Part shown: in pieces, positions 1-64,000 of the stretch | Numbering within the stretch: the stretch's first letter is position 1 | How the letters are laid out: the number at the start of each line of letters is the position of its first letter | Notes under the pieces: generated by a model | What the model saw: only the letters and a program-made list of their open reading frames with translations | The model's database searches: none | Told to the model about the DNA's origin: nothing | Source: Octopus vulgaris | Lineage: Eukaryota | NCBI GenBank assembly: GCA_951406725.2 | Contig: OX597823.1 | Location: 35,526,001 to 35,590,000, forward strand | Reading direction: 5' to 3' | DNA: 64,000 nt | Made by a program: the position numbers and the translations under genes

Positions 1-1045
1 CTATTGCCACGTGGTTTGAAAGAAATTTGTGAGCTTCTGCGCCAAGAGTGATCCCCTTGCCATGTATATTGCGGCTGGGATGGAGCCAGAGCCTTGTGCC
101 TTGCTATTTGAGAGAAGTCTAAATGCTTTCTGGGCCCCTGGTTTTCTTGGAGGGATTGTCAGAAAAGTGTTGATGTCAACTTGTTGCATGCGAGCAACGA
201 CCTCAGCGTTAGTAGAAGGCCTGCTCAGGACATTGTTGAAGTGCCCTGCCCATTTTTCCAGTATAGCGTTTTTGTCGCATAGTAGAATGTGTTCCTGTTA
301 GCACTGAGCAGGGGTGAAGACTGTGGCCCATAGATAGCTTTCAGGGCATTGTAGAAGCGTTTGGAGTTATTGCTGTCAGCATACTTTTGTACTTCATCCA
401 CTTAGTTGCTGAGCCAGAAATCCTGAACTTTACCTGCACCTTGCTTTCATGCATGGCAGTGTGCTGTCTCAAGAGACTCTGTAGGATTCATGTTTCTCAT
501 CACGAAACCTCTGAATTTCCTCATAGTTTAGGTCGAACTTGAGTTGGTAACTACTCGTGTTATGGCCAAAAGGAATGAGTGCAGTGTTGTATACCACGTC
601 TCTGAACACCACATAATCCTCTTCTACTCACTCTGTAGAAATATGGAGTTGATTCAAATTGCTGTCCAGGTCCTTGTTGAGGTTCTGTTTCACATTGTTC
701 TATTCCAATTCGCTGATGCTTTGTCGGTTATTTTCGGGCTTCCCTTTTAGTCACCACCTGGGTCGGATATGCATGTTGAGTTTTGCGAGTATGACTATGT
801 GATCTGCCTGGCATTATGTACTACGCATGGTCTTTGTCGCCCTAGCATTTCGCCTGTCCCGTCTCCTGATTATGGCAATCAATTAGATGCCAATGTTTGC
901 TGCGTGGATGCATCCAGGACGCCTTTTAGTGGTTGGGGAGGCGAAACATTGTTGGTGGGCTGCAAGTCATGCACTGCATAAGTCTTCAGTAGATGTCCAT
1001 CGCTGTTGCTCTTGCCAAATCCGAGTGTCCCAATAACGTGTAGAG
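1..1045 (-). mobile_element. Decayed RTE-clade non-LTR retrotransposon fragment (end of APE domain, linker, start of RT)
   Basis: Minus-strand translation gives KHWHLIDC..RRRDRR (APE end), NAILEKWAGHFNNVLSRPST and LSNSKAQGSGSIPAAIY..GSLLAQKLTNFFQTTW, matching RTE KAPG.D.IPAE motifs. Several frameshifts and stops. Confidence 0.85.
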
Positions 1046-1067
1046 CGGGTCACCTTAAGCTAGTCAA

Positions 1068-1830
1068 TTATATATTTTCCATTTTGTTCGATGTCTGCCA
1101 TCTTTCTGGCAGCTTCATGATTCTGCGCTCATAGAACCTCTGGTCCTTATCATCCAAAAACAGAAGCAAGTGCGATTTCAGGTCATCATCATTGTTGAAT
1201 GTTTTACCATTCAAAGAATTTAGCAAACTTCGAAATAAATGATAATCTGATGGTGCAAGATCAGAGCTGTATGGTGGGCGTAACCTCACTTCCCAACAAA
1301 GCTCTACTAATTTCCCACAAGTTAGCAAAGACATGTGTGGTCTAGCGTTGTCATAGTGGAACACGATTCCTTTACGATTTGCTAATTCTGGCCGTTTTTC
1401 TTTGACTGCTTCCTCCAATTTCATTAGTTGTTGACAATAAACATCTATATTGAACATTTGGATCCTTGGAAACAGCTCAAAATACACAACACATTTGTAA
1501 TCCTACGAAATTGACAGCATGACCTTTTTTGATGAAATTCGGCTTACGATGTAGTTTGTGCTGGTTCATTATGCTTGGACCATGATCGTTTTCGATTGAT
1601 GCTATTGTAGACAATCCATTTTTCATCACCAGTGATGATTTGTTTAAAAAAAAGTCGATTTCATTGCGTTTGAGATGCATATCACAAATATTGATTCATT
1701 GTGTTAAGTGAATCTTTTTCAATTTATGTGGAGCCGAAATTTCGAGTTTTTTAACGAATCCAAAACATTTCAAGTGATTTTCAGTTGTTGTGCGTGATAC
1801 ATTTCACCTCTCTGCAATCTCTCGCACGGT
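1068..1830 (-). mobile_element. Mariner (D,D34D) transposase pseudogene fragment
   Basis: ORF 1068..1487 has FHYDNARPH...PPYSSDLAPSDYHLF with 34 residues between the last two catalytic Asp. An upstream frame has FLKQIITGDEKWIVY. Frameshifted, no TIR recognised. Confidence 0.92.
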
Positions 1831-1985
1831 TATATAACAATCAGATTCAATTATATATTGCTTTAGTTTATTAATTTTCTTCTTTGAAATATACATTGAT
1901 TTACAATATTGATATATTACCGATCTTCATCTGGAAGAACTGAAATGTGTAATATAAATCAAAGAAAAATTTTAAAGCATATGAC

Positions 1986-2345
1986 AGGCGCAGGCGTGGC
2001 TCTGTGGTAAGAAGCTCATTTCCCAACCACATGGTTTCGGGTTCAGTCCCACTGTGTGGAACCTTGGACAAGTATTTTCTACTATAGCATCGGACCGACT
2101 AAAGCCTTGTGAGTAGATTTAGTAAACGGAAACTGAAAGAATCCCGTCGTATATAGATATCTGTATGTCTATGTGTGTGTCTGTCTTTGTCCCCCACCAT
2201 TGTTTGACGACCTGTGTTGGTGCGTTTTACATCCCCGTAACTTAGTGGTTCGGCAAAATAGACTGACAGTATAAGTAGTAAGCATAGAAAAGTTCTGTGA
2301 TCGATACATTCGACTAAGAACCTTTAAGGCGAAACAAGTAAAAAG
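1986..2345 (+). mobile_element. tRNA-derived SINE, family A (internal TA/TG microsatellite)
   Basis: Head ggcgcaggcgtggctctgtggtaag...gggttcagtccc has A/B-box-like motifs. Body aaagccttgtgagt..gacggaaactgaaagaa..ccgtcgtata recurs at least 7 more times in the window. Confidence 0.85.
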
Positions 2346-2496
2346 AAGAATAAAATATTAGTATGTTTCTTAATAATTACATCATATTTTCTTTCGTGCA
2401 ATCCCCACCTTATAAATATACAATATGAATTTGATAAAAAATGCATAAGATACATCATTTAGAATGATATCTAAAATACCTTACATATATCACATA

Positions 2497-2929
2497 CTAG
2501 CAGTATAGCCCGGCGTTGCTCGAGTCTGTTTTTTTTTTAGTTGCGCTTAAAACGGCGGACGGAATTTTTGACAAGTAAAAATTTTGCATTATGTAGCTTG
2601 TTATTCTCTTTAAGCGAACATTTTTCTGGTTGAAATACGTCGAAAAATGACGACACCGCAGTCAAAAAATCGTAAAAAATAGGGATTTTCATAGAAAAAA
2701 AAGCATCTTTTCGATGTAAATAATTTTTGGTCTTAACATGGTCCGATTTTTTCTTCTACGGAATGAAGAGCAATCCTTCTTCTATCATACTCTCAATTTT
2801 GGTCAACTTGCGCCGCAGGGTCTCGGAAGAGATAGTGTTAGTTGAAGGCTACCAAACCTGTCACACATACACACACACACACAGACACAGACACAGACAC
2901 ACAGATAACTTCAGCTTTATATATATAGA
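2497..2929 (-). mobile_element. Non-autonomous Helitron
   Basis: Minus strand starts A|TCTATATATATAAAG followed by a (TGTC)/(TG) microsatellite. It ends with a GC-rich subterminal hairpin (cgagcaacgccggg) then CTAG|T. Inserted between A and T with no TSD. Confidence 0.8.
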
Positions 2930-2985
2930 TTGTACCTGTGTCTAAACTGTTTATATTCTATGTTCGGGAACCAAGCAGATTAGCG

Positions 2986-3041
2986 TTGGCATTATAAGTG
3001 GTCGCTGTCTCTCCAAAGACGGCGACCACTTATAATGCTAA
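2986..3041. repeat. Near-perfect inverted repeat (about 25-bp stem)
   Basis: ttggcattataagtggtcgctgtct / agacggcgaccacttataatgctaa with a short ctccaa loop. Confidence 0.9.
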
Positions 3042-4119
3042 GGCTACTCAATGCAAACAACTCCTAGACTATTATCATGTGTGCAAACACGCGTGCGAGC
3101 ACACATGCACACATATATACACACCTCCCCTTTCTCATAAAATAAATTAAAGTTTCTTCTGTATCAGAGAGAAAGGTTGATATTGCTGTCTAATCAAATG
3201 TTTAAGTTAGAATTATCAAATGAATTTCGATTTAGCTAATGGGAAATTCAATAAAAGCAAAGTTTTTCCTTTTGAAATCCCAAATATCTGGAAAATTCTT
3301 AATCACAACTGACATTTCTTTTCTTTTTTATGAAAATATTTTGAAATAAAAGTGAAATATGTATTCTTACTATTTAGCAAATCACCCCGCGTTTTGTGAT
3401 TATAATTTGAAACTTCAATCTTTGTGTGTGTGTGTGTAAACCGTAAAAATGTCCAGAACTCATGAATTTTGTAAAGCACCCTCTCCCAATTCTCTTCGTT
3501 GCAAAATAAATATTATTTAGTATATGAGCAGTTGTACTGGTCACTTGTTATATTAATGGTTCATATATTATTGTTGACATAGCAAAACAATTTCCATTTT
3601 GAAGACAGGTAATTATTTTTGTATATTTGGTTTTAGTTAATGGACATTTGATAAAAGGTGGGATCTGCAATAATCTATTTTGGAAGTGATAATACAGATG
3701 GGGAAAGCCATTATGAATAGTGAAATTGGTTTTGGTTTTGGATTCTTTTGCTTTTTGCACTGGCATACATGAGAATGTGATGAGTAGATTGGTTTCAGAA
3801 ACACACACACGCACGCGCGCTCGCGCACACATACGAATCTGCACTCGTGCACGGACACACACATGCATATATGAGTGTATAAGCGTATGAATGCACATGT
3901 ATATATAAATGTGTATGTGTGTAGATAGATATGGAAAGAAAGAAAGAGGGAAAGAGAGGAGGAGATTATGAAGTAAGAATAAGTGAGAGAGAATAGGGTT
4001 TGGATTTCTAGCGTAGAAGTCTACGATATAAGCTAATAACAAGAAATACAAAGAAAGATAAGTAGAAACAGGAAAAAGAGTGGATGAATAATATATATAA
4101 AAACAAAAAAATACACATA

Positions 4120-4205
4120 ACACTACGCGCACACACACGCACATACATTCACACACGCACGCATATACATACACACATACATACATACATACATACATAC
4201 ATACA

Positions 4206-4288
<83 letters not shown>
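4120..4288. repeat. Compound (CA)n/(TACA)n/(TA)n microsatellite
   Basis: Direct reading. It explains the overlapping YI/YVCM pseudo-ORFs. Confidence 0.98.
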
Positions 4289-4289
<1 letters not shown>

Positions 4290-4512
4290 AACGCATAAGA
4301 AAGCAAAATATATATAACATTACAAAAATATATATAAGAACATAAAATATGCATCATAATACTAAATAATTCATTCTTTATATCATCTTGGGAAGTTTTC
4401 CGTTTTTCGGTTTTTCTCATGTTAAAGAAGAAAAGTAATGATGGTATGTTGTTGCTAATAGAAAGAAATATCATTAATATAGAAGAAATTTGCCTTATTG
4501 AGGCTCTTAAAG

Positions 4513-4543
<31 letters not shown>

Positions 4544-4546
<3 letters not shown>

Positions 4547-5385
4547 TAGTTTTATTTTTATAGCGTGCTTTCACTTCACTACCGAGCACAGCTCTGTGTG
4601 CCTTGGGTATGTGCTGTGATTTGTTGTGATGCTCTGATGGTTATTGTATGGAAAGTGTTCTGCGTAGGATGTGTGCAGTGCCTAGTAGTGCAATTTTCTG
4701 TATGTTATATGTGTTTGTAAGTCCTGGTGTTTTTGTTATGTATTTGTCTGAATATTTTTTTATCATGCCTAATGCACCTACTATGATAGGAATTGTTTCT
4801 GTTTTCAGATTCCACATTCTAGTTACCTCTATTTCCAGGTCTTTGTATTTTGAGAGTTTCTCCATTTCTTTTAGAGACACGTTGTCATCAGCCGGTATTG
4901 ATACATCAATTAGAAAGCATTTTTTTCTTCATGATCTCTGACAACTATATCTAGTCTGTTGGCCTTAATTTATCTATCTGTGTGTATCGGCATATCCCAG
5001 AGTATGGTTGCTTTCTCGTTTTCTGTGACCTTTTCTGGTGTGTGCCTATACCATCTTTTTTCTGTTGTTATTCCATAATGTTGGCATAGCTTCCAATGTA
5101 TGTAGGTTCCAACTCTGTCATGTCTGTGAATATATTCCTTCTTAGCCAGGACTGGGCAGCTAGAGATAATATGATTTATTGTTTCTTGTCCATCTCCACA
5201 TATTCTGCAGTTACTTGTAATATTTCTTTTCATTACATGTTTTTGGTAATTTCTGGTGGGGAGGCTTTGGTCTTGTGCTGCAATTAAAAATCCCTCTGTC
5301 TCTGCTTTGAGTCCTGAGCTTCTCAACCATTGCTGGGATTTTTCTTTGTCTATTTCTTTTGCGTTTAGTTTAGTCCAGTATTTAC

Positions 5386-5387
<2 letters not shown>
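4544..5387 (-). mobile_element. 5'-truncated R4/Dong-type (REL) LINE 3' end, embedded in (TAA)n
   Basis: ETEGFLIAAQDQSL, zinc knuckle CRICGDGQETINHIISSC, RHD, ILWD.PI.TD, ANRLDIVV...IDVSIP...KEMEKLSKYKDL (REL endonuclease). Both flanks are (TAA)n tracts. Confidence 0.92.
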
Positions 5388-5455
<68 letters not shown>

Positions 5456-6040
5456 GAGTGAGAGAGCAGTGCATGTCATCAAAGTGACACTGGGGTAAAA
5501 TATACGAAGCCCAGTATACTCATCATGACTACCCGTCTGATAAGGGTACATCAGGCACATGCATCACAACCATATTTGCGCGACATGGTGATCTCATATC
5601 AAGATAAACAGCGCATGACCTTGTAGGTGGGGCCCAATTAGAATTTTCTTCTGGTCGAATAGCCCATTCCGCTCAAAACGTCCCCGAATAAGGATTGTTT
5701 AAGGATGATGAACGAAACACCCATATTTCCAAGGGTGAATTATCCAAACCCCAAAGAATTCCTCTCAGCATATGGCTATGATGCTCACCCACTACTTCAG
5801 CTCGTGATCAGAAATGCACATATCATCAGCCACCGGGTGACATGCTCAACTGGTTAAGGTCAAACAACTGACAAGCAAATCTGTGGTATTGAGAATAATA
5901 TTTGCTGTAGTCCATCTTTTATACCAAGACAAAACAATGTACATGGTAACACTTCCAATCAAGATCAGAAGCCATGATAGCCACTACCTGATACTGCATC
6001 AAGGCATGTGAGAGCCACTGCCTGGTGCTGCATCAGGGCA
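5456..6040 (-). mobile_element. Non-coding interspersed element bracketed by (TAA)n and (CAA)n tracts, possibly non-autonomous
   Basis: 585 bp of higher-GC non-coding sequence with sharp borders at trinucleotide microsatellites. A 30-bp unit is tandemly duplicated at one end (5970-6040). Strand inferred from the TAA tail. Confidence 0.5.
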
Positions 6041-6044
6041 TGTA

Positions 6045-6077
6045 GTTGTTGTTGTTGTTGCTATTATTATTATTATT

Positions 6078-6155
<78 letters not shown>

Positions 6156-6178
6156 ATTATTATTATTATTATTATTAC
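6045..6178. repeat. (GTT)n/(ATT)n compound microsatellite
   Basis: Direct reading. Confidence 0.98.
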
Positions 6179-6373
6179 TACATTTGATTGTTGTGTTTGT
6201 TGCAAATGTTACAGTACCTATCTTTACATTCAGTTCCTTAGAAATGAGATTTACGTTTAGATATATTTCTTTACGTTTCAACATGATGGGATACTTTCCA
6301 GGCATCGATTCTTCTTAAAATATCACGTTATTTCATATGCCATACACATAGATTCAAGACTTTTAGAAGAATA

Positions 6374-6405
<32 letters not shown>

Positions 6406-6498
6406 CATCCATCCATCCATCCATCCATCCATCCATCCATCCATCCATCCATCCATCCATCCTATCTATCTATCTATCTATCTATCCATCCATCCATC

Positions 6499-6561
<63 letters not shown>

Positions 6562-6592
6562 CATCCATCATCTATCTATCTATCCATCCATC

Positions 6593-6671
<79 letters not shown>

Positions 6672-6704
6672 CATCCATCCATCTATCTATCCATCTATCC
6701 ATCC

Positions 6705-6768
<64 letters not shown>

Positions 6769-6840
6769 GTCCATCTATCTACCTATCTATTCGTCTGTAT
6801 GTCTGTCTATCAGTCTGTCTGTCTGTAAGTATGTATGTAT
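6374..6840. repeat. Long (TATC)n/(CATC)n tetranucleotide array
   Basis: Direct reading, about 450 bp. Confidence 0.98.
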
Positions 6841-6856
6841 GCATTTAGTATAAGTG

Positions 6857-6990
6857 AAGGTGCATGACCTAGTGAGTAGGGTGTTGTACTCACGATCGTG
6901 ATATTGTGCTTTCTATTCCCAGACTGGTGCCGCGTTGTTGTCCTTCAGCAAAACACTGCATTTCTAGTTGCTCTGTGATAATTTCGACAT
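6857..6990 (+). mobile_element. Degenerate tRNA-derived SINE head, family B-like
   Basis: aaggtgcatgacctagtg..agggtg..tactcacgatcgtgatattgtg...tccttcagcaaaacact resembles the head of the 13972-14316 SINE. Confidence 0.55.
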
Positions 6991-7544
6991 ATTTACTTGT
7001 TTGCATAGCAGTGTAATATACTTTGTCTACGCAAATAGCCGCAGGGCTAACTAGTACAGTCATAATTATATGTTTTTTTTTTTACGTGTAATAATGCAGA
7101 GAACATAGATGAAAATATAGCTGCTGGTTGGCTCGTTTCTTCATCGATCGTCTTTTCCATGATGATCAAATTAATTGCCTGTATTTGCATGACCAGATCT
7201 AATTATCGAACAGTAATCAGTAACACATTCGTAATTGCTCTGTTTCAATATACTAAATATTTCAATTATAATGGCTTGCTACATTCTATAGACACCAATT
7301 GTTTTTATACAACTATTACTATTACATTTATGTCTTTTACCCCATAAATAAAACTTGTGCCAGTGAAGAGATAAAAAGTGCTTATTTCGCAGATTAAACT
7401 GTAAGTTATCGGTTCGATCATATGGGTTTTCCTCGTGTTTGTTAACAAAGAAACTGTGGTCATTGCTCTCGTATATTTGTGTGCAAACTAACACAGACAT
7501 AACAGTATATTACTTAAAGATTGTCTTCAAATTTTGGTCGATTT

Positions 7545-7830
7545 CATAGACTGCAATGTTCGACTGAAACTTAATTTATCAATCCCCAAAAGTTGAAGTG
7601 CAAAGTCGACCCCGACATTTGGACTCAAAACGTAAAGTCGGAAGAAATGCCCCGGCGAGCTAACTACTCTGTTAGTTCGCCGCCTTTTACTATCTAAATA
7701 TTCCTTTCTACCAAAGGCCACAAGGCCAGAAATTATGGTAGAAGGGGCTAGTCGGTTAGATCGTCCCCAGTGCTTGAATGATACTTATTCACCTGGAATG
7801 GATGAAAGGCAAAGTCTACTTTGGCGGAAG
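7545..7830 (-). mobile_element. Two adjacent fragments of SINE family C
   Basis: Contain aaggcaaagtcgac...ttt.gactca.aacgtaa, shared with the copies at 15790, 18075, 51415 and 61775. Confidence 0.75.
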
Positions 7831-10235
7831 AGTCCAGTTGGCGCTACAATCTTTATTGCAGATTCAGTCGATAGCTGTACTCTTCCCAGGGGCGACAACA
7901 CCTGTTCTACGTAAATCATCAAGCCTGACAGCTCCCGACTATGTACAAAAGAGTGCTGGACAGTTTCATCACCCAGCCCACATCTTGGACATGTCGTTGG
8001 CACTGACATTCCGTGCCTGGATAATTTATCGCAAATAGGTAAAGCGTTCCTGTAGCACTGCCAGGTCAGGGATTTTTGGTAATTATCCAAATACTCTGGC
8101 TCGAAAGGTTTTTGGAACAGGTTGGTAAGTTGGTTCCCATCGAACCCCAGAACCCCTGCTAGAGCGTCGTCGCTTTTTTTGCTCTACCAGCCCTCTATAC
8201 AGAATCGAGGTGGTATTCCCACTGCCAGCCTTGCCCGTCTTGTGGATAAGCACGAGTGCCTGTCGACACTCCTTTTGCCATTCAGTCGGATTACGTCTTT
8301 TAACGAAAGGATTTAATGAAAGGATTTAAATCGCTCCAAAGACGCTAGTCGTGGAAAGAATTCCTCTGCCAGCCGATTCCACACATTATCACATTCCAGG
8401 TAGCGCCAGAGATGTCTCAGCCTCAATGCACGTCAGCGCATCATCAACCAGGGCATCCCTAACCCACCCTTTAGCGGTTCCTGGCAGCAAACAGAGCGCC
8501 TCACAAGTGGCTTTCCTCCCTTCCACAATACGCGTAAGAGGATTTGCTTCAACTTGTTCAGCCACGAGTCGGGACAAGGAACAACGCTCAGGCGGTAGGT
8601 GATGACAGATGTAATAAACACCAGTACCACCTCCACCCTTCCTTTCAGGGACAGAGACCTTCCGGACCATGTCCGGACTAGTGACTCCATCCTGTCTGCC
8701 ACCTCGCTCAAATACTTCTCCGTCTGGAAGTGCGGTTCAAACCAAATTCCAAGCAAATTAACAGGACCATCTGTCAAGTGGCCCACGACACTGGACGATA
8801 TTGACTTGTTCCTCCAGGTGCCGAGGCGCAAGCCGATGGATTTGTCCTTGTTAACTTTGCCCCTGCCACCGCCTCGTATCCTCTGATAGCCTCTTCTACA
8901 CGAGGTAGCTGAGCCTCATTGGACACGATGATGGTGACGTCATCCGCATAAGCAGAGACCGACTTACCGCAACCGATTCCATTGGGGGCGTCCCCAAATT
9001 CTCCAACTTCCGCAATAACTGAACGCTTGATCAAAAACGGCTCCGACAGGTAGCCGTTTATCTGGACTGTGGATTTAATGCCGCTATACATGGCGGAGAT
9101 CTAACCACGGAAGTCAGGGCCCAGCCCATCCGCTTCGAGGACCGCCGCCAGGTACTGATGGTGTATTCTGTCAAACGCTTTACTTTGGTCTAAATGTTGA
9201 CCCTACAGGTGAATCTTCCCAGTTTCTAATCGTAGGTTTGATTGCCTCTTCCATTTCTTTGTACTTCTTCTGTTCCATTATCGTTGGTGACTTCCTCCTT
9301 TCTCTTTTTCTTGTTTTTACGTCCAGAAAATTACCGTCTTGTTCTCTTATCTGTTTCTGTTGTTTCTCCACCATTATATTCTCTTAAATACTCTCATCTT
9401 CGATTGCCTCTGCTGCTCTAGGGCGTTTTTTCTCAAGTTTCCTCTTTCCCCACATTCGTAATACTTTGGGGGGCCTCCCCTCCAACATTATCTCCAGCTT
9501 TTCTTCATTTAGTAGCTCTAAAGTTTCAGATATTTCGTTGTAATATTTCTGGCCCACAGCGCAAATTATCTTTAATCTGTAGGCCCAACACTTCACTTAT
9601 TAGGTTCGGCTTATGCCCATCTTCAATTCTTCATTTCCACTCCTTATCTCTGAATAAATAATCGCCGCTATTATCCACTATGTATCTATCCAGAGCGGTA
9701 TTCTTCTCGCCCTAATTCTAACAATTCGTTTCTACAAACAGTTTGGCATCAATGTCCATTTCTCTCCCTGTATCATCTTCTTGGAGGTGTTTTCCCCTCT
9801 CCTTTTGATACAAAGGTTACCACTATAGACGTATATTACTTTCCTCCCGTATGCTGTCTCCTATATAACTTACCAAATTTTCTTCAATTTCTTCCTGCGG
9901 CGTGTTTTCAATTCTCCTTTTATTTGAAAATGTTCTGAATATTACCGTCTTCTTTTCCATTTTCACTGTTTCCTCCTCTAGCAGGGTCCGTTTTATAATT
10001 GACCCTTCCTTCTCTACCATACTACTATATTTCTTTACCAGCTCTCCATTCCACTGTAACATCTCCTGTTGCAGCACACTTGGCTCCAGGCGAAGTTGAC
10101 ATCCAGTAGCTTCTGCATAACTTCTCATCCCTCTCAATCACTGACCACCACGACCCAACAATGGTGGCTTCGCACAAAAAATCGGTTCGAATTCTTCAAA
10201 AACAACACAAAATGTGGCTGTCGATGTCTATTTGC
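7830..10235 (-). mobile_element. Decayed Tx1/L1-clade LINE: ORF1-like region fused to RT and C-terminal region of ORF2
   Basis: 7830-9195 gives LDQSKAFDR.HHQYL, VQINGYLSEPF, SAYADDVT, LSLKGRVEV, KGGLGMP, CPRCGLGDETVQH. 9200-10140 is a broken K/E-rich ORF1-like frame with a zinc-knuckle remnant (EGRPPK..ECGERG). No APE domain seen. Confidence 0.82.
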
Positions 10236-10254
10236 CTTTGCAAATATATAATAA

Positions 10255-11776
10255 TTCCAGTGAAATACATTCACTAATTCCAAAAATAGAAATAAAACAG
10301 ATAGGGCAGGGATTCACCAAAGAAATAAATATGAAATTGGTTTAGAAAAATGTGTCAAAACAACCTTGAAAAGAGGAAAACTAGTTAAGGGTAGTAACAT
10401 CACACTTGATAAAGCAAATTAGATAAGAGAATTAACCCAAAGCCAGACATATAAATATTTAGGAATCAATGAACTAGATACGATGCAACACACACAAATG
10501 AAAGAGAAAATTAAAAAAATGAATACGATAGACGAGTTAGATTAATACTGAAAACAGTGCTCAATTGAAAAACATGATAGGTATCAACACTCTTGCCGTG
10601 CCAGTTATGAGTTACAGCAACAATATTCTAAACTGGACACTAAATGAAGTTACTAAAATAAACAGGAAAACAAGAAAAAAATAATGACAGGATCTAGGAC
10701 GTACCACGCAAAATCTGACATAGAAAGGTTATACATACAACGTATAGAAGGTGGTAGAGGCCTTATACAACTAGAAAACTATTAGAAATTAACCCCCATT
10801 GGACTGCAAAAAAAACTACTTCAGAAGCAAGGAAAACTAATACAAATAGTCACAAAATACGAACAAAACAAAAAACTGTTTTCAGTCTTTAAAAAAGCTG
10901 AGAAATACAAAGAAGTCATACTACCTAACAACTATGAAGAAGAAGAAGAAACAACAAAAGCTGTAAAACAAAGAAATCCAAACTAAAACTAGGACAGAAA
11001 CGAGCCATGATAAAACGATGGCAAGAAAAGCCCCTTCATGGCAAATACTGGGTTAAACTAAACGCAAAAGAAATAGACAAAGCAAAATCCCAGCAATGGC
11101 TGAGAAGTTCAGGACTGAAGGATTTTTAATTGCAGCACAAGACCAAAGCCTTCCCACCAGAAATTACCAAAAACATATAATGAAAAGAAGCATAACAAGT
11201 AACTACTGAATACGTGGAGATGGACAAGGAACAATAAATCATATTGTTTCTGGCTGCCCAGTCCTGGCTAAGAAGGAATTTATTCACAGACACGATAGGG
11301 TTCAGACCTACATACACTGGAAGCTACGCCGACACTATGGAATGACAACAGAAAAAAGTTGGTAGAAGCACACGCCAGTAAAGGTCACAGAAAATGAGAA
11401 AGCAACAATACTATGGGATATGCCTACCGACAGATGACAACGTTTCTCTAAAAGAAATATAGAAGCTTTCGAAACATAATTACCTGGATATAGAGGTATC
11501 TTGAATGTGGTGACTAAAAGCAAACAATTCCTATCATAGCGGATGCACTGGGCACGATAAAAAATATTCAGGCAAATACATAACAAAAACACCAGGACTA
11601 ACAAATATATATAACATACGGAAAATAGCACTACTAGGCACTGCGTGCATCTTACGTAAAATACTTTCAATACAGTAACCATAAGAGCATCACAGCAAAC
11701 CACAGCACATACCCAAGGCACATAGATCTGCGCTCGGAAGTGCAGTGAAAGCACGTTATAAAAATAAGTCTACTGA
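10255..11776 (+). mobile_element. R4/Dong-type (REL) LINE, 5'-truncated, same family as 4544-5387
   Basis: MKFGLEKC, YKYLGI, SDIERLY..R.EGGRGL, HGKYW, IAAQDQSL. The 3' UTR matches the 4544 copy and ends in (TAA)n. Many frameshifts. Confidence 0.92.
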
Positions 11777-11815
11777 ATAATAATAATGATTATGATGATG
11801 ATGATAGTGATGATG

Positions 11816-11895
<80 letters not shown>

Positions 11896-11929
11896 TCTAT
11901 CAAACAACACACCAGGGAAATAACCAACA

Positions 11930-13010
11930 ACGACTCTCGAAACCCAAGAGCAGAGACTTCAACTTCAGTGGGTCCATTGAGAAAAGCGCTCTTTCCCTCT
12001 CCCAACGATATCTTAAGAATTTGTGAATAATTCGTAAAGGAGTTATGAATTATTAGCTTTTAAAGCTTCTTGGATTTCATCGTATCAATCACTCCACCAA
12101 TTTTCCTGCATCATCCTCAACTTCGTCTGCACTATTTCTTAAAATGTGTAGCTTCCTCTGCACTGCCTTAAAATGTGTAGCTGGTGTTCTGTTTGTTGAA
12201 GAGTCAGGATTTAGCTACATGTTGAATACCTTTTGCTTCTCCACTAAGATAAGACCAATTTCTTCATCATTATTTTCAAACTAATCCTGGTGCTTTTTCA
12301 CAACAAAACCAAGAATGATACTACAAAATTCATAGACTCTCTCTTCGAACGAATTGCAACGTCCATCACAGGACAAATTATTTCTCACTCACAGAATCAC
12401 ACTGTACTGACGGTATCATAAGCTTATTGACATCGATCCGTTTAGGTAACTTGACATTGTTTGTTCTAACCTTAGGCTTGATAACAAAATTCACCTTAGC
12501 ACGCAAAAGCCTAACCTGAATTTACTTACAGTTGTAGGATGACGACCGGACCCAGACTGTGGTGCCCTGGGACTCCTGCTGGGCCAGATCACAGAACAAA
12601 ATGTTCCAGAGCCATTTTTGCGATTTACTTCAGTATCAATATCGACTTTCATTGTTTGATTGTGCCTTTTTAGGCTTCGGCCAAACTTGTACATGCAAGA
12701 TGTTCATTTCCTTTTCCTTTCAAGCAATATCTGAGCTTGACGCTTTTTAAAGTGAGGAAAAGTTTTGCACAGCACTAATCCCACTCTCTAAACTACAAAA
12801 CATGATCCAAAAAGAAGAACAAGTCGACATCATCGGGTGGTTTTGCAGTTTCAGGTTTTATATCAGTGTCCTTCTCAGCAGTCGTTGCCTAATCAAAGGC
12901 TAACCCCACAAGACAGCAGTGAAAGATTTAAATTCAGTTACCTTTCCTAGAGAGATTGCCTTCATCACGACTTTGTTAAACACAGGAGCTCCATCAACCC
13001 ACCTTATGCA
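11930..13010 (-). mobile_element. Degenerate RTE-like LINE fragment
   Basis: Minus-strand pieces KPKVRTNNVKLPKRIDVNKL, KKHQD*FENNDEEI (cf. KHQDWFDEND.EI) and VQTKLRMMQENWW resemble the RTE APE-RT linker. Confidence 0.6.
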
Positions 13011-13333
13011 AACACAAACACACAAATATAAAAAAAAATTTTTTTTTAAATATATAAACAAGATGAAAGGGATATAAAAAGAATCACAAATATGTACAAA
13101 AATAAAATACACATTACATATATGTATAGATATAAAATATAGAACACAAGAGAATGCAATAGAGTGTAATATAAAATATGAATATATATATATTGTTGAA
13201 TGGGCGTTGACTTCTAATTAGTTCCTTATCCCTATGACGGGTTTTATTTTTCGTCCTGCAGCACGTCCAACAATCACCCTTCTGAACAAGCATGCTTGGT
13301 GGGGTTGCCAGTTTATTTGCCGACGAACCGACC

Positions 13334-13371
<38 letters not shown>

Positions 13372-13971
13372 CTCTCGCCCCCCTCTCACTCTCTTTGGCA
13401 CCATGAAAGCCTACTTCAACTTTTGGAAAAGTGTCTGTGCGGCCAACTGTCAAAAGAAAAACTTCCCAAACTCTGACAACTTCGGACTCAACGACTTCTA
13501 TCGCCATTTTATTGTATTTTCTTGAAACTTTATTTGTTCTTTAGCGACTACCAATATGGTTTTCATAGAAACCAATCAACTGGAGATATTGTATTATCCG
13601 GTCTTTAATAACCTACTAGATGAATAACCCACTAGCTGGGCTCATCTTTCAAATCTTACACAACACGTTAACTGTTAGGCCACTCAGTCGCAGCAACCGG
13701 TTCTTACCGACCAATATTTTTTGTTTTTTCTCTCATTTATCACTGCTATTTACATATATATGTGCCAAAAAACGTGATTTTCTGGCAAAAAGCGTTCGTA
13801 TTTAAATAACATTGCTATCTGTCTGTCTCCAGCCAAAACTGGAGAGAAGAAAGAACGGTACATATTAAAGACTTAAGCCTTAAAACTTCTGCAAGATAGA
13901 ATAATCTAAATCATCTTTAAAATTACAGCATAATTCTTTTAAATTTATGTTTACTATATTTCCATTATAAA

Positions 13972-14316
13972 AAAGGGTAAAGACCCCCTTCGGTCATGAG
14001 TGACCATGGGTTTGCACCTAGAGAGTTACCCTCTGAGGCACAAGTCTGGGCAAGGTTGTTTTTATGGAAGACCAGTAGTCGCCCATGCATACCGGCCTCC
14101 CCTCTCCACGCCACCAGTGTTATCCAAGGGAAAGACAAAGGCCGATACAGCTTGGCACATGTGACGTCGCAACTCATTTCTACAGCTGAGTGAACTGGAG
14201 CAACGTGAAATAAAGCGTCTTGCTCAAGAACACAACACGCAGCCCGGTCCGGGATTCGAGCTCACAACCTCACGATCGTAAGCTCGACGCTCTAACCACT
14301 GAGCCATGCGCCTCCA
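13972..14316 (-). mobile_element. Full-length tRNA-derived SINE, family B, with 9-bp TSD
   Basis: Head tggaggcgcatggctcagtggttagagcg...gagctcgaatccc (A and B boxes). TSD cattataaa at 13963-13971 and 14317-14325. Second copy at 42467-42804. Confidence 0.92.
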
Positions 14317-15789
14317 CATTATAAATTAGCATAATTATACTTCCAGAGACACAAATCCAAAAGAAATGAAAGCTTTTTTAAAATAAAAATCTTACAGTTT
14401 CAGTTTATATCACCTAAATTACAAATGCTTCTGTCTCTTTATGAACATCTTTATCTTATTGAAGAGATTACACATTCTCTCTTGCTTCAGTATACTTAGC
14501 AGAAAGGATTTAATTTTATATCTTATAGGCATGATAATTCCAGCTGACTGCTACGGTGTCTTGCAGAATATGATTTTATAATTCTTCTTGAAAACATTCT
14601 CTAGACTTACACACATGCATATGCTCCTGCACGGGTGCGTGTTTGCGTGCGCGCGTGTGTGAATACATATGCAAATGCACATTAATACGTGCTGGAGGCT
14701 GCTATAAGTTACATTGTGTGGGCATTTATAAGAGTTTATGACTGTAATTACACGTATGTGTGAGTGTATATATGTGTATAAATTGTGGTTAGTTTCACTG
14801 TATATGTTTATCTATTTCGCGCAGTTATACATAGATATCTGGATTAATGTTGAGATACGGACACATACACATATGTATGTTCAGACATACATGTGAATAT
14901 TCGTGACTGATTATGCAAGTTAGAATATACTCTTTGCATATGTATATTTCCTATATGCTTACACATACAACACAGATATGAGTGTATGAGTGTGTGTGTG
15001 TGTGTGTGTGTGTGTCTTTACGTGCATATATTTATGTATTTACACAAATATCTGATAAATGCATATATCAGATTAAGATTCATGTGTGTAATTACATGTG
15101 TGTGTATATATTATATGTGTGTGTGTTTTATGTTATAAATGCATATAATTACGCTATGTATGGATATGTGCAAGTGATGGATGGAGAGTTGTATGCATTT
15201 GTACATGTAAGCATGTATATATTCACATGTATAAGAGATGCTTTACGCAGTGTGCTGGACGATGAGAACGAGCCTGTATCACGTTGCCGTAAGGTGAACA
15301 TCTTAACACAAACATGCTTTCGATCAAGTAATTAATTATGTTAGGGAGCTGTTTCCCATTTAGATGTGGTGGCTATGTTTAATGGGAAATATTTTTTAGA
15401 ATCATTTAATATCAATGCAATTTTTAGTTGGGATGGTATTGTGTTAGCTTGTTTATTGATATTATTAAGTTTGTATCATCATATGTTGTATGCATAGATA
15501 TCACTTACAATGGTAATCTGTTAATATTTAGCTAAAATAATTGAAGCGTGCAATCTGCTGGAACTGTGGATGAAGTGAGTGATGGAATATACAAAATCAC
15601 TGCCTACAGACACATATATGTAAACATACATACATAGAGGGAGAAGAAGAGAGAGAGAGAGACAAGGAGTGGGGAGAGGAGAAAGAGAAGGAAGGAACCA
15701 GAAAGCGAGAGAGAAGGAGAGAGGAAGGAAGAGAGAAAGAGAGAAGAAGGGAGAGAGATGTGCGTAGTTGTATTGATATACTGATAAGT

Positions 15790-15928
15790 CGGCGAGCGGG
15801 CAGAAACGTTAGCACGCCGTGCGAAATGCTTAGCGGTTTTTCGTCTGCCGTTACGTTCTGAGTTCAAATTCCGCCGAGGTCGACTTTGCCTTTCATCCTT
15901 TCGGGTCGATTAAATAAGTACCAGTTAC
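15790..15928 (+). mobile_element. SINE family C, 5' part
   Basis: ggcgagc.ggcagaaacgttagcacg...gagttcaaattcc (B box) then gaggtcgactttgcctttcatcctttcgggtcgattaaataagtacca. Confidence 0.85.
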
Positions 15929-15949
15929 AGCTGCTAATCACGTGTTGTA

Positions 15950-17900
15950 TCTTCCACAGAAATATGACATAATCTACATTTTCGGTTACATCCTAAAACT
16001 CTAAGTAATCCACTGTCTTTTTGTTTATTAGGTATTTTGTAGCAATCTCCTTTTCTTGGATAGCAAATGTATTGCCTTCGAAGTGTAACGTAATATAGAG
16101 CTCACGAGTTCAAGAGACTGCGCTTCGTGTTGATATTACTGTTATATTCAAGTCTTCGAGAAACATACCAGTGAATAATCGTTTTTTGGTATGCTTAGTA
16201 TCTCATGTCACTTTTGAAGTATATTAGTCCATCTATTTCGGGGTTGTATGGGAATTCGTTATGAAGAAAGTACTTCCCGAGAAGCTCACTGCCAGCACAT
16301 AGAATGTTCTTCTGTTCGCTTGTTTATAAGCACTAGGCGTATAAACTTATTTTCGCTGCTGTTCTTTAGAATGTGCTGTTTGAGAGATATTCGAAGGTTG
16401 TCTACACTGATCTCAAACCTCTACCTCCTTGGTCTCCTCTTAAGTAGAGACTGTCGATATCACTGTTTCTGAGGAAGTTTCCAGTTGATGTCAGTATTCT
16501 TGCGGGTTTTAATGCCTATGGAGTGGATTTATTCTACTGACCAATCAAATATTCTAAATGTTGGCATCCGCGTTGGTACTGAAAATGCATTGTGTGATGT
16601 TGAGGAGAGCTCCGACTACCATTTTTTAAAAGGTTGGTGTAATATTCTCGGTGCTTGTAGCATCCTTTGTATGGAAAAGGAGTGATAGGAAGACTACTAA
16701 TTCACAGATCTTCGGTCTGCTTTCAACAAATAGGAATATTTCTTTTGGCCAAATTCCATTACTATGTCAGCTGGAAATGTTATTAACTCTAGCTGTTTCT
16801 TGGCATTGTCAAAATTTTTAACATGTCTTCAGGTCATCCTTAAAAAAACCTGTGGGTTACTTTAATAGCTATAACAGTTGCCGAGCTGATCCTAGCATGT
16901 GGCCATTTAATTTTTTGTAGCAGAAATAATACTGGATTTAATGCCAAAATGAACTGTAGTGCAAAAGACTATCTCCATGAAATACTCTTTTTGAAATATT
17001 TATAACATAGTAGACGATCATTTCGCTCATAGTTGTAAGAATAAGATCTGTTGCTCAGGTCTTTGCGAGACTGTCAATGGCACCAACTAATAGCAGGCAA
17101 ATTTGCCAACTGTAAATATTTTAGCAACCATGACTTGGGAATAGGGTCGAATGTCTTCCTATGATCAAACCATACTGTTACAGAGCTTCTGCAGTGTTTT
17201 CTAATTCCTGAAAGTACGGCTTTGTTTTACAAATGTTAGTCGGTACATCTCTAGACTCCATTTTTCCACCTGTCTGCTCATCAACCATAATGTTGTTGGG
17301 CACACAATGGTCCTGAAGGAATTAGTTGAGGAAATGTATGCAGAGTTTGTACATAATGTTTAGGCAAGCAATGGATTTTAGTTTTCTCGGTGGATTCATT
17401 TGTAATCATAACATTTGTTCCTGCTTTAGTAAGTGAATTTCGTATGTCAATCTGACTTTCCATAGTTCTTTTGAAAATACATTTTAATGATTTTCTGTAA
17501 TATGTCAGCCTCTTTTTACCAACATCCAACTATTAGGTATTTTTCAATTGCTTTCCCATTAAGCAGTTTTCTAACTATAGTGAAAGTTTCCGGGTCAATT
17601 GCATATATTTATTAATGATATTGGTGCAGTAGTCTTTCCTAACTGTCTTTTACCATGATGCATTAAAACTGAAATCCCTCTTTTCATTCCAGATTTTAGA
17701 CTAGAATGATTCTAGGTCTTCTTGAGATGGAGATTTCTTAACAGTCGGCTCATTCCATATGAAATCACCTTATGGCCCCATCAGATCTACATTAACACCC
17801 TCTTGGATTTCTGTTGAACCAAAAAGATACGAAGTTTGATGTGCACATTTTTATACCCAGAGAAAGGATTTTGTCTTTATACATATCAATGGTTAAAATT
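15950..17900 (-). mobile_element. Old R4/NeSL-like (REL-group) LINE reverse transcriptase fragment
   Basis: Minus strand gives DHRKTFDPIPKSWL (DYKKAFDSV.HSW), GDSL, THRFFKDDLKT (YMDDLK), DIVMEFGQKK and DIDSLYL...GGRGL. Heavily mutated, boundaries approximate. Confidence 0.8.
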
Positions 17901-18074
17901 TACATAAACAAAATCATTTAATTTTGATTCGGTTAAAGAAACTTTATTTGGAGTTCAAGAAACTGCATCCAGAATAAAAAAAAATTGGATTCAGCAAGTT
18001 CTGTGAACTGTAACGAAACTAATGCCTTATAGTGAATAATAATGGTATTAAAATCTGTGCAGGTATTATTATTA

Positions 18075-18235
18075 AGGAAGCGGCGAACTGACAGAATCGT
18101 TTGCATGGCAGACAAAATACTTTGCGGCATTTCGTCCGTCTTCACGTTCTGAGTTCAAATTTCGACGAGGTCGACATTGCCTTTCATCTTTTCAGGGTCG
18201 ATAAAATAATTACTAGTTGAACACTGAAGTCGAAA
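18075..18235 (+). mobile_element. SINE family C copy
   Basis: gcggcgaactgacagaatcgtt...gagttcaaatt...gaggtcgac.ttgcctttcatc. Confidence 0.82.
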
Positions 18236-18800
18236 ATGTTGGTTTGTACCAAATTATTATTATTGTTGTTGAATCAATTCTGAGCGTGCACCTGTAAACA
18301 AAAGGAGAAGGACTCTTGCCCTGTTGTTCAGGCGCCCATGACTTTGTGGGTTTTTTCACGAGGTCCTTAATACGCCTCCTCTATTGGGAGTTTTAAATAG
18401 TTTAATTTTTAACCGTTATATTTACTGTTTACACGTTGTAAAACCCATTGTATCGTCCTGTTTTTGTCTTTTATGTTGTTGTATGTCTCTTAATGTAATT
18501 TTATGTAAGCCCTTGTGGTTACTAACCGAATAAATTATTGTTGTTGTTGTTGTTTATCGACAAGACCAGACGTATCGCGAACCCTCCATGAGTTATTGAC
18601 TAGTTTCATACGTTATATTTTTGTTTCCTTTTTTGTTGTAATTTGCCTTAAAGGGCGAAATTTCGAAAAGAAAATATTTCTTCTCGAAATATTGAAAAAA
18701 ACTATTATGGCGTATTCATCGCCTAAACATAGAGAAGGTGGGGTGGTTTTCTAGCTGAAATTGTCTTTCACAGTCAATTCCCCTGGCTAATTTATCAAAC

Positions 18801-19130
18801 ATGGAAAAAGGTAGTAGCAGGAGAATCAACAGCAAAGATAAAAGCAGCAACTACAACAAAAATATTAACACTGCAAACATCTACATAAACAAAAGACAAA
18901 AAACAGATGAAAACAACAGCACCACTTCTATCTTCAACGCCGACCAAAGCAACAATAACAACAAAGAAGAAAAACAGGAAAAAAAGACAAATTTTTCACA
19001 CATCACACGTACATATTCAACCAACGCCGACACATTCGCTAAAAACGACAAAGACCACAAATCGAGCATTATCGTTTTCGATGCTGCATTGCGTCAACGC
19101 TGCAAAACAAGTATAAAGCTATCAATATAA
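18801..19130 (+). CDS. Candidate low-complexity (N/K/S-rich) coding exon or ORF of unknown function
   Basis: 109-aa ORF not built from a microsatellite. Start context caaacATGG. An acceptor-like ttgtctttcacAG ends at 18773. No recognisable domain. Confidence 0.2.
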   Translation: MEKGSSRRINSKDKSSNYNKNINTANIYINKRQKTDENNSTTSIFNADQSNNNNKEEKQEKKTNFSHITRTYSTNADTFAKNDKDHKSSIIVFDAALRQRCKTSIKLSI

Positions 19131-21364
19131 ATATAAAAAAATATAAAGCTGTCAATATAAATATTAAAAATAAATAAAGCTCTTAATAGATGATTTAAAA
19201 ATTTAAGAGAGATGTTAAAATGAAATGGAAGAAGAGCTACTCTTCGAAGCTACTGTTGAAAAAAGGTTAGGATAAAATAGTCTTAAACTAGAACAGGTGA
19301 CACAACGACAAAATGAAGAGTGTCTAAGACCAGTATGGTACACGAATACATATGTTGCAAATGGGAAGATGACACTACAGAAGTGCATGTAAGCATATGT
19401 GAAAGCGCCTAACATCGTCAACTAAATTATTTTAATGGAGTCTACGACAAGCAATGCCTGCCTTTTCAGTATTAGTTTCGCAGTGTTTGTGTTTAGGAGG
19501 TCTATATATGAGATATCGTTGATTCCAGTGAAACAATAATGTAATCAAATCTTTTAAAGATTTAACGGTCCTAGCACTACATTCATCTAGAAAAATATTC
19601 ATTTTTCTTTTTATATTAACTATTAAAACCAAAAGTAAGTATATTTTTATTTTTGGTTTCTGCAAATATTGCTTCTTTCTTTTCTGCAAACTGCTTAGAT
19701 ATTTATGTTTGTTGCCGTCTTGGCTAAACGAACCAATGTCTATAAAACTAAATTAGTTACTCAAAATGAAATGTAATAGAAATACGTTTACACATTCAGT
19801 TTTAGCTGTTTTAAAATACGTTTACGAATTCATTTTGTATTTTCAAATTCATTTACATAAGGATGACCTGCGTAAACTACATTTAAAAACTTTTGCTGCA
19901 GTCTTCTTTTGTCTGGAACTCACCGCTTCCTAAGCGACACAAAGCTCCTAAAATTCCATAACATATGCAATCTAATGTTACCAAGTCAATACGCTTTCTA
20001 TTGATTTTTTTATCGATATTAGTAAATTGAATTATCTTTGGCCAAGATTACAATCGAGTTGCAATCATTTATAGCTGGCAGATTATCTTTCACTCCACAG
20101 TATTGTTAATTTTTTAAAATTATTTTAGAGCAGAGTGTAAGATAAGTTACGCGAATAATTTTCATAATAGGTTTGTCATTGTTGAGAGAAATTTCCAGCT
20201 GTAATTTAAAATCATGGGTCCGTTCACATTTTCATTTGGATTAAATCTTATAATCTCGTCGGAAACAATCGACGTGAAAATGATAATCACAATAAACATC
20301 GACTATTGTTCGGTATTGATTATGATTATCTGAAGCACATCAAAAAGAGAATTAATGATTACTTCCAATGGTACAGACCAAAAATTCATTGGCGTGGATT
20401 ATTGTCAAGTGAACTGAACATTGTAAAAATAATTGGTACCGATTCTATCAGCCTTGGCTACTCTGCAGAGCTTTGTAGCAAGAAGATTGAAGTATTTTCT
20501 ATTATCAGTTCAAGCATTCGCACGTCTAGCATTCCTCTAATCATGGAAACAAATACTAATTGGCAATCGTTATATTCTTTCTAATCCAGTACTAAAACTA
20601 TCTTCCATGCTTTGAAATTTAATTAAATTCTCTGCTCATTTGTTTCAACTTTCATATTGTTTTAAGGTGGTCTTATTGAGGCCTCGACAAATCCACCTTA
20701 GACTGATGCCATCATGCCGATTATAAGAAATATTTAATAATTTAATAATTAATAGCTAAAGATCAGTATTAATAACAACAGGCTATCTTTATATCCAACT
20801 TAAGTGGACGTTGTTTAGAAGCGAGATTACTGCGTTTTTTGCCTTGCGATGTCCTCTCATATCGACTTGTGGTGCATAAAAGTATTCTTTGTCAGGGAGA
20901 TAGCTACCATTCGTCTTCCACCGAGAAGCCCAGACAAGGCGAAATCACGAGGTCTGGCATTTCTGGGGGCCGTATTGTGAGAGGTCTTCTCAAAGTAAAT
21001 AATGCAGTATTCTGTTTTGGAATGTGTGAAGTATAGTGTTAGATAACATAGAGACTCTTTTGGCTGACATTTCGTAGATGCTCACTTTGTAATAATTTAT
21101 TACAGAGACACAAGATTTCAAGTTTGGATGGAAGAAACAGTCGAAGAAACTAACTCAAGACTTAGCTGGCATTTATATTGTTTAACACGAATGACCAAAA
21201 GATTAAAGTGATTTCGGTGGGATTCGAACACATAATGTAAACGCACGTAACTAAAATCTGACCCCTGGTATTTCGATCATTTCTCTATTGATCCTGCGTC
21301 GCTGATTTAGTATTAAAAATAATGCTTGAATATGCCTGATGATTACACTGCGGTGTACTGATTA

Positions 21365-23769
21365 AACTGGGGAACACATATTTTATTGAATGATATTTGA
21401 CACTTGATTCTAAATAATTTGGGTGCACTAAATACGAATATTTTAACTCAGTTTGGCTCTATCAGATCCTGATTCTTGTCAACAGCCTATGTGCAGTTTT
21501 CCAGATTTTTCAAATTGGGACTAAAAAATTAAGTCATGTGTTCAAATTTATTTTCAAGTTTCATGGCTACAAGCAGTTCAAACTACTGAAAAGTTACATT
21601 GTAACGATAGAAATGACTTAAAATAAAGAGATATGAAGCTTTCACTCTGGCAAAAAATTTCTTTTATGATACTTACTTGTGTATTTACTTGTTGATAACA
21701 GGTCTCTTTTCAAGCATCAACAGTAATCAGACTTCATATGGTAATCCCACCGTCCTTAGTACTGTTCCGGCTAATTTTGATATCTTGGTGGAATCTCTCC
21801 CCTTGTTCGTCACTTCCAGCACCTAAATTACTTGGAAATTGGAAATGTATTTTTACAATTTCTTCTTAGTTATCTGCTCCATAATTACCTAAAACGTTTT
21901 CTATCAAGTCCACGTATCAGAACCAGGCATGTTTTGTGTTCATTCATGAGATTAGGAAAATCGCAGTCTTTAATTAATGTTCTTATTTGTGGACCGTCGA
22001 AAATTCCTGCCTTGATTTTTTCATAACTTAAACTTGGAACTTGCTGTTCGTATCTAAAACATTTATATATTGTTTAATGGGGCTGGGTTGATATGTAGGG
22101 GAGGAAATATGATTTTATCTTTGGTCACTAAAGGTTGATTAATTAGGTTTTTTTTCTCCGATAGTAAATGACGTTCATACTAGCCAGACTTCATTGAAAT
22201 AATGTTCTTTGGCTCTACTGTCTTATAAGTAATGGAAGCAGGGATATTTGATATACCCTGCTTGTTGTCATAGCAGAGAATTAACCATTTTAAAGTCAAT
22301 TCCTATGACCTACTCGCGCTTCCTATGTTTGATAAAATTTTAAAACTTTTCTATATGTTCGTACATACATTTAAGACTTCTTTAGCAGTGTCTAAAACAA
22401 GAGCCAGTCATTTGCATCGTAAAACTCAACCCCTGTCTCGCAGGTGTCTCGCAGCAATATATTTAGCCCTCCTCTGTTCTAAAATATTTAAGAAGTTCTC
22501 TTTTTCTCTAAAATGTAATGTATGTATATGAAGTAAGCAAACTTTTCTCTCTAATTCTTGAAGCTAAAATTTCCGCAGCCTTTTTTTTTTAGGCAAATTT
22601 AGATCCCTTACAAGATCATTCAACTCGGCCTGGTTAAACTTTTGCGGATCATTTTGACTTTCAAATACGCTGGGGTCAAAATCAACGTCAGACTCCTCAG
22701 AGTGCAATATTTTTTGGAACATCTTCAACTACTTCTTGAAGTGGCAGACTATTAAATATTGGAATGGGAAATTCATTCGAATGTAGAACAGGCAGTATCA
22801 CGGTGTCGAAATTTGGGTACTCGATTCAATGTTTATTTTTCTTAATGAAGCCCGAAATCTTGACAAAGCAAAAGTAGCAATCTTTCTCATGATTGGTAAG
22901 TTCACCCCACGCCTATATGAAAACAAATGTATAAAAAGGTCATTTTTGACATAAAGAAAAAAACCGCTTTCGTAACGCAATTGTTACGTTCAACTGACTT
23001 CCATTAGACATTAAATTCACCTTCCTGATTTCTATTCAAAGTTAGTCAAACGTACTTGTACATGAGTACATGGATAATAATGCACAGAGCAGAACGTGTC
23101 AGGCGCTTGTATGTCGGCGTTTGAAAAAGCGTTAACAAAAGCGACGAGAGACTAACTTGTTTTTATGAATTTTATCAAAAGTTATCACCCAAAGATTTTA
23201 CATTTCTATGTGCTCCAACCTATATAATGCATAGCATTATTTTAAATTCTTATAAATATTTTTCTGTAAATTTTTGTTTATATACCTAAGTTACAATTAG
23301 ATTTAGGTAAGTTACTAGTGGCTAAAGTACGTAGTTTTATGAAGTCATAAACTTACCATCGGAACTTCAAAAGGTATTTATAAATCCGAACCCTTCGTCC
23401 AATGTCGCAATATAGTGCAGGTTTTATGTAGAGCCCACGAATATTCTTGGTCGCCCAGTTTTATGCCAAAATATGCTAAATAAGCTCTTTTTAAGAAGTC
23501 ATTTATATTTCCTCGTTGATGTGTAAGTGTAAAATTTCCACATTATAACAAAAGGAATCAGGTGGGTTTTTTTTTGCATTTCAACTTCCTTGTGATTGAT
23601 GACATTGAGTGATTGTTCTACCAAACTGTTAAGGTATCGTAAAGGTATCAAAATCAAGACCTGATAGAGCAAAACCGAGTAAAAGTTCGTGCTAATTGCA
23701 CCCAAATTACCTAGAACTGACTCTCAAATCTTATTTAATAGACAAAAAGTTGAAATTTGTTCGCCAGTG
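21365..23769 (-). mobile_element. Full-length decayed Chapaev3-like DNA transposon
   Basis: Transposase remnants PQKFNQAELNDLVRDLNL, QQAGYIKYPCF..DSR, KIKAGIFDGPQIR, SDEQGERFHQDI. Imperfect TIRs of about 115 bp (aactggggaaca.../...tgttcgccagtg, sharing tgcacccaaatta and ctgatagagc). TTA flanks both ends. Family name is from motif recall. Confidence 0.8.
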
Positions 23770-24667
23770 TTACACTTTGTAATAATATAATGACGATGAT
23801 AACACACTGATAAAACATTGACTGCATTGTCTGACATCAAGCTTTGCTTGACTGTTTGATTTCTTTTTAAATTACTGATAATTATGAATGACCTGAATAA
23901 TCTCTTAGTTGTAGTTACTAATTTAATGATTAATTTGTTTGTTAATTTGTTTTGTTCTTTCACCCCAATTGAACCACGAAATAAATACAAAAATTTACTT
24001 GATATATATATAAACTGAGTTCAATAATTTAAATGTTAGTAGTTCAGGAAGGTACAAAATAAAAATTCTTAGTGATTTGAACTTTATTCCTTATTTGGTA
24101 AAAATGAATGAAAAATGTAACAACAATTGTGAGCGACACTGAAAGGGAAGGGAAATAATCTGAAAATAAATAAGATTCAATTTGCCAGAATCTCAAATCT
24201 TTGATAATTGACCCGGTGATAGTATTGGACCTGTTTACATATTAAAATTCATAAACGCAAGGTAGTAGCTATTAGTTTGGAATCCTCCAAAAATGTGAAA
24301 AATATTTTTGACACACAGTCAACTCTCGAGCCTTGTCTCCATCCGTGTCATTCTAGGAAGTTCATGAAGATCAGGTACAAATTATTTTCAATTTAGTTTT
24401 GTGTTTATTTATTTATTTGGTAAATATTAGTCCATTCTGGACAGAAACAGGGATCAAAGCATCATGAGGGTCCGAAAACAATATTTCCTTCATTTTGCTT
24501 ATTTTTTTTTCCATTTTGAAACTAATAGTTGTTGACCAGAATTTCTCCAGGAATTGTAAATATATTTCTGACTCAATAATTGCACGCCTAAATCCTTGCA
24601 AATATGAATACAATATATTTTCAACTTAGCAAGCTAATGTCATGACATGTGCGCAGAAGTGTGTGCA

Positions 24668-24715
24668 AGAGAGAGAGGGAGAGAGAGAGAAAGAGAGAGA
24701 ACGAGAAGGAAGAGC

Positions 24716-24781
<66 letters not shown>

Positions 24782-24835
24782 ACGAGAAGGAAGAGCGAAA
24801 GAGAGAGAAAGAGAGAGAGAACGAGAAGGAAGAGC

Positions 24836-24899
<64 letters not shown>

Positions 24900-24900
24900 A
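24668..24900. repeat. (AG)n array with three embedded copies of gaacgagaaggaagagcgaaa
   Basis: Direct reading. Source of the ERER pseudo-ORFs. Confidence 0.97.
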
Positions 24901-25029
24901 ACTAATATTAAATTTTCTTTAGGGATAATCTCTCTGCAAATATAAACAACTTTAAAAAGCTTTATTTAGTGCTATAAATAAGGTTACTTAAATATGTAAG
25001 TAAAGCTACTTAATTGGGTTTTCGTAATG

Positions 25030-26030
25030 AAAGTATCCATAATTGAGTACTCAAGGGAAAAAGGGGAGCCGAGATATCCACGCTATTGGCAGAGAAATAG
25101 AAATAGACATGGTCGATAGTGTAGAGAGTTAGCTAAGTCAAATAAAAATTTTCAGAACAGAAACCATGATGATAGAAATAGAATAGAAATAGAAGAAACA
25201 ATATTTATAGCAGTTAATATTTATATTGTATTGGTGAGTGAGTCTTTGACGTTCAGTCGAATTGCTTCATGGGATATGTCTAAGATATTTACTCCAGTAA
25301 CGCTTTAATGCAGATATGTTGTCGGTGACCTACTGTAGGTCATACAAGTCATTTATAAAGGATTATCAACGGATCCGGTTTGAAATAAGTTCTGGTTGTG
25401 GACAGAAAGGTTACAGTTAAAAAATAAAATATAGTTTCGTTACAGAAGTACAGAAGTGTAGTTGCATAAGATCCTGTGGTATTATAAGACCGGATATTTG
25501 CAGTCAAATGAAAGGTTTTCGCTATGATCTATTCAGGTGTTGAGAAATTGAAGTGCACAATGGGGTCTTTGATACGTATTGAGAATCTCAAGTTTCGGGT
25601 GATGTAGTCACGTCGAAAGATAATTTCATGATTTCTGACCATGGGGGCAAGACACGTCTGGTGTCTATTTTGTACGGATGACGCATGAATGAGAAATGTT
25701 AGAGGTGAGACAGGGAGAATTATTGATATCGGGAAGGAATAATGTTATATACTGACATACATCTGCGTTGATAAAATGTAGAAATAAAACATCCACGTCA
25801 GTGGGAGTTATAAAGGTACAAAAGTCTGATGGGGAAACTGTGGGTGCAAATTTGAATGGCAGAAAGGGTCTACAGGTGTGCAACATAACTAAAAGGTTTT
25901 CGTTTGAGAAACGTCCATTAGAAAGCTTTGCTGGAATAAAATATTAAATATCAGAATCAAGTTTAACGTTTTAAATAGTTACGAGAGTGCGATTTGATAT
26001 TTTGAATAGAATATGTCATTTACTGTAGTA
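25030..26030 (-). mobile_element. Highly decayed Penelope-like element 3' region (GIY-YIG remnant)
   Basis: Minus-strand pieces HSCVI..., HTRRVL and TSISQHL resemble the PLE GIY-YIG pattern (CVIY.F.C..YIG.T.R.L...S.I..HL). Frames are badly broken. Confidence 0.4.
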
Positions 26031-27734
26031 TTATTATGTTGGAATGTCTGGAAACATTTATACACGTGTATACAATGTGCAGGAACGGCAATCCATGAAT
26101 CTTCAAAACGGAACAATTATTGAAACTCTACAAAGTTCAGGGCAAGTCTACAATGGAGTATTGCTCTCACAGAAAAGGGAATACGTTTCATTGTCATAAA
26201 GTCACTCAGAACGCTTTAACTTCTTGCTCACAGGTATCCTGTCCTCTCTATTTTTCTCCCTCTGTTCCTTTCTTATTTTCTCTCTTATCTTTTCTTCAAT
26301 GGCTTCTGCTTCTTCAAGGAGTTACATTCATGTCACTTCTACTCAGGCATCTCTGTCTTCCTTGTCTCTCCTCTCTTTATATTCTGTTTTCTAAGATCAC
26401 CTTTCCACTGAAATCTCCCGTCTCACATCTTTCCTGTTGGTGTTGGTTTTCAAAGATTCAGGAGGAACATTAATGGAATCCGTCTCATCAGATTAGGTGT
26501 GTTTGCGACAACCATGGTTATCAGACCCAGCAAAGAAAGATGTTCTGCTTGCAAAGACATTCTAATTGATATTTGGTATTTAGGAGTATCCTGGAAAGTT
26601 TGGGGTGAGGGAGAGGGAGAGAAGGAAGGAGAAAGAACAGAAAAGAGACGAGGCCAGAAGACTTAGTTGTATACTAAATGAGCAAAAGATCTTAACGGTT
26701 TTAATATTCCCGAAGGATGTTTTTAATTTGCTAGAGAAACTTTTAGGGAAAGTAACGATAGTGAGTGAACGTCAACCAGTTTGGTAAGTGCAATTTTGGT
26801 ATCGTAAGTAGTTGTATTGCATTGCTATATGAACGACTTCACTTCATCGATTCTAAATGTTTGGCTTAATTTATGTCTTGTGGACTTGTAGACTTTGGTT
26901 ATATTTTGAATATGGCAAAGGAGCATTTCCTCCATCCACTTAGCTTATTTGATAGGGTCAGAGATGAGCACCAACGCGCAATGATAAAAATTGTACACGC
27001 GGTGACAGGAGATAAGAATCTAGAAAGTTTCGGTGTTCAATTTCTCTCTTAACCAGAAAATAATTTTAACAAATATTTTCGCCTAATTACCGTGTTTCAC
27101 GCCACTGATATTGAAACCATCTGCCACACAACCAGACTCTTCTTTTAATTCAATGTGAATTCGAGAGAACAATACAGTTTGAAGATAAAGTGATCATTAC
27201 AAATAGATAAAAAGTTTTCCAAATTCGGAATATTCCTAAAACTATGTATTTTTTTACAAACGCGTTCTTATCACATTTCATAAATGTTCTTTATCGTACT
27301 TTTCACTTCTTGTGCGATTTAATGTACCATTTGGGATTTTAGTTTATTCCTAACATACGAAACACGGAATAAATACTTCTTTATCTTGCAACAATCAACT
27401 TGTGTTACTAACTCCACCATTCAGACAGATTTTCTCTTAGAAAATTAACTGAAGAAACCAGGGCATAGAATGAAATCACACGTTTATAAAAACAATGGAA
27501 ACAATTCTCATTTCAGTTTATATCTTACAAGTTATTACCACTTCGTGCCTTGATGAATGGAGCTGTAGATGGCTAAGGCACCAATGTATCCACAGTTCGT
27601 ATCACAGGACTAATTCGGCGTATATATATTGTATATAGCTATCACATAAACTACTTCTGAGTACAATATAATTTATGACAGATTCTTTGAATTGCAGATC
27701 TGCTCTGTAATCTCTATAATAAAGATGAACGCCC

Positions 27735-27791
<57 letters not shown>

Positions 27792-28662
27792 TGTGTATCT
27801 GTCTGTCGATTTATAGGAAGAAAGGCTGGAGCATCTACGTAGAAACTAAAAGTTGATTCTTGTGTAAACTTTTTCGAAGACAATGGAATTGGTCCCGATT
27901 CTTTAGAAGCCCTCTAATGGAGCTACAGGTCCTTTTCCAAAATGTTGCACATAGTGCAGTCCACCCCGCCAAAAAAAAAGTGACCGGTCTAAGGGTAATA
28001 ACTAAATAAAACTTCGAGGAAAACTAAAAATGTACTATGATTTATTAAACTTCAATATTACAACCAACAAAAATACAAATAACGTTTCTTAGTCGAATAT
28101 ATTATGATGTAGACAATGGTTGCGCGAAGGACAGTTTAGAAGCGTATCCTTCATCCAAAAGTTGTTCACTTTTTAACAGTGAATGTTTTTACAACATTTA
28201 ACATTATTGGAAAGCTGTATTTCAAGTGTTCACATGAAGTGAAAATTTTTTCTCATTCTGAGAAGTATAGTTTGGTTACGTATCCTGCCACCAAAAGTCG
28301 TTCGCTGTTTGTAAATAGTGTGTCTTTTTACAACTACGTTGGAAAGCTCTATTTCAAGTGGAGCAGTCCAGGTTCGAATCGGAGTACCATAGGACTTGTA
28401 TAATGTTTAATGTTTATTGCATGTTATTGTATTTAAGAGGCTTAACGCCCTAATTCTTAAATGGACTATTAGTCCAAAAATTGTAAAATTGAAGTAAGAC
28501 GTTCATTACCTTGTTTTGTCTTTTTCTGTGAAAAAAAGAAGAGAATAATATTTAATGTCTTCTCCCATTAATATCATCCTTTTCATCATTCACCTCATCA
28601 ATGTCTTTGTCCAGTCCGCAAGCTACTCTGCATCATGCCTTTATGGCAAAATTTTTGAAATA

Positions 28663-29056
28663 AAGTAGCATGCTTACCAACCAAATGGTTCTGGGTTCAG
28701 TCCCACTGCGTGACACCTTGGACATGTGCCTTCTACCATAGCCTTGGGCCGCTCAAAGCCCTGTTTGTGAATTTAGTAGACAGAATCTGAAAGAAGCCCG
28801 TCGTATATACGTATATGTATATATATATGTGTATGTGTTTGTGTGTCTGTGTTTGTCCCCCAACATCGCTTGACAACCGGTGCTGGTGTGTTTATGTCGA
28901 CGTACCTTAGCGGTTCGGCAAAATACACCGATAGAATAAGTACTAGGCTTCCAAAGAATAAGTCCTGGGTTCGATTTGCTCGACAAAAGGCGGTGCTCCA
29001 GCATGGACGCAGTCAAATGATTGAAAGAAGTAAAAGAGTAAAAGAGAGTAAAAGAG
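28663..29056 (+). mobile_element. SINE family A copy
   Basis: Aligns by eye to the 1986-2345 and 33189-33652 copies. Tail (gagtaaaa)n. Confidence 0.88.
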
Positions 29057-29065
29057 TTCTTCATG

Positions 29066-29840
29066 TCCTCATAGTTCACCACTAGAGCGCTGGGTTCGAA
29101 ATTTACCTCGGGCCCCAGTGGGTTTATATCTGATGGGTAAGCCTCTTTTAACTTCCTATACTTATCTTTTTCCATTAAAATCCATCTCGTCTCCTTATAG
29201 CAACCCTCCGAAAGGTCCACTTTAACAATGTCTTTCATTTTAGTTATTTTCCTTTCTATTTTTTGTGTCGACCAATAAATTATCAGATATATTCTGTTCG
29301 TTCCTGTGTACCTCTTGCGTCTGTTTGTCTGTTCTTTTTTGTTTTTGTGACTTTGCTATGATGTGTCTCTTCTTGTATATGAAAGATATTGTTAAAGTGG
29401 AACTCTCGGAGGGTTACGATAAGGAGACAAGATGGATTTTAATGGAAAAAGATAAGTATAGAAAGTTAAAAGAGGCTTTCCCATCCGATATAAACCCACT
29501 GGGGCCCGGGGTGAATTTCGATCCCAGCGCTCCAGTGGTGAACTATGAGGAAATTAAGAACTATATAAAATGGTAAGTAAAGTACTATTTTGAAAATAAC
29601 TGTTGAAATAATTTTGAAAAGAACTGTAGAAATAATTTTGAAAACACTTTAAAGATTGTTAAAATAAGTTTGAAAAGAACTGTTGAAATTATTGAAATAA
29701 CGTAACCACCCCGGAGCGGGGCTGGGGTGGCCGTTCCATCTTCATTGCATAATTTCACTATTCCATTCTTTCATGTGTTGATTGTCCCCGCATGAGTGTA
29801 TTGTCCCATCTGTGTTTAGTTCCTTGTGGGTAATAAATAA
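29066..29840. mobile_element. Retroelement-like 3' end containing a 173-bp inverted duplication of coding-like sequence
   Basis: 29066-29238 is the reverse complement of 29379-29551 (13 differences). Followed by about 24-bp tandem repeats (29588-29700) and ccttgtgggtaataaataaa, a tail similar to 18510-18535. Confidence 0.6.
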
Positions 29841-29996
29841 ATCAGTTGCTAGGTTTACTTATTTTCCCAATAAAAAGTTCAAATAAATGTTTTACTCTGT
29901 TACTGCCTTTACAAAAAATATATATATATTCCTTTTGTTTTACTTGTTTTACTGTATATATATGCATATGTATATATGGATATGTGTATATGTATG

Positions 29997-30061
<65 letters not shown>

Positions 30062-30184
30062 AAAGGCGGGCAATTTAAACTGGCCGTGTGCATACGTGCA
30101 TATATATGTATGTATACGTTCGTATATGTAAGTATATCGTATGTTGTATATATATATATATATATTTATGTACTATCTAAGTGT

Positions 30185-30243
30185 ATTCCACTGATGAAGG
30201 CAAAGCATTTCTTATGCAAATCCAGAAATCCGGGATCTGGGAT
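30185..30243 (+). ncRNA. Type I hammerhead ribozyme (minimal, PLE-type)
   Basis: Stem I attcca/tgggat, core CTGATGA-a, stem II gg..gcat ttctt atgc..cc, a-GAAA, short near-palindromic stem III atc cgg gat, cleavage triplet ATC. Confidence 0.68.
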
Positions 30244-30478
30244 TATCCAGTAATTTTTTGCTAGTTTATTTTGTCTCTTTGTCTTCTCTCCTGGTGCTAT
30301 ATGAACATTTAATGTGGTTTTAGAGTCAAGTTTTGACTGCTATTTCCAACGTGAGGTGTCTCTTGGATACCCTAAATTATAATTTTAAATAATTATTACC
30401 TTTGAAAGGTTTTTATTCCCATGCTGGCCACCTGATAAGATCGGTATTTAGATATCGATCTGATCCTTATTTATATAA

Positions 30479-30540
<62 letters not shown>

Positions 30541-30543
<3 letters not shown>

Positions 30544-30835
30544 CCTTTCAGTCATTTGAATGCGGCCATGCTGGACCACTAACTTGAAGAGATTTTAGTC
30601 GAACAATTCGGCCCCAGGAGTTCTTTCTTAAGTCTATTATTCTACCGGTCTTTTTTCCGAACTACTACATTATGAGGGCGTAAACATACCAACACCGGTC
30701 GTCAAGTAGTGAGGGGTAAACACACACACACACACACACACATAGACACACACACACACGGCTTTTTCCAGTTTCCGTCTACCAAATCCACCCACAGGCT
30801 TTGGCCGGCCCGAGGTTATAGTAGAAGACACTTGC
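30541..30835 (-). mobile_element. SINE family A, 5'-truncated
   Basis: Reverse complement of the family A body and tail (cagtcatttga.tgcggccatgctgga, gtttccgtctaccaaatcca). Confidence 0.85.
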
Positions 30836-30849
30836 AGTAAAATGTGACA

Positions 30850-31655
30850 ACCGATGCAAACTTTGTGGAGTTAACACTGAAGATATCATTCACATAATAA
30901 GCAGTTGTCGGAAAATGTCATCACGGTATTATCTACCGATGATATATGAAATTGTAGCTTGGATACTCTCTAATGAAATCCTTCGGAAGGATAATCCGAG
31001 GACACAGAAATAAGAACCCACAGTATCGTAGAAACCATATAATAAAAAGGAGCACTGGAATGTCCCAGTGAAGACCTCAATAAAATGTAAGCACAACAGA
31101 CCTGAAATACTGATTTGGGATAGAGAAAAGAAACTGTATACAATTGTTGAAATTAGCTGCCCAGCGGATGTTAACATAAAACTGAAGATCAGTGAAAAGG
31201 AGAATACCTACGCTAAAACTATTGAGAAATCCGCGTTACTCTATCCAGTTTACAAACTTAGGTTTATACCTGTAATTATTGGGGCACTGAGATATGTAAC
31301 ACACTGCCTAAATACTAATCTTGAGAAGTTAGGCTTCTCAAAACCAGAAAAGAGAAATCTAATTCGAAGACTACAGATTCAATCCATCACTGGAACTGTA
31401 AAAACCTGTAAAACTTTTCAGAAGTGTATTATTTAAATATATATGAACATATCTAGATATGCAACTATATGCATGAGAATACATATATACAAAGCAAAAC
31501 ATACAAATATGCACATATACAAACATACGAACAAAAATACCCTGTTGTTGATGTAGAAATTCCAATGAAGGAACCTTGAATCTAGGTTAGAAACCAGCTC
31601 TTTCTCTATTGGAAAGAAATCCTGAAATACAACTGAACAATGATATACATACATA
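30850..31655 (+). mobile_element. 3' end of a second REL-type LINE family
   Basis: KHNRPEILIWDREKK..TIVEISCPAD.N...KISEKENTY and FIPVIIGAL match PD-(D/E)xK REL endonuclease motifs. Upstream RHG/HD remnant. Ends in tacatacata. Confidence 0.82.
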
Positions 31656-31759
31656 GAGAGAGAGAGAGAAACTCACAGGCAAATTGTTAGATAGAAAAAT
31701 AGATTTATACATACATACATACATACATACATACATACATACATACATACATACATACA

Positions 31760-32072
31760 TAAATGGGCACTCCGTCGGTTACGACGACGTATGTTCCCGT
31801 TGATCCAAACAACGAAGCAGCCTCCGTGAAATTAATGTTCAAGTAACTGAGCACCCCAATGACACGCGTACACTTAACATAATTCTGAAAGAAATTCAGC
31901 GTGACACAAAATATGACAAGGCTGGCCATTTGAAATACAAATACAACCCATTGTTGCAAGCTGAGTGGATGGGGGGGGGGGAGATGTCAACGTGAAATAA
32001 AGTGTCTTACATAAAGGCACAACACGACACCGCGTGTCAGCCGAATACCCTGATCAATAAGCCACGCGCCTT
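31760..32072 (-). mobile_element. SINE related to family B with a different 3' tail ending in (ATGT)n
   Basis: Shares aacgtgaaataaagtgtctt...cacaac and agctgagtg with family B. Head aaggcgcgtggctt. Confidence 0.7.
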
Positions 32073-32135
32073 CACGAACGCATACATACATAGACAGACA
32101 GGAAGGCAGGAAGACAGACAGACAGACAGACGGAC

Positions 32136-32194
<59 letters not shown>

Positions 32195-32272
32195 CAGTTG
32201 AAATGTTGATCTCTATTGGACCAATATTCACTTTTCTGTCTAAATTATACTAATAGAAGTATATTTGCCACT

Positions 32273-32385
32273 TAAATGTGGCTAACCCTTAAGGGTTGAT
32301 GCTACTGTAGTTTGTAGCCCAGGAATACATCTCCAGCTGGCTACAAGCTACTGTAGCATCAACACTTAAGGGTTAGCCGCATTTA
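32273..32385. repeat. 47-bp-arm inverted repeat (hairpin)
   Basis: 32273-32319 versus reverse complement of 32339-32385: 4 mismatches in 47. Confidence 0.93.
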
Positions 32386-32960
32386 TGTGTTTATACCTCG
32401 CTCAGAGATTTATTGTATTAATAGAATGCAGTAGGAATGCTGAATGAAGAAAGTTTTGCTTTCACTAGTCATTATGGGATACCTTATATCTATCAGCTAG
32501 ATATATATCGCTGATTATTTCTTCTCCATTTACATCATAATAAAATCTGATTATACCATCAGAAGACGCTTTGAAGTCAGCAATATTCAAGATGGTTATT
32601 CTCGAGTGGAATGAAGCAGTGATGAAAGAGAAGTTCTTAATTCTTTAATTTCATTTTCACACTATATCAGGCTTACTTACCATTACTGTTCAAATACTGA
32701 ATCGAGCGAAATTAGCACGCTTTAAACGCTTAGTAAATTTTCACTAGTCTCTCTTTCCTCTTTTTCACATCTCTCAGTAATGTGTGTATGTATAATTCAA
32801 TAAGACTCGAAAATCGATTAAGGTTGTCCATCATATTCACGATCTACGGAGAAACAACTGTGTATAAAGGCACTGTACAGGTTACATATATATACATGAA
32901 TACACCCCCACACATATATATGTATATGTATATATATATATATGTACATATATGTATATA

Positions 32961-33030
<70 letters not shown>

Positions 33031-33188
33031 TATATACATACATATTTGTAAATATATATATGCATATATATAAGTGTAAATATATATATATACGTACTCA
33101 TACACACACGTGGTAAGATTTGTTGGATTAAAGGCGGTGCTCCAGCATTGCCGCTGTCAAATGACTGCAACAAATAAACGAGTAAAAG

Positions 33189-33356
33189 GGCTGTGTGGCA
33201 TTAGCTTGCTTACCAACCACATGGTTCCGGGTTCATTCCCATTGCGTGGCACCTTGGGCAAGTGTTTTCTAATATATCCTCGGGCCGACCAAAGCCTTGT
33301 GAGTGAATTTGGTAGAAAGAAACGGAAAAAACCCGTGGTATATATGTATGTATATA

Positions 33357-33436
<80 letters not shown>

Positions 33437-33652
33437 TGTGTCTGTGTCTGTGTTTGTCCTCCCCTCCAACATCGCTTGACAACCGATAGTGGTGTGTTTA
33501 GGTCTCCGTTACTTAGCGGTTCGGCAAAAGAGAGCGATAGAATAAGTACTAGGCTTCCAAAGAATAAGTCCTGGGTTCGATTTTCTCGACTAAAGGTGGT
33601 ACTCCAGCATGGCCGCAGTGAAATGACTGAAACAAGTAAAAGAGTAAAAGAG
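33189..33652 (+). mobile_element. SINE family A copy, preceded by a tail fragment at 33105-33188
   Basis: Full family A layout with an expanded internal (TG)n. Confidence 0.9.
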
Positions 33653-34045
33653 TATATATATATATATATATATAAACATCATTCTTTTATACAAATTTGG
33701 CCCTGACGAGGCTTGAGACCGCTGCAGTGATAGAGACTAGAAAGAGGAAAAAGAAGGGAACTCCAAATCCAAAAGAATATCATAAACTAGAGGACAAATA
33801 GCATTAAAATTATGACGAACAAGAAGCTCATCAGAGAAATGTTACGCTAGGGAAGAAAAGCGGGTGACATATTTAAATGCTTTGACAGAGGTTACAAAAC
33901 CAGAAAGTTCATCACAGCAATGACCATAGAAATTCTTCTAGAAAAGGTACATATATATTACAGTTCTATATTTAAGAGATGAGGAATTATGTATATTATT
34001 TACATTATTTACATTTGACGGATATTTGTCCTCATCTTTGTTGTT

Positions 34046-34091
34046 AACACAACATTTCGGCTGATACACCCTCCAGCCTTCATCAGATGTC
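34046..34091 (-). ncRNA. Minimal type I hammerhead ribozyme in PLE 3' region
   Basis: gacat CTGATGA a ggctg gagggtgtat cagcc GAAA tg TT gtgtt. Stem I gacat/gtgtt, perfect stem II ggctg/cagcc, stem III reduced (tg is likely decayed cg, which the 61 kb copy has). Confidence 0.7.
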
Positions 34092-34151
34092 TTGGGAAAA
34101 CTTCGAACCTGCGTTCTCATTGCTAAGGTATTTTTCAATATTATTATTATT

Positions 34152-34218
34152 TGCCTGAAATCGGACTCGGAATCTTGGGGTTAGTAGCCCACGCTCTTAA
34201 CCACTACACTATCTGCCC
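34152..34218 (-). promoter_or_regulatory. tRNA-Ser-like segment with Pol III A and B boxes inside the PLE 3' UTR
   Basis: gggcagaTAGTGTAGTGGttaagagcgtgggCTACTAAccccaagattccGAGTCCGATTTCaggc. A box, a CT-ACT-AA loop resembling tRNA-Ser(GCT) ggactgctaatcca, and a B box (gaattcgattcc in the 61 kb copy). Confidence 0.7.
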
Positions 34219-36596
34219 GTGGGCAATTATGGAGTGAATTTTAGGGCTTAGAAATCTAATATTTTCCTATCGTTTCTTATTACCTGTTCCCATATGCTAT
34301 TTATATCTGTACTAGGTCTGCTTAGTACGTTGTTGTGTCCTAGTATAAGTGCTGCTTCTTTTAGTTTTCGTATTTTCCTGTGGTGTTCTTTATTTCAACT
34401 TCATCCCACAGGAGGAGGTGGTCGTCATATGGGCCGCCATCTTTTGTATCTTTTCGGAGAGGCCTTTCAGATAGGGTAGACAAACTGTGGACAGTTTATT
34501 GGTTTCATCCGCTCTTTTCTTCATAATTGGAGTAGATAGTATGTTTTGGGGGTAGATGTTGCTTAATAGATTGTTACTGAGCTTGATCATTTCTTCGTGG
34601 TGTGTATCACGATCGCTACTTATATTCTTCGCTCGATGTTTTTGGCTCTGAGCAATCCCTCTCTTTACACTGTATGGATGGTGAGAATTGAAGTTGAGGT
34701 ATCGTCCAGTGAAGGTCGGCTTGCGATATACGGATGTCCTGAATCCATACTTGGTGCTTGTTATTAATACGTCCAGGAATGCTAGCTGATTGTCTTTTTC
34801 CTTTTCCATTGTGAACTGTATGGGTGGCTTTATTGAGTTTATATGATCTAACGGCATTTGGACATCTTCCTGGTGGAGCCAGAGTATAAATGTGTCATCA
34901 ACGTATCGCAGCCATTGGGTTGGTTTTAGTGGTGTTGATCCTAAAGCCAAATTCTCCAAGTATTCCATGCATATATTGGCTATTATCGGTGATAATGGCA
35001 AACCCATAGCTGAACCCTCTTTTGTCGATATATATTAGTGTCCATACTGAAGTAGGTAGCTTCTACACAGATTAACATTTCCATTAGGTTTCTTATTGGT
35101 ATACTAGTGCGTTCTTTTAGACGGGTGTCTATCACTAGTTTTTCTTGCATCATCGATAGTGCTTCACTAGTTGGGACTTTGGTGAACAGACTTATCACAT
35201 CTAGAATCACCATCTGGTTGGATTAAATGAGGGTATCCTTGATCAATTCTGTGAAGTGGGTAGAATTCTTCACGTATGATGTTGACTTTCCTTCTAATTG
35301 ACAAGAAAGCGGCTCAGTGGATGACATGCTGAACTTCTACAGCTCACTATATGTCTTTATGGAATACCATCCTTAAGGAGACCGTACATGTGTGGTAGTT
35401 TACTGTAGTGTTGACTTAGTTGTCTGTACTTTATTGGTGTAAAGGGATCCTTGTTCTTGATCAAGATCTGTTACAACTTCCTCTCTGCTTTCAGAGTTGG
35501 GTCGTTCTTTACTTTGCTGTAGCTAACATCACTTATAAGACTTGCCAATTTTTCCGAGTAGTCAGACCTGTTCATCACTACTGTAGCATTTTCTTTGTCC
35601 GCTGGAAGTATTATGATGTAATTATCACTCTGTAGTCTTTTGATAGCGACCTTTTCTTCCTTAGTGATGTTTGGTTTGGGAAGTTTCGCTTTTTCTAGTA
35701 CCTGTCTCACTTTCCACCTTAGTTCATGTCCCTGAGCTTTTGGCATCTTTATGGCTATCACTTCAATAGGGGGTTTATGTCCAATTATGGAATGCACTTG
35801 ATGGTTGTTGCAAAGCTGAGACCATTGTTTAGTACCGCTTTTTCAGATCTTTCTAGATGTCGGCTACTTACATTAATTACTGCTTTCACAGGTGGGTGAC
35901 GGACTTCAGTTTTCATTCTCTGACCTTTGAGTTTCATAGACTTCTTAATCTGGCGTGTCTTCACCATTTCAAATTCTTTCATGTGCGACTTTTCTAGATA
36001 TTGCTGGATTCTCTTTCTATCATTATCTCTGGATATTTTCCTAAGTGATGAAGACAACCTCTCTTTGATTTCGTTGTTTAGTTGATGTTTTTTTCTAACG
36101 ATTGTAATGGATCCTCTCACGGACGAGATCATATCCTGCCCTTTCCGCTACTCTTCTATCTTTATATGAATCCACTGGTGTCATTATATTCAAGCCAGGT
36201 GGTATTAGCTTTGAGTCTCTACATCTACACAGGAAAGTTAGAAATATTAAATATTTCTTCAGACCTGCTACTACCTATACACCGAGTCTTCACAAAAGTA
36301 AAAGAGAAAGAGAGAAAAAAAGAGAGAGAGAGAGCGAGACAGACAGACAGACAGACAGACAGAAAAAGCGAATATGTCCCAAGTATTTGAAAACTATGGA
36401 AATATTTTTAAAAAAGCATTTCATTTAATTTTTCCACAATTTAATTATTTTTCATGCTTTACTCTAAGTTGAAAAAGTCGTAAAGATTGAAACCGGTATT
36501 AAAATATTCTTCACGATAAAACTATTTTAGCATTTTCTACCTTCTCCTATTTTCCTTATACATATCAATTTGTGTCTTACTTTCCAACCTTCTACA

Positions 36597-36706
<110 letters not shown>

Positions 36707-37093
36707 TGAATGTTATGATACTCGAGCAAGTATATTTACCTTTATATTTATAAAATATATAATATATATTTATAAAATATACCATGGATCTTAAAGCAGT
36801 TTTTCAGAACCTGTTCCTGTGTTACATATATATTTTTTAAAACAAGAACGCTGGACAATATGAAAATAAGAAGAAAAAAAAACGTGAAGTTTGGTGCAGA
36901 AAATGGAACGAGGAGAAAGCGAAATTAAGAACTATGGTCCTTGTCCTCCCTCATTGCAGAAAGCTCATTAAATACAATTGGTTTAGAACAAGATAACAGA
37001 AAACATGTCAAAGCTTGCGGGGCAACAACTCAATCCGGATCGGTTGGTGCCCTCCAATAAGATAAAAATAACTTGGCCATGAGTCTGCACCTG

Positions 37094-37171
<78 letters not shown>

Positions 37172-37221
37172 CAGACAGACAGATAGGAGCATATATAATA
37201 TTTATGTTTGTATGCATGTAT

Positions 37222-37268
<47 letters not shown>

Positions 37269-37304
37269 GATATATGTATGTATATATATTATATCATATA
37301 TATG

Positions 37305-39060
37305 AGCTAAATTGGCAAATTTACCATCAAATTCAAGGATGACTTAACAAAAATGGATTTGGACTACCTTGCAAATTTTGAAGTGGAAACAAGTAGTTTT
37401 CATGGGCTTCCTAAAATCCATAAATCCAAACAGGTCAACAACAGCTTAAAAGATTCCCAAACCAACTGATCTCAAATTGTGTCCGATTGTTGCAGGACCA
37501 GCATCCAGCATCCAAATATTAAGGAAGTTGCTGGACATAATTTTAAAACTTTTATGCAGATTAGCTCCCAGTTTCATCGGAGATGACATGGACTTCTTGA
37601 ACTATATCCCAGAACGGGTAAATAAAAAGATAGCACTAGTTAGCTTTGACATAATTAGGCTCTACACAAATATTTCCCATAAATATAGACTAGAAGCAGT
37701 AGAACTCTGGATAAAGAAACATCCGCAAAAAATCCAGGTGAGCTTCTCAAAAGAATTTAAACTTGAAGGTTTACAGATAGTACTGGAAAGCAACTACTTC
37801 TTCTTTGATAATCAATATTATCTACAAACACAAGACACTGCGATGGGGACGAAAGTCGCATTAACGTTTGATACACTAGTAATGGTATAACCAGAAGAAA
37901 AAATCTACACCCTATCCAGAACTACTTTTGACCACCACTTTCAAACCTAGCTTATAGGAAACTGGAAAAGATTCTTAGATGACTGCTTTATATTCTGGAA
38001 CCGAAGTAAGAAAGACCTTAGAACATTTCTTAAATTAATAAATAGCATTCATATCTAAATCTAATTCACAATAGAAATGAATGAAAACGAACTCCCCATT
38101 CTGGACATCCTTATAATTAAAGAAAATGAGATAGTTACAAGGGACCTCTACTACAAGAACACACGCACAAACAGACACACACACACACACACAGAGACAC
38201 ATACACAGACACACACGAGCACACAAAAAGGAACATACCATTTAATTTGGCAAGGCGCATATGCTCAATAGTCATAGATATAGTTGGACGAGAGAAACGA
38301 CTAGCAGAACTTAATATATTCCTTCAGAAACAAAAATATCCCAAGTTAATTCAACATGCCATAGCAAAGGAAATCCCAATCTCTACCTTACTCAAGCTAG
38401 GTGTGAAAATAAAAATACAAATACAAATACTCCGTTTGTAGTCACCAACATCCTTCACTCAGACGATACTTCCCAATTCCACGTCAATCACCACATCTTC
38501 AACAAATAACTAAAAATCACAAATTATCAATAGTCGATGACAACCACCTAACCTCAAGAGACTCCTAAAAAAAGGCGAGATTCGCATTTGAAAAAGAAAC
38601 GATTCAAGTAACCAACTGTGGTTACTTGAACGATTCAAGTAACCCCGTTGTGAAGTTACTTGAACGATTCAAGTAACCCCGTTGTGAAGTAATTGAACAA
38701 GGGACAACCAAAGTACGCAAGAATGGGAAGAAAATAAAAGTAAATCAAGCATGAATTGAAAAATAAAAAATCTCATCTACTGCATCATACGCCCACAATG
38801 CAATGAAACTACATTGGGGAGACACGAAAGAAACTGACCAGCCGTGTATATGTGCATAAACAACAAATTATGGATTCGTCTCTTAGGAATGTTCCATGCA
38901 GTGAACATCTAGATATCCGTGCAAATGGAAAATTTAAAATATTTCCACTTTACAAAATAAACGATGAAAATGTTCAACTACGAATGGCAAAAGAAGAATA
39001 CTTTATCAGAATTCTAGATCCGAAAATAGCCAACACTCCATATAATTATCAATGGTAAAA
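37305..39060 (+). mobile_element. Decayed Penelope-like element (RT + GIY-YIG), 5'-truncated, starting in (TA)n
   Basis: FHGLPKIHKS, PIVAGP, VSFDIIRLYTNI, TAMGTKVA, WKRFLDDCF, FTIEMNENELPILDILI, NLIYCII.PQCNE..IGET and EEYFIR. Many stops. Confidence 0.92.
38598..38697. repeat. Short tandem array (34-bp period) whose units contain a perfect 10-bp hairpin
   Basis: gttacttgaa-cga-ttcaagtaac at 38621-38643 and 38655-38677, with partial units on each side. Confidence 0.9.
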
Positions 39061-39995
39061 GAATATTTATGACTAAAACCGTAAGACCGAAAATAAGCCA
39101 GAAATAATAATATCCTTACCACAAATATAATTTCCTCATTAGGAGCACGTGTGTTTGAAAAGGTTTAACGAAAGCGCTCACACACTAGAAAAAACTTCTT
39201 TCCAAAAAAGGTTAGTAACATCCTCATAACAGATTTCATAACATTTTGTTTTAAATAATTTTCTTTTAAATAATTTTCTTTTAAAAATTACCTTTGCACT
39301 TCAAAAACGTGTTAATCCTCATAGACTTCATATATATGTATATAACACTGTAAATGAAAATGCACAAAATGCACAGAAGGTCACCAACTTCGCATAAGTT
39401 ATCGGCCAGCGGGTCAAACGCAATTTCGTGCCTTTCGATAATATTGGTTCCCTTCTGGTGGCGCCAGCAACACGAAGAAGCTGCCGGTAAATGGGACCAA
39501 ACAGACAAAACGTGAACTAACAAACGAGAAATGAATAAACATGCAATACAGAAGCGGACATCCGAACATGATTAAATGTGATTCAAGACGAAACTATTAG
39601 TGGACTGGCGAAGTACAAAGACGAAATCAATAAACAGAACACGGCCTCAAGGCCAGACAGAGACTGAAGTATGGAAAATGCTAAAAGGAAAATTCTAAAG
39701 GATTAGAGACAGAAGGACAATAGATAGCGAAACAGGTTGAAGTGGGAGAATAGAGAAAATACGACTAGTTGCTTCAGTAGTCGGGTTGAAAAAGAGAGCC
39801 GAAAGCGAGAAAAAAGGATGACCACGGGTCACGTGTCAGTAGTAGGAGAGAAAAGTGGTAGAAGGCAGAGAGGTAAAAGGAAAAAGAGAGAGAGATAGAA
39901 TGAGACAGTGAGAGGAAGAGACAGAAAGAGAAACGAAGAGGCGCGATAGTAATAGACGTCGTACGAATACATATACGTACATGTGTATGTATGTA

Positions 39996-40134
<139 letters not shown>

Positions 40135-40253
40135 ACTTGGAGAAGAGAAATAACGCGTGCATTCGGTCATATAGTAATATAATAAATAAATAAAATATAT
40201 GCATATATACATACATATATGTACATACTTACATCTACATGTATATATACATG

Positions 40254-40303
<50 letters not shown>

Positions 40304-40308
<5 letters not shown>

Positions 40309-40767
40309 TACAGGACACCACAGATAAACGTAGAACACAATGAGAGACGAGAACATAAAATCAAACAAGGAAACGGACTTTTTTTAAACATCGAAAAAAC
40401 AGGGTACAGGACAAACAATACAAGGAAAATTCCCCTTCATCAGCTGTCCCTAGTTCGACTCAAAGTGTGTTTCGAAGGTAAGGACAGAACACAGTCGAAG
40501 CAGTCCTTCAAAATTCTTTTGCAGGGGGGTCCCTGTGCAAAATAATTTTATTTAATTCCTTTTGCAGGAAGGACTGCTTCGACTGTGTTCTGTCCTTACC
40601 TTCGAAACACACTTTGAGTCGAACCAGCGACAGCTGATTAAGGGGAATTTTCCTTGTATTGTTTGTCCTGTACTCTGTTTTTCGTTGTTTAAAAAAAGTC
40701 CGTTTCCTTGTTTGATTTTATGTTCTCGTCTCTCATTGTGTTCTACGTTTATTTGTGGTGTCCTGTA

Positions 40768-40772
<5 letters not shown>
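40304..40772. mobile_element. Fold-back element (about 205-bp inverted arms) inserted in (TA)n
   Basis: 40304-40509 is a high-identity reverse complement of 40568-40772. Both outer ends abut (TA)n. Related to the 42405-43240 element (gtacaggaca, gaga.acgagaacataaaa, ttcccttcatcag). Confidence 0.85.
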
Positions 40773-40816
<44 letters not shown>

Positions 40817-40820
<4 letters not shown>

Positions 40821-41127
40821 CAACACCAACGCTAGAAGAAATACGACCATCTTTGGTTTCAAGACGAATGGTATTCATCCATCATGATAATGCTCGACCA
40901 TATACCGCGAGGATTACATTCTAATGGCTGGAGCAGTTTGAATGGGAAACGATGCCCCACCCACCATATTTGCCGGACCTTACCCCATCGGATTATCATT
41001 TATTCTGCAGTCTTCAAAATTATTTGGACAGAAAAAATATGAATTCTGTAGATGAGGTTAGAACATTAATGGAAGAGTATTTTTCGTCAAGGATAAGTGA
41101 ATTTTGGAAGAGGGATCTTGCAAGTAT
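40817..41127 (+). mobile_element. Mariner transposase C-terminal fragment
   Basis: FIHHDNARPY...WETMPHPPYLPDLTPSDYHLFCSLQN with an in-frame stop. Confidence 0.9.
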
Positions 41128-42152
41128 GTCTGTGCATCACTCTCTCGTGGTATGTTTAAAGCAATAAACTTACCTCACCCCATTTTATCAAAGTTTCCAG
41201 CTTCATCTTTGAGAACTGGATTGGTTTTGGCTTCTTTTTCTATTGTATTTGGCTTATGTTTATACAAGCTTTAAACCGTTAGTGCGTTTCAGTTCTCTGT
41301 CACCGAATTCGCATTTGTGATATGTGTATGTTGTATGTTAATTGTATCCTTGTTTTATGATATTTAATCAATTGTCTAAGTCCATAGAAATAAAGCAAAC
41401 ACTATCAATGGATATCCGAATAGATCAGTAAATCAAACTGTTATTAGATAACACCCCTACTAAAAATACGTTACACGCAGTGTATTATACGAATCAGTTG
41501 TCTTTCAGCTATAGAACAGACGAAAGCGTAATGAAAAGTCTCTTGAGACGAAATACAATATACATCATGTTGAACTGTAAGTTGACACGAATAATAAATT
41601 ACGAAAACAATAAAATCAAAGACTTCCTTATTAATACACACCACAAGCATATACATCTTATAACAAGCTAAAAATGACTGATGAAATGTGCTTTTCGTTT
41701 TTTTTTTCTTTTTAAACAGATATTTATATATGAATTTATGTTGCAAAGGAAAGTTGTAAATTTCACGGTTACATTGACAGTACGACACACTCACGTAAGC
41801 TCACCTTATATTTAAAAACAAAGAGCGATCGCAACATACTATACCGCACGCCATAAAGCGATGATAATTATATAAAGCAAAGATATATGCATTTCAGAAT
41901 TCCCCAAAGAAATAAACGGTAGTTTATAGAAGCAACATTTAGCACACAGGTAAGAATCCCATGATGAATAACTCTAAAGAGTCCTCACTCTTTAAAACTG
42001 GTGTGGAAAAAAGTCACAGCCACGCCGCATACTGAAAAGGAGGCTCAGATAACATGAACACTTTGATAGGTATGTGTTTGAGGACTTTATTAATGAAGTA
42101 GATAGATAGATAGATAGATATATAGATATATAGATAGATAGATGGATGGATG

Positions 42153-42228
<76 letters not shown>

Positions 42229-42404
42229 CAGAAATAATTAAAACTGTTCTGTTAGCATGATTCTGCCTTTGAGATTTAATTATTTCTGTATATTTCAATA
42301 TATTTCAACGCTTCTAAAGCAAACTTTGTTTATTTTCATCGTAATTTGAATATATATATATATATATATATATAACTTACTTGGAAATGGATGCGTGGCG
42401 TTCG

Positions 42405-43235
42405 ATCATATAATAATATAAATAATATATAAATATATGCATATATATACATACATATATGTACATTTGAGTCTGTGACGCCCTTCGGTTGCGACACTAA
42501 TCATGGGATTGCACCTAGAAAGTTACCCTCCCAGGGACAAGTCCGGGCAAGATTGTTTGTGGAAGACCAGCAGTCGCCCATGCATACTAGACTTATATCT
42601 CCACGCCACCAGTGTTATTCAAGGGAAAGGCCGATACAGCTTGCCACCTGTGACGTCGCAACTCATTTCTAAAGCTGAGTGAACTGGAGCAACGTGAAAT
42701 AAAGTATCTTGCTCAAGAACACAACACGCAGCCCGGGTCCGGGATTCGAGCTCACATCCTCACGATCTAACCACTCGACGTTCTAACCACTGAGCCATGC
42801 GCCTATATATGTACATACCTACATATATATGTATATATACATGCGTATATGGGTACAGGACATCAAAAACACATAGGCAAAATGAGAAACGAGAACATAA
42901 AAAACAAAAACATAGGAAACCAACTTTTTTCGAACAACGAAAGAAACAAACTAAAAGAGAAACGAGACGGGCAACATAAAGAACATTCCCTTCATCAGTC
43001 GTCCCCTGTTTTATCTACTCCGCGTGCTGCCAGTCTCGTTTCTCTGTTTGTTTCTTTTGCTGTTCGGAAAAAAGTTCGTTTCTATGTTTTTGTTTTTTTT
43101 ATGTCTCGTTTCTCATTTTGCCTACGTTGTTTTTTGATGTCCTGTATCCATATATGCATGTATATATACACATATATGTAGGTATGTACATATATGTATG
43201 TATATATGCATATGTTTATATATTATTTATATTAT

Positions 43236-43240
<5 letters not shown>
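42405..43240. mobile_element. Fold-back element in (TA)n with the left arm interrupted by a SINE
   Basis: 42405-42466 plus 42805-42968 are inverted relative to 43033-43240. The spacer contains tcatcag (CTGATGA on minus). Confidence 0.82.
42467..42804 (-). mobile_element. SINE family B with 12-bp TSD
   Basis: Homologous to 13972-14316. TSD atatatgtacat at 42455-42466 and 42805-42816. Confidence 0.92.
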
Positions 43241-43282
<42 letters not shown>

Positions 43283-43350
43283 TCTAGCGTACCTAACCGT
43301 TTAGAACACTTGTGAACTAACCCCCCCCTACTTTGTATATATATATATAT

Positions 43351-43402
<52 letters not shown>

Positions 43403-43403
<1 letters not shown>

Positions 43404-43598
43404 AATTATAATAAGGTGTTAAATGATTACAACACCAGTCTGCTGGAAATAGACCCCAAATGTCTATGAACTACTTAGATTATTACTCCGCTACACAACA
43501 TTGTGTTATGGAGTAATAATCTAAGTGGTGTATTGACAATTTGGGGTCTATTTCTTGCAGACTGGTGTTGTAATCATTCAACACCTTTATTATAATTT
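43403..43598. repeat. About 88-bp-arm inverted repeat between (TA)n tracts
   Basis: 43403-43489 pairs with 43510-43598 (tgattacaacaccagtctgc / gcagactggtgttgtaatca; cttagattattactcc / ggagtaataatctaag). Confidence 0.9.
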
Positions 43599-43699
43599 TA
43601 ATATAAATTAACCATTATGGTACTTTTAGTTTGCTGGCCACTGATAAATCATTAAATAATTACTTTATCCTAATTACGTATATATATATGTGTGTTAAT

Positions 43700-43761
<62 letters not shown>

Positions 43762-43762
<1 letters not shown>

Positions 43763-44120
43763 TTTTAATCTTTTACTTGTTTCAATCATTTGACTGCGGC
43801 CGTGCTGGAGTACCGCCTTTAGTCGAAGAAATCGACCCCAGGACTTATTTCTTTTAAAGCCTGGGACTTACCCTACCGGTCTCTTTTGCCGAACCACTTA
43901 GCTACGGGGAGGTAAACACACCAACACTGGTTGTCAAGCGATGGTGGTGGGGCAATCACGCGCGCGCCCACACTCACACATATACGATGGGCTTCTTTTA
44001 GTTTCCGTCGATCAAATCCACTCACAAGGCTTTGGTCGGCCCGAGGCTATAGTAGAAGACACTTTCCCAAGGTCCCACGCAATGGGAATGAACACGGGAC
44101 CAAGTTGTTGGTAAGCAAGT
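43762..44120 (-). mobile_element. SINE family A copy
   Basis: Reverse complement of the family A body. Confidence 0.88.
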
Positions 44121-44399
44121 TATATATTAATGTACAGTTCTTCAAATTATATTTCCTATGACGATCGCACTGATGAATTGTATTTATGTATGTAAATATG
44201 TAAATGGTAACAATAAAATCTGGTATGTGACTAATCATTATATCTTGTATTTTTTCATTTGTCTTGCACGCTTATGTTCTGGCGCTTGCCGAATTTTCTT
44301 GAGAACAATATTTTCTTAGTGGCCAGACTATATGGGGTCAACATTTAGCATATTCTAACTAGAAGCAGAAATCGTTCTTCTGCAAACTCGAAAAATACG

Positions 44400-46270
44400 A
44401 GACGAAGAGAAAGTAAAAAAATATTAATGCAGTTATGTTTGCTGGAATTGCCGAGCGGAGCGACATGAAAAACTGCAAAAACTATGAAAAGAAGACACAA
44501 AGCGGGAAGAAGAAAACTCCATAAAAATGTGGGAAAACAAGAGTGGTTCACTAACTATGAAGAAACTATGGAGAAAAATCCATTATGAAAACGAAACAAC
44601 TACAAAAAGTACTAGGAAATCGAAAAAAATATAGACACCAACCCCAGAGGAACCGGACTATGGTAGCGAACCTCTAATTACCCAAAACATACGGTGAAAG
44701 GAAGTCCATCTCACTCCAAGTACAGACTAGAAACCCATATTCCACTATATATAACACTGCAAATAACCAACACATGAAATATAGAAGACAACGATCAACC
44801 CATCATTTCAAACGCAAAGAAAAAAATGACATGAAAGACAAATAACATACAGACAACCACCAACTCGTAATAACATAGACCCTAGATGGATGAATACATG
44901 GGAAGAAAGACAGATAATATACGGACAGCACAGGTACTATAATAGAAATAATAATCATGAAAACTCAAGCAATCCACGATTTACGACCAAATATCCCATA
45001 TATCCTGAATGGCGAAAAAAGCAGGGAAGATGGGAAGATGGGAAGAAAAAACGCCGAAATCTGAAAATGGAGACACGATAGCACAATTCCTTTTTTTAGG
45101 GAGAAAATACCAAAATCACGCACCGAACCCGTTGAAACACAAAATTTAAATGAACACACAGAACATATAGTCCCGCAGATCATAAATTTGTCAAAGAGAA
45201 ATCTCAACAATAATGAGATGAACCTCCTATTAAAGGGTTTCAAGTTTACCCCGATACTCACCCCTTATCTCATTGAACTGAAATCTGATATTGAACACTT
45301 CAACCGCCGCCTCCGATTTATAGAATTCTTCAGCAGTAAGGAATTAAATGATGAATCAATAGTCAGAAATAAACTCCACTTCATCCCCTACAAGAGAAAG
45401 TACAAATATTTAGACGCGTATATAGAAACAATTTTAAAAATTCCTCTAAATTCCCACAGACACAAACAAAACCTTTGTGAAGAAGAAAAGGAAGCCTTAC
45501 AAACACTGAAGAATGACAACCCAATAAGGGAAGGGCGATAGTAAGTATGGACAAGGACTATCATAAAGATATAATATTGGAAATGTTAACAAACCAAACC
45601 TACTACAAGGAAGAACCATGACACCAGAAAAAACAATGCACCAACACAACAACTAAGTCATTTTTTAGATATACTCCTGAAACCTTTATGCCTTTTAATA
45701 CCCAGTAATGTACGGGATGACATGGATTTTATCCAACACATCCCTTCCACTGTCGCTGAAGGTACTATACTTACAAGTTTTGATGTCACTAATACTAATA
45801 CTAATATACCTCACATGTTAGGCCTAAAAGCAATCAAACACTGGGTAGAGAAACACAGAGGACGGATAAATGAGCGCTTCAAGACTGACTTCATCACCAA
45901 GGCCATACGCCTAGTACTAAAAGAAAATACCTTTAGATTCGACAATAAAACATATCGACAGTTAAATGACACGGCTATGAGTACGCTGTTTGCGCCTTCA
46001 CATGCAAACTTAGTTATAGAATACTCGGAAGAAAAACTTTGAGAATGTAGGAAACTTTTGATCAGAAGTACAAGAAATATATCCTTAAAAAGTGGAAACG
46101 CTTCCTTGATGATTGCTTCATCTTCTGGGATAGATCAATGAAGGTCTAAGTGTATTTAACAATACTGAACATACTAAACCCATCCATTAAATTCCCTCTG
46201 CCAATGTGCAAGAATCCACAGGCAACATATCCGACAAGAGGAATGACGCAAGATTCCATTAAGTAAACAT
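44400..46270 (+). mobile_element. Decayed Penelope-like element (N-terminal region and RT, internal deletions)
   Basis: IINLSKRNLNNNEMNLLLKGFKFTP, FNRRLRFIEFF, EEKEALQTLKND, TSFDVT..TNIPH.LGLKAI, TAMSTLFAPSHANL and WKRFLDDCF. Related to the 37305 element. Confidence 0.88.
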
Positions 46271-46374
46271 CTCGAAATATGCAGCGACGGAAAATTCAAA
46301 TTTTTTTCCTTTTACAAATGTGCACGGGACGATCCGCAATACCGAAAAGCAATGGAACTACATTTCTACACAAA

Positions 46375-46798
46375 ATTCTCTCTAAAATTGAATGTTTAAA
46401 AGAAAAGCGGAAACAGTACATTTTGTACTCTAAATATAACTCAAATATCGGAAACATAATGCGCATCTCTGTAAATATTCAGATGTAAATGTGTAGCATT
46501 GAGATGTTCTGAGCTTTGCGTATTTTTCTAAATTGTAAGTATTGTACTGATGTTCTCTGAAGCAAAAACATGAAAGTGAAAGTGGCGTGATTGAAGTTAC
46601 ACAGTAAAGACATGGACATATCCCCACCACACACACACACACACACACACATCATCAAGTGATTCTCTATAAAATTGAATGTTTGAAGGTAAAGCGAAGA
46701 ATTACATTTTTTATTCCAAATGTGACTCATCTCTACAAATGTTCAGGTGTGTATATGTGTAGCATTGAGATGTTCTAGCTTTACGTATATATATATAT

Positions 46799-46870
<72 letters not shown>

Positions 46871-47040
46871 GTACATAATTTTATTTTATTTCTTTCTTTA
46901 TTTTTTTAAAAATTCTGTATTTGTAAATATTATACTAATGTTTTTATGCAGAACTACATTTCATCAAAGAGTTCTCTCCTAAATTGAACGTTTGAAAGAA
47001 AAGGGGACACAGTACATTTTGTATTCTAAATATAACTCAG
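46375..47040 (+). repeat. Three diverged local copies of a 70-130 bp unit
   Basis: ttctct.taaaattgaa.gttt.aa..aaag.g...cattt.gta.tc.aaat.t.actca at about 46375, 46662 and 46971. atgtgtagcattgagatgttct occurs in the first two. Confidence 0.85.
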
Positions 47041-47147
47041 AGGAGAAAAAGAAAGCAAGAGGAAAAATAAAGGAAAGAGGAAGCAAAAAGACTTTCAGTG
47101 ATGACCACACCGCACCTGTTTTTTAATTGTTTTTTTTCTTTTTGCAG

Positions 47148-47181
47148 AGCTCACCATCCTTAAACCCATTCCAATACAATG
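47148..47181 (+). other. Candidate 34-nt internal micro-exon
   Basis: Strong acceptor tttttttctttttgcAG, open in two frames (SSPSLNPFQYN or LTILKPIPIQ), donor G|gtaaat. Confidence 0.3.
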
Positions 47182-47257
47182 GTAAATTACTAAATAAATA
47201 AATGAATGGTAAATAGGAAGGGGGATCTTTCTCCCTCTCTCTGTCTTTCTGTCTGCC

Positions 47258-47365
<108 letters not shown>

Positions 47366-47578
47366 AGCCTATCTATCTACCTATATTTCTATCTATCCAT
47401 CTTCATTGTCAATGGAACTTCATTCAAACAAACAAAAACAACGTTCTCTTCGAAACAAAAAAAAACCCCACAAAACATGTTTTATATGAATGAACAAGCT
47501 GTTCGAGAAACGAACGAAAGCGATAATAACAACGAAGAAATAAACAAATTTTTTCCAAACTTCTGATGACTTTTTCTC

Positions 47579-47637
<59 letters not shown>

Positions 47638-50600
47638 GCACGCACACTCCTACACTGCGCGCATGCGTGACGATAAAACACTGTTTAATGTCATGTTGTT
47701 TATCTTCAAACTTCAAACCAAACATCACTGCTACAAAAATCTTCGTAGACTTAACAAAATCCTCTGCCACGAAGTTCATATACAAAATAAATAAATAAAT
47801 AAATAAACTGAATGACAAAAATATAAATGTTATTTCGAACACGTATCAAGAATGTTTAAAGAAATACATTGATCGATAATTCATAGTGCAATTCCACCGA
47901 TCTGTAGATCAAAGAGGCGCAAATATTGGCAAAATATAACATGTTAATGGCCATGCAGTTAAATTTGATCAAGAATCTCTACAAGGTGTTCAACAAATGC
48001 TACCAATTAATGTTCTTGCATTAAAGTACATTCAACTTGTCGACTTCTTGAAATTATCAGCCTGGCTGACTATTCGCATATTCAACAGTGACTTCTAGAC
48101 TAAGGCATCAATGTATACTGCCACTTCAACAATACGCACAAACTGCATGAAATACGAGTTATCGATCAGCTAGAAAGAGCAGCCAAAGTTACCTAAAATC
48201 GAAGTATACTCTCGTAACGCAAATGATTCTTTGATAGAGTAGTCCCGATGTAATTCCATCTGAAACAACGTCTAAATACATAAATCTCGACAGAGACAGG
48301 GGAGATCTGAGCTAAACAACATCACGCACCATCTACTGTTGCGTGGATAGATATGAAAAAGTTCGTCAGAACTTTTAAAGCAGTATGGAACTGGATGGTA
48401 GTGTTACCTTGGCAGTCACTCCACAGTAGAATGGTACATTTCAAACAATCGCTTTTCAAACTTGAGAATTTCAGAAAAAGCAATCTTGTTGCAACGACAT
48501 CATCAGCAGTGTGTCAGCTCCCACAATATCAATCTGTAATAGGAAAACTGTTTTCGTTCGAAATGTCTCATTTCTAATGTAACTAACTGTATTTTCTTCA
48601 CAATCTTTCTTCTTGATATGATCTCTATAATCACTCACACTGCTCTCTAAAACAATATTACCTGTACCACTTCACTCAATTTTAGATGTTATACATTTAC
48701 AATCTGAAAACGATACACCTGGTAAACTCTTAAGTCTAAAAAACAAAATAAATCATCTCAATTTTTGTTGTTCGTTTATGGAAACAAGTATATTAAGAGC
48801 ATTCTTCTTCAATTTAGTGAATCTACATCTCTGTCCTTACTTCTTTAACCATTTCTTACTTTGTCTCATTTCTTTTCCTTTTTATTCTTCCTTTATTTAC
48901 GTTTCAATTTAACCTCTTACTAAATTCCAATCCGTTTAACTGCAATATATAAAAAAGAAAGAAAGCTAACTGCTATAGGAAGTGAACACATTGTACAACT
49001 GTTTAATGTGTTGTATACAAATCCTGCTCTGAAAGAAGCCTGCAATCGACAGGCATTTATGGTCAGTAGCGGAGATATTTAAGAAAAAATTAAACGTGAT
49101 CATTGGAAAGAATTCATAATGAAAGACTCTGCACAAATTTAGCTTTGTGAACTCTCACTCTCTTCTTAGTAATTCATTTCTACCTATTTGTGTCTGTTGA
49201 CTGAATCAAATAAATGAGAAAGGAATGATGCAGAAGATAAAGAATAATGAGTGATGACCAGATGGATATACAAATGTAGAAATTTGCGTCCAATCTCTGA
49301 ACAAGATACTCAATCTTAGAATAGAGAACAAAACACTCATCTTTGAAAGTTAATTTACATTAGTGTATGATCCTAATTTCTGACTTTCAGCGAGAAACGT
49401 GTCTTTGTTTCATTCAATTTATCGAATCGGATAACATTTACAAAAGTTATAGGCTAGATTCCCTATACTCATTACATCTTATAATATTTCACTTCCACTA
49501 CTATTATCAGTGTTATATTAATCATTCTAACTACTATGATATAGTTCTTTGTCTAGTAAACAATAACAGCTACAACTTTGAATGCTAATTTAGTGTTCAA
49601 GTGGAAACTAGATATTGCCTCCGCTTAATTTTACCTTGATAGAAATAGATGTAGATGATCCATTATGTATCTTAAAAGAAACTATATTAAGACATATAAT
49701 CCATTGACTCTTTAGTATATATGACTGGTAAAATGACGTACCTTAGATTTGATCTTTCCACATCACTAATTTTCTAAACAAAAATGTTTATAACCGCGAT
49801 AAAAGTTGTTGGCGGTCTGAGCCTATCGTACAGAGGCATATTCTTTGTCTAATATTGTTGAGGTTCATCACTAAAATTATATAATGTAATCTCTGAGCAA
49901 TTTGTCTGGCGTCACCTCAACGCTGTTTTATTTCGCGTAGTCAGAGTAAGAATGATATCACACTTGAGACCCTCTGAAGTTTTTGGGTCTTTCGAGACTG
50001 GAGGGAGAAGGGAGGAAGGCATTTATTCTCGTAGTGCATACCTAGCTTCAATGTCTGCAACTCTGCTGAAGATACCATAGGACCAGTGGGGCTGTCTAAT
50101 TAAGATTACTACCCAATATTAACCACTAAACCTACCTAATTTACATTTTCATAGCAGAGATTTAATTCATCTCCGAGTAACTGTGAACCCCTCACACTTT
50201 CTTTCAAGGTTGCCCGTGATTAGATTTGTGTTTATATGTAATACAGTTTCTTTTGGTAGGAAACAAGTACCTGGAAATATGATTGCTGGGATTTTCCATA
50301 GATAATATTTGGCACTCTGTTGTATTTGATTTGGTTTGCAGAAATCTGCCCTGAGAATATTTTCTCCTTCGGTAACTTTGCTGGGAATGTTTACTGTTAA
50401 TTAAACTGGAAGCTTTAAAAGCCTATCCAAGCAAAAGTTAATCTAATCAATTCCCCAACTTAAAACCATCCCTTAATGTGGTATACAAATACGTACGTGT
50501 TTGCACATATATGGCATTGCACATCCCATGTGTGTTTGTGCATCTTTTAGTTTTCACGTCACAATATGGCTATAAAGTCTTTAAGTATAAAACGGTGTAC

Positions 50601-51414
50601 TTATATATTTCTATGAAATTTAATGTATTTCTACATTTTGTGCATTAAATAGTGAAATACATATACAGTGTGGGTTATGAATAAGAAATATTTCAACTCA
50701 TATCGATATACATTTGTTCCTTGTCCAGGAACCAGGGTCATGAATTATGCTGTATTTATAATTTCCCGATGATCAACCGCGTGTTTTCATGTAAACGAGG
50801 GGTATATTTGTTTACATTTTAATAAGTGACCTTCACCTTCTATCAGCGACAGTTTTCGAGTGGTAGAAGTGATTGAATGCTGATAAAACTGGTCCTTTTG
50901 ACCGTCATCTCCTAACTATCGAAAGAATGGGGTTTGGGCCTGATTTTACAGCGATAATAAAAAGTGCAAATATGAGATTTTAGTATTCTTTACATACTAC
51001 ATACATTTGAGGAAAAAACTATTTTGTAATATTTCTCTTCTACAAAGGCCACAGAGAGGTGAAGTTCCATTGAAATGGCGGTGTCCTTTCAATATTATCC
51101 TAACAAGCATGCATTTGCCATTATACAGAGCTAAGTTAGCTAACTTACTCAACTTTCTGTATTAACAAAATAAGAAACAAATTTTATACAAATGCTTCTT
51201 ATTTGTCGTCTCTGTCACCGTTTTCCATTTTTTCTCCATAGTTATACATTTTCTTACCTCTTTTCTTCTTGAAGTAACAGTTTACACTTCCAACAACTGA
51301 ACAGGAATTAATCATCTGCACGAGCGTCTTGAAATTTTGATTAGTGTACAATATTCTTCAAAATATTAAACTATACGATAATGTTCTTAACATAATCTGC
51401 CCTTTCTAAATATT

Positions 51415-51619
51415 CTCTAGGCACAAGGCCCAAAATTCTGGGGGAGGGGGCCAGTCGATTAAATTGGCCCCAGTACGCAACTGCTACTTAACTTATCAAC
51501 CCCGAAAGAATGAAAGGCAAAGTCGACCTCGGTGAAATTTGAACTTAGAACGTAAAGACAGACGAAATACCGTTAAGCATTTCGCCCGGCGTTCTAACGT
51601 TTCAACCAGCTCGTTGCCT
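51415..51619 (-). mobile_element. Full-length SINE family C with 17-bp TSD
   Basis: TSD tgccctt(t/c)ctaaatatt at 51398-51414 and 51620-51636. Body matches the 15790 and 18075 copies. Confidence 0.92.
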
Positions 51620-52457
51620 TGCCCTTCCTAAATATTAAGTCTAAAAACTTATCATGGTGCATACTATTTTTATACAATGCCTGAAAAATTATGAAAAAAA
51701 ATGGATGCTGTTACAATGAGTCTAGTGGTAAGGAAGTTGCATTTTTAAACAATTATTCTCCCTTGTACAATATTCTTCGAAGTATTAAACTATACGATAA
51801 TGTTGCACCATGTTGAACTGTTATGTAGCATAGTTCTAGTGTAATATGGTTCATTATGATGTGCTATGATGTATTAACTAACATTCTCTTCTCGTCGCCA
51901 TCCTAAAATACCGAGATACTGCATACAATAGTTTGGTTATATCGTGTTTATGAGATAGATTTCTAAACAGCTTAAAATTAAATCGATATTCTAGTAATTT
52001 CAGTAACTCTTAGGACTTTTCTTCATTCTGACAATTTAAAATTCCGGTTCAATGATAAAAACAGATTCGGTACAAATTTGTTACATACTCATCACAACTT
52101 ATCATTGAAAATTGTCCTTGCATTAAAACAAAACTGCAGTACTGTACACTTACATACAATTCATTTATACACATATAAATAGACATACGCACACTCTAGG
52201 ATTACGTGGAATATAATATTACTTACACTTTTGTATAGGAGGAACATGTGTGATAAACTGTGCGAATTAGTTTACAACTGAAATTTTGTTATTGAAACTT
52301 TATATAAAATACTTTATTGCACCAGGGAGAATTGTATATCAATTGTATTTTGTGTTGTAATCTTAATATTGTAAAAGCAAAAGTAGAAAAAGTAAATCGT
52401 AAACATGTAAAAAGTTATTGAAAAGAAACAGAAACGTGTAAAACAGGATAACCATAC

Positions 52458-52519
52458 AACAATAACTACTACTACTACTACTACTACTACTAATAATAAT
52501 AATAATAATAATAATAATG

Positions 52520-52574
<55 letters not shown>

Positions 52575-52600
52575 TAATAATAACAATAATAATAATAATG

Positions 52601-52661
<61 letters not shown>
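52458..52661. repeat. (ACT)n/(AAT)n array
   Basis: Direct reading. Confidence 0.98.
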
Positions 52662-52662
<1 letters not shown>

Positions 52663-53844
52663 GTGGAAACAAATTATTTTCTATGTAGAGTGAAACAGAA
52701 TGGCTTCCTTGCAGATGTGGATTAAAATTATTACCTTCAATCAGAGAATTCAGAAAAAAAAAATTATCCATTCAAAGAGAAATATAACTGAATCGCGTCT
52801 ACATGAAAGTCACTCTTACAGAAATTATTTAGTAAGTTCTTATTCGTTGAACTTGCTTCTTAATAGGTTTTTCATTGATTGAATTTTACATTTTCTTATA
52901 ACTTTCACGCTTTCTTTACTTTTTTCTCTTTTTGATAGCTTATAATTTTAATTTTAATTCTTTTAAATATTTTTATATAGTTGGCATATTTTTTATATGT
53001 TTATTACATTTTTATTGTATATATTTCTCTTTTTTTCCATTTACTATGTAATTAAATTTCTGTCTTTATCTCTCTCTTTCTCTACATCTTTCCCTTTCTC
53101 TCTGTAAGCATTCCTCTACTTGTAATGATGTCAATATTGGATGTTAAGATGTTATAGTAATATCGGAATAAAACAAAATATTAAAAAAAACTATCATTCA
53201 TAAGTGTACTTTCCTGTGTTATAAAAAAACGTCTAATTAGAACGTGTAGGTATGGGTGTCCGTGTCTATACCCGTGTTTGTGTGTGTACATATAATTGTA
53301 TACAACCCCACAAATTTTGCAAATATGTATAACCGCTAACACGACTATGCCCGGCCTTTATTTTCTTTTGGAAAGGTGTTACTTTATTAATCCCTGATGT
53401 TTTGTTGTTAATGCTGAAATTGAAAAAAAACAATAGACATTTTAAGACTTCCACTGTCTTATTGTTGTATGAAGAATTTTTGTTTAGTTATGTAATTAAA
53501 ATACAGAACAACTTGAAATGCTGATGGCACGAAAAAATAATTAGGATTGATATAGTAGAAAACAATGTTATTATATTAATAAAAAAAACCTCGAGAATAT
53601 TTGTGAAATATTAACAGAATCTTTAAAAGCTTGGCATTTTTTTTTATTTAACATCCTTCGTGTTCAGTGTTTAAACATACCAAAGTCAGCTTCGCCTATC
53701 ATATTTCACAGGTTGATTGAATACAGTGTCAATCAATCACATTTAAATTTGACGTATGATTAAAAAATAACAACAGCTATTGTTCTGTCCTACTGATTTT
53801 CCATTCTGCTGATCACATGCCAATATAACTTTTTTCACTTTTTC

Positions 53845-54045
53845 TCCTTTTACATGTTTCTCTTATTTGACTGTAGCCATGCTGGGGCACCATCTTGAAG
53901 GGTTTTAATCGAACAAATCGACCCAAGGATTTTTTAAAGTCTAGTACTTATTCTATCGGATCTTTTGCTGAACCGCTGTTAAGGGAACGTAAACACACCA
54001 ACACCAGTTGTCAAGCGGTGACACTAAGACATACACACATAAGCA

Positions 54046-54093
<48 letters not shown>

Positions 54094-54143
54094 TACGACG
54101 GGCTTCTTTCAGTTTCCGTCTACCAAATCCACTCACAAGGCTT
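53845..54143 (-). mobile_element. SINE family A, 5'-truncated
   Basis: tatacgacgggcttctttcagtttccgtctaccaaatccactcacaaggcttt is the reverse complement of the family A body. Confidence 0.86.
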
Positions 54144-54312
54144 TATCTCCCCCAAAGTAAAAGTCAAATTTTAATTATATATCCTTCAATATTTTTAAAG
54201 ACTAAATATCATACACTCATAATAACAATAATTGTTTGATTTTTTGTTTTCTTTGCTCTATGTACGATATGAATTATCATAATAAAATTTCGCCTCCAGT
54301 CGAACAATTATT

Positions 54313-54355
54313 CTGTGCTGATGAAGGGAAATAGCCCGGAAATCGCGATACGCAG
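54313..54355 (+). ncRNA. Type I hammerhead ribozyme (minimal, PLE-type)
   Basis: ctgtg CTGATGA a ggg aaatag ccc g GAAA tcgcga TA cgcag. Stem I ctgtg/cgcag, stem II ggg/ccc, palindromic stem III atcgcgat, cleavage triplet ATA. Confidence 0.75.
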
Positions 54356-54442
54356 GTATTTTTTTGAGCTGAGTGGGGATGCAATATTCCCTTGTTCGAA
54401 AATATAAGGACAAATATCGTGTCATATAGCCAGCTGGAGACG

Positions 54443-54500
54443 ATGTTGCTGTAATTTAGCGCTGGAGACGATGTCTCCAGGGGCTAAATTACAGCAACAT
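54443..54500. repeat. Hairpin with about 27-bp stem
   Basis: atgttgctgtaatttagc-g-ctggagac gat gtctccag-gg-gctaaattacagcaacat. Confidence 0.92.
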
Positions 54501-54593
54501 TCGTCCTAAACCAGGACTATGTTATGTTGGCAAACAATCTTTATTACTATTATACCCATGCTAGCATGGAAAGCGGACGTTAAACGATGATGA

Positions 54594-54646
<53 letters not shown>

Positions 54647-54837
54647 TGGATTTCCACTTCGGCATCTGAAACTCAGAGTTTTATCTTGACTATTGAGTAA
54701 ATGTAACATATTATTTTATAGATAAATTTCCTCTATTTACATAATATTGAGATCTCTTTCTTTCTTTTGTTATCTCACTGTTTTTACCAATATATATATA
54801 TATATATATATCCATACGCGCGGACACACACATATAT

Positions 54838-57835
54838 ATGAAGTTAAACGCAAATGTTATTCAAATCTTTATACTTCCGACATATGTTTCGAAGAAAACA
54901 TTGGTATTATTTCAGAAGGAATAAAATGATGTAAGACAGAGCAATCTTCTCAGCAGGGGATAAAAGAGAAACAGAACGCATCAATAAGACATTTTTACCG
55001 AATGTGATTGCTGCATATATGATGAAGGGAACGCTGGTAAGTTATTTTTTTAGAAAACCGTTAATAGATATAACGTCTTATTAGTAAGACAAACTTCTAT
55101 ATTAACCGACAATAAAGACATTAAACAGCCTTCTAACGATCTAACTTCTGAATTCAAGAAATTGTTTAAATCTAAAAACAATCCTCCACCTAACCTAAAA
55201 TTGAAACACTTTGAAAACTGGTCTGTCGTGAGGAATGGGAAATTCCACCGTTCACCCGTAAGGAATAAACATCTTAGCTATCTTCCCAATATCACCAAAG
55301 AAATTCATAACATGGATGGGATACTGGTTCAATCGGATAAAACAGGAAACTTATACATACTTACCAAGGATTTTCCCTAGAATTGCTTAGAAAAGAAATA
55401 CAGAAGAATTATAAGATTACTGGTAAAAGTGCAATCAGGAAAGCCAACCTTGAGGCTAAGAAAATTATGGACATGAAAACCGAACCCCATCATCCCAAAC
55501 AAGCTCGTTTTATTTTAAAAGATCACAAACAAAATTTGTTTAATAACCCATCCTTACGACTTATTTGTCCTTCTAGCTCTGACATCTGTGTACTTAGTAA
55601 AAACATTATAGACAAATATATTCCTACCGTAGTTAAAAAAATTAAAGCTTAATTTATGGTCTAATTCGTTCCAAGTGGTGGACTGGTTCAATTCTATTAA
55701 TAACAAGAAGTGCACTAAGTTTGTCTAGTCTGACATTTTTAGTTGCTATTCCTCTATCAACCTAGTTGTACTTAACAAGGCACTCTGGCTCACTTACAAC
55801 AAAGCAGGTCTCACCAAGGAGGGAATTAATGTCGTGTTAGCCGCCGGAAAATCTAATATTTAATTTGAGAACAAGCTGTGGGTCCGTTAAGATAAGCCCA
55901 ACAGTTTTGATGTCACGATGGGAAGTTCTGATTCAGTACAAATTGATGGTTTGGTCGGTATATATATCCTTTATGAGATGGCTGAGCAATTCCCAAACAT
56001 CAACGGAGGTCTATATCGTGATGGTTGTCTACTCTATTTTCAAAATACTTCTAACCAAAATCTACAAAGGGTTAAAAATAGGTGCGTTAAATTTTTCCGA
56101 AACGTGGGCATTGTTTTCGATGATGATATAACTAAAGCCAAATTTTTGGATATTACCCTTAACTTATATAATGATTCATATTTCCCATACCATAAACACT
56201 CAACTAATTTAAAATATATTAGCTCTTTCAGTAATTATTCTAAGGTTATTACAAGGAATTTACTTAAGAATATTTCACTTAGACTTTCTAGATTATCTGC
56301 CAGTATTGATTTCTTCAACGATAAAGCCGAATTTTATAAATCTGCCAAACCTGAAGCTGGTTATAAAGAAAAATACCTATATCAACCTTATTGACATTAA
56401 ATCCACCTCTATTAATCAGGACATGAAATCAAGTCATAACGGTAATAACAATATAAATTTTAGTTCGAATAACAACACTAAATTGAGAAATGTAATTCTA
56501 CAGCGTAAGGGAGCTAACCGTTCTTTAAGGCCCTTTTTTTCTTTGTAAAAGTACATCTAGGACTTTTAAAGATAATTACCCTAATAATAAGGGTTGATAA
56601 TTCCATACGGTAAGCAGATCAAATCTAACCTCCCTTACTAGTTTCGTGAGGCTATAGATAAGAATTTCCCACAAAATTCAAGATACTATTCCATTATCAA
56701 TTCACACCGGATCAGGATAGGGTTATCAAAAACCTTTCACAAATCATCTCTTCTCATAACAAAATTTGTTAAATAAAAATCCACTTAATGAAAATTATAA
56801 CAATGATATTATTGACACTAACCGTTCCTTAAACAATAATAGCAACAATATTAGTATTTCTGATATAAATTCCAATCGCATTCGTTTCCTTAGCAGTAAT
56901 TCTAAGACTAAAAACTATTTATCAATGTAAAACTACTTCCGCTTCTGAGTTTTTTATATAGGTAGTTCTTCATCTCAGTTGTTCAAAAGAATATCTTACC
57001 ATTACTCGACATTTAGACATATCAATGAACGTAACAATAATGGGCTTAGTAAATTAATTTGGTCTTTAAGGAACATAATAATTTGATTTGGAATGGAATA
57101 TTCTATCTAGAACTTTCCCGTATGATAAAAGTAAATCTTTTTGCTCGCTCTGTAACGATGAACTGTATTTCATCCTGTTCTTAGAGAATCCTCTTGTAAA
57201 CACGTTTAAAGAACGCGTTTATCGTTGCAAACATTGGCAAAAAATATACCTCTAGTTCCTATAAGTGATTTCTGCCACACTATAAAATTCGAACTTTTAA
57301 GTGTCTTCTTACATTTACTGCCACTAAATATAACTATTTCCACACCTTTAATCTGTATTCCTATTCACCTATCGCATTATATTTCTCCACTTTAGTTTTC
57401 TGCTAATTTCTCTCTTCCTCCTTTTTCTCGTTCTATAGATTGTCTTTGACGTTATATCTAAGAACGGTTTTTTTTTAATGACTTACTAGCGTTCCCTTCA
57501 TCTTAAATGCAGTAATCACATTCGGTTAAAATGTCTTATTCATGCGTTTTGTTACTCTTTTTTCCAAAGATTGTATTGTTTTGCATCATTTTAGTATTTC
57601 TGAAATAATACCAATGTTTTCTTCGAAACATATGTCGGAAGTATAAAGATTTGAATAACAACTGCGTTTAACTTCATTTCTTTATTTATGTATGTTAAAT
57701 AAAAAGCATTTCACCAACACCTCGAATTTCTACCTTTATAAGTAGGCTGTTACATCCTTGGAACTTATATGAATTTTTGCTACCCTGGTAACTATTCATT
57801 TATTTTTTCCGTGTTATTTGTAAACATTGAAAAAA
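54838..57835 (+). mobile_element. Decayed Naiad-like Penelope element with inverted pseudo-LTRs
   Basis: SDKTGNLY, FILKDHKQN..NNPSLRLICPS, MGSSDS.QIDGLVG.YIL, GGLYRDG.L, FLDITLNL, PYHK, C-terminal IYQCK...HYSTFR...LSKLIW...CSLC..E...RCKH. 54838-55077 is an inverted copy of 57448-57677. (TA)n on both sides. Confidence 0.88.
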
Positions 57836-57927
57836 ATACATATACATTTATATATATATATATATATATATATGTATAACTGGTGTAATTAAATCATCGA
57901 TAGTTTAATATAATATTTCAGAATATA

Positions 57928-57974
<47 letters not shown>

Positions 57975-58204
57975 CAACTATTGAGGGTAAAATTAATTAA
58001 TTATTAATCAATTTCACCAAGTGTTATTTTACTAAGCCCTTTTATATATATATATATATATATATATAAACATGTAAGACATTAAAAATATATTATCAAA
58101 TATTTATCAAATACATAGTATATATGTATATTATAGGTTGTGCAAATATACTTATGGCAGTATGTTCAACTACGAAATATTTGTATTATCATATATATAT
58201 ATAT

Positions 58205-58507
<303 letters not shown>

Positions 58508-59289
58508 CGTCTGAGGAGACTCATTCTCTTTTAACGCCTTTAACACACTAACCGGTAAAGTTTCCACTCATTTACTTATTTATCTTTCCTAAAATTTTCG
58601 TTGCGTCTTGCAAACTTTTCAATAGTTCTTGACTAAGTCTGTTATCCGAGGTGCGTTCTTTTTGATTGTTTGTGCGCATGTGTGCGAGTCAGTGCGTGTG
58701 CACATATACATGTATGTATGTATGGGTGTGTATGCTTGTATGTATGTGCGTGTGCGTATGTATATATATATATATATGCATGTATGCGTATGTATGAGTT
58801 CGTTTGTATGTAGGTATTCTGCATATTCATGTTTGTGTTTGTGTGTTCGTGTTTTTGTGCTTTTCTTCAGTGCGCGCGTGTGTGTATGTTTTTGCATGTG
58901 TGTGAACTTTTGTCTCCTTGTATGTGCATGTCTGTGTTTGTTTGTGCGTATGTGTTTTTGACTATGTACTGTGTCTCAATGTATGGATGTGTATCTGCAT
59001 ATATATGGGATATCTGTCTTCATATCTGTCCTTGTGTGAAGTGAAGTGCATGTGCTTCAGTCTTTATTTGCGTATGTGTATGTGTGCTTGTCTGTACATA
59101 TTACCTATGTACCTATCCATATGTATGTCTATCTGTTTTCATTCATATCCATTTGCCTACATACATGAGCATACATATACGTATACATACACACACATAC
59201 ATACATGTACGTACACACACATACATACATATACGTATACATACATACACACATACATACATGTACATAACAGCCCACTAACTGTTCTA

Positions 59290-59565
59290 CCTGTATATAA
59301 ATGTAATCTGTGGGTATGAGAGTATGATTACCAGCCACGTATATAGGGAGAGACATCTAGGACCATCGCGGAAAGACTGAATTAAAATTTGAGACAATAT
59401 GACGACAAAAAACAGTCCTCCATACTCTACCAACATGGAGGCAACCTGGGTCAACTTGAGATCTGCGTTTCATCCAAGCACCCACAGGACCCAACCCTCA
59501 GAGAAATACAGGAGTACATTCTCATAAATGAAACATCCCCAGTACTAAATAGAAAATATACGTAG
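59290..59565 (+). mobile_element. Penelope-like element 3' fragment (GIY-YIG endonuclease)
   Basis: Hand translation VYKCNL../PATYIGETSRTIAERLN*...SSILYQH...DPTLREIQEYILINETSPVLNRKYT*. Not in the ORF track because of stops. Confidence 0.85.
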
Positions 59566-59852
59566 TAGGTAATCAAATACATATATATATATACCAATTA
59601 TATACGTTTTTATTATTTTTTTGCAATTTACTTAATCATTGGTATTTTATTGCTATTTTAATTTTGATATTACTATTATATGTAATTTTCTAGATGGTGT
59701 AATTTAATAGTTCATTTGGGATTGATAAATGGTGGTTTTTTCTAATTTATATATATATATATATATATTATATTGTGTGAAATTTGATTTAGTATTCTCT
59801 AAATTAAATTTTTTCCCTGTAAGTTAGGATTAATATTCCCTCAAATAATAAT

Positions 59853-59940
<88 letters not shown>

Positions 59941-59984
59941 ATATTATCTATATATATAGATATAGATAGATAGATAGATAGATA

Positions 59985-60148
59985 GGCGCTGTAGTGGGTG
60001 TGTGGTAAGTAGCTTGCTTACCAAAGTGGTTGCGGGTTCAGTATCCTTGGGCAAGTGTCTTCTACTATAGCCTCGGGCCGACCAAAGCCTTGTGAATAGA
60101 TATGTTAGACGAAACTAAAAGAAGCCTCTCGTATATATATATATATAT

Positions 60149-60221
<73 letters not shown>

Positions 60222-60410
60222 GTGTGTACGTGTGTGTATGTGCTTCTCCCCCACCATTTGACAACAAATGTTGGTGTGTTTACGTCCCCGTAACTTAGCT
60301 GTTCAGTGAAAGAGAGCGATAGAATAAGTACTAGACTGCAGGCAGTGCTTCAGCATGGCCGCAGTCAAATGACTGAAGCAAATAAAAAATAAAAGAATAA
60401 AAGAAAAGAA
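59985..60410 (+). mobile_element. SINE family A copy with expanded internal (TA)n
   Basis: ggcgc.gtagtgg.tgtgtggtaagtagcttgcttacc...ccttgggcaagtgtcttctactatagcctcgggccgaccaaagcc. Confidence 0.9.
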
Positions 60411-61355
60411 TAGACATATAAATGCTTATGTTATGTATATATGAATGAATGTAATTTATGTATATATGTTGGCATGTATGTATGTATTGATCTATATTGA
60501 CTTCGTGTTGTTTTGCAATGTATGTATCGACAATACACCTTAGGAGGTTTAATCCAACAAATCTCATTAAATATTTCATTAGTTTTCCTGATTGTTATAC
60601 GTCAATACATCTTGATACAATTATATTATGTACTTGTCAGATTTTTCTCATGCTTATTTCTGTCTTTCTAATTTGCTGTCATGTTTAATTTACAATATGT
60701 TGTATAAAGGTTTAATAAAATATAACCTAAGTAATATGCTTGTATGTTTAAAATGTATAATAACCATTGTTTCTCAAACGCTAATGATATTCTGTTCGTT
60801 TATTTACTTATTCTTGTTAACTAGGCTTGCCTATACTTCTGGGGTTGTATGTTTCGTATGATTTGGTTTCGAAGGAGACCTCCGTCGAGTAGTGCTTTTG
60901 ATGTTGATTGTCAATAACTGCAGGAGAAATACGGGGAAGAAGAGATTGTAGAGAGTCAATGTTCTGAAGCGAAACGGTTGCAATTTGTGTTTATTGTGGT
61001 GCCTGAGAAGATGAAAAGTATACGAGTGGTGATATGGAAGTGAATATGTGTTGGCTCACCTCCATATGGCACTTAGAGAAAGGTGTCATGTAACGAGGCA
61101 GTTCCAAGGGGCAGAGTTTACAAAAGCAGTAACTGAAAAAAAATTACAGAATGAGGAAACAGCAACCCTGGGGACGAAAAGCTAAATGTATTGATAAGTA
61201 ATTCCATGTAGGGTGTTGCTTAACACACCCAAATTTTGGAGTAGAATTCAATTGTCTCACGTGACCAATATGGAGAGTTAGTAATAGTTAGAAGTGTAAG
61301 TATTCTCTTACTCGCTTGACAGATGCATTTAAGTAATTTAAGTTAAATTTTAGCT

Positions 61356-61433
61356 CATCTGCCGTCGTGGTTAAGAACCCGGGCTACTAACCTCAAGATT
61401 CCGAATTCGATTCCAGGCAGTGACCTGAATAAC

Positions 61434-61491
<58 letters not shown>

Positions 61492-61674
61492 GCAACATCA
61501 AAAACACCTTAGGAATGAGAACCCAGGTTCGAAATTTCCGCAAAACATCTGATGAAGGCTGGAGGGTATATCAGCCGAAACGTGTCAACAACAAACAAGG
61601 TGAGGACAAATATTCGTCAATTGTAAATAATGTAAATAATGTACATAATTCCTCATCTCTTAAATATAGAACTG
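61356..61674 (+). mobile_element. Stand-alone tRNA-head + (AAT)n + hammerhead unit (solo PLE terminal repeat or SINE-like element)
   Basis: Colinear with 33961-34218 (-) and ends at the same base (aaatatagaactg). Contains CTGATGA a ggctg..cagcc GAAA cg at 61549-61582. No PLE coding sequence upstream. Confidence 0.88.
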
Positions 61675-61774
61675 CTTGAGTTTGATATTGAGAGGTGGGG
61701 CAAAATTACTGTAAAAACAAAATCCCTCGCACGTGCATTTGGGCCATTCCAACAAAATCTCTGTCAATACTGCT

Positions 61775-61960
61775 TTCAAATTTTGGCACAGTCACAAATT
61801 TTGAGGAGATGGTAAGTCTATTATATTGAGCCACAGTGTTCAACTGATACTTATTTTATCAACTCCGAAAGGTTGAAAGGCAAAATCGACCTCGGCAGCA
61901 TTTGATTTCAGAACGTGAATTTGGAAGAAATGCTGCTGAGAATTTTCTCAAGTGTGTTAA
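61775..61960 (-). mobile_element. Degenerate SINE family C copy
   Basis: tgaaaggcaaaatcgacctcggcagcatttgatttcagaacgt. Confidence 0.75.
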
Positions 61961-62104
61961 TAGTTCAACTAGCTCACCTCCTCAATATAATCTCTCTCAA
62001 TATTACTTAAACCAAGTGTCAATGCAACACTTCCTTTATAATTTAAATTGAATAGCTCAGCATTTACATATGTAGATATACATACTACATATTCATTTAT
62101 CCAC

Positions 62105-62135
<31 letters not shown>

Positions 62136-63534
62136 CAAACACATATACGTGTGTATAGTATGTATATGCACATCTATAATAATAAATGGCAAGTTTGTGC
62201 TTGCAACAGTTGATGAAACTTGACACGTGTGTGGGGCTTATCCCCATGCAGTCACTTGGAATTTTTTAAAAATCGATTTTTAATCAGCATCGATTTTTCA
62301 AAAATCGTAAAATTCCGGCATTTTTCGCACTAGCCATTGTGACATCGATTTGACGAAAAATGCCGAAATTTGACGAAAAATGTTTCATGGGTATAAAGTG
62401 ACAGCTTATTAACGGTAATCTTATTAACGGTAATTTTGTTGGAAATAACTTTGTCTTCCTTTATTCCGATATCACCTATTAACGTTGATGTAACCCTACT
62501 TACCCTTTCGCAAGTGGTCTTATGGGAATTGTTAATTAATTATCCGTGGATAAAATACCGGGTGATATTAATCTGAGCTTTTGATCCCGGGAAAGAATTA
62601 GCCTGAATATACTCCATATTCAGCAAATGTTTCCTCTTAACCCTAATTTGGTGACCCTCTTCAATTTAGGAGAATAGTCTTATATTAGATTACTGCTTAT
62701 ACATTGAGATCTTGCTGTTGATAAACACAGATATCTATGACTACATAAAAAATAACATCACCAAGTAATAAATAGCTAAAAGATTCACTCAGCAGAAATA
62801 TTAAAGTTTTAGCACAACTCAGCTGACAAACTAGGGTGGCTTTTACTAGATAAACTGAGTTTGGCAGTGTGGCAGGCTGACAGTGTAACAAGAGTGGACA
62901 GTGTGACTATCATTCCCATCATAAGTGGTGAAACGGAATGTTATGCAACCACATACTTAAAAATTTTGTTTGATTATCTACAAGTGTAAACATGTAGACA
63001 CGCTCCACAAAGTAGAAATATAGGATCTGTACACGCTCAGCCTCCGCCTACTACTATTTTCCTCCTTTTCGTCCCCTTCTCTTCCTCCTCCTCCTCCTCC
63101 TCCTCATCATCATCATCATCTTCTTCTTCTTTAAGGGGGATCAGTAATATAGACTTTGTGGACTTATCCAAGGTATTGTTCAAATGTACGAAATTAATAG
63201 CCATTAACTCCCTCCACTACAAATAATCCACCTCTCTCTCCTTCTCTCCCTCCCTCTCTCTTTATCACTCTCTATCTTACTCTCTCTTCTGTTCTCTATC
63301 TCCAAGTAGCTCTCTGCTCTTCTCTCTCTTTCCATTTCTCTGTCTCATGCTCTGTGTCTCCTACATACTCTCCTCTCTTTCTCCAACTCCCTCCATATCT
63401 TTCTCCTGCTAGCTCATCTACTCTGTCTCACCCCCATTTTTCTGTCATTTTTTCATACTCCCTCTATCTCTCTATCTCCCCCTCTCTCTCTCTCTCCCTC
63501 TCTCTCTATCTCCCTCTCTCTCTCTCTATCTCCT

Positions 63535-63763
63535 CGCGTGACTTACCCACAGGCATTGGTGATATGATCCTACACACCCGCTTGTCCCGGACATAACATT
63601 ATTTGACAAATTTTTCTGAAGTAGGACCATCGAATAACTTGGCGTTCTGTCTTTCCTGACATCTTTCTTTCAGTGTTTTCGCTCAACACCCGGTCTGGGA
63701 ATCGAAACCGCGATCCTACGCCGCGACTCCGCTGCCCTAACCACTGGGCCATTGTGCCTCCAC
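63535..63763 (-). mobile_element. SINE family D copy
   Basis: tggaggcacaatggcccagtggttagggcagcggagtcgcggcgtaggatcgcggtttcgattcccagaccgg (A and B boxes). Confidence 0.85.
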
Positions 63764-64000
63764 ATATTGATATATATGGATGTGAATGAAGGTATACTTA
63801 TACCTATTAATTTATACGTATGGTTCTAATTGAATACATAGCCTTATATGTATATAATGTAATATAGGTATTTATATAGATATTTGAGTCTACGTAAATG
63901 TATATATAGGTATAAACTAGTATGTGTGCGCTTTTGATAAGTACACTTAATTATATATGAATGATCTAGTGCATACATTGCTGAAATAATTGTTTATACT

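Follow-up and report, generated by a model that had tools for sequence, protein, structure and literature searches.

A tRNA-derived head in the terminal repeat of an abundant Penelope-like element family of Octopus vulgaris: a candidate Pol III promoter

A 290-nt segment on the minus strand of Octopus vulgaris contig OX597823.1 is best explained as the pseudo-LTR of an abundant, decayed retroelement family of the Penelope/Poseidon type, whose tRNA-derived head would, on balance, be an internal Pol III promoter that starts the RNA of the element. The arrangement itself is real, family-wide and new among Penelope-like elements (PLEs). Autonomous retrotransposons are usually transcribed by Pol II and SINEs by Pol III, and a tRNA-type promoter at the start of a protein-coding element would thus cross this division. 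All coordinates refer to the 64,000-nucleotide stretch that was analysed (the window; contig positions 35,526,001 to 35,590,000), counted from its first letter.

The element family and its terminal repeat

The focal copy is a dead member of a very abundant family; a query with the 290 nt returned 6652 candidates in the 2.8-Gb genome, 40 of which were scored (for the layout see Table 1). Its reading frame gives a Pfam RVT_1 match (E 6.4e-7 at 34390-35034) and lacks ~237 bp of the endonuclease at 34424/34423 in comparison with the copies L011, L016 and L020. The focal head departs from the pooled majority of 149 copies at six positions, of which the A box and the B box hold two each; in the focal hammerhead, ATGT replaces the ACGT palindrome of stem III (one CpG change). 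No copy of the family with an intact ORF was found among those examined; the column majority of 29 copies gives a stop-free frame of 784 aa with RT motifs and the endonuclease motif. The C-terminal half of relatives is 26-68% identical to Penelope-type proteins. Judged by similarity rather than by a tree, the family belongs to the EN+ PLEs of the Penelope/Poseidon type, and it has the features of EN+ PLEs, namely an ORF with RT and C-terminal GIY-YIG domains, partial-tandem pseudo-LTRs with inverted 5'-truncated arms, and a minimal hammerhead. An inverted 5' arm, which is present at many loci of the family, is typical of PLEs (PMC8557442).

Table 1. Features of the focal element and of the second repeat copy in the window
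Feature	Position	Strand	Basis
Decayed, 5'-truncated Penelope/Poseidon-type ORF (RT + GIY-YIG)	34248..36230	-	Pfam RVT_1, relatives
Stop codon TAA of the focal ORF	34250-34248	-	
29-nt spacer between stop codon and head	34219..34247	-	
tRNA-derived head (Arg-like)	34152..34218	-	box patterns, tRNA alignment
A box of the head	34211-34201	-	
B box of the head	34166-34157	-	
(AAT)4 tract, length varying between copies	34140..34151	-	
ATG opening the ORF when the repeat sits upstream of the body	34118..34120	-	L063, L072, L083
Minimal type I hammerhead	34046..34091	-	descriptor, 539 exact intact-form copies genome-wide
Tail: first coding stretch of the ORF, with both copy-end sites	33961..34045	-	90 copies
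Second repeat copy, solo (head to tail, no ORF)	61353..61674	+	

Further decayed RT fragments lie in the window at 37450-37890 (+), 45065-46400 (+) and 55891-56394 (+), none with a relevant Pfam match; the first two we take to resemble other PLE families, and the fragments at 1068-1502 (-) and 40556-40924 (+) are presumably mariner transposase-like. A set of 22 contigs from bacterial genome bins (L341-L362), which are probably host contamination, encodes animal-type Penelope proteins, several with hammerheads, and with three short matches omitted these are the 19 related PLEs analysed below; two metagenome scans and one viral-contig scan gave no relatives with DNA context. The octopus sequences also include a young PLE family (L291-L306, e.g. 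G000:C17:42762900-42767300) that is 29% identical to the focal family and has a 781-codon open frame in 16/16 fetched copies; its repeat carries 4-6 CCAAT/ATTGG and 4-6 TGACGT words instead of boxes, and no hammerhead by the pattern used.

The sequence-only reading of the window had assigned the head to the terminal repeat of an autonomous PLE family, and had named as a check the share of copies in which the GIY-YIG C-terminus is joined to it. Copies were selected by the endonuclease region alone, which avoids selection for the head. Among 30 copies picked with endonuclease DNA, at least part of the head is present at the same junction in 29 (26 recognised by BLAST and three more by alignment; the exception, L041, is broken off before the head). 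With a coral protein query, 30 loci were taken out of 150 listed; all 30 belong to the focal family, and at least part of the head is present in 29 of them (L330 breaks off). Pooled, with six loci common to both samples, 52 of 54 distinct copies have the head 29 nt past the stop codon, and the other two end before reaching it. Of 30 copies selected by their N-terminus, 11 are immediately preceded by hammerhead and tail in sense orientation, and 6 extend to the head; because the same unit is also found upstream of the ORF, the terminal unit is a pseudo-LTR, and in these partial tandems the head lies ~100-130 nt upstream of the start codon. The junction count and the upstream units together confirm the assignment, and the count rules out a one-off SINE insertion at the focal locus. 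Copies resembling a head-free (empty-site) version of the family were only L062 and L260, with irregular deletions and no common breakpoint. The family also occurs in contigs of four other organisms.

Several insertions were noted around repeat copies. The solo copies L135, L140, L183, L187 and L199 start inside the (AAT)n tail of another repeat, a copy of which lies at 5391-5492 of the window, and other SINEs are lodged in the (AAT)n tract of the focal element itself (L095, L101, L113). A 5S rRNA match (76 bits) is located at L028:1225-1342 (-), ~160 nt past the 3' end of the copy and in the same orientation.

Across 149 pooled heads, the majority sequence agrees exactly with the A-box and B-box patterns, at tRNA spacing, and none of 20000 shuffled versions of the 290 nt passes the combined pattern. 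With 11 of 21 cloverleaf pairs surviving in the majority, the cloverleaf is lost and the boxes are kept; the perfect boxes could simply record what a donor SINE carried, instead of being a kept promoter. Of the earlier description as a tRNA-Ser-like segment with A and B boxes, the boxes stand and the amino acid does not: among 30 genomic tRNA genes (Arg, Ala, Thr, Cys, Lys and one called as Glu, with no Ser gene included) the best alignments are to tRNA-Arg(TCT) (z 6.7) and Arg(TCG) (z 6.6), the anticodon position reads ACT, and a long variable arm is absent. ARAGORN reports no tRNA in the window or in 60/60 loci, and Rfam neither a tRNA nor a hammerhead match for the window or the family sequences, the motifs having decayed too far, or being too minimal, for these models; by single-strand folding, neither head nor hammerhead has a significant z-score. 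The anticodon loop of the head (34187-34180, minus strand) reads TACTAAC, which we take to be a branch-point-like word; an intron is unsupported, with no splice-type joint among the RNA-read joints shown. The octopus SINE OR2 is an unlikely identity for the head, since it is described as a CORE SINE (PMC4758252).

Copy ends, the hammerhead and the route of copying

The 5' ends were read from the first 90 of 100 listed exact matches, in genome order, to the 52-nt intact-form hammerhead, which has 539 exact occurrences genome-wide. The B box is reached by 75 arms from 61 loci: 18 of these end within the head, 49 near its start (from 17 nt upstream to 8 nt inside the head), and 8 continue into the ORF; 49 of the 57 arms that reach the head start thus end there, a count in which paired arms from a single insertion are not independent events. 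Over the 8 nt up to and including head +1, arms stop at a rate of 0.084 per nt, compared with 0.001-0.006 further upstream, and the full-length copy L090/L251 begins at head +1 and L083 within a few nt of it. The 5' end of the RNA is placed at the head start because most copies that reach this point end there (60-86%), and transcription would begin at ~34225-34218, i.e. 0-7 nt before the head. The same palindromic junction, 7 nt before the head, recurs in 43 and 42 contigs, respectively, of two other organisms. By exact genome-wide counts the 25-mer at the head start occurs 2521 times and the 25-mer just upstream 479 times; the share of head copies joined to an ORF is 14% in the 90-copy sample, 19% from the raw counts (479/2521) and ~38% when calibrated on 54 copies with 10 and 5 exact matches, a noisy value with a wide error.

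Two clusters stand out among the 3' ends of the 90 copies, one of 22 near ORF nt 120-129 and one of 49 near nt 153-173, with some blurring by local alignment, and these clusters would correspond to start sites of reverse transcription. The picture resembles that in the anole element, whose hammerhead overlaps the start of the ORF and whose reverse transcription begins internally at two sites (PMC11167929).

The hammerhead is built of a 5-bp stem I, a CUGAUGA core, one unpaired A, a 6-bp stem II and a palindromic stem III, and its minimal descriptor passes in 4 of 20000 shuffles of the 290 nt. It fits all the minimal features listed for PLEs (unpaired base after position 9, G10.1-C11.1, palindromic stem III; list from PMC4209133). 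In related PLE hammerheads the core is kept, and the stem sequences differ yet pair in five of the six parsed, with stem I of L350 a single bp; covariation within the family copies was set aside as evidence, since dead copies change by neutral decay. The protein-coding frame includes the hammerhead in its first part: the natural copies L063, L072 and L083 can be translated from the ATG through the hammerhead into the conserved N-terminus, and the homologue P0003 begins with a similar N-terminal peptide. Where copies vary in length between the ATG and the end of the repeat, the frame is kept in 59/70, which backs the coding status weakly, since triplet repeats slip in threes.

Cleavage is predicted at a GUU site (34051|34050), 70 nt past the ATG, and would take place only in a dimer or with the help of protein. 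As the cut would remove the start codon, a role in limiting or recycling the RNA is more probable for the hammerhead than one in its maturation. Reverse transcription of the anole element mainly uses uncut RNA, and cleavage there needs protein (PMC11167929). It is therefore doubtful that self-processing, as first proposed from the sequence, is part of the copying route, in view of this analogy, of the ribozyme's position in the coding frame and of the solo copies, which span the uncut site.

If the head starts the RNA, as we prefer, transcription would cover the full 2.6-kb unit and continue into the repeat that follows, and the reverse transcriptase would start internally at two sites, ~125 and ~155 nt into the frame, as in the anole element. 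A start in the downstream repeat would give ORF-bearing, mostly 5'-truncated copies such as the focal one, and a start in the upstream repeat would give solo head-hammerhead-tail copies by run-off at the RNA 5' end, often joined head-to-head, so that the solo copies would, on the simplest reading, be short products of the same RNA.

Which polymerase starts the RNA

Pol III terminates at runs of four or more T (T4), and its RNAs are uncapped and usually short. The sense strand of the 2656-nt majority of 29 copies has 0 runs of T4 or longer and 30 such runs of A, where 4.7 T runs are expected from a base shuffle (P 0.009), 2.7 from a codon shuffle (P 0.037) and 4.8 from synonymous choice (P 0.002); where single copies do have T4 runs, these are private (no site is shared by more than two copies). 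The young family L291-L306, a control with equal T content and twice the Phe, has 8-9 T4 runs in 16/16 copies. Among the related PLEs from other animals, 17/19 have T4 runs, at 0.8-2.2x expectation, and the two T4-free relatives (expected 1.7 and 2.0) have no head; no A/B box pair was found near the ends of any of the 19. The deficit is modest: runs of four G are also absent from the focal majority (expected 1.1, not significant), and Phe is scarce in the focal protein, as in its closest relatives. A sense strand free of T4 runs is consistent with Pol III. We advance tentatively the fuller proposal that an autonomous coding retrotransposon swapped its Pol II promoter for a tRNA promoter and purged terminators from its 2.6-kb body, and that Pol III makes the full-length RNA, which is reverse-transcribed and perhaps translated; the protein could also come from a Pol II read-through RNA.

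It is rather unlikely, yet deserves the most weight among the alternatives, that Pol II starts the RNA from a TATA/initiator promoter at the junction of ORF and repeat, and that the head is a captured old SINE head which now serves as 5' leader only. Translation would then need no extra assumptions, and the family majority does have a TATAA word 34 nt before the head, overlapping the stop codon (mutated in the focal copy), and a CA in the start region just before the head. TATA words also precede the hammerhead core by 35-41 nt in the relatives L341 and L342, the promoter of D. virilis Penelope lies in the pseudo-LTR and was likened to LINE promoters (PMC2377424), and it has been argued that autonomous partners must use Pol II (PMC10886601). 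However, a Pol II promoter does not predict the absence of T4 runs, and no near-identical donor SINE head with another body was found in 30 head-only matches or in 993 kb of loci plus the window, both samples favouring the focal family. The TATA-like word suits Pol II as well as Pol III, and 5' ends alone cannot separate the polymerases, as the copy ends pile up a few nt before tRNA position 1 and a Pol II start would look alike. Three raw RNA-seq runs, chosen by species label, have about equal strands and a depth that falls from ~1000-1400 across hammerhead and tail to <15 at the ORF start, with no piled read starts or ends anywhere and no splice-type joint among the joints shown, a pattern that fits passive read-through or unstranded libraries and has no bearing on the promoter. 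None of the sequence records listed as holding the stretch is on record as RNA.

A division of labour, in which Pol II makes the long coding RNA and Pol III only short RNAs from solo repeats that spread as a Penelope-dependent SINE, is improbable. Solo copies do outnumber ORF-joined ones, contain both boxes and are slightly less diverged (7.0% vs 8.3%), and schistosome SINE-like repeats likewise join Pol III to a hammerhead (PMC6765202). However, 83 solo and 66 ORF-joined heads have no fixed diagnostic column between them (2 of 75 columns at nominal P<0.05), the full-length copy L090 starts at the same base as the solo copies, and the T4-free body would be left unexplained; moreover, the anole RNA needs the first 172 nt of the ORF (PMC11167929), which most solo copies lack or barely reach. 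The A and B boxes of tRNA-derived SINEs are thus present at tRNA spacing, and a separate non-autonomous lineage was not found. The suggestion that the repeat spawns a SINE-like RNA is accordingly unsupported as far as a lineage of its own is meant, as solo and ORF-joined heads share one sequence.

The 3' part of the spacer pairs with the first 10 nt of the head, and this hairpin could add to the pile-up of 5' ends. That the pile-up is nothing but stalling or fold-back of the reverse transcriptase there, with no promoter role for the head, is very improbable, since a stronger hairpin 372 nt upstream gives no pile-up (1/14 arms, a small sample) and only 1/49 head-start junctions has the ORF-type left arm expected after copying through the hairpin, even though the hairpin is among the strongest locally (12/1308 windows stronger) and many junctions are palindromic.

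Relation to known systems and implications

The focal family shares with anole PAc (PMC11167929) and D. virilis Penelope (PMC2377424) the single frame with RT and C-terminal GIY-YIG, the partial-tandem pseudo-LTR and the inverted 5' arms, and, as described for Penelope/Poseidon PLEs in the same sources, a minimal hammerhead over the ORF start and two copy ends that lie ~30-35 nt from each other within the initial 160 nt of the ORF. In contrast to both elements, it has a tRNA-derived A/B-box head at the promoter position, a T4-free sense strand and no intron joint in RNA reads. The Sm-alpha and Sj-alpha repeats of schistosomes (PMC6765202) also place a Pol III-type promoter before a type I hammerhead, with the upstream unit driving the next one, but they are short, non-coding tandem repeats, whereas the focal unit forms the terminal repeat of an element that encodes protein, and its hammerhead is of the minimal PLE type, inside the coding frame. 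A small-RNA-gene promoter in a terminal repeat, with boxes kept and RNA structure lost, is likewise known from the TRIMp3 elements Cassandra, Helenus and Ajax, which are non-autonomous LTR elements of 0.3-1.3 kb (PMC10886601). Like the animal non-LTR retrozymes (PMC7229834; bioRxiv 10.64898/2026.07.22.740005), the solo copies are non-coding hammerhead derivatives of PLE pseudo-LTRs; unlike the retrozymes, which form tandem arrays and for which the available parts of these sources describe no tRNA head, they are dispersed monomers or head-to-head pairs. A search of the full-text literature (subscription journals, Repbase, Dfam and supplements being outside its scope) returned no tRNA-derived promoter in a PLE repeat and no Pol III-transcribed autonomous retrotransposon.

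RNA start sites are established for very few Penelope-like families; in the focal family a start site is recorded by thousands of short copies, and the body bears a terminator signature. Should Pol II prove to be the polymerase, a captured tRNA head would still be fixed at the start of a retroelement. If Pol III is used, this polymerase can make a coding retroelement RNA of several kilobases, which raises the question of its translation, and many annotated 'tRNA SINEs' in such genomes would be the terminal repeats of Penelope elements.

What the first reader, a model, noticed from the sequence alone, without database searches (positions are those of the whole stretch)
61356..61674. Same tRNA-head/hammerhead unit standing alone: candidate SINE mobilised by Penelope machinery
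Seen: the unit recurs 27 kb away with no PLE coding sequence, begins within the tRNA-like head and ends at the same base as the PLE-linked copy. It has no poly(A) tail or evident TSD. Its first bases, catctgcc (61356-61363), are the reverse complement of the head start ggcagat, a 5' micro-inversion. Established: SINEs normally borrow LINE 3' tails, while 5' inversions are typical of PLE insertions. Inference: a non-autonomous, ribozyme-bearing SINE-like family that depends on a PLE RT/GIY-YIG enzyme.
Basis: partly seen in the sequence, partly recalled or inferred. Interest (0 to 1): 0.85.

Follow-up and report, generated by a model that had tools for sequence, protein, structure and literature searches.

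The report
Penelope end repeat with tRNA head
This 300-base stretch is a decayed, free-standing copy of the end repeat of a Penelope-type jumping gene; the repeat begins with a tRNA-derived sequence where most short copies stop, likely because the element's own RNA starts there, so the copies look like a SINE but are probably by-products of the parent element rather than a separate family.

Summary
The unit is real, but it is the pseudo-LTR (pLTR) of a Penelope-like element (PLE), present at both ends of full-length copies. The genome holds 4,741 exact copies of its last 23 bases. Copies show PLE signatures: an inverted arm lacking a 25-45 nt tail, and 8-15 bp TSDs in 53 of 81.

An independent SINE is not supported. 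Stand-alone and ORF-linked units share subfamily variants and divergence (5.0% vs 4.7%). Stand-alone copies often end in TATTA, the bases following the pLTR at the pLTR-ORF junction, so their template was junction RNA. Best model: the PLE enzyme primes at the junction and runs off the RNA's 5' end at the head.

The new part is the tRNA-derived A/B-box head at the pLTR start, with no conserved TTTT in the 2.3-kb body. Pol III transcription is plausible but untested. This copy is decayed (boxes mutated, ribozyme triplet deleted), and its micro-inversion is ambiguous. The scan noted this family before, elsewhere in this genome and in another genome.

The parts
61356..61429 (+). tRNA-derived head of the stand-alone pLTR copy, starting at about head position +4 (tRNA position 1 = +1)
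   Evidence: a family head aligns collinearly with genomic tRNAs, best tRNA-Arg among 35 distinct tRNA sequences tested
61356..61363 (.). first 8 bases: either a short inverted copy of the head start (7/8) or the mutated head read straight on (6/8); undecided
61360..61370 (+). A-box position, two changes from the family A box
61405..61414 (+). B-box position, G53 changed to A in this copy
61430..61490 (+). (TAA/AAT)n microsatellite between head and core, of variable length in the family
61543..61586 (+). minimal type I hammerhead motif; helix II intact, cleavage triplet deleted in this copy
   Evidence: family pattern with intact core 3,921 times, 0 in reversed control
61641..61674 (+). approximate PLE 'tail' (last 25-45 nt, absent from inverted arms) and fixed 3' end
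33961..34218 (-). same unit as the 3' pLTR of the PLE copy in the window
34219..36242 (-). decayed PLE body: 5'-truncated, with stops and frameshifts and a deletion of about 240 bp in the endonuclease region
34390..35034 (-). longest open RT fragment of that PLE copy
   Evidence: Pfam RVT_1, E 7e-07

Best explanation
The unit is the pseudo-LTR of an abundant Penelope-like element whose pLTR begins with a tRNA-derived A/B-box head, and the stand-alone copies are likely short cDNAs made from the element's own RNA, which likely starts at that head. Shown: full-length copies read head-(TAA)n-hammerhead-tail-TATTATC...ORF(RT, endonuclease)-head-...-tail; stand-alone copies match the ORF-linked ones in variants and age; they sit in TSDs, often as head-to-head pairs; their 5' ends pile up at -7..+3; their 3' ends often carry a few junction bases. 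Inferred: (1) Transcription starts at about -7..+1, probably by Pol III from the A/B boxes, with a TATA-like motif about 30 nt upstream that overlaps the ORF stop. (2) The PLE protein nicks both target strands 8-15 bp apart and primes internally at the pLTR-ORF junction, at the tail end on one strand and 25-45 nt upstream on the other, as shown in vitro for Anolis PAc (PMC11167929). (3) On a linear RNA the cDNAs run off after at most about 300 nt and are joined head to head, giving stand-alone units. On tandem or ribozyme-circularised RNA, priming at a later junction copies the ORF. (4) Stand-alone copies lose both the upstream motif and the downstream ORF start, so they would be dead ends rather than masters. 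The copy at 61356 is one such decayed product.
For: Unit follows the ORF end in PLE copies and precedes the ORF start; L323 has a complete head at its 5' end. Exact 23-mer counts: 3' end 4,741, head +3..+25 2,007, upstream -30..-8 707, pLTR-ORF junction 96; all reversed controls 0. In 90 position-ordered loci from C1, 39 of 59 arms at risk stop at -8..+8 (0.041/nt against about 0.004/nt in the core and 0.002/nt in the body). In 30 head-anchored loci, 26 stop at -7..+3 (two of the 30 look like duplicates). Only 8 of 43 arms starting at -16..+8 are head-to-head fold-back compatible; 26 join another part of the element. TSD of 8 bp or more in 53 of 81 loci with one inverted arm, permuted mean 1.2. 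Inverted arms end at core 144-164 in 76 of 81, direct arms at 188. 16 of 90 loci continue with 5 or more bases of TATTATC against 0.34 expected. In 27 of 41 TSD loci with extra bases before the downstream TSD copy, these match that junction and are absent from the upstream copy. ORF-containing insertions show it too (10 of 14 with 2 or more bases). Subfamily 64A/133G occurs in 21 of 158 stand-alone and 3 of 27 3'-linked units; divergence 5.0% vs 4.7%, P 0.53. The family A and B boxes fit the consensus at tRNA positions 8 and 53 while the stems have decayed. No 10-nt bin of the 2,334-nt body has TTTT in 15% or more of copies. TTTATAA is kept upstream of the head in 18 of 19 linked copies.
Against: No direct evidence for a transcript starting at the head: three RNA runs of a related organism give equal depth for both mate directions, 69-73% of laid reads run on into unrelated sequence, and no read-start peak lies at the head. 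The TTTT deficit is weak: expected 2.8 (dinucleotide shuffle) to 4.5 (mononucleotide shuffle) per body; it is not significant in any of 8 single natural ORFs against synonymous shuffles, two of which carry 2-3 TTTT; several relatives without a head are also low. AT-rich target preference could add to the TATTA signal. A 14-nt imperfect hairpin spans the head start and blurs junction calls by about 7 nt. This copy itself has no TSD, no TATTA and no clear inverted arm. 20 of 30 junction loci hold only 35-440 nt of ORF start followed by another unit; these could act as non-autonomous masters that my tests cannot see.
Confidence: 0.68

Rival explanations
1. Independent PLE-mobilised SINE: one or more non-coding masters, either a solo unit or a unit plus a short piece of ORF start, are transcribed by Pol III and copied in trans by the PLE protein.
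For: 5' peak at tRNA position 1. About 50 unit ends per pLTR-ORF junction. 20 of 30 junction loci are short unit-ORF start-unit structures that could be masters. The 9-nt repeat number differs somewhat between classes (about 11-14% vs 31-36% short form, P 0.004-0.02 uncorrected). PLEs can mobilise sequence in trans through pLTRs (PMC3846280), and non-autonomous PLE derivatives are described (MRC1, PMC8557442).
Against: No diagnostic site, same haplotypes, same age. Junction bases at the 3' ends. The one junction shared by two loci (L193, L194) occurs only twice in the genome, so no amplified master was found. The head was not found on a different, non-PLE body in 30 head-anchored loci (one, L237, breaks off after about 28 nt).
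Confidence: 0.15
2. No transcription start at the head: on long templates the cDNA stalls or folds back at the imperfect hairpin around -14..+10, making a structural hot spot. The tRNA head is a captured fossil and the element is Pol II transcribed.
For: The hairpin exists. Perfect head-to-head junctions occur, including in 413-542 RNA reads per run. Palindromes at pLTR 5' ends and self-priming are proposed for Adineta PLEs (PMC3846280). D. virilis Penelope has a LINE-like internal promoter in its pLTR (PMC2377424).
Against: Only 8 of 43 arms are fold-back compatible. Five independent loci join a head starting at about -6..+13 to an ORF-start piece in direct orientation. Stops centre on the loop and 5' arm, not at the hairpin's 3' base near +10, where a stall would be expected.
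Confidence: 0.13
3. Ordinary 5' truncation of the PLE, with no special role for the head.
For: Arms stop at a steady rate of about 0.004/nt across the core. This copy has no special feature.
Against: 39 of 59 stop within 16 nt where about 4 are expected (binomial P 5e-31). Genome-wide 23-mer counts drop from 2,007 to 707 across the head start.
Confidence: 0.04

Closest known systems
Penelope/Poseidon-clade PLEs: Anolis PAc (PMC11167929, parts 1-2 of 4 read), Adineta Pen2a (PMC3846280, passages), D. virilis Penelope (PMC2377424, passages)
   Same: Single RT-then-endonuclease ORF, pLTRs with a minimal hammerhead, inverted 5' arm, 30-40 nt one-sided tail, 8-10 bp TSDs, solo pLTRs, promoter in the pLTR, internal RT initiation at the pLTR-ORF junction, hammerhead cleavage not needed for insertion.
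   Different: Here the pLTR starts with a tRNA-derived A/B-box head. The described promoters are LINE-like internal (Drosophila) or TATA/Inr-like (Adineta). Short units outnumber pLTR-ORF junctions about 50 to 1.
Schistosome Sm-alpha / Sj-alpha SINE-like repeats (known to me through the review PMC6765202, passages; the original paper was not held)
   Same: Pol III-type promoter followed by a hammerhead in a short non-coding repeat.
   Different: Those are often tandem and have no identified coding parent in the passages read. Here the unit is the terminal repeat of a coding PLE, is dispersed and has a minimal hammerhead.
TRIMp3 elements Cassandra, Helenus, Ajax (PMC10886601, passages)
   Same: A small-RNA-derived Pol III promoter inside a terminal repeat, with solo repeats in excess.
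   Different: They are non-autonomous LTR elements with PBS and PPT, and that paper expects autonomous partners to use Pol II. Here the head is in the repeat of the coding element itself, which is a PLE.
tRNA-derived SINEs (SINE2)
   Same: tRNA head with A and B boxes at position 1, about 300 nt, many thousands of copies, TSDs.
   Different: No LINE-derived 3' tail or poly(A)/simple-repeat end, no Pol III terminator in the unit, head-to-head insertion, and no separate master lineage found.
Metazoan non-LTR retrozymes (PMC7761336, passages)
   Same: Short hammerhead-bearing non-coding repeats proposed to use PLE enzymes.
   Different: Retrozymes are tandem, described as promoterless and give circular RNAs. 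These units are single or inverted and carry a promoter-like head; circles were not tested.

Membership tests
Endonuclease-bearing PLE (Penelope/Poseidon type) | RT followed by a C-terminal GIY-YIG endonuclease in one ORF | tested here: met
   P0001 (569 aa, natural copy L040) hits RVT_1 and aligns end to end at 40% with P0070, which carries the precomputed PF01541 domain; a direct GIY-YIG hit is only weak (1 of 16 members, E 0.23)
Endonuclease-bearing PLE (Penelope/Poseidon type) | pLTRs at both ends, in direct or inverted orientation | tested here: met
Endonuclease-bearing PLE (Penelope/Poseidon type) | Optional 30-40 nt tail on one arm | tested here: met
   76 of 81 inverted arms end 24-44 nt short of the direct end
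Endonuclease-bearing PLE (Penelope/Poseidon type) | Minimal type I hammerhead in the pLTR | tested here: met
   motif and helix II present, 3,921 genomic copies with intact core, layout as in PMC4209133; no Rfam hit; cleavage not tested; broken in this copy
Endonuclease-bearing PLE (Penelope/Poseidon type) | Phylogenetic placement in the Penelope/Poseidon clade | not tested
   no tree built; assignment rests on domain order and recalled motifs (DKG; no extra linker zinc finger seen by eye)
tRNA-derived SINE | tRNA-derived head with A and B boxes | tested here: met
   (score 64 vs shuffled top 51 of 300); boxes; ARAGORN and Rfam negative
tRNA-derived SINE | 5' ends concentrated at the head start | tested here: met
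tRNA-derived SINE | Own master lineage, distinct from the partner element | tested here: not met
   no diagnostic site and same haplotypes and age in 174 vs 39 units; no amplified master junction; sample only, not genome-wide
tRNA-derived SINE | LINE-derived 3' end or poly(A)/simple-repeat tail | tested here: not met
   3' end is the PLE tail
tRNA-derived SINE | Transcribed by Pol III | tested here: inconclusive
   indirect only; RNA reads uninformative
Non-LTR retrozyme | Tandem hammerhead-delimited repeats giving circular RNA | tested here: inconclusive
   tandem forms are rare (about 2 of 90 loci continue into the ORF start and another unit; L191 is a short array); circles not testable with the reads laid

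The most novel reading that the evidence does not exclude
An autonomous, protein-coding Penelope-like retrotransposon transcribed from end to end by RNA polymerase III from a captured tRNA promoter in its pLTR, with no terminator in its 2.3-kb body. It sheds more than ten thousand SINE-like dead-end copies as its default product. A distant PLE (L245, 38% identical) may have made the same capture independently, which would make Pol III-driven PLEs a recurring class and a route by which SINE-like families arise without a LINE.
Probability: 0.3. Interest if true: 0.85.

Novelty: new variant of a known kind. Interest (0 to 1): 0.6.

Why it matters
Pol III promoters are described in non-autonomous elements (SINEs, TRIMp3), and PMC10886601 expects coding partners to need Pol II. 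A coding retroelement led by a tRNA promoter would break that expectation and raise the question of how such an RNA is translated. Separately, the family gives thousands of natural products with a marked template start. These support in vivo the internal-initiation model so far shown in vitro for one PLE: junction bases are copied at the 3' end, and run-off occurs at a fixed 5' point. That makes the open steps of the PLE cycle (template form, two-strand priming, role of the hammerhead) directly testable. It also warns that some repeats annotated as tRNA SINEs may be PLE end repeats.

Tried and rejected
Rfam at gathering and E-value thresholds and ARAGORN: no tRNA or hammerhead call; one search used a copy with deletions and is uninformative. 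Folding of head and hammerhead: no stability beyond shuffles, z from -1.7 to +1.6. A shared junction in L193/L194 as a possible non-autonomous master: 2 copies only. Local derivation of the 61-kb copy from the 34-kb copy: each has 10 differences from the family majority and about one is shared. Hammerhead cleavage as the source of 5' ends: no excess in the core bin 80-109 (9 of 72). TTTT depletion against synonymous shuffles: not significant in single ORFs. No RNA holder listed as such; raw RNA reads of a related organism showed no start peak. Viral contigs: no relative; prokaryote genome contigs: 3 loci, no use. Sequence look-up of earlier notes returned an unrelated hit. Literature: 8 searches found no description of a tRNA-headed pLTR or a PLE-mobilised tRNA SINE. 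Repbase and Dfam could not be searched, and the classical octopus SINE papers (OK, OR1, OR2; recalled, not seen) were not compared, so the family may already have a library entry. No supplements were read; those of PMC13282606 and PMC4209133 could list this family. DNA around the closest protein relatives (55-68% identical) could not be fetched, so the age of the head capture is open.

Full report
Observation. The unit at 61356-61674(+) is real. It matches 34204-33961(-) in two blocks at 87%, split by a (TAA)n run, and both copies end at the same base. The window lies in a 2.8-Gb genome, G000:C10:35526001-35590000. The 34-kb copy ends a decayed ORF with an RT hit and a deletion of about 240 bp in the endonuclease region. 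The micro-inversion is undecided: the base that makes the match perfect is private to the 34-kb copy (0 of 39 heads), and against the family the 8 bases fit 7/8 inverted or 6/8 straight on. This copy has no TSD, a hammerhead lacking its cleavage triplet and mutated A and B boxes.

What the unit is. Among 29 other loci found with the RT region, those whose 3' part is intact run from the endonuclease straight into the unit (the output was cut, so I give no count). Loci found with the ORF start are often preceded by all or part of the same unit, followed by TATTATC and the ATG. L323 is full length with a complete head at its 5' end; L328, L331, L334 and L337 span the body. A natural 569-aa ORF aligns end to end with PLE-type proteins. 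The unit is therefore the pLTR. A family head aligns collinearly with genomic tRNAs, best with tRNA-Arg among 35 distinct sequences from the 30 loci fetched (score 64, shuffled top 51 of 300); most isotypes were not in that set. Head +1 corresponds to tRNA position 1. The boxes fit the consensus while the stems have decayed. Rfam and ARAGORN do not call it.

Numbers. Exact 23-mers: 3' end 4,741, head 2,007, just upstream of the head 707, pLTR-ORF junction 96, intact hammerhead core 3,921; all reversed controls 0. At 5-7% divergence this implies roughly 15,000-25,000 tail-bearing copies (an estimate). I analysed 90 of the first 100 listed 3'-end hits on C1, taken in position order; the other ten were not fetched. 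Arms stop at about 0.004/nt through the core, but 39 of 59 arms at risk stop at -8..+8, and 7 more at -24..-9, where a near-palindrome blurs the call (P 5e-31). In a second sample anchored on the head, 26 of 30 stop at -7..+3 and 4 continue into the ORF end.

Insertion signature. In 81 loci with one inverted arm (62 from the position-ordered sample, 19 from the best-hit set), 53 have a TSD of 8 bp or more, mostly 8-15 (permuted mean 1.2), and 76 inverted arms end 24-44 nt short of the direct end. The three bases before the TSD lean to AAC (32, 33 and 24 of 53). Inverted pLTR, one-sided tail and 8-10 bp TSDs are described for PLEs (PMC3846280, PMC8557442; passages).

Independent SINE or by-product. 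Three results favour by-product. First, 174 stand-alone and 39 ORF-linked cores have no fixed difference; the subfamily markers at 64 and 133 have like frequencies; divergence is 5.0% against 4.7%. The strongest difference is a 9-nt repeat number (P 0.004, uncorrected over 188 sites). 'Stand-alone' includes arms whose ORF may lie beyond the fetched flank. Second, copies continue past the fixed end with bases of the pLTR-ORF junction: 16 of 90 with five or more against 0.34 expected, and in 27 of 41 TSD loci with extra bases these match the junction and are missing from the upstream TSD copy; 14 do not match. ORF-containing insertions show the same. The template therefore continued into the ORF start, which stand-alone copies lack. 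This fits PMC11167929 (parts 1-2 of 4 read), where PAc needs ORF sequence beyond its two internal start sites and does not need hammerhead cleavage. Third, no amplified master was found: 20 of 30 junction loci have a short ORF start followed by another unit, nearly all at different points, and the one shared junction has two copies. These short forms could still serve as masters without leaving a trace, so the SINE reading keeps about 0.15.

Why the stop at the head. A hairpin spans -14..+10, and palindromic pLTR starts with self-priming are proposed for Adineta PLEs (PMC3846280). But only 8 of 43 arms starting at -16..+8 are head-to-head (one locus counted twice); 26 join the core, mid-head or body, and 9 meet flank or microsatellite. 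Five independent loci join the head to an ORF-start piece in direct orientation. Run-off at an RNA 5' end explains these best. Pol III is the natural source: intact boxes, ends at -7..+1, TTTATAA about 30 nt upstream in 18 of 19 linked copies (it overlaps the ORF stop and may be coincidence), and no conserved TTTT in 2,334 nt covered by 20-47 alignments per sampled position. The last point is weak: 2.8-4.5 are expected by shuffles, single ORFs are not significant against synonymous shuffles, and 20 related ORFs range from 0 to 13 per kb, median 3.2. RNA reads from three runs of a related organism look like passive read-through and show no start peak. D. virilis Penelope uses a LINE-like internal promoter in its pLTR (PMC2377424, passages), so a Pol II start at the same place is possible.

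A possible parallel. Of 20 hammerhead-marked pLTRs among related loci, only L245 has an A/B-box pair at tRNA spacing. It is a tandem PLE at 38% identity with 2 TTTT in a 901-codon frame and one more in a splice-acceptor-like site before the ATG. Its tRNA likeness is borderline: score 51, shuffled top 53 of 300. It is a lead only.

Comparison and novelty. It works like a SINE in product and like a PLE in mechanism. It passes the PLE tests I ran and fails two SINE tests (own lineage, LINE-type tail). Closest analogues for the promoter are TRIMp3 elements (PMC10886601, passages) and schistosome alpha repeats (through PMC6765202, passages). Minimal hammerheads in pLTRs are known (PMC4209133, passages); retrozymes are proposed PLE passengers (PMC7761336, passages). 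PMC13282606 (part 1 of 3 and passages) and PMC6962438 (passages) do not describe this family in the text seen. Eight searches found no tRNA-headed pLTR in print; repeat libraries were not searchable. My reading was set before I looked at earlier notes. The scan has noted this family several times in this genome and apparently in another, with readings split between pLTR and SINE; these notes are not independent support. Verdict: new variant of a known kind, interest 0.6. The locus itself is a dead, unremarkable copy; the interest lies in the family.

Noticed in passing
L245:1975-2185 and 4766-4975: Distant tandem PLE (38% aa) with a borderline tRNA-like A/B-box head, an AAT run and a hammerhead in both pLTRs; the only such case among 20 related pLTRs.
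   Followed up: partly
L019, L021, L022, L187, L213 (next to the microsatellite): Other elements sit in the unit's (TAA)n run. Several look like 3' ends of restriction-endonuclease LINEs (R4/Dong type, recalled, not tested); L187 has a 387-aa open frame there. Other SINE-like repeats also insert there (L231, L232).
   Followed up: no
42 two-armed loci of L061-L180: The two arms never disagree T against A at subfamily site 64 (25 T/T, 7 A/A) but disagree G against A at 133 in 5 loci; shared private variants 15 against 7.3 between loci, permutation maximum 16. Fits one template, or subfamilies active at different times.
   Followed up: partly
core positions 97-103 in the position-ordered sample: Seven direct arms start just 3' of the predicted hammerhead cut (after position 95), about three times background, but a GTTAAC palindrome and microhomology with the head could explain it.
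   Followed up: partly
L039, L328; window 34247-34254: TATA-like motif about 30 nt upstream of the head overlaps the ORF stop codon; kept in 18 of 19 linked copies, changed in the window's 34-kb copy.
   Followed up: partly
window 40260-40816, 42805-43195, 29055-29562, 4517-5388 with 11038-11802: Other inverted-repeat pairs and palindromes in the window, up to 97% identical over 250 bp.
   Followed up: no
window 4970-5563 (-): ORF fragment with a zf-RVT hit (E 1.9e-06), a piece of another retroelement.
   Followed up: no
window 61815-61949: A different repeat family 140 bp downstream of the unit, with copies at 7554, 15853, 18111 and 51453.
   Followed up: no
L323:5430 in runs X21-X23: 413-542 RNA reads per run continue from the head start into an inverted head, so head-to-head pairs are transcribed and would form long hairpins in host RNA.
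   Followed up: no
L191: Short tandem array of unit plus 81 nt of ORF start, three repeats, retrozyme-like in layout.
   Followed up: no
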